Source: Salpingoeca rosetta (Eukaryota > Protista > Choanoflagellata). Taken from it: a stretch of DNA of 64,000 bases. Shown piece after piece: positions 1 to 64,000 of the stretch. The DNA is taken from contig JAWQFM010000005.1 in assembly GCA_033442325.1 (NCBI GenBank), forward strand, positions 728,987 through 792,986, in the 5' to 3' direction. The position numbers were made by a program, and so were the translations under genes. The notes below the pieces were generated by a model. That model was not told the DNA's origin. It searched no databases and saw only the letters and a list, made by a program, of their open reading frames with translations. The stretch's first letter is position 1. Each line of letters starts with the position of its first letter.

Positions 1-305
1 GCAGCAGCGCGCCTGGCTCATGCACTGGTCCCTCTTCATCTTCTTCTTCGGCGACAACGGAGAGGTGTCGTTATTTCCTCCTCACTCGCATGTGATTCTC
101 GTTGGGCATGTCGTGGTGTGGTCGTTGTATCCGTTGTCGCGTTATGTGTGTGCGTGTGCAACACGTTGTTGCTTTGTATCTTGTTCCTCAACACACTGCA
201 GATATCAATCTGGTGTACACTTGTGTGGTTTTGTTTAATTGTCTTCACCTGCCGCTCACCCATGGTCGTTGCCCTCCTCCATCTGTGGTTTTTTGCCTCT
301 CGACA

Positions 306-336
<31 letters not shown>

Positions 337-1526
337 TTCTCTGTCTCTCTCTGTGTGTCTCTCCCCCCTCCTTATGTGTGTCTCTCTCTTCCCCCTCACC
401 AACATCTTGTCGTTGTGTGCAGTCGATTCGCATCTCGCACCTCCTTGAGAAGTTCCTCCCCAAGTCTGGCGAGCGCGACCAGGAGAAGAACGAGTTTATC
501 GGCGCCATCCAGACCATGTGCCCGCACCTGCTGCGCTACTTTGCCGTCGTTGCCGTCATCACCTGCCCGAAGCGCCCAGACTCGCGCGACGCCATCCGCG
601 ACATTGTGCGCATGATCCGCCACAAGACGGCCAAGTTCTCCGACCCCATCACCCAGCTCCTCGAGTGCATCTACATCGACTTTGACTTTGACAAGGCCCT
701 CGAGCTCCTCAGCGCCTGCGAGAAGGTGCGCCCTGCTTTGTCTGCTGCTGTCGTAGTATGTGTTTGAACGTGGGTGGTTGCGAACGTGGGTGGTTGCGAA
801 CTGTCGTCAAGCGTGCTGGCGCCGTTGTTGGTCGAGCACGCCCATGCTCTTCCTGTTCATTGCACAGCGGTGCGTCTGCATTCAACACACACAGAGGCAG
901 CACGGAGTTTCCTCGTGCCCAGCTTAACACACACACACACACAATACTAATGCCTCTTTCGTTGTGCTGCTTCAGGTGCTTGACTTGGACTTCTTCCTCA
1001 CGACGTACCGCACAGACTTTGTCGAGTCGGCCTCGAAACTCATCTTTGAGGTCTACTGCAAGATCCACAGCAGCATCAGCATCCAGTAAGTCGCAGCAGC
1101 AGCAGCAGCAGTAACAGCAGCCTTGCTCCCTATGCAGCGCGGGCCTGTGGTCTCCCTTGTATGTCAATGTGTGTGTGTGTCTGAAAGTTTGTGTGTGTGT
1201 GTTTTTTTTTTTTAACTTTTATTTTATTTGTGCTTGATACTCACTGTTGCGAAACACGTGCTGTCTTGCCATGCCCGTCTTTCTCCCCGACCCCTTCTTG
1301 TGTGCAGGTTTGTCGCTGAGCGCCTGAGCAAGACAGCGAGCGAGGCGGAAAAGTGGATTGTGGACTTGATTCAGTCGGCCGATCTCAGCGCCCGCATCGA
1401 GCAAGCAGAGGTGCGTGCTCTCGGCCATCACACGGCTGCGGTGCCTCCATATGCACAAACCCGTGTTGTGGGGTGTTGTGGGGGGGGGGGGGTGCTGTTC
1501 GGTGTGTGCATGCGCGAGCGTTCAAC

Positions 1527-1573
<47 letters not shown>

Positions 1574-1995
1574 GGACTTCTGACTTGTTTGTTGACCGTC
1601 TTCTTATGTCTTGGCTTTGATGTGTATGGGTTGCAGGGTTATGTGAAGATGCTTCACGAGCCACAGAGCACATACGACCAAGTTCTCGACTCCACCCGCA
1701 GCATTCCTCTCAGAACGTACGCTTTGCTCGCTCTCTCGTCATGGCATGTTGATTTGAACAACTGCATTCACGCAACGAAGCTACATATTCATCCACAGAC
1801 GCAGACAGACAGTCAGACAGACACGCCCTGCCGTCTTGTCTCAACGTTGCTGTGCAACCCATCATGTCAAATCTCACACGTCAACTGCCGTGCATTGCAT
1901 TGCATTGTGTTCACGCTGTCAGGCGCGCGTTGCTCGACAACTTCCACCGCCGCGGTACACGCAAGCCTCACAACAAGAAGAAGCAGGACAAGTGA
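1..1995 (+). CDS. EIF3E: Eukaryotic translation initiation factor 3 subunit E (INT6), 5'-truncated by window edge; exons ~1-64, 423-725, 976-1085, 1308-1410, 1637-1716, 1923-1995
   Basis: Motifs QQRAWLMHWSLFIFF, AIQTMCPHLLRY, DPITQLLECIYIDFDFDKA, FVESARELIFEVYCKIH-like PCI segment, AEKWIVDLIQSADLSARI; GT-AG junctions in phase; stop TGA at 1993-1995. Confidence 0.93.
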
Positions 1996-2953
1996 ACTGG
2001 ACCGCCTGTTGACGTGTCGCTTGTACACACGTACGCTCTCGACCCGTGTAAGGACAGGGCCCATGTATTTCTCCGTCCCCCAACCAACCCCCCCCCCCCC
2101 TTCCTCCGTTTCCACTGCCCAAAGTGACCTACGACCACTGCCAACCACCACTCTTTTTACCGGACCTCTCCCCCAACAATTGTCGATCCTTGCCCTCCCC
2201 ATCCACCACATGCATATGATTACTCCCTGCAGCTAGTATCGTGCACCCCACCTCTCCCTGTCTCCGATTGATGTGTGTTTACGTGTGTGGCTGCTTTTGC
2301 AGTCCGATGACGACGACGATGATGATGCTGATGATGATGATTGTGTAATTGGTGTTAGGAGGCGTGCCGTGAACTGGTGCATTGGCCCGTGGTTATTGTC
2401 CCTCTCCCCCCTTGTCATCGTTGTGTGTGTGTGCCTCTTCGTTGCCACTCGCGTGTGTTGTGTATGCCAGTGCTTGTGTTTGTGCGTCGTTGGTGGGTCG
2501 TACCCCCAAGTCGTTTATCATGTGTGTTGTGTGTGTGTGTGTGTGCGTGTTTGCGCGTGTGCGTGTTTGCGCGTGCACGCGTATGATTGTGGCTGTGCGA
2601 AGCAGAAGAATAAAGCAGAGTCGAGTTAATGTAACTGAGGCGACGAGCCGCAAGTCAGTTGGCGAGCGGAGACGTGGACAGATGGGATGTGTACACAGAC
2701 AGACACACCGCACAAACAAAGCAAGAAAAGTAGCCAAGCTTGATCACTCGTAGTTGTTTGAGTCAACGCATAGAAGCGTGCGTGGTACAGCCACGCAAAG
2801 CAAGCATGTGGCTGTGGTAAGGGGTTTGAAACAAGTGTTGAATGCAAATAGCGATGGAACAAGCATAGAGGGTTGTTGTTGTGAAGTCCTTGGTATCAAA
2901 CAAAAGAGAAGAAGGAGACTCGAAGCAAGACGAGTTGCCAGCGAGCTGGCTGG

Positions 2954-4718
<1,765 letters not shown>

Positions 4719-5290
4719 CTTCGTTGCTGTCTGCCTTTGCTTGCGGTCAAGAAAAACACGTGGGTGGTTGTTTGTTGTGGTTTGTGCGTGCTTTCGTCTT
4801 CGTTTTGCTGGTTTGACGAAATGACAACAGTCATGTGGACCACGAGGGCACACCCATACCATGCAAGGGGGGTGGCTCAGAGAGGTGGGCGCACATGCTA
4901 AGGAAAGGGGGAACACGGCAAGGCACGGCAACTCCAAACGCAACGCAACTCAACGCAAGCAAGGCAACAAACAAAACGCAGTGAGGCAAGGAAGAGAAGC
5001 GCAAGTGAGCCGCAAAAACAGGGGAAAGGGGCGGTGGTTCATGTCAGTCGACAAGAGGTGCGCTCAGAGGTCGCTCTCGCCTGCAGCAGGACATTGTCAA
5101 GGTGTGCACGGAGGCCATGGTGAGGAGGAGGAGGAGGAGGAGGAGGAGGAGGAGGAGGAGGAGGAGGAGGAGGAGGAGGGGGGGGAGATGACAGACAAGG
5201 GCGAAACACAGCATCAAAGTACACACAGAGACATACACTCACAGACACACACGCACACAAGAGCCAAGATGCAAACAGAGCAGGTACACT

Positions 5291-5527
5291 TCACATACCA
5301 TAAAGGGCGTTTGCAAAGGAGGAGTAGTCGAGAGCACCCTCGGGACCGTCATCATATGTGCTCATGTTGGCAATGCAGTACTCGTACAGCTCAGGCGACA
5401 GCTCACGTTGCAGATCGGCAGCAAGCACATACGGTTGGCCTGCACGGGCAGTACGTGTATGCACAACAGTGGTAAGGCTTATCGTCGTTTCAATCGGTGG
5501 AACGAAACACAAAGGCGTGATGTCCCC

Positions 5528-5598
<71 letters not shown>

Positions 5599-6489
5599 AC
5601 CGTTTGAGAGGACGCGGAAGGCCTCGAGGAGCTGGTCGGCAGACTCTGCATCTGCGCTCTCCTCGACCATAAAGGCGATAAACTCGTCAAAGGAGACCTT
5701 TCCGTCGCTGTTGGGGTCAAGGCGCGCCATGATGCGGTCCCACTCGGCATCCCCACTCTCCTCAGGCACCTGCAAGGCACCACCAAATCGGAGGTGCGGG
5801 TGTGTGTGTGTGTGTGTGTATGGGCGTGAATACAGGCGATTGAGTGAACGTGACACACGCGAAACACAGGTATCAAAGTGGGGCAGCCGTTGTCAAGAAG
5901 GAGGGTGTCAAGGACCGCAAGAAACAACTCCGTACATCCACCAGACGAGCACACACAAAACAAAATGACACAAACGTGCAATGAGCGCACGGCAAGCCCT
6001 GCCACACCTGGGAGATGTTGAATTTGCCGAGGGAGAGGAGGAAGGCGCGGAACTCCTTGTGCTCGAGGAAGCCGGAGTTGTCCTTGTCCCAGTGCTGGAA
6101 CGCCTCCTTGTACTCCTTCATGTCCTCCTCCGTGATNNNNNNNNNNNNNNNNNNNNNNNNNNNNNNNNNNNNNNNNNNNNNNNNNNNNNNNNNNNNNNNN
6201 NNNNNNNNNNNNNNNNNNNNNNNNNNNNNNNNNNNNNNNNNNNNNNNNNNNNNNNNNNNNNNNNNNNNNNNNNNNNNNNNNNNNNNNNNNNNNNNNNNNN
6301 NNNNNNNNNNNNNNNNNNNNNNNNNNNNNNNNNNNNNNNNNNNNNNNNNNNNNNNNNNNNNNNNNNNNNNNNNNNNNNNNNNNNNNNNNNNNNNNNNNNN
6401 NNNNNNNNNNNNNNNNNNNNNNNNNNNNNNNNNNNNNNNNNNNNNNNNNNNNNNNNNNNNNNNNNNNNNNNNNNNNCACACACACACAC

Positions 6490-6533
<44 letters not shown>

Positions 6534-6872
6534 GCATTCAAGGACGGAAGTTGTTGGAGGAGGGGGAGGGGGGTTGGCAAATGGCATCAGAGAAACGCGC
6601 AGTGATGCTGGAAAAGGGGGAGGGGGGTCCAACCAAAACGCAACAGCAAAGCAAGACCAAGCAGAGAGACACAGCACACAGGGCAGTGGCACAGCGATGC
6701 AGGTGCGCTGTGGTGACGTGAGCACGACCGCAATGATGACTACAACGATTGAAAATAAGACGACGATGACGACGACTTACGGCGGCTTCCTCCTCGGTCT
6801 CGACGACAAATGGCTCTGTCAGCTTCTCCTTGGCCAACTCAACAAAGTTGCTGAAGGGCTGCACGCGTACAC

Positions 6873-6911
<39 letters not shown>

Positions 6912-8537
6912 TAGTGCAGGTCGTGCCGAAAAGGTGTCATGTTCATGCATTCAACAAAATACCCAACCTCAACCCTTGCCCCACCACCCACACCCACACT
7001 CACACCCGCACCCACACCGACAAGACACACGAACGAACCGGGGCCTGGCGGGCAAACTGGAGGTAGAGCTCGTCCAGGTGGCGGGCGTTGGCCTCGGCCT
7101 CGGAGAGCTTCGTCTGCCGCTCCTGCGTCAGCTGCACAAGGTGCTGCCAGTTCTCGTAGATGGTCTGCACACAAATGCGCCGCGTGGCGTTGGAGTTAGT
7201 GGTGATGTGAGAACGGAAGGGAAGACGCTGAGCAGAGGCAGAGGCAAAGGCAGGGGCAGGGGCAGGGGCAGAGGCAATTGCAATTGCGCATGTGAGTGCG
7301 CACGCCCGCGAGCGTGTGCGTGTGTTGTGTTGGCTTACGGCGTAGCGGTCGTTGACGGCGTCTGCGTTGACGTACTTGAGGTCGTCCAGCTCGTTGGCAA
7401 GCGTGCCAATCTCGTGCACGCGCTGCTCGTGTGCCGTCAGGTCGGACTGAAACGCCTCGTGCTTCTTCATCAGGGCAGACACCGTCGCCAGGTTGACGCC
7501 CGTGTAGTCGTCCGCAGACAGCATCGCGTTCTTGCCGCTCGTCCACGCCTGGTACAGGGCACAAGGGCCGGGGGAGGGGAGAGCAGTTTAGAGGGAGGGA
7601 GGTTGCGTATGACATGGAAGAGTGAACACAAAGTGCGCAGTTGAGTGTGCAGCAACACAATGCGCAAGAAAATCATTCATTCCAATGCAACGCAGGTCAC
7701 ACAGACACGCAGACACGTAGACACACACACACGCAGACACACGCACAGACACAGACACACACACCAATGACCCCAGCCCCCCCCCCAAATGTGCACATCC
7801 TTGTGTCTTTGCACACCACGCACCTCGTGGGCCTCAGCCTTGCTTGTAAAGAGGGCAGCCTTTGCTTCGGCCTGGCGCACGCGCTTGAGCTCGTCGATCA
7901 CCCACTGCAGGTGGCTCTGGTCAGCCTCCTCCATCTCCGTCCACGCCGCAGTGATGTCGGCAATCTCCTTGCTCTCCGACGCAACAAACGGTGGGCGGCC
8001 AGAGAGGCGCAGCTTCGTCTGCAGCGTGCTGTAGTGCTCCTCCAACTTGGCCCGCTCCTCAAGCTTGCCCGGCAGCTCGGACGACCGGAAGTTGTTGAGT
8101 GTCTCCAGCTTGTCCTGGCACGTCTGCACGTCGTTGATGGCTGGTCGCTCGACGAGCCAGGCGATGGTCTTCTGGATCCACTCCAGCAGCGCCGTTGCCA
8201 TGGTCTCGTACTCGGCAATCAGCCGCTCGTGCTCCCGGTTCGTCTCAAGCACCGTCGCAATCTTCTTCGCAGCAACCTCGGCCTGCCAGGCGTCAAATGT
8301 GTGTGTGTGTGTGTGTGTGTGTATGATTGGTGAGAAAGCGAGTGAGCAACATGTTAGGTTTGAGGACAGCAAGAGCGGTGTGCATTGTGCAGGGTGAGCG
8401 AGCTGCCACTTCATATCACAATAACAGCAGCAGTGATTGACACAGCACCTGGTTGAAGCTGGCAAAGCACTTGTAGTACGCGGCGACATATGTCATGATG
8501 GAGCGCTCGTCGGGCTTGATGCAGTTGACCATGTCTG

Positions 8538-8576
<39 letters not shown>

Positions 8577-9277
8577 GCAGAGAGTGCATGGTACCAGTGA
8601 GTACATGGGTTACAGAAGGCACGCAAATGAACTGCTTCCAGACACCACACACAGAGACGCACAGACGCACACGCACACACACAGACACACACACACACAC
8701 AGACACACACACACAGCAGGCATCAGCAGAGTGCATGGAGGTGGCGGACCTTCGACGTCGAGGAACTTTGGGATGTTGAGCTCCTTCTCGGCAACCTCAA
8801 ACGCCGTCGTCAGGTTCTCCCGCGGGTTGCTCTGGACAAACACAACACACATACACGCAAGGGGGCAGGGGCAGGGGTAGGTGAATGTGAGTGCGCATGT
8901 GCATGTGTATGTGAGGTTGTGAGAAAGGATGCGAGTGAGTGGGCATTGCGCACGTGCTGTTTGCTGCGTCAGAATGACACATGATCCTCAACTGAGACAC
9001 GACAGCATCAAAACAACCCAAATATATCTCCGGCATCTCGTGCCATCCCTATTTCACACGCCACGTGACACGCCTGCACTGCAAACCTTGCTGAGCTTGT
9101 CGTAGTCGATGAGGTCTGGGCGGTGGCGATGGATAAGCGCGCAAAAGGCGAGGCCGTCCTTCCAGCTCATGTGGAAGTTCTGCACCTCCACATTCGAGTA
9201 CGGCTCGGTCTTGCGCTGGCACCACAGCAGAAGCGCATCCTTGGCGTTCAGCTCTGCTCACGCGCGTATGTACACGT

Positions 9278-9338
<61 letters not shown>

Positions 9339-10445
9339 GGATGGAACAATGGTGTGGGTGAGGACAGGGAGTGATCGAAGGAAACACAGCGTTGGTAGCT
9401 GATGCCAGAGCACACGCACACACGCACACACGCACACGCACGCACACGTGCAAGGCAATTAGCGATGACGCACGGTCTTCGGAGATGTCCTGGATCTCGA
9501 AGCGAAGGATGAGCATCCAGATGAGGCCAAGGATCATCTTGAGGTTCGAGTCAACAACCTCTGTTGGCGATGAGCACGGCCAGGGCAAGCAGTCAGCCAC
9601 ACAGCGATCATGAGTCAAATGACGGGGGCAGGCACTGGCAGTCATCCACAAGAAATGAAGATCAAGAACAAGCACAACAACAAGAACAGCAACAAGAACA
9701 AAAACAACCAACCTTCTGGGCCGATGGAGCTGACGTCGACCTTCTTCTCCTGGATGAACTTCATGGCCTTGCCAACGTTCTCCACATGGTGGATCTACAC
9801 GCCAAATGTGTGTGTGTGTGTGTGTGTGTGCAAACATGAGAAGGTAAGCGGTGAAGAAGAGTTGCACAACAACGCAACACGACACTAGGCCCTCAGGTAG
9901 GGAACAAAACCAGAGAGGTGACTGTGACAAATTCAAATGCGTTTGCCGTTTGACCCCTGGCGCTCATGCACAAAACCGCACTCGCGCACGCACGCAGAGG
10001 ACACTCACCCGCATGGTGCCGCGGCTGGGCTTTGGCAGAGCCTCGTCGGAGATGATCTCGAGAAGGGCGAGGAGGTTGCGGCCATCGGAAAGGTCCTTGG
10101 CCACATCCTTCACCTCCAAGTTGCGCTTGCGCAGGTGGCTGTTGATCCAGGCAGTAAATGTCTGATCAACGGAACGACACAGTTGAACAACAATGTTGAA
10201 AACACTGTGAGAAACAAACAATGCACTGCAAGTGGGTGGCGGCACGCGGCAGATCACATATGAAAAACCTCCCCAGCACAAACACAAAACAAGACGACAG
10301 AAATCCAAAACCACAACCGAGCATGCCACTGTTCCCGCAACCACATCACACACACACACACACACACACACACCTTCTGCTGCTGGCGCTCCCATTCGTC
10401 GTTGAGCTTGCTGGGCTCGGGCTCACGCTCGGGTGGGGTGGACAT
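5291..10445 (-). CDS. ACTN: Alpha-actinin (2 CH domains, spectrin repeats, EF-hands), interrupted by an assembly gap
   Basis: [101 protein letters not shown]-hands [13 protein letters not shown] and [14 protein letters not shown]-terminal [15 protein letters not shown]. Confidence 0.96.
6137..6476. other. Assembly gap (340 N) inside alpha-actinin
   Basis: Run of N. Confidence 0.99.
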
Positions 10446-12105
10446 GGTTGCGGTTTAGCGTGCTTCCTTTGCTTGAGCTGGAAAGTTGCAAGATGAGATG
10501 CAAGTACAAAAGCGGCTCCTGTTGCGCGGATGGAAGCGATCGTGTCGATCGATCAAGCACGTACGAGTGCGAGAAGGGAGGGAAGGAGGATAAGTGAATG
10601 TCGTCAGATCATAAAAGAGGAGCAGACAAGCTCGAGGTGGCTTCGTGTACGTGCGCGTGCGAATGTTTGTGTGTGTGTGCGTGTGTGAACGTGAATGTAT
10701 GTGTGTGAATGTGAATGTGTGTGTGTATGTCTATTCTCAATGGTATCCACATATCACACCGCAAATTATGAGCAAAGCAAAAACAATTCCGCACGAGCAG
10801 TGCTTGTCGAACATGCATACATGGATGCATGAACCGAATAGTAAACAAACACACACAAAAAAAGAAACCACACACACCCACAACTCATCTCAGCAAACTC
10901 GGCCTCCCTCCTTGCAGCCTGGCACAGCCTCGACCACAACCCACTCCCATGAAGTACACCTCTTCAACCGCTGTCCTCTCCCAGCAAGCAAGCAAGCAAG
11001 CACAGCTGGGCTTGTCACTCGCTCCAGCTCACCCTCCTTCGCCTTGCTCACTCACACTTGTGCGCTGATTCGTTCGTTGGTGGACTGGATGTTCGTTGCA
11101 AGTTTTTGGTCAGCAGTGCCAGCGAGATGCCAATTTGGACGACGAAAATAAATAACCTTGGCTCGAAAATTCTTGAAAGATTTCAACATGACCTACACCT
11201 AGGTCCTCAATGGCATAGATATAGTACAACATAGGCTTGGTTTGTTGTGTGTTGTTGTTGGGAAGGAAGAAGGACAAGCCAAACGAACAAGAAAGCCAAA
11301 GCACTAAGCCAAACACCAACCCCAACCCATCTGCACGCCGCAACCAACCAACTGAGCAGGACCAGTGCGAATCGGGGAGTGGAGGGTAAGTTTCTTCTTT
11401 CCTTGCCACATCGTTCTACCTACTCGCAGGAGCAGCGAGAGGTGTGAGTGGGCCAAGAAAGCAAGCAAGGTGGGTGAGGCAAGGCACGACACACCATTCA
11501 CACTCTGACGTCAGAGGCATTTGTCTCGTGTTTGGCGGTACAGGTGACACCAAACAAACACTGCCACCGACCTGCTTTTCTTTGTTTGTTAGCTGAGGGC
11601 TTGGCAACATTCACATCATGTCACAATCGCTCACTCAACGTCACATCGCTCACTCCTTCCTCTCGCTGCAGTCACGGCCGCCGCTGCTGCTGTGGCGTGA
11701 AACGTGTTGGGTAGCGCCAGCAGCGCACAAGTGACACCCGTGTCATCGGAATTCAACCAAGAAGGTGTGTTGTGTTGTGTTGTGTTGTGTTGTGTTGTGT
11801 TGTGTTGTGTTGGGATGTGTTGCGTTGTGGTGTGTTGTGGTGTGTTGTGGTGTGTTGGGGTGCCAGGCAGACCAACCAACCCACCAACCAAGCCAAGCCG
11901 CCGCACCCAAACAATGCGCGCTCCCAATCACCGCCGTCATTGTTCTTGTCCTCTTGCTTCAGCTTCATTTGCTTGCATTATCGACGGTGCATGCGTGTGT
12001 GTGCATTGCGTGCTCGGGCCATTCACCGACGACTTACAGCTGCATCCTTCGTCTTTCTCCCCAGCCAGACAAGCAGATAGACTTTAAGCAAGCTTGCAGC
12101 AGCAT

Positions 12106-12140
<35 letters not shown>

Positions 12141-12156
12141 CACGACGACTGCGACC

Positions 12157-12933
12157 ATGATGAGCAACATGGGCCAGCAGCTGCCCCTGACGGAGACAAG
12201 CAGCAAGCTGCAACGCGGCACCGGAAGAAAAAGCATCTTGCCCACACCCCGAGCCATCCCTGGCTACCAAGGACATGTTCACGGCCTTAGGGTGCGCAGA
12301 CGTGGATGTGTGTCGTGGGATCATTTATCCGTGCGTGCATGTGTGTGCGTGCGTGCGTGCATGTGTGCGTACGTGCGTGTGTGTGTGCGTGTGCGTTGCT
12401 GTACGTGTATGCTCATATCTCCCTTTCTTGCACAACCCTGTTCTCACACCCTTGTCTCACTCACTCACTCACTCACTCACTCACTCACTCACTCACTCAC
12501 CCTCTCTCTCTCCCACTCCCCTATCCTCTCCTCTGTGCCTCCTTTGTAACCAGGACTACGATCCTGGCCGGCGGTTTGGCTCAAGCTCGTCCCATTTGCT
12601 GGCCACGCGTGCACAGGAGCAAACCGGCCGCAAGCACCAAGACCAGAGCAAGACAGTACCCACGCGGTTCTTGAAGTTTTCGCGGCCGTCTCGGCCGGCC
12701 GTGCCCATGCTGGACGTGAGCAAGGCCTCATCCTCGGCCCTCGCCAGCCTGCCATCGGAACAGCTGCAGGAAATCACCCTTGCCCAGCGCGAAGAAAGGT
12801 ACATGCGTGTGTTTATGTGTGTTTGTGTGCATGTGTGCATGTGTGTATATGTGTGTGTTCATGTGTTCATGTGTGTTTGCATGTGTGTGCATGTGTGCAT
12901 GTGTTCATGTGTGTGTGTATGTGTGTATGCGTG

Positions 12934-12992
<59 letters not shown>

Positions 12993-13051
12993 CTCCGGCT
13001 GACATCACCTCTTTCTACAATGTGGTCTCATCAAGCACGTCAACCCTGCTC

Positions 13052-13082
<31 letters not shown>

Positions 13083-14085
13083 ACATACACACATGCACAC
13101 ACACACACACATACACACATACACACATACACACATACACACATACACACATACACACACACGCACACACACAAAACCTCCCCCGCCCCTTGCCGTTTCA
13201 CAGCCGCGACTGTGCGTATCGAGGCAACATGGTGCCCGGATACAGCGGGCATGTTCCTCGACTGCGTGATCGTGTGGCGCAGCCCTTTGGCAACGCCACC
13301 GCAGACGCCATCTCTGACTTTGACAAGCACCGCGTGCGCACACGCGCGCGTCAGCAGTTTTCGCGCTCTGCACCCTTGAAGCAGCCCCTGCAAGCCAGCC
13401 ACCGCGAGACGAGAAGCGCAGAGGCGCTGGCGTTCGAGTCCAACAAAAACCTGTCCTCGTACAACGCAGCATTCACGGAGCGCACGCCGTACAGCCGCAA
13501 GGCGGGTGCCATCCCAGGCACGACGGTGCATGTTCCCTTCCAGCAGCACACGTCCCTTGGCCGCACATACCAGGAGGCTGTGAAGGAGAGCGCCAAGGCC
13601 CTCCGTGCCAGCCGTCCCGGCTCGCACTACAGCTCCAGAGACGCCACCCTCTCCCAAATAGCCCGGTGTGTCATGCTTGTGCGTTTGTGCGTGTGTGCAT
13701 ATATATGTGTGTACGTGTGTATGTGTAGGTGTGCATGTATGTGTATGTGCATGTATGTGCATGTATGTGTGTGTCCGTACGTGCGCGCGTGTGTGTATGC
13801 ATGTGTGTGTATGCATGCATATGTGTGTGTGTGTGTCAAAAAGTGACACAGGCAGAGGAGAGAGAACCCGCACACTGCGTGGGCGTGTCCATATTTTGTT
13901 TTGTGTGCCCCACACGTCTTGTTTCAACTTGTAACCCCTGCCCCCACCAACACCCTATTCGTTTATCATGCACGTGCAGTGCACGTCAGCACCCGCCGGC
14001 CGCGCCGCAGAACAAGCCCATGTATACGCATGTGGAGAAGCGAGACTTTGTGGTGTCTCCCCGCTTTGGCTTTCACGCCAAGTGA
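12157..14085 (+). CDS. FAM166/CIMIP2-like ciliary microtubule inner protein (PGY-type repeats); exons 12157-12291, 12554-12798, 13204-13665, 13980-14085
   Basis: Three repeats: [55 protein letters not shown]; in-phase GT-AG introns. Confidence 0.7.
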
Positions 14086-15009
14086 AAGGCAACACACACA
14101 TGCCATGGACAGGAGTGCTGCCACCGCCCGTTCTTTTGGTTTCCACTCCTCCCCTATCTTGTTGTCCTCCTGACGGTGGTCCCACAATCAAGTACTTTGT
14201 CAATACCCTCTTTTCTTCAAAGTTCACCTGTCACACAGACTTGATGCACTGCGACTGTACTTCCTATCAAGGTTTGGCTTTCTGACAACCTACCACTACC
14301 GCCACCACCACCACCACAGCCACCACAAGCACAGCCACCACAATCACTTCTCTGTGTCGTTCTCTCTGAGCACAAGTTGTGCGCTGCTTGTCGACCCCTT
14401 CCCCACCACTTGCTGTTTAATGTTTCATTTATCACGTACCTACTACTCTCCAGCTTTGCTACTGTTTGAGGTTTGCTTTTTCTCTTGCGTGGTTCTGTCT
14501 CCCTCGCGTTGGTGTTGCTGTTTCTCTTCCTGCTTCACATCGCATGTCACACCACATCAGACATCACATCACGACCTTACGTTTTGTTGTGTGGGAGTTC
14601 TTTCTTTTTCTTACTATTCAACTGCTTTCGTTGTTTGTGCTCTATGTTTCTCCTGTCTTTCCATGCCTCACACAAGCCACCACACCGTGCCAAGAGCAAG
14701 CAAGCCACTGTCACAACAGACCTTGCGAACCACGCACCAGTGTGATGTGAGATGTGATGATTGTGACAATCAAAAAGACCACAAGCCACACGCAAACCAA
14801 GCGCACTCTGCGGATGATTGGTCATATGTTCAACAAATATTCTGGACTGACGACTCTGCTTGCATCAATCCAAACCACTGCATTCTCCACAACCAACAAC
14901 GAAAGAAACCACCCACTGCATCCAACAACCACAGCAAACCACCACCAAGCATCTCACCCTGCGCATTCGACCGCAAGCACACGAGCCAAGTGTTGTTGGT
15001 CTTGTGATC

Positions 15010-19145
<4,136 letters not shown>

Positions 19146-19306
19146 CTTGCTTGACTTGCTTGCTTGACTGTTGCCGTTACTTTGCTTGTGCTTGAGACTG
19201 TTTGTTACTTGATGTGAGCTGTGTGGGTTGTGTCACCATCGCCGCGTCTTTGCGTTGCATTCATCAAAATCAAAAGCCGCAAGAAGCAAGCAAGACAGCT
19301 GCAACG

Positions 19307-20836
<1,530 letters not shown>

Positions 20837-21363
20837 CGAGATGTGTGTGTGTGTGTGTGTGTGCGTGCGTGCGTGTGTGTGTGTACCTCGTTCTCTGTCC
20901 TTCGTCGTCGTTTGGCTGTGTGCTTCGTTGCTCTGTCCTCCGACTCGGTTCTGGCTGGCTGGTTGTCGTTGTTCTGGTGTATGGACGATGGTGTGTCGTG
21001 CGATGGGCCATTCCCAATGTCATAGACACAAACGAACACAAGACAAAAGGTCAACACGAAACATAGAAGAAGAGACAGTGGGCGAGCAAGCACGACATAA
21101 GAACGCAAGACAAAGCAACAGAAAGGAACAACACAACACAGGCACTGATTGCTAGGAGCAACTCAACACAGATGGAAAACAAACAAACAAGCCAGCAAGC
21201 AAACATGAAGCAGACAACACAACACAACACACTGAAGCGACGTGAGGGCGCATAAACGACATATAGGAAGAAGGCAACAGCAACAGGAATAGAAGACGTG
21301 GTAGCAGCCGCGCCAAGCACGAAAGAAGCGGGAACAGACGACACGCGTGGTCGTCGCACGGTT

Positions 21364-23316
21364 TCACATGTGCTGGCTGCTGGCTGCCGTTGCATCTGCG
21401 GCTGTGCGCTCAGCTGTTGGCGGGGTTGTGGACGTGACGGAGCCAATGGCCTTGAAATAGCCGCTGTGAAGCACAACGCGGCTGCCCACCTGTTGGATGA
21501 ACATGCAGGTGTGCGTTGAGGAGGGACAGAGAGGGAGGGGCGCAAGCGTCAGTGTGTGTGTGTATGTCTATGTATGTGTGTGCATGTGTGTGTGCGCACA
21601 GCAGGAACATTGTGCGTGAAAGTGTGCACCAGCACAACAAAACCCCCGATGACGACCATCATCATCACCGTCATTATCACCACCCACGATGACATGTATT
21701 GCCAGGGATGTACGCACCTCCACGACCTCCGGCTGGTGCTCGAAGCGAACGGTGGCGCAGACAACGGCGCCGTCGTCATCAACCCCGAGGTGCTCAATCA
21801 CGCCACTCTGCCGCACATTCTGCACAAACACAGAGCACTGCAGCGTTGTCGGTTGTGTGTGTGTGTGTGCGTGTGTGTTGATAGTGAGTGTGGGAGTGAG
21901 CAAGAAGTTAAGAAAGCGCAGACAGAAGCAGACGGAAGCAGTCAGCCAGTCACACACACACACACACATACACGTACACATCCACACACACATACACACG
22001 CACACACGCACACATACCGGGAATCCCGTTGTGAGCGTCTGTTTTGCAGGGCAGTCGATGACAAGCAGGTCTGCATCAAACTGCTGGCACGTGGGCGGTA
22101 TCAACTGCTCGTGTGACAGCCACAGAAGTGGTTGGTGGTGTAGGCGTTGCGAGCACGTGCACATTGTGAGGGCGAATGAGCCACAGACGAAGGATGGACA
22201 CGAAGCAAAAGCGAACAGGAAGCAAGGGTGAACAGGAGGCGAAAGGGGGGACGAAGCACAATTACGCAGCGGCAAGCAACACACCTCTTCCTCGCACAGG
22301 ATTTGGCCTCTTCGTATTCTTGCGCCGGAGACGGCAACAGAGGCAACCTGGCCGGCCTATTGTGGTGGCGGCAGCAAAGAGAGAGGTGTTGGTGGACGGT
22401 GGTGGTGACGCAAATCCGGACCACTGCACGACGCATAAACATTCAACACACGCAGACATACACATGTACAAAGACACACGCAGACACACACATAAGACAC
22501 ACAGACAGACACACACACACACATACACAGGCAGATACACACACACATACACACATTTACACACGTACCTTGACACACGAGACGGGGGCGCGGTTGCGGT
22601 GGATGCTGGTGACAGTGACAGGAGCAAAGCTGCCATCAGCCTGCGGGCCGAGCATGAGGCGGTCGTTTGTGCGGACGAGTCCCTGGCGCACCATGCCGGC
22701 AACAACGGCGCCGACGCCAGACACGTTAAACGTGTCCTCCACCAGCATCTTGGCAGGAAGGTGGGACTTGGTCTCGAGACGTATGGAGTTGACGCAGGGA
22801 AGGAGGTTCATGAACTGCGACAGTAGGTTCAAGTTCTTGCCCGTCACGTTTGACACGAAGAAGATGGGCACCACGCTGGTGTCGTCAGCATCGAACAGAG
22901 TAAGTGGAGGGGCAAAGACGTGAGTGCGTGAGTGACAGGAGCACGTGACACAAGCAGCAGCAACAACACAAACAAAAAGAACGAGACGAATGAGACGAAC
23001 GACACAAACGACACGAACAACACAAACAGCACGAACAGCACGAGCGAGACGAACAACAAACAGTGGCGGCTTTTGGACGTCATCACAACTGGCACAGCAG
23101 CAACAGGTGCTACCGCCAGCACCAGCACCACCGCTGACCTGATTCCCTGGTCGCGGGCTGTGAGGAGGTCATCGACGTTCTTGACGGGCTGCGGCACTTT
23201 GTTGCTCCCGGGCGATTTCACCGCAATGCACACCTGCAGCAGGAGGGGGTGGTTGTGATGAGATGGGAGCAAGGGGAAAGACCAGTCAACGCGTACCTTC
23301 CATCATTGCATGTGTG

Positions 23317-23387
<71 letters not shown>

Positions 23388-25323
23388 CGCGATGCGTGGC
23401 AGTGGCTGGAAAAATGTGCACGTACGTCGACGAGCGCGTGCTTGAGCTGGTCCTTGCGGCATTTGTCAATCTTTGTGATGACAACAAACACGGGGATGTT
23501 GAGGGCAAGCGCCATATCCATGTGTCGCTGAGAAAAAAAAAAAAAAGGAAAGACGGACACACGCGGCGTGAGTGGGGAAAGGGGAGGAAGAGGAAGAGGA
23601 GGAGGAGCCAACGAATACAGCACCTGATACAAAGAAGCGCCACGCCACAGAAAGCAACAAACAACAAGAAGGCGTGCACGCAAACTAACATCCCATGCCA
23701 AACTAACATCTCATGCCAAACAAACGAACAAACACGCACATGTGCATCCCACCACCTTTGTCTGGCTGGTCATCCCCCGTGTTGCGCTGACGACAATGCA
23801 GATGTGATCTGGCCCGTGGCGCGCCAGCCCAGACAACGTCGTCTTCTCATACTGCAGATGCACGATCGAGTTGGAGAGGGGGGGGGGAGGGAGAGGGGGT
23901 TGTGACATTGGGGGTGCGAGGTGCAATTTGTATTAACACGCCATCTCACAGACACAGAAACATACCGACACAGACACAGACACGCACACAGGCAGACACA
24001 GACACACGCACAGACACAGACACACACACACGCACAGACACATACAGACACACACACACACACACACACCTTCTCGAGCCCGGGCGAGTCGATGAGATGG
24101 ACAACTTTGGAGGCCTGCGAACAGATGTCCGCAACAGGCTGCGGGTTCAAATCCTTGTCGTAGTTCAGCACATTGCCCTGCCCGTCAAACGCAAGCATCT
24201 CCGTGCTGATGTTGCATGGGTGTGTGTGTGTGTGAGCAACAGGGTGCCGTGTGATGGCTACAAATGAACCAAACAAGCAAGCGGCACCGCTTGCAACATG
24301 TGTCCATCTCTCCTGCCGGCGCGTCTCTCTGTGCGTACACACGGCTCACCTCGTGGAGGCTGTGCGGCCCGTGACAACCTCGTGGCTGTGGCGAAACAGA
24401 TCAAGACGCGCCGATCCGCGGCCATTGTCGGCCTTACCGGACGCAAGACACGCAATCACCGTGCTCTTGCCGCTGCCAGAGTCGCCAAGCACAAACACAC
24501 GCACGTCCACAAACTGCTGGTCCTCGGTGGCCTTGCGCACGTGCACCTCTGCAATCACGCCGTGGCCGTCGAGGCTTGGGCTGCGGCGGAGCAGGGTGAA
24601 CGTGGCGCCAACGCCGTGGGCGATGGTGGCCAGCGTCTCGAGCGATGCCTCCAGGTCGGCAACGCTCAAGCCATGCAGGGAGCCGTCATCACCGACGCCA
24701 ATCTACAACACAGCACAAGCAAGAGCGATGTTGTTGTGTGGGCAGTGCAGTCCGCAGCCATCAATCGTCAGAGACGCTGGCGAAGAAATCATGTAAAGGA
24801 GGCTGCCACTTCATCTTCGCACATGCAGGGATGTGATGTGCCATGATCGCACGAAGAACATCTCACACAAGACAGCACTAGACTCTGCACACAACACGCA
24901 CTCATGTCACACACGCACACACATACACAACAACGTCCGACCTGGTAGATGGCTTCGCCGCCACCCTCAGCAAGTCGCCATTTCATCTGGGTGGTGAGGT
25001 GAACAAGACGCTCAGCGCTTGGATCAATCAGCTTGAGTTTGTACTCGATGTTGCCTTCCTGGGGCTCGCTCGGCAGCACTTGACGCTCCATGACAACCGT
25101 CTGCTTCACGTCCTCCATAAGCGGATGGCGAACTGCCACGAGGGCCGCCATCAGTGAGGTGGGGGAGGAGAGCACAATGGAGGGCTCTGTGCAAGCGCGC
25201 GCACACACAGACACAGACAAACGGACACACAGACAGACACAGACAGACAAACAGACACACACACACACAGACGCACACAAACAGACACACACAGACAGAC
25301 ACACACACACACACAGACAGACA

Positions 25324-25394
<71 letters not shown>

Positions 25395-25464
25395 CTTTGA
25401 GCTCTGTGGCGAGTGCATGGGGCACCACTTGGTGCGAAGATATGGGATCAGGCTCTTGAGTCAT
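21364..25464 (-). CDS. GTPBP2: GTP-binding protein 2/1-like translational GTPase, ~11 exons; 5' end may extend further upstream
   Basis: [42 protein letters not shown]; G1 GDSGSGKST; [23 protein letters not shown]; G4 TKID; [10 protein letters not shown]; SIHRNRAPV; stop at 21364-21366. Confidence 0.88.
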
Positions 25465-26503
25465 TGTGATGGTGTGGGCTCAAAACGAGAGCCGCGCGCA
25501 CACACAGGACCCAACAAAAGGGGGGCAGATACAAATGGATAACACGGGGGTGTGACCAGCTCAACAAAGAAGGATGATCGTCAATGTGGAATCAGTCACT
25601 GTATTATCATTGTGTCGGACGGCTTGAACAAGGTTTGGGGAAAGAGGAGGAGGAGGAGGAGAGGAGATGTCCAAGGTGAAGCACCACGCAGTTGGCAATG
25701 GCGATGGCAGAAGGTGGAAGAAGAACAAGTCGCAGCAGAATGCGGTGTTCGTTCACGCACTCAGGTCCGTTTTGATGTTGCTTTGGGCACAGTGGAGTTG
25801 GTGTATCGTTGTGGTGAACGCTGATGAGAATGAAGATGATGTGGATTGGGGGAGGATGGCAGTGTGGTTGGTGGGGATGGATGTCGTAACAACTAACTCC
25901 CACCTCATCGACCAAAGAAGCAAGAAGCGCGTCGTCAGTTACGACGTTTGACATGAGCGAGCAACTGACGTGGCTCTCGACATGCAGCAGTTGTCATTCA
26001 GCCACGCCCAACAGGAAAACACAAACAAGCAACTTTTATGGTGTTGGGAACGAAAATGTAACAGGGCGGTGGTGGTGGTGGATCTTGTGTCCATCGACAT
26101 TCATGAGTGAGCAGCAGCAGTGTCGCCCTGTTTCGTCGTCGTCTCAACCACACCGCACCACACGGAGGAAGATGATGTAACAGCAGCAGCAACAACAGCA
26201 CAACAACAGCAGCATGGATGGATGGATAACGCAGTGAAAACAACATGCAAGTAACATGCAACAGAACAAGAAGCAAGCACACTCAATCAAGATTGTGACG
26301 CTTGCTTCCTTTCTACACGACAAGCTTGTGCACATGCATGCGTGCGTGCATACAGACAAACAAAACAGAAAGGGGCGCGGGAACAGCAAAGAAAGAAGGA
26401 CCAGAACCATGAAGGAACAGGGAAAGCAACCCCTTCCCCTTCTCTGTCTGTCTGTCTCTGTCTCTCTTTGGCTGGTTGCTTCAGTCAACGAAGGACAGGC
26501 GAG

Positions 26504-34318
<7,815 letters not shown>

Positions 34319-34746
34319 GACGCCGGTCGTTGGTGTGATGTCACAAGGGCCAGGCAGTCAGGCAGGCAGACAAGCAGGCAGCCAGGTAGCCAGGCAGCCA
34401 GTCGGGTGGAGGTGCAGGGGAGGCGAGGGGAAGGCGATCAGACCAAGCTTCCTTCTTCTGGCTTCCTTGTTCGTTGTGTTGGCGTCAATCTTCGTCAGCA
34501 AAACACCAAGCGCACACACTACGCAAGAACGAAAATCGCGCAGTCAGAGAGCAAGAAGCAAGCAAGCAAGCAAGCAAGGACAGCTGCGTGGTTGACGCGA
34601 AGTGTTGTGGTGTGCGTGTGCGTGTGTGTGTCGCGTGTGTGTGTGTCGCGTGTGTGTGTGTCGCGTGTGTGAACACTCGTGCTCGCACAGTCGATCGAAC
34701 GGTGTTTGGTTAGGTGGAGGCAAGTTGAGCACCCGCACGGGCGAGG
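34319..34746. promoter_or_regulatory. Putative bidirectional promoter shared by AROM and chorismate synthase
   Basis: 428 bp between divergent ATGs; contains (GCAA)n at ~34551-34577 and three tandem TCGCGTGTGTGT units at ~34621-34670. Confidence 0.6.
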
Positions 34747-35407
34747 ATGAGCACGTTTGGGAAGTACTTTCGCGTGACGACCTTTGGCGAGTCGCACTGC
34801 AAAGGCGTTGGCTGCATCGTCGATGGGTGAGTTACGGCCGTGACAGTGAACAAAGGCTTGCTGGTGAATGCGAGCACGAGTGTGCATGTGTGCATGTGTG
34901 TATGTGTGCTGTGAACGCTTTGGTGCACGATCAAATACACACACACGTGTACTGTCACACACATGTTCATTCACATACACATACACACATGTACATGCAC
35001 ATACTCACATACACACTGTACAATCACACACACATGCACACACACACATGCACACACACACATGCACACACTACCACGGGATCAAGGGTGCCGCCGCTGC
35101 TGGAGCTGTCGGAGGAGGACATCCAGCCGCAGCTGACACGCCGCCGTCCAGGACAGAGCAAGCTCACCACCCCACGCAACGAGGCAGACAAGGTCTCAAT
35201 CCTCTCTGGCACGGAGTCTGGCCGAACGCTGGGCACGCCAGTTGCGCTGTTCGTGGCAAACAAGGACCAGAAGCCAGGCGACTACAACTCCACGCGGCAT
35301 GCCCCGCGCCCATCGCACGCCGACTACACGTACACAACCAAGTACGGCGTGCATGCGTCCAGTGGTGGCGGTCGTTCCAGCGCACGCGAGACGGTACGAG
35401 GTGATGC

Positions 35408-35451
<44 letters not shown>

Positions 35452-36245
35452 ATGTGTGTGCGCATGTGTGTGTGTGTGTGCTTCTTGAGTGTAACAATGT
35501 TTGATGTGTTGTACGTTTGTTGATTTGGTATATGCGACCGTAACACATTCCTTCACATTCCACATGCATCCCCGCTGTCCCCTTCACCACCACCACCACC
35601 ATCTTCACGACGTCATGTTCGCTGCAGGGATTTGAGATTGGGACTGGCTTTGAGGGCACAAAGCTGCGTGGGTCTGAGCATAACGACGCGTTTGTGAAGA
35701 AAGGCACGTCGCTGGGCACGGAGACCAACAACAGCGGCGGCATTCAGGGTGGCATCAGCAATGGCGAAAGCATCTATTTCCGCGTCGCATTCAAACCTCC
35801 CGCCACCATTGGGCAGGCGCAGACCTCGGCCAACTTCAGCGGCGAGAAGGACGTGGTGGCGGCAAAGGGGCGACACGACCCGTGCGTTGTGCCGCGCGCC
35901 GTGCCCATTGTGGAGAGCATGGCTGCGCTTGTGCTCGCCGACGCCGCGCTTGCACAGTTGGCTCGACAGGGGGCCACGCCACGCCACGCCGGTGTTGGCA
36001 GCAACGATGTCGACGCGCTGTCTGCCGAGGACCTGCGCGTGCGCTACGACCGCGAGCTGCGGCTGAAGGAGCAGTACCAGAAGCGGCTGCAGAAGCGCGT
36101 TGAGGCCGATGCAAGGGCCATCCCCACCAGGTACCTGTATCCTGGGCTGATTGTCGCTGGCGTGTTGGCGGGCGTCTACCTTGGGCGCCGGCTGTTTGGA
36201 GCGCCGAGCTACGCCTCGTCATCAAGCCTCGTGCTCGGCTACTGA
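34747..36245 (+). CDS. ARO2: Chorismate synthase with C-terminal coiled-coil and TM extension; central ~120 aa absent from the assembly; exons 34747-34826, 35087-35393, 35628-36245
   Basis: [104 protein letters not shown]. Confidence 0.93.
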
Positions 36246-36292
36246 CTTTGTGTGTGTATGTATGTATGTGTGTGTGTTTGTTTGTTTGCTTG

Positions 36293-36338
<46 letters not shown>

Positions 36339-36772
36339 GACTCTTGTCAAATTGCTCCTGCTTCTCTGCATCACCTTCTGTTGCTCAAATTGACGTTAGT
36401 GCTTGAGGGCTGTCGCGTTCACTTCAATATCAACTAGTAATGGACCGAAAAGCAAGGCAAACCAAAGGGAGATGCAGGGCTGAAAGAGCCAGAAAGAGAA
36501 GCACACAGGAAGGGGGGCGAGTGCGTGTGTGTTGTTTGTGGTGGGGCAAGCGTGGACAGATGTGGAGACAGAGACACAGAGAGAGGGGGGGGCAGGGGGG
36601 CAAGAGGAGATGCATGCTCGACTGTAACAGAAAACAGGTTGGGCGATAAAGGAAAAGCAGCAAGGGGCACACGATGCAAGACAGAAAAAACACACAAGGA
36701 AGATGCAAACAAACAATAAGACCCACATGTCATTCTTAGATAGTCCCTACAAAGCGACAGAGACAGTATCAC

Positions 36773-36834
<62 letters not shown>
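36773..36834. repeat. (CAT)n trinucleotide microsatellite
   Basis: ~20 copies just 3' of the pseudokinase stop. Confidence 0.9.
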
Positions 36835-36835
<1 letters not shown>

Positions 36836-36838
36836 TGG

Positions 36839-42834
<5,996 letters not shown>

Positions 42835-43534
42835 CACCGACCGGTACGCGTTGCGCCGTCAGGCAAGGTTGAACGCTTGCTTGCTCGCTTGCTTGTGATT
42901 GGGGTACGGTTGTGCGCGGGTGCGTTTGGTGCGTCGTGCGTCACGTCGTGCGCTGCTGTTGATTTGTTGCCCTGCGCGTGAGAGGCACGCACGAGTTTGA
43001 TGTGTGAGTGAGGCAAAGACCCAACAGCTGTTTGCAGACACGTCGGCAGGCAGGCAGGGTGGCAGGCAGGTAGGCAACTTGGCAGGGTGGCGTGCACGGC
43101 TTGCAACCTCCCCTCCACAACCGCGCACCACACCAAACAAGACGAAGACGCAGCCCCACCTTGCTTGTCTTCTTGAGAAACCTGTGGGTGAGATTTTTGT
43201 GAGAAGATATTCGCGATTCGCCACGATTGCCCGCCAACTGCTTGAACGCGTTTGAGCGCCGCCGGCAGCCAGTGAAGACGCTGTGTGTGTGTGCGTCTTC
43301 GTGTTTGTGTGAGAGTGTGTGTGCGCGTGTTTCCGTGTGTGTGTGAGTGTGTGTCAAGCCGAGGCGTGTGCGCGGATTGGCTGTTGTATTGGGTGGGGGA
43401 CTAGCACCGACAAGGACAATAGCAACGACGACGACGACGACAGCGACGGGAAAACGACAACACCGGCTGACACGCCGCACGCACAAAACCACACAAGGCA
43501 CACACGTACAAGCACACGCGCGCGCTGTGCCAGG

Positions 43535-43785
43535 ATGGGAATTCAAGGACTGTTACAGCTGTTGCAGCCTGCAACGCAGGAGATGCACATCAAGGCGTAT
43601 GCGGGAAAGAAAGTGGCCGTTGACTCGTACTGCTGGCTCCATCGTGGCGCATATGGATGTGCGGCAGACCTGGCCATGGGCAAGAAGACTGACCTGTACG
43701 TTTCATATGCCGCGAAGAGGGGCAGGAAGGAGAGCGGGTCAGCGTTGGTAGGGATGGTGGACGTGCAAACACCCAACCCATCTGC

Positions 43786-43847
<62 letters not shown>

Positions 43848-44168
43848 ATGTACATGTGCGTGTATGTGTGTGTGTGTCTCACTCTCTCCTCTACTCCCTC
43901 TCACTCCCTCTCACTCACTCTCACTCACTGTTGTGCTCTTCCCCCCCCCACCCTTTGCACTGCAACTTGCCACAAAAACCGCAGGCACATCCAATATTGC
44001 ATGAAGCGGCTGGCAATGCTACAGCATTACGGCGTGACCCCTGTTGTCGTGTTGGACGGCAGAAACCTTCCCTCAAAGGGCGAAGAAGAGAAACAGCGAA
44101 GAGAGTACGTGAGCAGTCTCCACGTTGCACAGTCGCGGTTTTTACACCCAATCGCCCTGTCGACACGC

Positions 44169-44234
<66 letters not shown>

Positions 44235-44608
44235 GCTGATGGATTGGTTGTTTGCACGTCCACCATCACGTACACACACACTCTCTCTCACAGACACACA
44301 CACACACTCATACACACTCACACACACACACACGTGCTTGTCCTGTCAGATCTCGGAGAAACCATCTAAAGCAAGGAACAGACTTGCTGCGCGCGGGCCA
44401 CCGCTCAAAGGCGCTGGAGCACTTCCAACGCGCCATCGACATTACGCCAGAGATTGGACATGCGCTGGTGCGCGCGTGCAGGGCGGCGGGGATTGAGTGT
44501 GTGGTTGCGCCGTACGAGGCAGATGCGCAGCTGGCGTTTCTGGCCACCAGCAAGTACGTGCACGCGGTCATCACTGAGGACTCTGACCTGCTCGTCTACG
44601 GCTGCCCA

Positions 44609-44653
<45 letters not shown>

Positions 44654-45355
44654 GGAGGGGGATTTACTCGTGCCTTACGTGTTTGTTTATGCATGTTGTT
44701 GTTTGTTGTTGTTGCTGTTGTTTGTTTGTTTGTTTGTTGTTGTTGCTGTTGTTGTTGTTTGTTTGCGTTGTTGTTGTTGCTCTGTTCACTCTTTCGGCTC
44801 TGTTCACTCTTTCGTGCTTGCTTGTATGCATCTCCGCAACCAACCAAACACCACCAACGTCGACTGCCACCAACACTTCAGGGTGCTGTTCAAGATGGAC
44901 GAGTATGGCACTGGCCAGGAGATCCGCATGCAGCGCCTGTGTACGTCCGCTCGTGTCTGTCCTGGTGGTGATGGTGGTGATGGTGGTGATGGTGGTGATG
45001 GTGGTGATAACGGGACTGGTCCGTGTCCAAGTCACGTGTTCAGCGGTGCCGCTCGCCTGCTGTTCTCACTGCTACAGCTGCAGCTGATGATTGACGATAC
45101 TGATCGACGTTTCCTCTCGCCCTCTGTGCGTGTGTACATGTACATGTGTGCAGTTCAAGGGGCACAGATTTCCACCACCATCAACTTCATGAGCTGGACA
45201 CAGCGCCAGTTCCGAAAGGTATGCCAGAGAGAGAGTGTGTGTGTGATGCAACGTGTCGACAAGCAACATGAGCGTTGCAGTGTCGCTTTGCACTCTGCGT
45301 GCAGGAGTGGCGCACCCAAACAACACGTACCGCCACCTCTCACTTGCGCTCACCT

Positions 45356-45405
<50 letters not shown>

Positions 45406-47822
45406 TCGCTCACACACACGCGCGCGCGCTTCAACCTCGCGTGCAGATGTGCATCCTTGCTGGCTGCGATTACCTTCCCTCTCCAACGGGTCTTGGTGTC
45501 AAGACGGCATTCAAGATTGCCAAGATCCACGACAACATCGACAAGGTTGTCATGGTACATGTGTGCATGTTGTGCATGTGCGTGCACATGTGTGTGTGTA
45601 TGTGTGAACTGAACGCGTTGTTGGCATCTCCGCCCCACTTTCACACGTGTGACCTCATCCACACACTCTTGCCACCACCACCACCATGACAGATTGTGCA
45701 GGTGATTGCATCACGCGGTATCCGCGTCCCTGCGGACTATGCAGAAATGTTCCGACGCGCCGAGCTGACGTTTGACCACCAGCCCGTGTATGACCCCGTC
45801 ACCTCCACCGTGCGCCGCCTCACACCGCCGCGCGTCCCAGACCACAGCATCGCCTTTGCTGGCTGGTTCGTGATCGTGTGTGTTTGCGTGTTTGCGTCTG
45901 CGTCTGTGTTTGTCTGTGTGTGTGTTTGCGTCTCTGTGTGTGTGCTTGCGTCTGTGTGTGTTTGTGTCTGTGTGTGTGTGTGTTTGCGTCTGCGTCTGTG
46001 TTTGTCTGTGTGTGTGTTTGCGTCTCTGTGTGTGTGCTTGCGTCTGTGTGTGTTTGTGTCTGTGTGTGTGTGTTTGCGCCTGTGTGTGTGTGTGTGTGTC
46101 TGCGTGTGTGTGTGTGTGTGTTTGCGCCTGTGTGTGTGTGTGTGTGTGTGCTTCTGTCAGTCTGTCGACCTGGATGCCTGCCTGCACTGTGTGTATTTCC
46201 TGTGTTCGATATGCAGAAGGTCGTGTTGTGGTTCTTCACACTATCACAAGCGCCTTGGCTTGCAATGTTGACAGCATGCTGGATGCAGATGTGGCCGTGC
46301 GAATGTGCAAGGGAGAGCTCCACCCCACCACCCTGGTAATGATATGTTAAGCCAAATAGCACCACTATCCCCACCACGCTGTTCGCTCTGCGGGTGCACG
46401 CCGAGTTGATACTCTTCCTTCACCTCACCTGACTTCTGAGACCCGTTTTGCTCCGCCCGACCATGCATGCCCTCACCATCACCACCACGATTACCACCAC
46501 TCATCCGTCCACCCATTCACATCCATGCGCTTCACGCCTCTTTAGGAGCCGTTCCCAGACGAGTCGTCGTCCTCATCATCATCGTCGTCGTCGTCGTCGT
46601 CGTCGTTGTCACGTGCGCGCGTGAATCCAGCCATTCTCCAGCGCGAGAAGCAGGCCAAGCTCGACAGCTTCATCACAGCATCCGCCCGCAGACTCGGCAA
46701 GCACGCCGCCACACCACGTCGCCACGACAGCAGCAACGACGACGACACCACGCAGCAACAGACGAAGGGGGAGGTGGTGGTGGCGGCGAATGATATGGGA
46801 GACGGGAGCACCGCGCCAGGTTTCCACAGGCAGCATACCAAACGGCAGCACCGGCACCGGCAGCAGCACCAGCAGCAGCAATCGAGCCCGATGCACCTTG
46901 ACGATGTGTTTGCTCGTTTTGAGCACACGCCACGCCGCCACCCGCTCACAACCCCATCGCCACCACACCGCCACCACCACCAGCAGCGCGGGTTCCCGCT
47001 GTCGTCTTCGTCATCCAAGTCATCACCGTCACTGCTGGCGTCCCTAACACGGCGCAACAGCCGCCCATCACTGCCATCGTCAGCGTCACCATCATCGTCA
47101 TCATCGTCAGCTCGAACGGCCGCTGCTGCGACGTCGACGACGGGGGCGCTGCTGTCTGCGCACTTTCGTCGCTCGTCATCGTCGTCGCCGTCGTTCCCCT
47201 CCACCACTGTAACAGCGCGGCGCGCACGCCTGTCGCCATCGCCTTACGCTTCACCCTCGTCATCATCATCACAGCCGCAGCAACAGCAGCAGCAGCAGCA
47301 GCCTGCGTACACGTCCCGTGTGTCGGCAGCAGCGCGCAGGTCGTTCCGGCCGCCGGGAGCAACCAAGGGGCGCAGGCCCGCGTCAACCAGCACCTGCACC
47401 GCACGCGACAACGATGGTGGTGGTGGTGTTGAGGATGAGGGTGAGGATGAGAAGCAAAGAATGGGGGTTCGGGGGAGGGCCCGGAAGAGGATTGTTGATG
47501 ATGATGAGGATGACATTGAGGAGGAGGAGGAGGTCGACGCAGAGGGCGAAGGCGCTGGAAAGGAGAACAGCAACCATGCAAACAGCAAGAACACTGCCGA
47601 TGAGATTGAAGATGACGACGGTGACGACGACCACAACGACGATGATGATGACGACGACGACGATGGTGATGTTGCACACGAGGTGACGGATGGGCTTGCG
47701 CCCCCCACGGCTGCGTCCAAGTTCGGGCGGTCGATTTCGTGCTCGTCCATCTCTGTCTCCCGCGAGTCGTCAGCGGTGCGTGACCGCCACCGCCACACGT
47801 GCCCTTCCCCGCTGTCATCGCC

Positions 47823-47853
<31 letters not shown>

Positions 47854-48699
47854 GATGGTGGCGGGCGTGTGTCTGGGGGTGCAGGTTCGCTGCGCCGTGC
47901 CCGCAGCGTTGGTCTCTCTAAGCGGCGCCACAGCACCGACGGCAGGCGGGTCGTCAGCAAGTTCTTCAAGATCCAGAGCGTCAAGACAACAACAACAGCA
48001 GCAGCTGAAGCGATGAGTGCAGACGGTGGAACGACAACAATGACCGTCACCTCCTCGATCACCAGCAGCGCAGGCATGTCGTCATTGTCGTCGCCAGCAT
48101 CATCGTGTGCGGATGTGTTTTCGGGCGCCACGCCGACGTCGACAGCGTCGCCATCGCCATCAATGCACAACAGCCGGCGATCATCACCAACCTCTCCCCC
48201 GCCACTCGTCACGTCATCCTCGTCGTCGTCCTCGTCATCAAGGTCGATTGCGTGTGCAGTGCGCCGCGCGTCTGCACAGCTGGACGCATTTGCACACCGC
48301 CCACGCATGTGCATTGCACAAAACGACGATGATACTAATGCTGGCGACAAGTATCGCAGTGATGGTGGGGTGGGATTGAAGTCAAGCGAGGGCGGGCGCG
48401 AGATGTCAACGCTGGATGACAGTGCTGTTTATATGGACGTGCACACGGCAGCAGTGACACCAACCGCACGCAGCAGCAAGGGCAGCAAGGGCAGCAAGGG
48501 CAGCAGGGCTGGACGGCGGAGACCCATCAACAGCACGAGCGAATGCGAAGGTGACGAAGACGACGACGGTGACGACGAAGAAGCTGGAAATGGCGATGAG
48601 GATGGGGTGTGTGGCATGTACAAGAAGGGCGGCAGTGGTCAAGGTGCGATGGCGGTGTTGGCGGAGCTGGACGGGTTTGCACGGGTCACACGAGGTTGA
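43535..48699 (+). CDS. EXO1: Exonuclease 1 (XPG/Rad2 family) with a long low-complexity C-terminal exon
   Basis: [90 protein letters not shown]; tail has PIP-like QAKLDSF and MIP-like VSKFF. Confidence 0.93.
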
Positions 48700-48966
48700 G
48701 GTTGGTGATGAGGCAGACGCGCGCCGTCTGGTCGAAGCTCGTCGTCAAGCTCAGCCCGCGCTAGTTGTGGTGGTGTGTGTTTGGGGATGGGAAGTGGGGG
48801 GGGGGGGACGGCGGCAGATGGTGAGATGAAGAAGTGGTGGTGGTGTGGTTGTGTGTTATCGTTGTGTTTTGGTTTGTGTTGTCTTTTTGTTTGGAATTGC
48901 GCAGAAGGTGATCATAAGCAGCAGCCAAAACACCATAAACGACATGCAAACACGGGTGCGGTCACG

Positions 48967-49050
<84 letters not shown>

Positions 49051-49695
49051 ATGTCTGTGTGCCAGTCGAAGCTGTTGATTGGCTGTGTGGAGATGACCGA
49101 GTTGTTGATGAGGCGCATGGTGCCGGCCACGCCAAGCATCTCCCCAGTTTCTTCGTCCTTGACCTGACGCGCCTTTGGGTAGTGGTACTTCCACAGATTG
49201 ACGCTGCCGTTGCCGCCGCACGTGACAAACACGTCGCGGTCCTGCGGCGAGTGGCGCCCAACCCACACCGTCGACAGAGTGTGTGTGTGCATGTGTGCGT
49301 TGATGTGTGCGTGTGCACGTGTTCAAGTGTGCGTGTTGATTGTGTTCAGGTGTGTGTGCGTGTGTGGAAGGTAGCAAACAAGCGCACGTGTACACATGAA
49401 CGCTCGCGCAGACACACGCGGGCACACGAAGACAGACTCGCTCTCTTCCCCCCCCCCCCGGCTCTCTGGCCTCTTGTGACAGGTGCGAAAGGGAGCTGTG
49501 TTACCAAATGCAACTGCCCAGCAGTCGCGCTTTGGCTGCCCTTCCTCGGGCGAGATGTCCACTACAGGCTCGTCCGGCTGCCTTGGGTCCCACACCTTTA
49601 CTGACCCTGGTGGTGAGGACAATTGGCAGGCCAAACAGTCAGCCGTGACGCTTGGCACACTTTGGTCAATGACCGAAGCAGGAGGAGCGCAGGGG

Positions 49696-49727
<32 letters not shown>

Positions 49728-50626
49728 GCACGCACGCACGCACGCACGCACGCACACACGCACACGCACAAACACACACACACGCACACTCGCACACACA
49801 CACACACACGCACAAACACACACACGCACAAACACACATACACGCACCCATATGCCCATGCACACACTCATAGCCATGCGTGTGTGCTCACACGTACCAT
49901 CTCGGCTGCCGGTTACGATCTCGGGTGCTCCAGAGCCTTTCAACCCACCTGAAGCAAGGTGGCCATTCCTCACGATAAGAACATTGAACAGCGCAAAGCA
50001 AAGCAAGGAGCATGACAACAAGCAACACGAGCGTGGCCATGAGGAAATCAAAAGCATGCTCACCGCAGCCGTCGATGCAGTTGACAATCTCTGTGTGGCC
50101 CTTGGCGTGATACAACGGAACCTCCAGCCGTTCCAAGTCCCTGCAGTGACACACACACACACACGAGACAAATCAGGAGAAAAAGGCAGTGAGGCGTGTG
50201 TCACTTCGGACAAAGCATATTACGCTATGTCCACGCAACAAACACTTAACCCACCACTCGCAGATATACGAACACACACACACACACACATATGCACGCA
50301 CATATATGCACAAACACACATACCCATACAGACACACATGCACGCACACACCAGATGAAGAGGGAGCCGTCAAAGCAGCCCGTGGCAAGGCTGCGCTCCT
50401 CAAGCGGGCTGGCGCCGAACGTGCCACATTTGAACCCGCTTGGCTTGGATACGCTTGTGACGCTGGTGAGTTTGCCCTTGGACATGTGCAGCACCTCCAA
50501 TGCGCCCGTGCCTCGTGCATGCTGACCCAGCAACACGCAGCGCGCGCTGGATGGCACCCACTTCCCATCAAACAACGTGTAATTCACACCATGGTGGATG
50601 TGCTCAATGATGTTCGGCTTCTCCAT
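48686..50626 (-). CDS. WDR92: WD repeat protein 92 (DNAAF10, axonemal dynein assembly); an internal ~85-aa part is missing from the assembly
   Basis: [103 protein letters not shown]. Confidence 0.92.
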
Positions 50627-50785
50627 CGTGTGGCGTGTGTTCTTTGTGTGTGTGAGAGTGAGAGAGAGAGTGAGTGAGTGAGTGAGTGAGTGAGAGAGTG
50701 TGTGTGTGTGTGAGCGAGTGAGTGAGTGAGAGACAGAGAGAGAGAGAGAGAGACAGTGTGTGTGTGTGTGGGGGGGGTTGTGTTT

Positions 50786-50792
50786 GTTGCCA
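50786..50792 (+). promoter_or_regulatory. RFX X-box half-site (GTTGCCA) ~160 bp upstream of WDR92
   Basis: GTTGCCA in the 277-bp divergent intergenic region. Confidence 0.45.
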
Positions 50793-50903
50793 CTGCGCCG
50801 TTGTGTTGCGGAAAATAACAGGAAGATGTTCGACACACCTCCATAACCGGCACCAAGAAGCAACTGCACCGCTCTTTTTTGTTCCGCCACCACGACAAAC
50901 GTG

Positions 50904-52644
50904 ATGCTGCTGCTGCTGCGAAGAAGCTTGGGGAGGATGGGCCAGCACATGCTGGCATCATCAGCAACAACAACAACAACAACAACAGCAACAACAGCAA
51001 CAACAACAACAGCAACAGCACTGGTGGGGAGAGCAAGCAGGAGATTAACGGAGACGGTGCCGTCACTGCTTCGAGCAGCAAGGCGAACGCTAACAACGGC
51101 ATCGGCGACGACAGCAGTCGCACGACATGTGCAGCGGCAGTGCATGGCTGTACCGAGGCCAAGGAGTATGCTCCAGCCTCGCGTGCTCCTTCAACAGCGT
51201 GCACACATGTCCACATTTCAGATTGTGAAGCAAAAAACGCGGCGAGTCCTCCTGATATCTGCTGGTACGTGCACAGGAGGAACCCCTGTGTGACTGCGCT
51301 CTTCTGCCGCTTGGTGTTTGGTCGGACGTGGGAAGCGTGCCTTGGTCCTTCGTGGTCCGCCGCCACCATGCGCCTGTTTGATGTGGCAACAGCCTCTCCT
51401 CTTGACGGCAGGGTCGTCCATTCTCATCCATGCTTGCTCGCTGCTTCGATGGATTTTGCTGCAGGTGTGGCTGGAGTTGGTGTAGTGGGCTACCTCATGT
51501 TCAAGACCTCGTCGTTCATGAGTTCGCTGACGTTCAAGCACGTGACGTACTTTGGGTTCTATCTCGGTGGTATCACAACTGGGCTAGCGGTGGTTGGCTT
51601 TGCCATCCTGTATCGCCGCTACTGCGGGCTTCACCCGGAGGCGCTGTACAAGGACGTGTTGCGACGTGTATCCAAGACCCCGGTTGTTGTCGACAAGTTT
51701 GGTGCGTGTTTAATGTGTGTGCATGTTTGTGATTATGTGTGGGTGCATGTTTGTGAGTGTGTGTGTGGGTGCTGAGTGCTGAGTGCTGGTATGATTGAGT
51801 GCGCTTGTTGGGCGTGCGTGCAAGTCTGTGTGTGTGTGTGTGTGTGTGTATGTGTGCTGCGTTGTGTGCGAGGAAAACAGCTGGTTCGTTGCTCTGCTCA
51901 TCATCTCCTCGCTCATGGTGCAACGCACTCGTTCTTGGACTCTCCACTTCAACCCCACGCTTTGAACCACCATCACCAGGTGGACGCATGTCTGTGGGCC
52001 AGTTCAAAGCATACGCACCAACAGGTGCGGGACGCTGACAGAGACGTAGTGATGCTGGGGCACGGCCGTGATAGGGATGGCAATGATGAGACGCGCGTAC
52101 ATGTGTGAACTGTTGGGTGTTTATGTCATGTTGACACGCCATGTTGTTCTCGCTTGGCAGGCGGCTTGATTCTCGACACGACCAAGTGGCTCCCACGCAT
52201 TAAACACGAGAAGAGTACGTTGTGTGTGTGTGTATGTATGTGTCCTTGTATCTTCGGATCCTTGTGTCCTTGTATCCTTGTGTCCTTGTGTCCTTGTGTC
52301 CTTGTTTCTATGCCTGTGTCCGTGTTTCGCCTTGAGGCTTGGCTTCGCTCACGCTTGCTGCAATTTGTGGTCTCTGACATACCTCCACACGTCCCACTCC
52401 CATCCCCCCCCCCCTCCCGTCCAACTCACACACGCGCGCGCTTTGCCTGACACCAGGTGGGCTGCAGATGATGTTCCAGCTGCACGGCCCAAAGGACTCG
52501 GCCATGTGCAGCATTGAGGCGCAGGCAGCCGGCGCGTCGCACAAGATCAGCTCGCTCGCACTCGACTTTACAGACGGCCAGCGGTTCGTGCTTGCAGGCA
52601 AACCGGAGGACGTCGTGTTCAAGGGGCTGACAAAGCTGCGATGA
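50904..52644 (+). CDS. Mitochondrial inner-membrane protein, TIM21/Coa1-like fold; exons 50904-51264, 51465-51701, 51980-52024, 52161-52213, 52457-52644
   Basis: Arg/Ala/Thr-rich presequence, two TM segments, then LHPEALYKDVLRRV..FGGRMSVGQFKAY..GG..MMFQLHGPKDSAMCSIEA..ISSLALD..RFVLAG. Confidence 0.65.
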
Positions 52645-52717
52645 GCGTGGCATCGTTTTTGGTGGCGGTGATTCTGGAGAGTAGCAGGACGCGTGTAGTA
52701 ACCAGGGGGTGGGCGTG

Positions 52718-52775
<58 letters not shown>

Positions 52776-53268
52776 CGGCGAATACGCGCACAACAACACG
52801 GCTGTTTTGTGTTGTGTGCGCGCACCATCTGTTTCTAGTGGGCCCGACAGTGACGAGATTGTGGACAGCAGTGAGGCTGGCGATGACTGACAGCTGAGAT
52901 ACATGTAGCTTTCTCTCTGTCTTGATATCGTACCTATGTGCACAGTGCATTTGCCTTAGATTGGTGTGGCTGTTTTGTTTGCTGCGGTCGCTCCGCTGTC
53001 CTTTCTCTCTTCCCCTTTCTCATTGTGGTGATCGTTCTTGGTTTGTTGGTGTTGTTGAACTGCGGTGCACGTTACTGCGGGTACTCTGCTCTTCCATTTG
53101 CATCCGTTTCCTTTGCTTGCCCTTGACTGACATGAAGTGAAATACAAACACAACGACATAGCATTGGGGAGCGACTGCTTTCTTGCGTTCATGTTTGCAT
53201 GGGTGTAGGTGTTCTGGGTTTGTGACATCACATCGCATCATGCCACAGTGTAAAGTTGAGATTGTCAA

Positions 53269-53312
53269 GTGTGCTTCCCTAACACTTTGGGTGTGCTTCC
53301 CTTACACTTTGG
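53269..53312. repeat. 22-bp direct tandem repeat, 2 copies, 1 mismatch
   Basis: GTGTGCTTCCCTAACACTTTGG / GTGTGCTTCCCTTACACTTTGG. Confidence 0.8.
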
Positions 53313-53572
53313 TTCATTCAATAATTACTGAGAGCGTAAATCAATCACAGCCAAAACATATTTCCGATTCAAATACAGAGAAAACAAAGTGATGTGATGA
53401 CTCTTCACCTTGTACACACAGACACACACACACACACTCACGTCGGCGTGTCGTAGAAACATGCGCAAACACACCCACACACGCACACAAACAACTAAGC
53501 ACTCATGCGTATTGACACAAGCAAGAAACAAGCAGACAAACACACAACCATGCGCCCGCAGACGCCGTACGC

Positions 53573-55273
53573 TCAAGGGTTTGGTCCGTAGAAGCGGACC
53601 AGGGCTATGTCCTGATCGTCAAGCGTTCCATCTCCAGTACGATAGCCGCCAGCAACAATGCGGCCGTTGTTGCTGCGTGCGCCACGCATGAACTCTCTTC
53701 CAGCACCGTGTCCCGTTCTGACAAGCTCGCCCCACATGATCGAGCCATCCGAGGGTCTAGCGGCAGCAACGACGAGATCAACTTCGGAATCCTGCGTTTG
53801 CCCGAGAACATCGCCGAAGGCCGCGCCGAAAAACACGGCGTTGCCAGCATCGTCAACAAGCACGGTGAATCCATAGTCGCCACCGCTTGTAGCAAGCTCG
53901 TCGGATGCCCACACGATGCTGCCGTCGTCCGCGCTCAAGCGGGCAAAGACGCTGTCCACACTCCCTTTGGGCGGGTTGCCGAGCGCGCTGCTGCTGTCGC
54001 TTAGACCGGCCACAAACACTTCACCGCTGCTCGACACGGCAATGCTGTAGAACTGGTCCCGGGCATCGCCACCGTGCGTCTTGCCCCAAAGGAACGTGCC
54101 ATTGCTGTCAAACTTGACGACCAAGGCGTCGCTGTCACCACCTTGGTTCGTGTCACCGTACAGGCTGCCGGTTGTGAAGCCGGCGGCGTAGATGCTGCCG
54201 TCTGCGCCAACTGTACATGCGCGGAACTCCTCGTTGGACGCGTGGCGGAGGTACGTCTCCCACTCCTTGTTGCCGTCGTCGTCAAGATGCATCACGTAGG
54301 CGTCGCGAGGATCGTAGTATGACGTTGAAGCACCAGTGTCGTCGATTTTCCGGTCGTTGGTGACGTCGCCGCATAAAAGCAGGCCGCCGTTCACAGTGTC
54401 GACTGTGACAATCGCTTGTGCGGATCCGGTGCCTTGCGGGAAAGTCTTGCTCCAGATCTCGCTGCCGGTTGCGCTGTCAAGCTTCATCAGCGTCAAGTCG
54501 CCGCTCCAGCCCGCAAAGACACGTAAAGCAGCCGTCACAAGGAGGTCACCGTTGCTGTCGAAGGCCACGCTGGTTGCCCAGTCATAGAAGGTGGTACCAA
54601 ACGTCTTGCCCCACACGAGCTGGTCAGTGGCGTCGAAGCATGCAATGAGCGCATCGAAGTCGCCTTGAAAGGTGTCACCAAAGATGGCCTGGTTGGAGTT
54701 ACCAACCATGCACACCACACCGGCGTCGTTGACAGCGGTTGACAGGATTTGCTGAATACCAGCATATCGGAACGTGACCATGGCCGCAGCTGCACGTGTT
54801 GTCGAGGTCGTCGTTGTTGTTGTCGTTGTTGTTGTCGTTGTCGTTGTCGTTGTGGTCGTTGTGGTCGTTGTTGTGGTAGTCGTTGTCGTGGTCGTTGTGG
54901 TGGTTGTTGTGGTGGTTGTGGTCGTGGTGGTGGTGGTTGTTGTTGTTGTCGTTGCAGTTGTGGTTGAGTTGCCTCCAGCGATGTTGCCTGTTGTTGCGTT
55001 GGTAGCAGTGCCACTGACGTCGTTCGCGTTGCTTCCACCGGCACCTTGGCTGGTAGAGGACGAGGATACTGACTTGGTCCCATAGTACACGCCTGTGGTG
55101 ATGCTTGTTGCCATGACGCCCACGACCGCGGTGAGGATGAGAATGGTGATGAGCGGGGAGCGCGACTTGCTTCCTGCCCTTTTCTTGGCGGGCACCTCCA
55201 TTGCCAACACCACTTCCTCCGGCTGCGACGACGGCTGCGGCTCCGTCGCGTCCACTATCGGGCTCACCTTCAT
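53573..55273 (-). CDS. Intronless type II membrane protein: TM + Thr-rich stalk + SBBP-type beta-propeller
   Basis: 566-aa uninterrupted ORF; TM LITILILTAVVGVMATSITTGVYY; ~55-Thr run; repeats such as GFTTGSLYGDTNQGGDSDALVVKFDSNGTFLWGKTHGG..D..YSIAVSSSGEVFVAG. Confidence 0.85.
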   Translation of the reverse strand: MKVSPIVDATEPQPSSQPEEVVLAMEVPAKKRAGSKSRSPLITILILTAVVGVMATSITTGVYYGTKSVSSSSTSQGAGGSNANDVSGTATNATTGNIAGGNSTTTATTTTTTTTTTTTTTTTTTTTTTTTTTTTTTTTTTTTTTTTTTTTTTTTTSTTRAAAAMVTFRYAGIQQILSTAVNDAGVVCMVGNSNQAIFGDTFQGDFDALIACFDATDQLVWGKTFGTTFYDWATSVAFDSNGDLLVTAALRVFAGWSGDLTLMKLDSATGSEIWSKTFPQGTGSAQAIVTVDTVNGGLLLCGDVTNDRKIDDTGASTSYYDPRDAYVMHLDDDGNKEWETYLRHASNEEFRACTVGADGSIYAAGFTTGSLYGDTNQGGDSDALVVKFDSNGTFLWGKTHGGDARDQFYSIAVSSSGEVFVAGLSDSSSALGNPPKGSVDSVFARLSADDGSIVWASDELATSGGDYGFTVLVDDAGNAVFFGAAFGDVLGQTQDSEVDLVVAAARPSDGSIMWGELVRTGHGAGREFMRGARSNNGRIVAGGYRTGDGTLDDQDIALVRFYGPNP

Positions 55274-55408
55274 TGTGCTGGTCTCCTCTGCTCCTTACTG
55301 CTCAGCTCTTCTTGCAGGCGGCCGTCTGGTGTTAAAGCTGCTCGTGCGTAAGATGTCTGTGTGACGCCCGCAACGAAGACGCAAGTAGGAGCAGGTCTGC
55401 GCACATGC

Positions 55409-55522
<114 letters not shown>

Positions 55523-55696
55523 GCGCGCGAAACTGCACGATTCTTGTGCGCAGCATGGCATCGTGTGATGGAAAGTTCGGGAATGAACAGGAATCAAAAG
55601 GAAGGACTTAACCCGCGTCTTGCATTTTACTATTTGGGTGAAATCATGACGGCAATCTCGTCATCACTAACAAACCTGCGACTGCTGCTGCTGCTG

Positions 55697-55743
<47 letters not shown>

Positions 55744-56092
55744 TGTGTCGATGGATGCTCTATGGGACTTATCGGTTGAATACCCCACTTGTTGTGTATC
55801 TCTCGTGCGCGCAAGATCAAAAGCACGTTCTGGCCACAATGTAACAGCGGCAATACAATCGCCAGCGTGTGCCGTGAACATGGACGCCCGCACACCAACA
55901 CAAGCGGGCGCACCTGACAACTACAGCACCCACTGTTAACGAGAGGAAATTAGGGAGGGGGCTGGGATACTCTGTGTAATTCCCCAAGTGTATCCACACA
56001 ACACACATCTACACATGCACATACGCACACACACAAACACACACGCACGCACGCACGCACACGCACGCACGCACGCACAGAGCCACGAGCAG

Positions 56093-57878
<1,786 letters not shown>

Positions 57879-57996
57879 CCTGAGTGCATGAAAAGAGACG
57901 CAGCGCACAGCAGAGAGCAGGGTCCGCGAAAAGTAGCTGTTTACGACACCATGAATTTTACCGTGGTAAATGCTCTCTACAGCATAATTTTCTGGT

Positions 57997-58003
57997 TGGC
58001 AAC
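57997..58003 (-). promoter_or_regulatory. RFX X-box half-site (GTTGCCA) ~125 bp upstream of GAS8
   Basis: TGGCAAC on the + strand in the 248-bp divergent intergenic region. Confidence 0.45.
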
Positions 58004-58126
58004 AACCCAAGCAGGCAGCCAAGACAGACAGACAGACAACCTTCCATCAACCACAACTCCCCAGCCAGCCACAACAACAGTCAGCGACAAGGACACCCCG
58101 TCTCACAAGAGCACACGCAGCTCACC

Positions 58127-58371
58127 ATGCCGCCCAAGAAGAAGGGCAAGGGAAAGGGAAAGAAGGGGAAGGGGAAGGGAAAGGGAAAAGCAGAAGATGA
58201 TGCAAAGAAGGCAGAGGCCGGGCTCATCGGCCTCACCCCAGAAGAGGTGCGTTCTACCGTTGAGTTTGGCTTGATCTGGGTGCGGTGGTTGGCGTATCGA
58301 TGTACATGTGTGTGTGTATGTATGTATGTGTGTGCGCGTGCGTGTGTGTGTGTGCGTGTGTGTGTGTGTGT

Positions 58372-58406
<35 letters not shown>

Positions 58407-58803
58407 CGTGTCCATATGTCCATGTGCCCAGGTGTATCCGTTCGACTCAATGGGTGTCCATGTGGCATTGTACTCATGGTTGCACGTTGCCGTTGTTGTG
58501 CACTTGGTTGATCAGATGGAAGGGAAGATCATGAGGTTGAGGGACGAGCTGGACCGGGAACGTGAGGAGCGCAACTACTTCCAGCTGGAGCGTGACAAAA
58601 TCAACACCTTCTGGGAGATTACGAAGAAGCAGCTGGAGGAGTCGCGCGCAGTTCTGCGCAACAAGGACAGGGAGATGGAGGAGATTGAGGAGAAGCATGC
58701 GGTGGAGATCAAGGTGTACAAACAAAAGGTCAAGCATCTCCTCTACGAACATCAAAACCAAATCACAGAACTCAAGACAGATGGTGAGACTACGGCGTCG
58801 TTG

Positions 58804-58878
<75 letters not shown>

Positions 58879-59055
58879 ACGCATTTGCGTGTGCCAACCT
58901 TTTCTCACAACTTGGCACGCACTACATACATTCATGCAAACATTTGGCTCACCAACTCCCATCACCCTTTGCAGCGGCCATGAATCTGCGCCTGGCGCGG
59001 GACGAGCTGTCGGAGGATTCCGTCCATCTCCGCAGAGACAAACGCGACCTCAAGG

Positions 59056-59126
<71 letters not shown>

Positions 59127-60264
59127 ACGTGGTCTGTTTTTTTTTTTCAAATCGTTCACCACGAGCGCGCGCGCATTTTGTGTTCTGCAGGTGTCGATGA
59201 AGGAGCAAGAGCTGGATCACATTGCGGCGGTGAAGCAGCTGCAGGTCGAGTACGACAAGAAGATGACGCAGCTGTATGAGGAGAAGGAGCAGCAGGGGCG
59301 GGAGATCCGGCAGAAGTACGAGCAGATGATGGACGCGTTGCAGGAGGACATGAACTTGCAGCGCAAGGCGGAGATACACGAGATCGAGGAGCGCAAGAAC
59401 CAGCAAATACACACGCTGGTGAAGAACCACGAGAAGGCGTTTAGCGACATCAAGAACTACTACAACGACATCACGCTGAACAACCTGGCCCTCATCAACA
59501 CGCTCAAGGAGCAAGTGGAGGAGATGAAGAAGCGCGAGGAGCGCACAGACAAGCTCATGGCAGAGGTGGCCTCGGAGAACAAGAAGCTTGTTGTCCCCCT
59601 GCAAGAGGCGCAGGCCCGCGTCGCAGAGCTCGAGAAGCAGGTGTGTTGTGTGTTTGTGTGTCTGTGTGTGCGTGCGTCTGTGTGTGTGTGTGTGTGTGTG
59701 TGTGTCCATGTGTGTGCTTGTTTACGTTGGAGGTGTTGGCAAGGGCGCATGGTTTTTCTCAGCGATGGGTGCCGTTTTGCACGCTGTGTTTCACGACCAC
59801 GCTTTGTGTCGAAGCTCCCGCCCTGAACTTATAACCTATCACCACACACACATACACACACACACTCTCTCTCTCTCACACACACACTCATTCACACACA
59901 CACACACACAACACACACACACTCACCACACATACATGTACCACACACACACAACACAACACAATCATCCTCAGCTTGCGAGCCACGAGCGGGACAAAAA
60001 GTTCCTGCGCAATGCCAAGGCGCGGATCAAGGTGCTTGAGGACGAGACGAAGCAGCTGGAGTGGGAGCGGGAGGTGCTCAAGCAGCGGTTTGCAGAGGTG
60101 GAGGGCGAGCGCGACGAGTTGTATGAGCGCTTTGTCAAGACCATCTACGACGTGCAGCAGAAGAGCGGCTTCAAGAACATCATCCTGGAGAAAAAGCTCT
60201 CGGCGCTGGCGGAGTCCCTCGAGAAGAAGGTGTGCCCCTTGGGAGTGGACTGGACTGGGGGGAG

Positions 60265-60317
<53 letters not shown>

Positions 60318-60846
60318 TGTGTTTGTGTTTGTATTTTGTGTGTTTTTGAGGGGGTTAGTGTTGTTGAAAGACCCACCACCGCTTCCTGACATGACAGTAC
60401 GCCACGAGCACACGTCTGCACACATGCAAACGGTTGTATTCAAACAAACCTCGCAACATACAAACACACACTAACATACACACTCACATACACACACTCA
60501 CACACACGCGCGCGCGCACGCCTGCCATCCTCTTCCTCAACTACCATCTCCACAGGAGGCGCAACTGAACGAGGTGCTGGCGGCATCCAACCTCGATCCC
60601 ACAGCGCTGGCGGTGGTGACGCGCAAGCTGGAGGATGTGCTCGACTCGAAGAACGCGGCCATCAAGGACCTGCAGTACGAGGTGGCCAAGATGTACAAGA
60701 CATACAACGACACCGTGCGCACCTTCCAGTCCAAGATGGGCGAGTTTGGCATCCCCATGGAGGAGCTTGGCTTCCAGCTGCTCAACCCAGATCCAGACCA
60801 GCCCCTCGGCAAGGCGCCAGCAGGCCTTGTCTCCACCACTTCCTAA
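58127..60846 (+). CDS. GAS8: Growth arrest-specific 8 / dynein regulatory complex subunit 4
   Basis: [106 protein letters not shown]. Confidence 0.97.
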
Positions 60847-61314
60847 CACACAGAGAGAGAATGTGTGTGTGCGTCTGTGTCTGTGTGCGCGCGCGCGCGT
60901 CTGCGTGTGTGTGTCTATGTGTGTGTGTGTGTGTGCATGTGGCGTGTGGCTGTGTGTGTCTGTGAGTCAATGTGTTCTTTCTTCCCCCCTCCTTCCTCCT
61001 TTGCATTGTGTTCGCTGAGCCCTTGTTTGTGTTTGGTCGTGCCTTTATACACACAACAACATCAGCAACATTCTGTCTTCCCAGCAGCGGTCTCATGTTG
61101 GTCATACTTGTGTCTTGTGTGACATGTGTGATGTGGTGTGCTGTCACCATCTTGTCTGTTGCCTCTTCTGTCGTCCAAGTTCTGATGATTTGTGAAAGAT
61201 ACCAGATAAAATTCTGCATAACAACGCCAAAAACAGCGCATCGTCGCACGCACACCACAACAACAACAACCAACCACCTCACCACACCGAACCTCCACAA
61301 CTCGCCCTGGCAAG

Positions 61315-64000
<2,686 letters not shown>

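What the first reader, a model, noticed from the sequence alone, without database searches (positions are those of the whole stretch)
35965..36245. Chorismate synthase with a coiled-coil and tail-anchor transmembrane extension
Seen: after the normal end (..[19 protein letters not shown]) the same exon runs ~90 more codons with coding-like composition: a charged helix ([26 protein letters not shown]), a hydrophobic stretch ([18 protein letters not shown]), RR and a short tail. Established: chorismate synthases are soluble tetramers; a short C-terminal TM flanked by basic residues is typical of tail-anchored outer-mitochondrial or peroxisomal proteins. Inference: chorismate is made on an organelle surface, possibly feeding ubiquinone or folate precursor synthesis.
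Basis: partly seen in the sequence, partly recalled or inferred. Interest (0 to 1): 0.75.

Follow-up and report, generated by a model that had tools for sequence, protein, structure and literature searches.

The report
Membrane-anchored chorismate synthase of choanoflagellates
The chorismate synthase gene of the choanoflagellate Salpingoeca rosetta really does end in an expressed, conserved 92-residue tail (charged helix, one membrane helix, basic end), so this normally soluble enzyme of aromatic amino-acid synthesis is probably tethered to an organelle surface in several close relatives of animals.

Summary
Observation confirmed. The window is Salpingoeca rosetta. The last exon of its only chorismate synthase (CS) gene runs without interruption from the catalytic domain into 92 more codons (35967-36242, stop 36243-36245): a linker, a 35-residue charged helix, an 18-residue Gly-rich hydrophobic helix, RR, and a 17-residue end.

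Stranded RNA-seq covers the whole exon with no splice joint and no variant. The same tail architecture occurs in CS of five other named craspedid choanoflagellates and in several uncultured relatives. It is absent from two acanthoecids, other holozoans, fungi and bacteria. An exhaustive tail-only profile search found it on CS-type proteins only.

The heptad pattern is weak, so I call it a charged stalk, not a proven coiled coil. The target membrane is untested; the features lean to mitochondrial outer membrane or peroxisome, and ER is not excluded. The ubiquinone/folate idea is not supported: the only chorismate user found is an anthranilate (tryptophan) synthase.

Two extras:
- The assembly, and so the annotated 334-aa protein, lacks about 118 core codons that the mRNA contains.
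- Hartaetosiga gracilis keeps the tail on a CS with decayed active-site motifs.

I judge it a new variant of a known kind.

The parts
34747..34826 (+). CS exon 1 (start codon 34747; carries the FGESH motif)
   Evidence: Pfam PF01264 positions 1-19 align to residues 8-26. GTGAGT donor at 34827.
35087..35393 (+). CS exon 2 (carries RPSHADYTY and [10 protein letters not shown])
   Evidence: PF01264 positions 21-121, 134 bits.
35394..35627 (.). (GT)n-rich 'intron' of the assembly; the place where one or more CS exons (about 118 codons, Pfam positions 122-224) are missing
   Evidence: PF01264 positions 122-224 are found nowhere in the genome. RNA reads and contigs carry a 30-nt loose end before 35626 that encodes ..QAMLSIPATK; it is absent from the window and from the whole assembly.
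35628..35966 (+). Exon 3, catalytic-domain part (GFEIG.. to ..LAQLAR, includes GRHDPC)
   Evidence: PF01264 positions 225-327, 134 bits. RNA depth 10-45.
35967..36017 (+). Tail: 17-residue Gly/Pro-containing linker
   Evidence: Translation. The matching stretch has low pLDDT (68-69) in the orthologue model.
36018..36122 (+). Tail: 35-residue highly charged helix with the conserved E-x-R-L-[RK]-E-x-[YF] motif
   Evidence: Alignments. Helix 377-408 in the AF2 model of the orthologue. 45% charged with a weak heptad pattern.
36132..36185 (+). Tail: 18-residue hydrophobic helix (putative transmembrane domain) with GxxxGxxxG
   Evidence: Kyte-Doolittle mean 1.6-1.9. Helix 411-435 in the orthologue model. 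GxxxG is conserved.
36186..36245 (+). Tail: RR plus a 17-residue Ser-rich end (net +2), then the stop codon 36243-36245
   Evidence: RNA depth of 28-42 runs through the stop.

Best explanation
This is the single chorismate synthase gene of Salpingoeca rosetta. Its product is a tail-anchored protein. The catalytic domain starts at the very N-terminus, so there is no signal or transit peptide and it should stay in the cytosol. A flexible linker and a charged helix of about 5 nm act as a stalk. An 18-residue Gly-rich hydrophobic helix, flanked by basic residues, is inserted after translation into an organelle membrane. The CS tetramer would therefore sit on the cytosolic face of that membrane. 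Shown here: the tail is encoded, transcribed in one exon with the domain, conserved across craspedid choanoflagellates, predicted to be helical, and found only on CS-type proteins. Inferred: membrane insertion and topology. My odds for the target membrane are mitochondrial outer membrane and/or peroxisome about 0.5, ER about 0.3, other about 0.2. The purpose is unknown. The only downstream chorismate user detected in this genome is anthranilate synthase, so the chorismate made there most likely feeds tryptophan synthesis. The confidence given is for the tail-anchor reading as such, not for a particular organelle.
For: RNA: continuous stranded coverage of 35626-36250 with no joint.

Conservation: the same linker / charged helix / TMD / basic-end architecture is found in these species:
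- Microstomoeca roanoka (tail 56% identical)
- Choanoeca perplexa
- Monosiga brevicollis
- Salpingoeca urceolata
- Hartaetosiga gracilis
- uncultured relatives, one of them on an intron-bearing 10-kb metagenome contig
.

Of the first 200 retrieved CS, only those with an extension of 68 residues or more have a strongly hydrophobic 17-residue window (Kyte-Doolittle mean 1.68 or more), and that window lies within 2-19 residues of the end. All 13 analysed tails are net +1 to +3 after the TMD.

The CS tree puts the named choanoflagellate sequences except Mylnosiga in one starred clade, SH-aLRT 95.

The AF2 model of the orthologue has helices 377-408 and 411-435 with pLDDT 72-88.

There is no N-terminal extension.

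The exhaustive tail-only profile search over 1.84 billion representatives gave 5 hits: 4 CS-type and 1 marginal coiled-coil repeat protein.

The TMD is Gly-rich with a +2 end, like the organism's own Fis1 tail and unlike its Sec61-beta tail. Published rules: a moderately hydrophobic TMD plus a positive tail favours mitochondria or peroxisomes (PMC5450235).
Against: There is no localisation or membrane-extraction data. The TMD is short and only marginally hydrophobic (GRAVY 1.6-1.9), with a Pro and four Gly, so stable insertion is not certain. The rules used for organelle prediction come from yeast and mammals, and my species-own calibration is one protein per class. A net charge of +2 lies between the published mitochondrial (+2.9) and ER (+0.9) mutants of ACBD5. 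CS tetramers have D2 symmetry (general knowledge), so all four tails reaching one membrane would need the flexible linker. Acanthoecid choanoflagellates do without the TMD.
Confidence: 0.72

Rival explanations
1. The tail anchor targets the endoplasmic reticulum (GET/TRC40 route) rather than mitochondria or peroxisomes, so CS sits on the cytosolic face of the ER.
For: The 16-residue core has GRAVY 1.91, just above the yeast ER threshold of 1.75 quoted in PMC5450235. Some orthologues have more hydrophobic cores of 2.2-2.8. A net tail charge of +2 is not high.
Against: The 18-residue window scores only 1.6, below the organism's own Sec61-beta (2.44). The TMD is Gly-rich and has basic residues on both flanks in nearly all orthologues, which in yeast and mammals disfavours the ER.
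Confidence: 0.27
2. The anchored protein has a second, non-catalytic role at the membrane (scaffold or binding partner), and the tail, not the enzyme activity, is the conserved function in some lineages.
For: Hartaetosiga gracilis P0292 and the unnamed P0294 keep only 97/172 and 35/75 of the columns that are invariant in 8 reference CS. They have lost the [21 protein letters not shown] and GRHDPC motifs. Yet the P0292 tail is 54% identical to S. rosetta, as close as that of the sister species, while the end of the domain is only 51% identical against 76-88% in the others. The helix carries a conserved motif and the TMD a conserved GxxxG.
Against: In S. rosetta all catalytic motifs are intact, so catalysis is probably kept there. 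I could not check whether Hartaetosiga also has a normal CS. One transcriptome and one anonymous contig are thin evidence. No partner is known.
Confidence: 0.2
3. The hydrophobic segment does not span a membrane; it mediates oligomerisation or only peripheral association (for example with lipid droplets).
For: Marginal hydrophobicity, a Pro and four Gly in 18 residues, and a GxxxG helix-packing motif.
Against: A hydrophobic helix at the extreme C-terminus followed by K/R is conserved although its sequence drifts (12-55% identity). That is the pattern of a physicochemical targeting signal. GxxxG is also common in true transmembrane helices (general knowledge).
Confidence: 0.08
4. The tail is an artefact: an unspliced intron, a read-through of the true stop, or a mis-assembly.
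For: The same gene does contain an assembly error 340 bases upstream of the tail. A GT sits at 36131.
Against: There are no joints, indels or variants in four runs from three studies. In-frame GC3 is 0.81. Orthologous tails occur in independent transcriptomes and metagenomes.
Confidence: 0.02

Closest known systems
Canonical chorismate synthase (AroC / fungal Aro2, Pfam PF01264)
   Same: The catalytic domain is the same: 134-bit matches for each of the two large exons and 459 bits for the full-length Microstomoeca orthologue. The His-containing motifs FGESH and RPSHAD, plus [10 protein letters not shown] and GRHDPC, are intact.
   Different: Known CS are soluble (cytosolic, or plastid-targeted through an N-terminal transit peptide in plants; general knowledge) and end within about 0-35 residues of the domain. 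This one adds 92 residues with a C-terminal membrane helix.
Tail-anchored proteins of the mitochondrial outer membrane and peroxisomes (Fis1, Mff, GDAP1, ACBD5; PMC5450235)
   Same: A helical cytosolic stalk, a single moderately hydrophobic Gly/Ala-rich TMD at the extreme C-terminus, and a short basic end. The tail of the organism's own Fis1 looks alike (TMD with 3 Gly, end net +2).
   Different: No sequence relationship was detected (Pfam none, Atlas 0.75, no paralogue in the genome). The cargo is a shikimate-pathway enzyme. The S. rosetta / Microstomoeca end is longer (19 residues).
FALDH (ALDH3A2), a metabolic enzyme with a tail anchor (PMC5450235)
   Same: It is a precedent for a soluble-fold metabolic enzyme tethered by a C-terminal TMD, in which tail charge decides between ER and peroxisome.
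   Different: It is an unrelated enzyme with a more hydrophobic TMD (GRAVY 2.4). Its localisation was shown by experiment; here it is only predicted.
Other eukaryotic CS C-terminal extensions
   Same: The C-terminus of eukaryotic CS is variable. Acanthoecids, ichthyosporeans and others carry 20-58 extra residues.
   Different: Those extensions have no hydrophobic helix and often end in K/R clusters that look like nuclear localisation signals, not membrane anchors.

Membership tests
Chorismate synthase (PF01264) | Profile match above the curated cut-off (27 bits) | tested here: met
   139 and 135 bits in the six-frame genome search; 134 bits for each of exon 2 and exon 3.
Chorismate synthase (PF01264) | Complete domain (profile positions 1-327) | tested here: inconclusive
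   The assembly encodes only positions 1-19, 21-121 and 225-327. The mRNA carries at least the end of the missing part (..QAMLSIPATK), and RNA contigs extend 402-844 nt upstream of exon 3. I could not read the whole missing sequence.
Chorismate synthase (PF01264) | Conserved active-site and flavin/EPSP-binding motifs ([27 protein letters not shown]) | tested here: met
   All four are present in P0001. They fall in columns that are invariant in 8 reference CS.
Chorismate synthase (PF01264) | Conversion of EPSP to chorismate with reduced FMN | not testable with these tools
   Needs an enzyme assay or complementation of an aroC/aro2 mutant.
Tail-anchored membrane proteins | Single hydrophobic helix close to the C-terminus (within about 50 residues) | tested here: met
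   18-residue segment ending 19 residues from the C-terminus. Helix 411-435 of 449 in the orthologue model.
Tail-anchored membrane proteins | No N-terminal signal peptide, transit peptide or other TMD | tested here: met
   Pfam position 1 aligns to residue 8 of the protein. The rest of the orthologue folds as the globular CS domain, mean pLDDT 85.
Tail-anchored membrane proteins | Post-translational insertion with the N-terminal domain in the cytosol | not testable with these tools
   Needs localisation, carbonate extraction and protease protection.
Mitochondrial-outer-membrane / peroxisomal type of tail anchor | Moderately hydrophobic TMD plus a positively charged C-terminal segment | tested here: inconclusive
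   GRAVY 1.6-1.9 and net +2 in S. rosetta; 1.4-2.8 and +1 to +3 in orthologues. These values lie between the published mitochondrial and ER examples.
Coiled coil | Heptad periodicity of hydrophobic a/d positions over four or more heptads | tested here: not met
   The best register fills 5 of 11 a/d positions and 45% of residues are charged. It is helical in the model but reads better as a charged stalk.

The most novel reading that the evidence does not exclude
The membrane-tethered CS of craspedid choanoflagellates has acquired a second, non-enzymatic job at an organelle surface. That job is what keeps the tail under selection, and in Hartaetosiga the protein survives as an anchored pseudoenzyme after its catalytic motifs decayed.
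Probability: 0.2. Interest if true: 0.75.

Novelty: new variant of a known kind. Interest (0 to 1): 0.6.

Why it matters
Shikimate-pathway enzymes outside plastids are treated as soluble cytosolic proteins. [quoted passage not shown] This has not been considered before. It is directly testable because S. rosetta can be cultured and transfected (general knowledge). I found no paper describing it: full-text searches for chorismate synthase together with choanoflagellate, tail-anchored, C-terminal extension or transmembrane gave nothing relevant. The work also flags a wrong reference protein (334 aa, internal hole) and a possible anchored pseudoenzyme in Hartaetosiga.

Tried and rejected
- **Frame errors.** Searches failed on wrong frames or coordinates. 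I corrected them and re-ran.
- **Family of the tail.** Pfam found none. The ESM Atlas look-alike search gave a best score of 0.75, which is uninformative. The tail has no paralogue elsewhere in the S. rosetta genome, only itself. I therefore found no donor for the tail.
- **Tail-only exhaustive profile search.** The only non-CS hit, P0295, is a 978-aa repeat coiled-coil protein at E 5e-4 matching in 10 stretches. I rejected it as compositional.
- **Ubiquinone/folate link.** No chorismate lyase and no PabB-type gene. CM_2 and PDT are also absent and PDH is only sub-threshold. The caveat is that exon-by-exon six-frame searches and an imperfect assembly can miss genes.
- **Anchor on the neighbouring AROM gene.** Its last exon ends without any hydrophobic segment.
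- **P0002 (Tara metagenome fragment).** It has the helix but no TMD. The 1088-bp contig ends 118 bases after its stop, so I cannot tell whether an intron or a true loss explains this.
- **'Pterocystis' and two unnamed sequences with tails.** They nest inside the choanoflagellate CS clade. Contamination versus transfer is left open.
- **Earlier notes of this scan.** Searches for 'tail anchor' gave nothing on this gene.
- **Not done.**
Exons were searched one by one by reference, and the database's own model P0001 was used as returned.
  - I kept read laying to 766 letters beside the (GT)n runs, so exon 1-2 splicing and the 3' UTR were not examined.

Full report
**Identity and gene model**

The window is G000:C5:728987-792986 of a 55.4-Mb genome. 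The best database match to the last exon is 'chorismate synthase [Salpingoeca rosetta]', P0001, 334 aa, 100% identical over 100% of the query.

From the sequence and the Pfam matches, the gene in the assembly has three exons:

| Exon | Coordinates | Pfam PF01264 positions |
|---|---|---|
| 1 | 34747-34826 | 1-19 |
| 2 | 35087-35393 | 21-121 |
| 3 | 35628-36245 | 225-327, then the tail |

It is the only CS locus in the genome. I searched the exons one by one by reference and did not join them myself. The joined model I used is the database's own P0001.

**The observation**

Exon 3 translates without a stop from GFEIG.. through ..LAQLAR at 35966. The Pfam match itself ends five residues earlier, at residue 108 of the exon. 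Exon 3 then continues for 92 codons:
- a 17-residue linker (35967-36017);
- a 35-residue charged helix (36018-36122);
- P-T-R;
- an 18-residue hydrophobic stretch, [18 protein letters not shown] (36132-36185);
- RR and 17 more residues;
- the stop at 36243-36245.

In-frame GC3 is 0.81 in the tail and 0.74 in the domain part of the exon. The introns and the 3' flank have 0.47-0.50 GC.

**RNA evidence**

I laid two stranded raw-read RNA runs of 2026 and two older contig sets on 35485-36250. I chose this stretch to stay beside the (GT)n runs. Coverage starts sharply at 35626 and is continuous to 36250, at depth 6-45. All of it comes from one strand. There is no joint, indel or variant, and both contigs match with 0 differences. 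So the tail is part of the mature mRNA, in the same exon as the domain. The GT at 36131 is not used as a splice donor.

**Conservation**

Homologues that extend far beyond the domain all show the same order of parts: linker, charged helix with an E-x-R-L-[RK]-E-x-[YF] motif, hydrophobic helix with GxxxG, then K/R.

Named species with the tail:
- Microstomoeca roanoka (449 aa; tail 56% identical)
- Choanoeca perplexa
- Monosiga brevicollis
- Salpingoeca urceolata
- Hartaetosiga gracilis

Uncultured relatives include one on a 10.3-kb intron-bearing metagenome contig whose last exon also holds the domain end and the tail together.

The hydrophobic helix is absent from these groups:
- the acanthoecids Acanthoeca spectabilis and Savillea parva;
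- Corallochytrium, Syssomonas, Amoebidium and Sphaeroforma;
- fungi, amoebozoans and all retrieved bacteria.

In a tree of the domain with the tail cut off, the named choanoflagellate sequences except Mylnosiga form one starred clade (SH-aLRT 95). That clade also contains a trio labelled Pterocystis / unnamed, which carry tails. Contamination or transfer could explain the trio. Mylnosiga fluctuans and one anonymous sequence sit on another branch and have a different hydrophobic end without the helix.

**Is the tail borrowed?**

- Pfam finds nothing in it.
- The S. rosetta genome holds no second copy.
- The Atlas look-alike search is uninformative.
- A tail-only profile searched exhaustively against 1.84 billion cluster representatives returned five proteins. 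Four are CS-type and one is a marginal repeat coiled-coil protein that I regard as compositional.

Because that library is clustered at 50% identity, the count of tail-bearing CS is a lower bound.

**What it most likely is**

The protein meets the sequence definition of a tail-anchored protein:
- It has one hydrophobic helix 19 residues from the C-terminus.
- It has no N-terminal extension, since Pfam position 1 aligns to residue 8.
- The rest is a globular domain.

AlphaFold2 on the full-length Microstomoeca orthologue (mean pLDDT 85) gives the CS fold, a low-confidence linker, a helix at 377-408, a two-residue break, a helix at 411-435, and a disordered end.

The heptad pattern of the charged helix is weak: 5 of 11 a/d positions, 45% charged. 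I therefore describe it as a stalk of about 5 nm rather than a coiled coil.

**Which membrane?**

Published rules say that a moderately hydrophobic TMD with a positive tail goes to mitochondria or peroxisomes, and a very hydrophobic TMD with low charge goes to the ER. In the ACBD5 series, +4.9 is peroxisomal, +2.9 mitochondrial and +0.9 ER. The yeast ER threshold is GRAVY 1.75 (PMC5450235).

| S. rosetta protein | 18-residue GRAVY | Gly in window | Net charge after TMD |
|---|---|---|---|
| CS tail | 1.60 (16-residue core 1.91) | 4 | +2 |
| Fis1 tail (inferred last exon) | 2.27 | 3 | +2 |
| Sec61-beta tail | 2.44 | 0 | +1 |

Orthologues range from 1.4 to 2.8 in GRAVY and from +1 to +3 in charge. 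This leans to the mitochondrial outer membrane and/or peroxisomes but does not exclude the ER. With one calibrator per class it is only an indication.

**Metabolic context**

- The neighbouring, divergently transcribed gene is the pentafunctional AROM. Its first coding ORF ends at 34318, 428 bases from the CS start, and it has no hydrophobic C-terminus.
- Across the genome I found one chorismate-binding gene. It scores as anthranilate synthase (428 bits against about 67 for PabB) and is fused to a TrpD part.
- I found no chorismate lyase, no CM_2, no prephenate dehydratase, and only a sub-threshold prephenate dehydrogenase match.

Within the limits of exon-wise searches on an imperfect assembly, the visible fate of chorismate is tryptophan, not ubiquinone or folate.

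**Assembly error**

Pfam positions 122-224 are encoded nowhere in the assembly. Every RNA read or contig that reaches the start of exon 3 continues upstream with a 30-nt sequence that encodes ..QAMLSIPATK. This is identical to the Microstomoeca protein just before GFEIG. That 30-mer is absent from the window and from the whole assembly. RNA contigs extend 402 and 844 nt upstream of exon 3, which fits a full-length CS of about 450 aa. So the (GT)n-rich 'intron' 35394-35627 hides one or more lost exons, and the annotated 334-aa protein lacks about 118 core residues.

**A decayed enzyme that keeps the tail**

Hartaetosiga gracilis P0292 (456 aa, still 234 bits to PF01264) and the anonymous P0294 keep only 97/172 and 35/75 of the columns that are invariant in eight reference CS. 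They have lost [21 protein letters not shown] and GRHDPC. Yet the P0292 tail is 54% identical to that of S. rosetta, as close as the sister species. The end of its domain is only 51% identical, against 76-88% for the other choanoflagellates. This hints at a role for the anchored protein beyond catalysis. I could not check whether Hartaetosiga also has a normal CS.

**Literature**

Richter et al. 2018 (PMC6040629) note that choanoflagellates keep the shikimate pathway that animals lost. Full-text searches found no description of a membrane-anchored CS.

**Verdict**

The tail-anchor reading is well supported by sequence, RNA and phylogenetic conservation. The organelle is still to be determined, and the proposed ubiquinone/folate purpose is not supported. 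This is a new variant of a known enzyme family.

Noticed in passing
window 35394-35627: Assembly hole: one or more CS exons (about 118 codons, Pfam positions 122-224) are present in the mRNA but absent from the whole assembly. The public 334-aa protein model is therefore internally truncated. The gap lies in a (GT)n-rich stretch.
   Followed up: partly
window 33671-34318 (-) and upstream to about 26504: The pentafunctional AROM gene lies head to head with CS, with 428 bases between the two start codons, so they may share a bidirectional promoter. AROM ends without any membrane segment.
   Followed up: partly
P0292 (Hartaetosiga gracilis) and P0294 (anonymous Logan contig): CS homologues with decayed catalytic motifs but a well-conserved S. 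rosetta-type tail. They may be anchored pseudoenzymes.
   Followed up: partly
P0125, P0131, P0177, P0205, P0015, P0204, P0011, P0153 (C-termini): Many non-craspedid eukaryotic CS end in short K/R clusters that look like nuclear localisation signals (for example ..GKAKKAK, ..AAKRAK, ..KKRKIE.., ..TKRARVD..). The CS C-terminus seems to be a hot spot for localisation signals.
   Followed up: no
P0250 (Mylnosiga fluctuans) and P0231: These two sit on a separate CS branch near bacterial sequences. They carry a different Pro-rich extension that ends in a hydrophobic stretch, without the charged helix.
   Followed up: no
P0181 (labelled Pterocystis sp.), P0148, P0157 / L004: Tail-bearing CS from a centrohelid transcriptome and two unnamed sources nest inside the choanoflagellate CS clade (SH-aLRT 92). 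This could be prey or contaminant sequence, or gene transfer.
   Followed up: no
L008 (G000:C16:1101703-1104975), ORF 1249-3267 (-): The only chorismate-binding gene of the genome is an anthranilate synthase (TrpE clade 3 type) that follows a TrpD (anthranilate phosphoribosyltransferase) part in the same open frame, so it looks like a Trp-pathway fusion.
   Followed up: partly
alignment A2, TMD columns: GxxxG (in S. rosetta GxxxGxxxG) is conserved in the hydrophobic helix across most tails, which suggests helix-helix packing within the membrane.
   Followed up: partly
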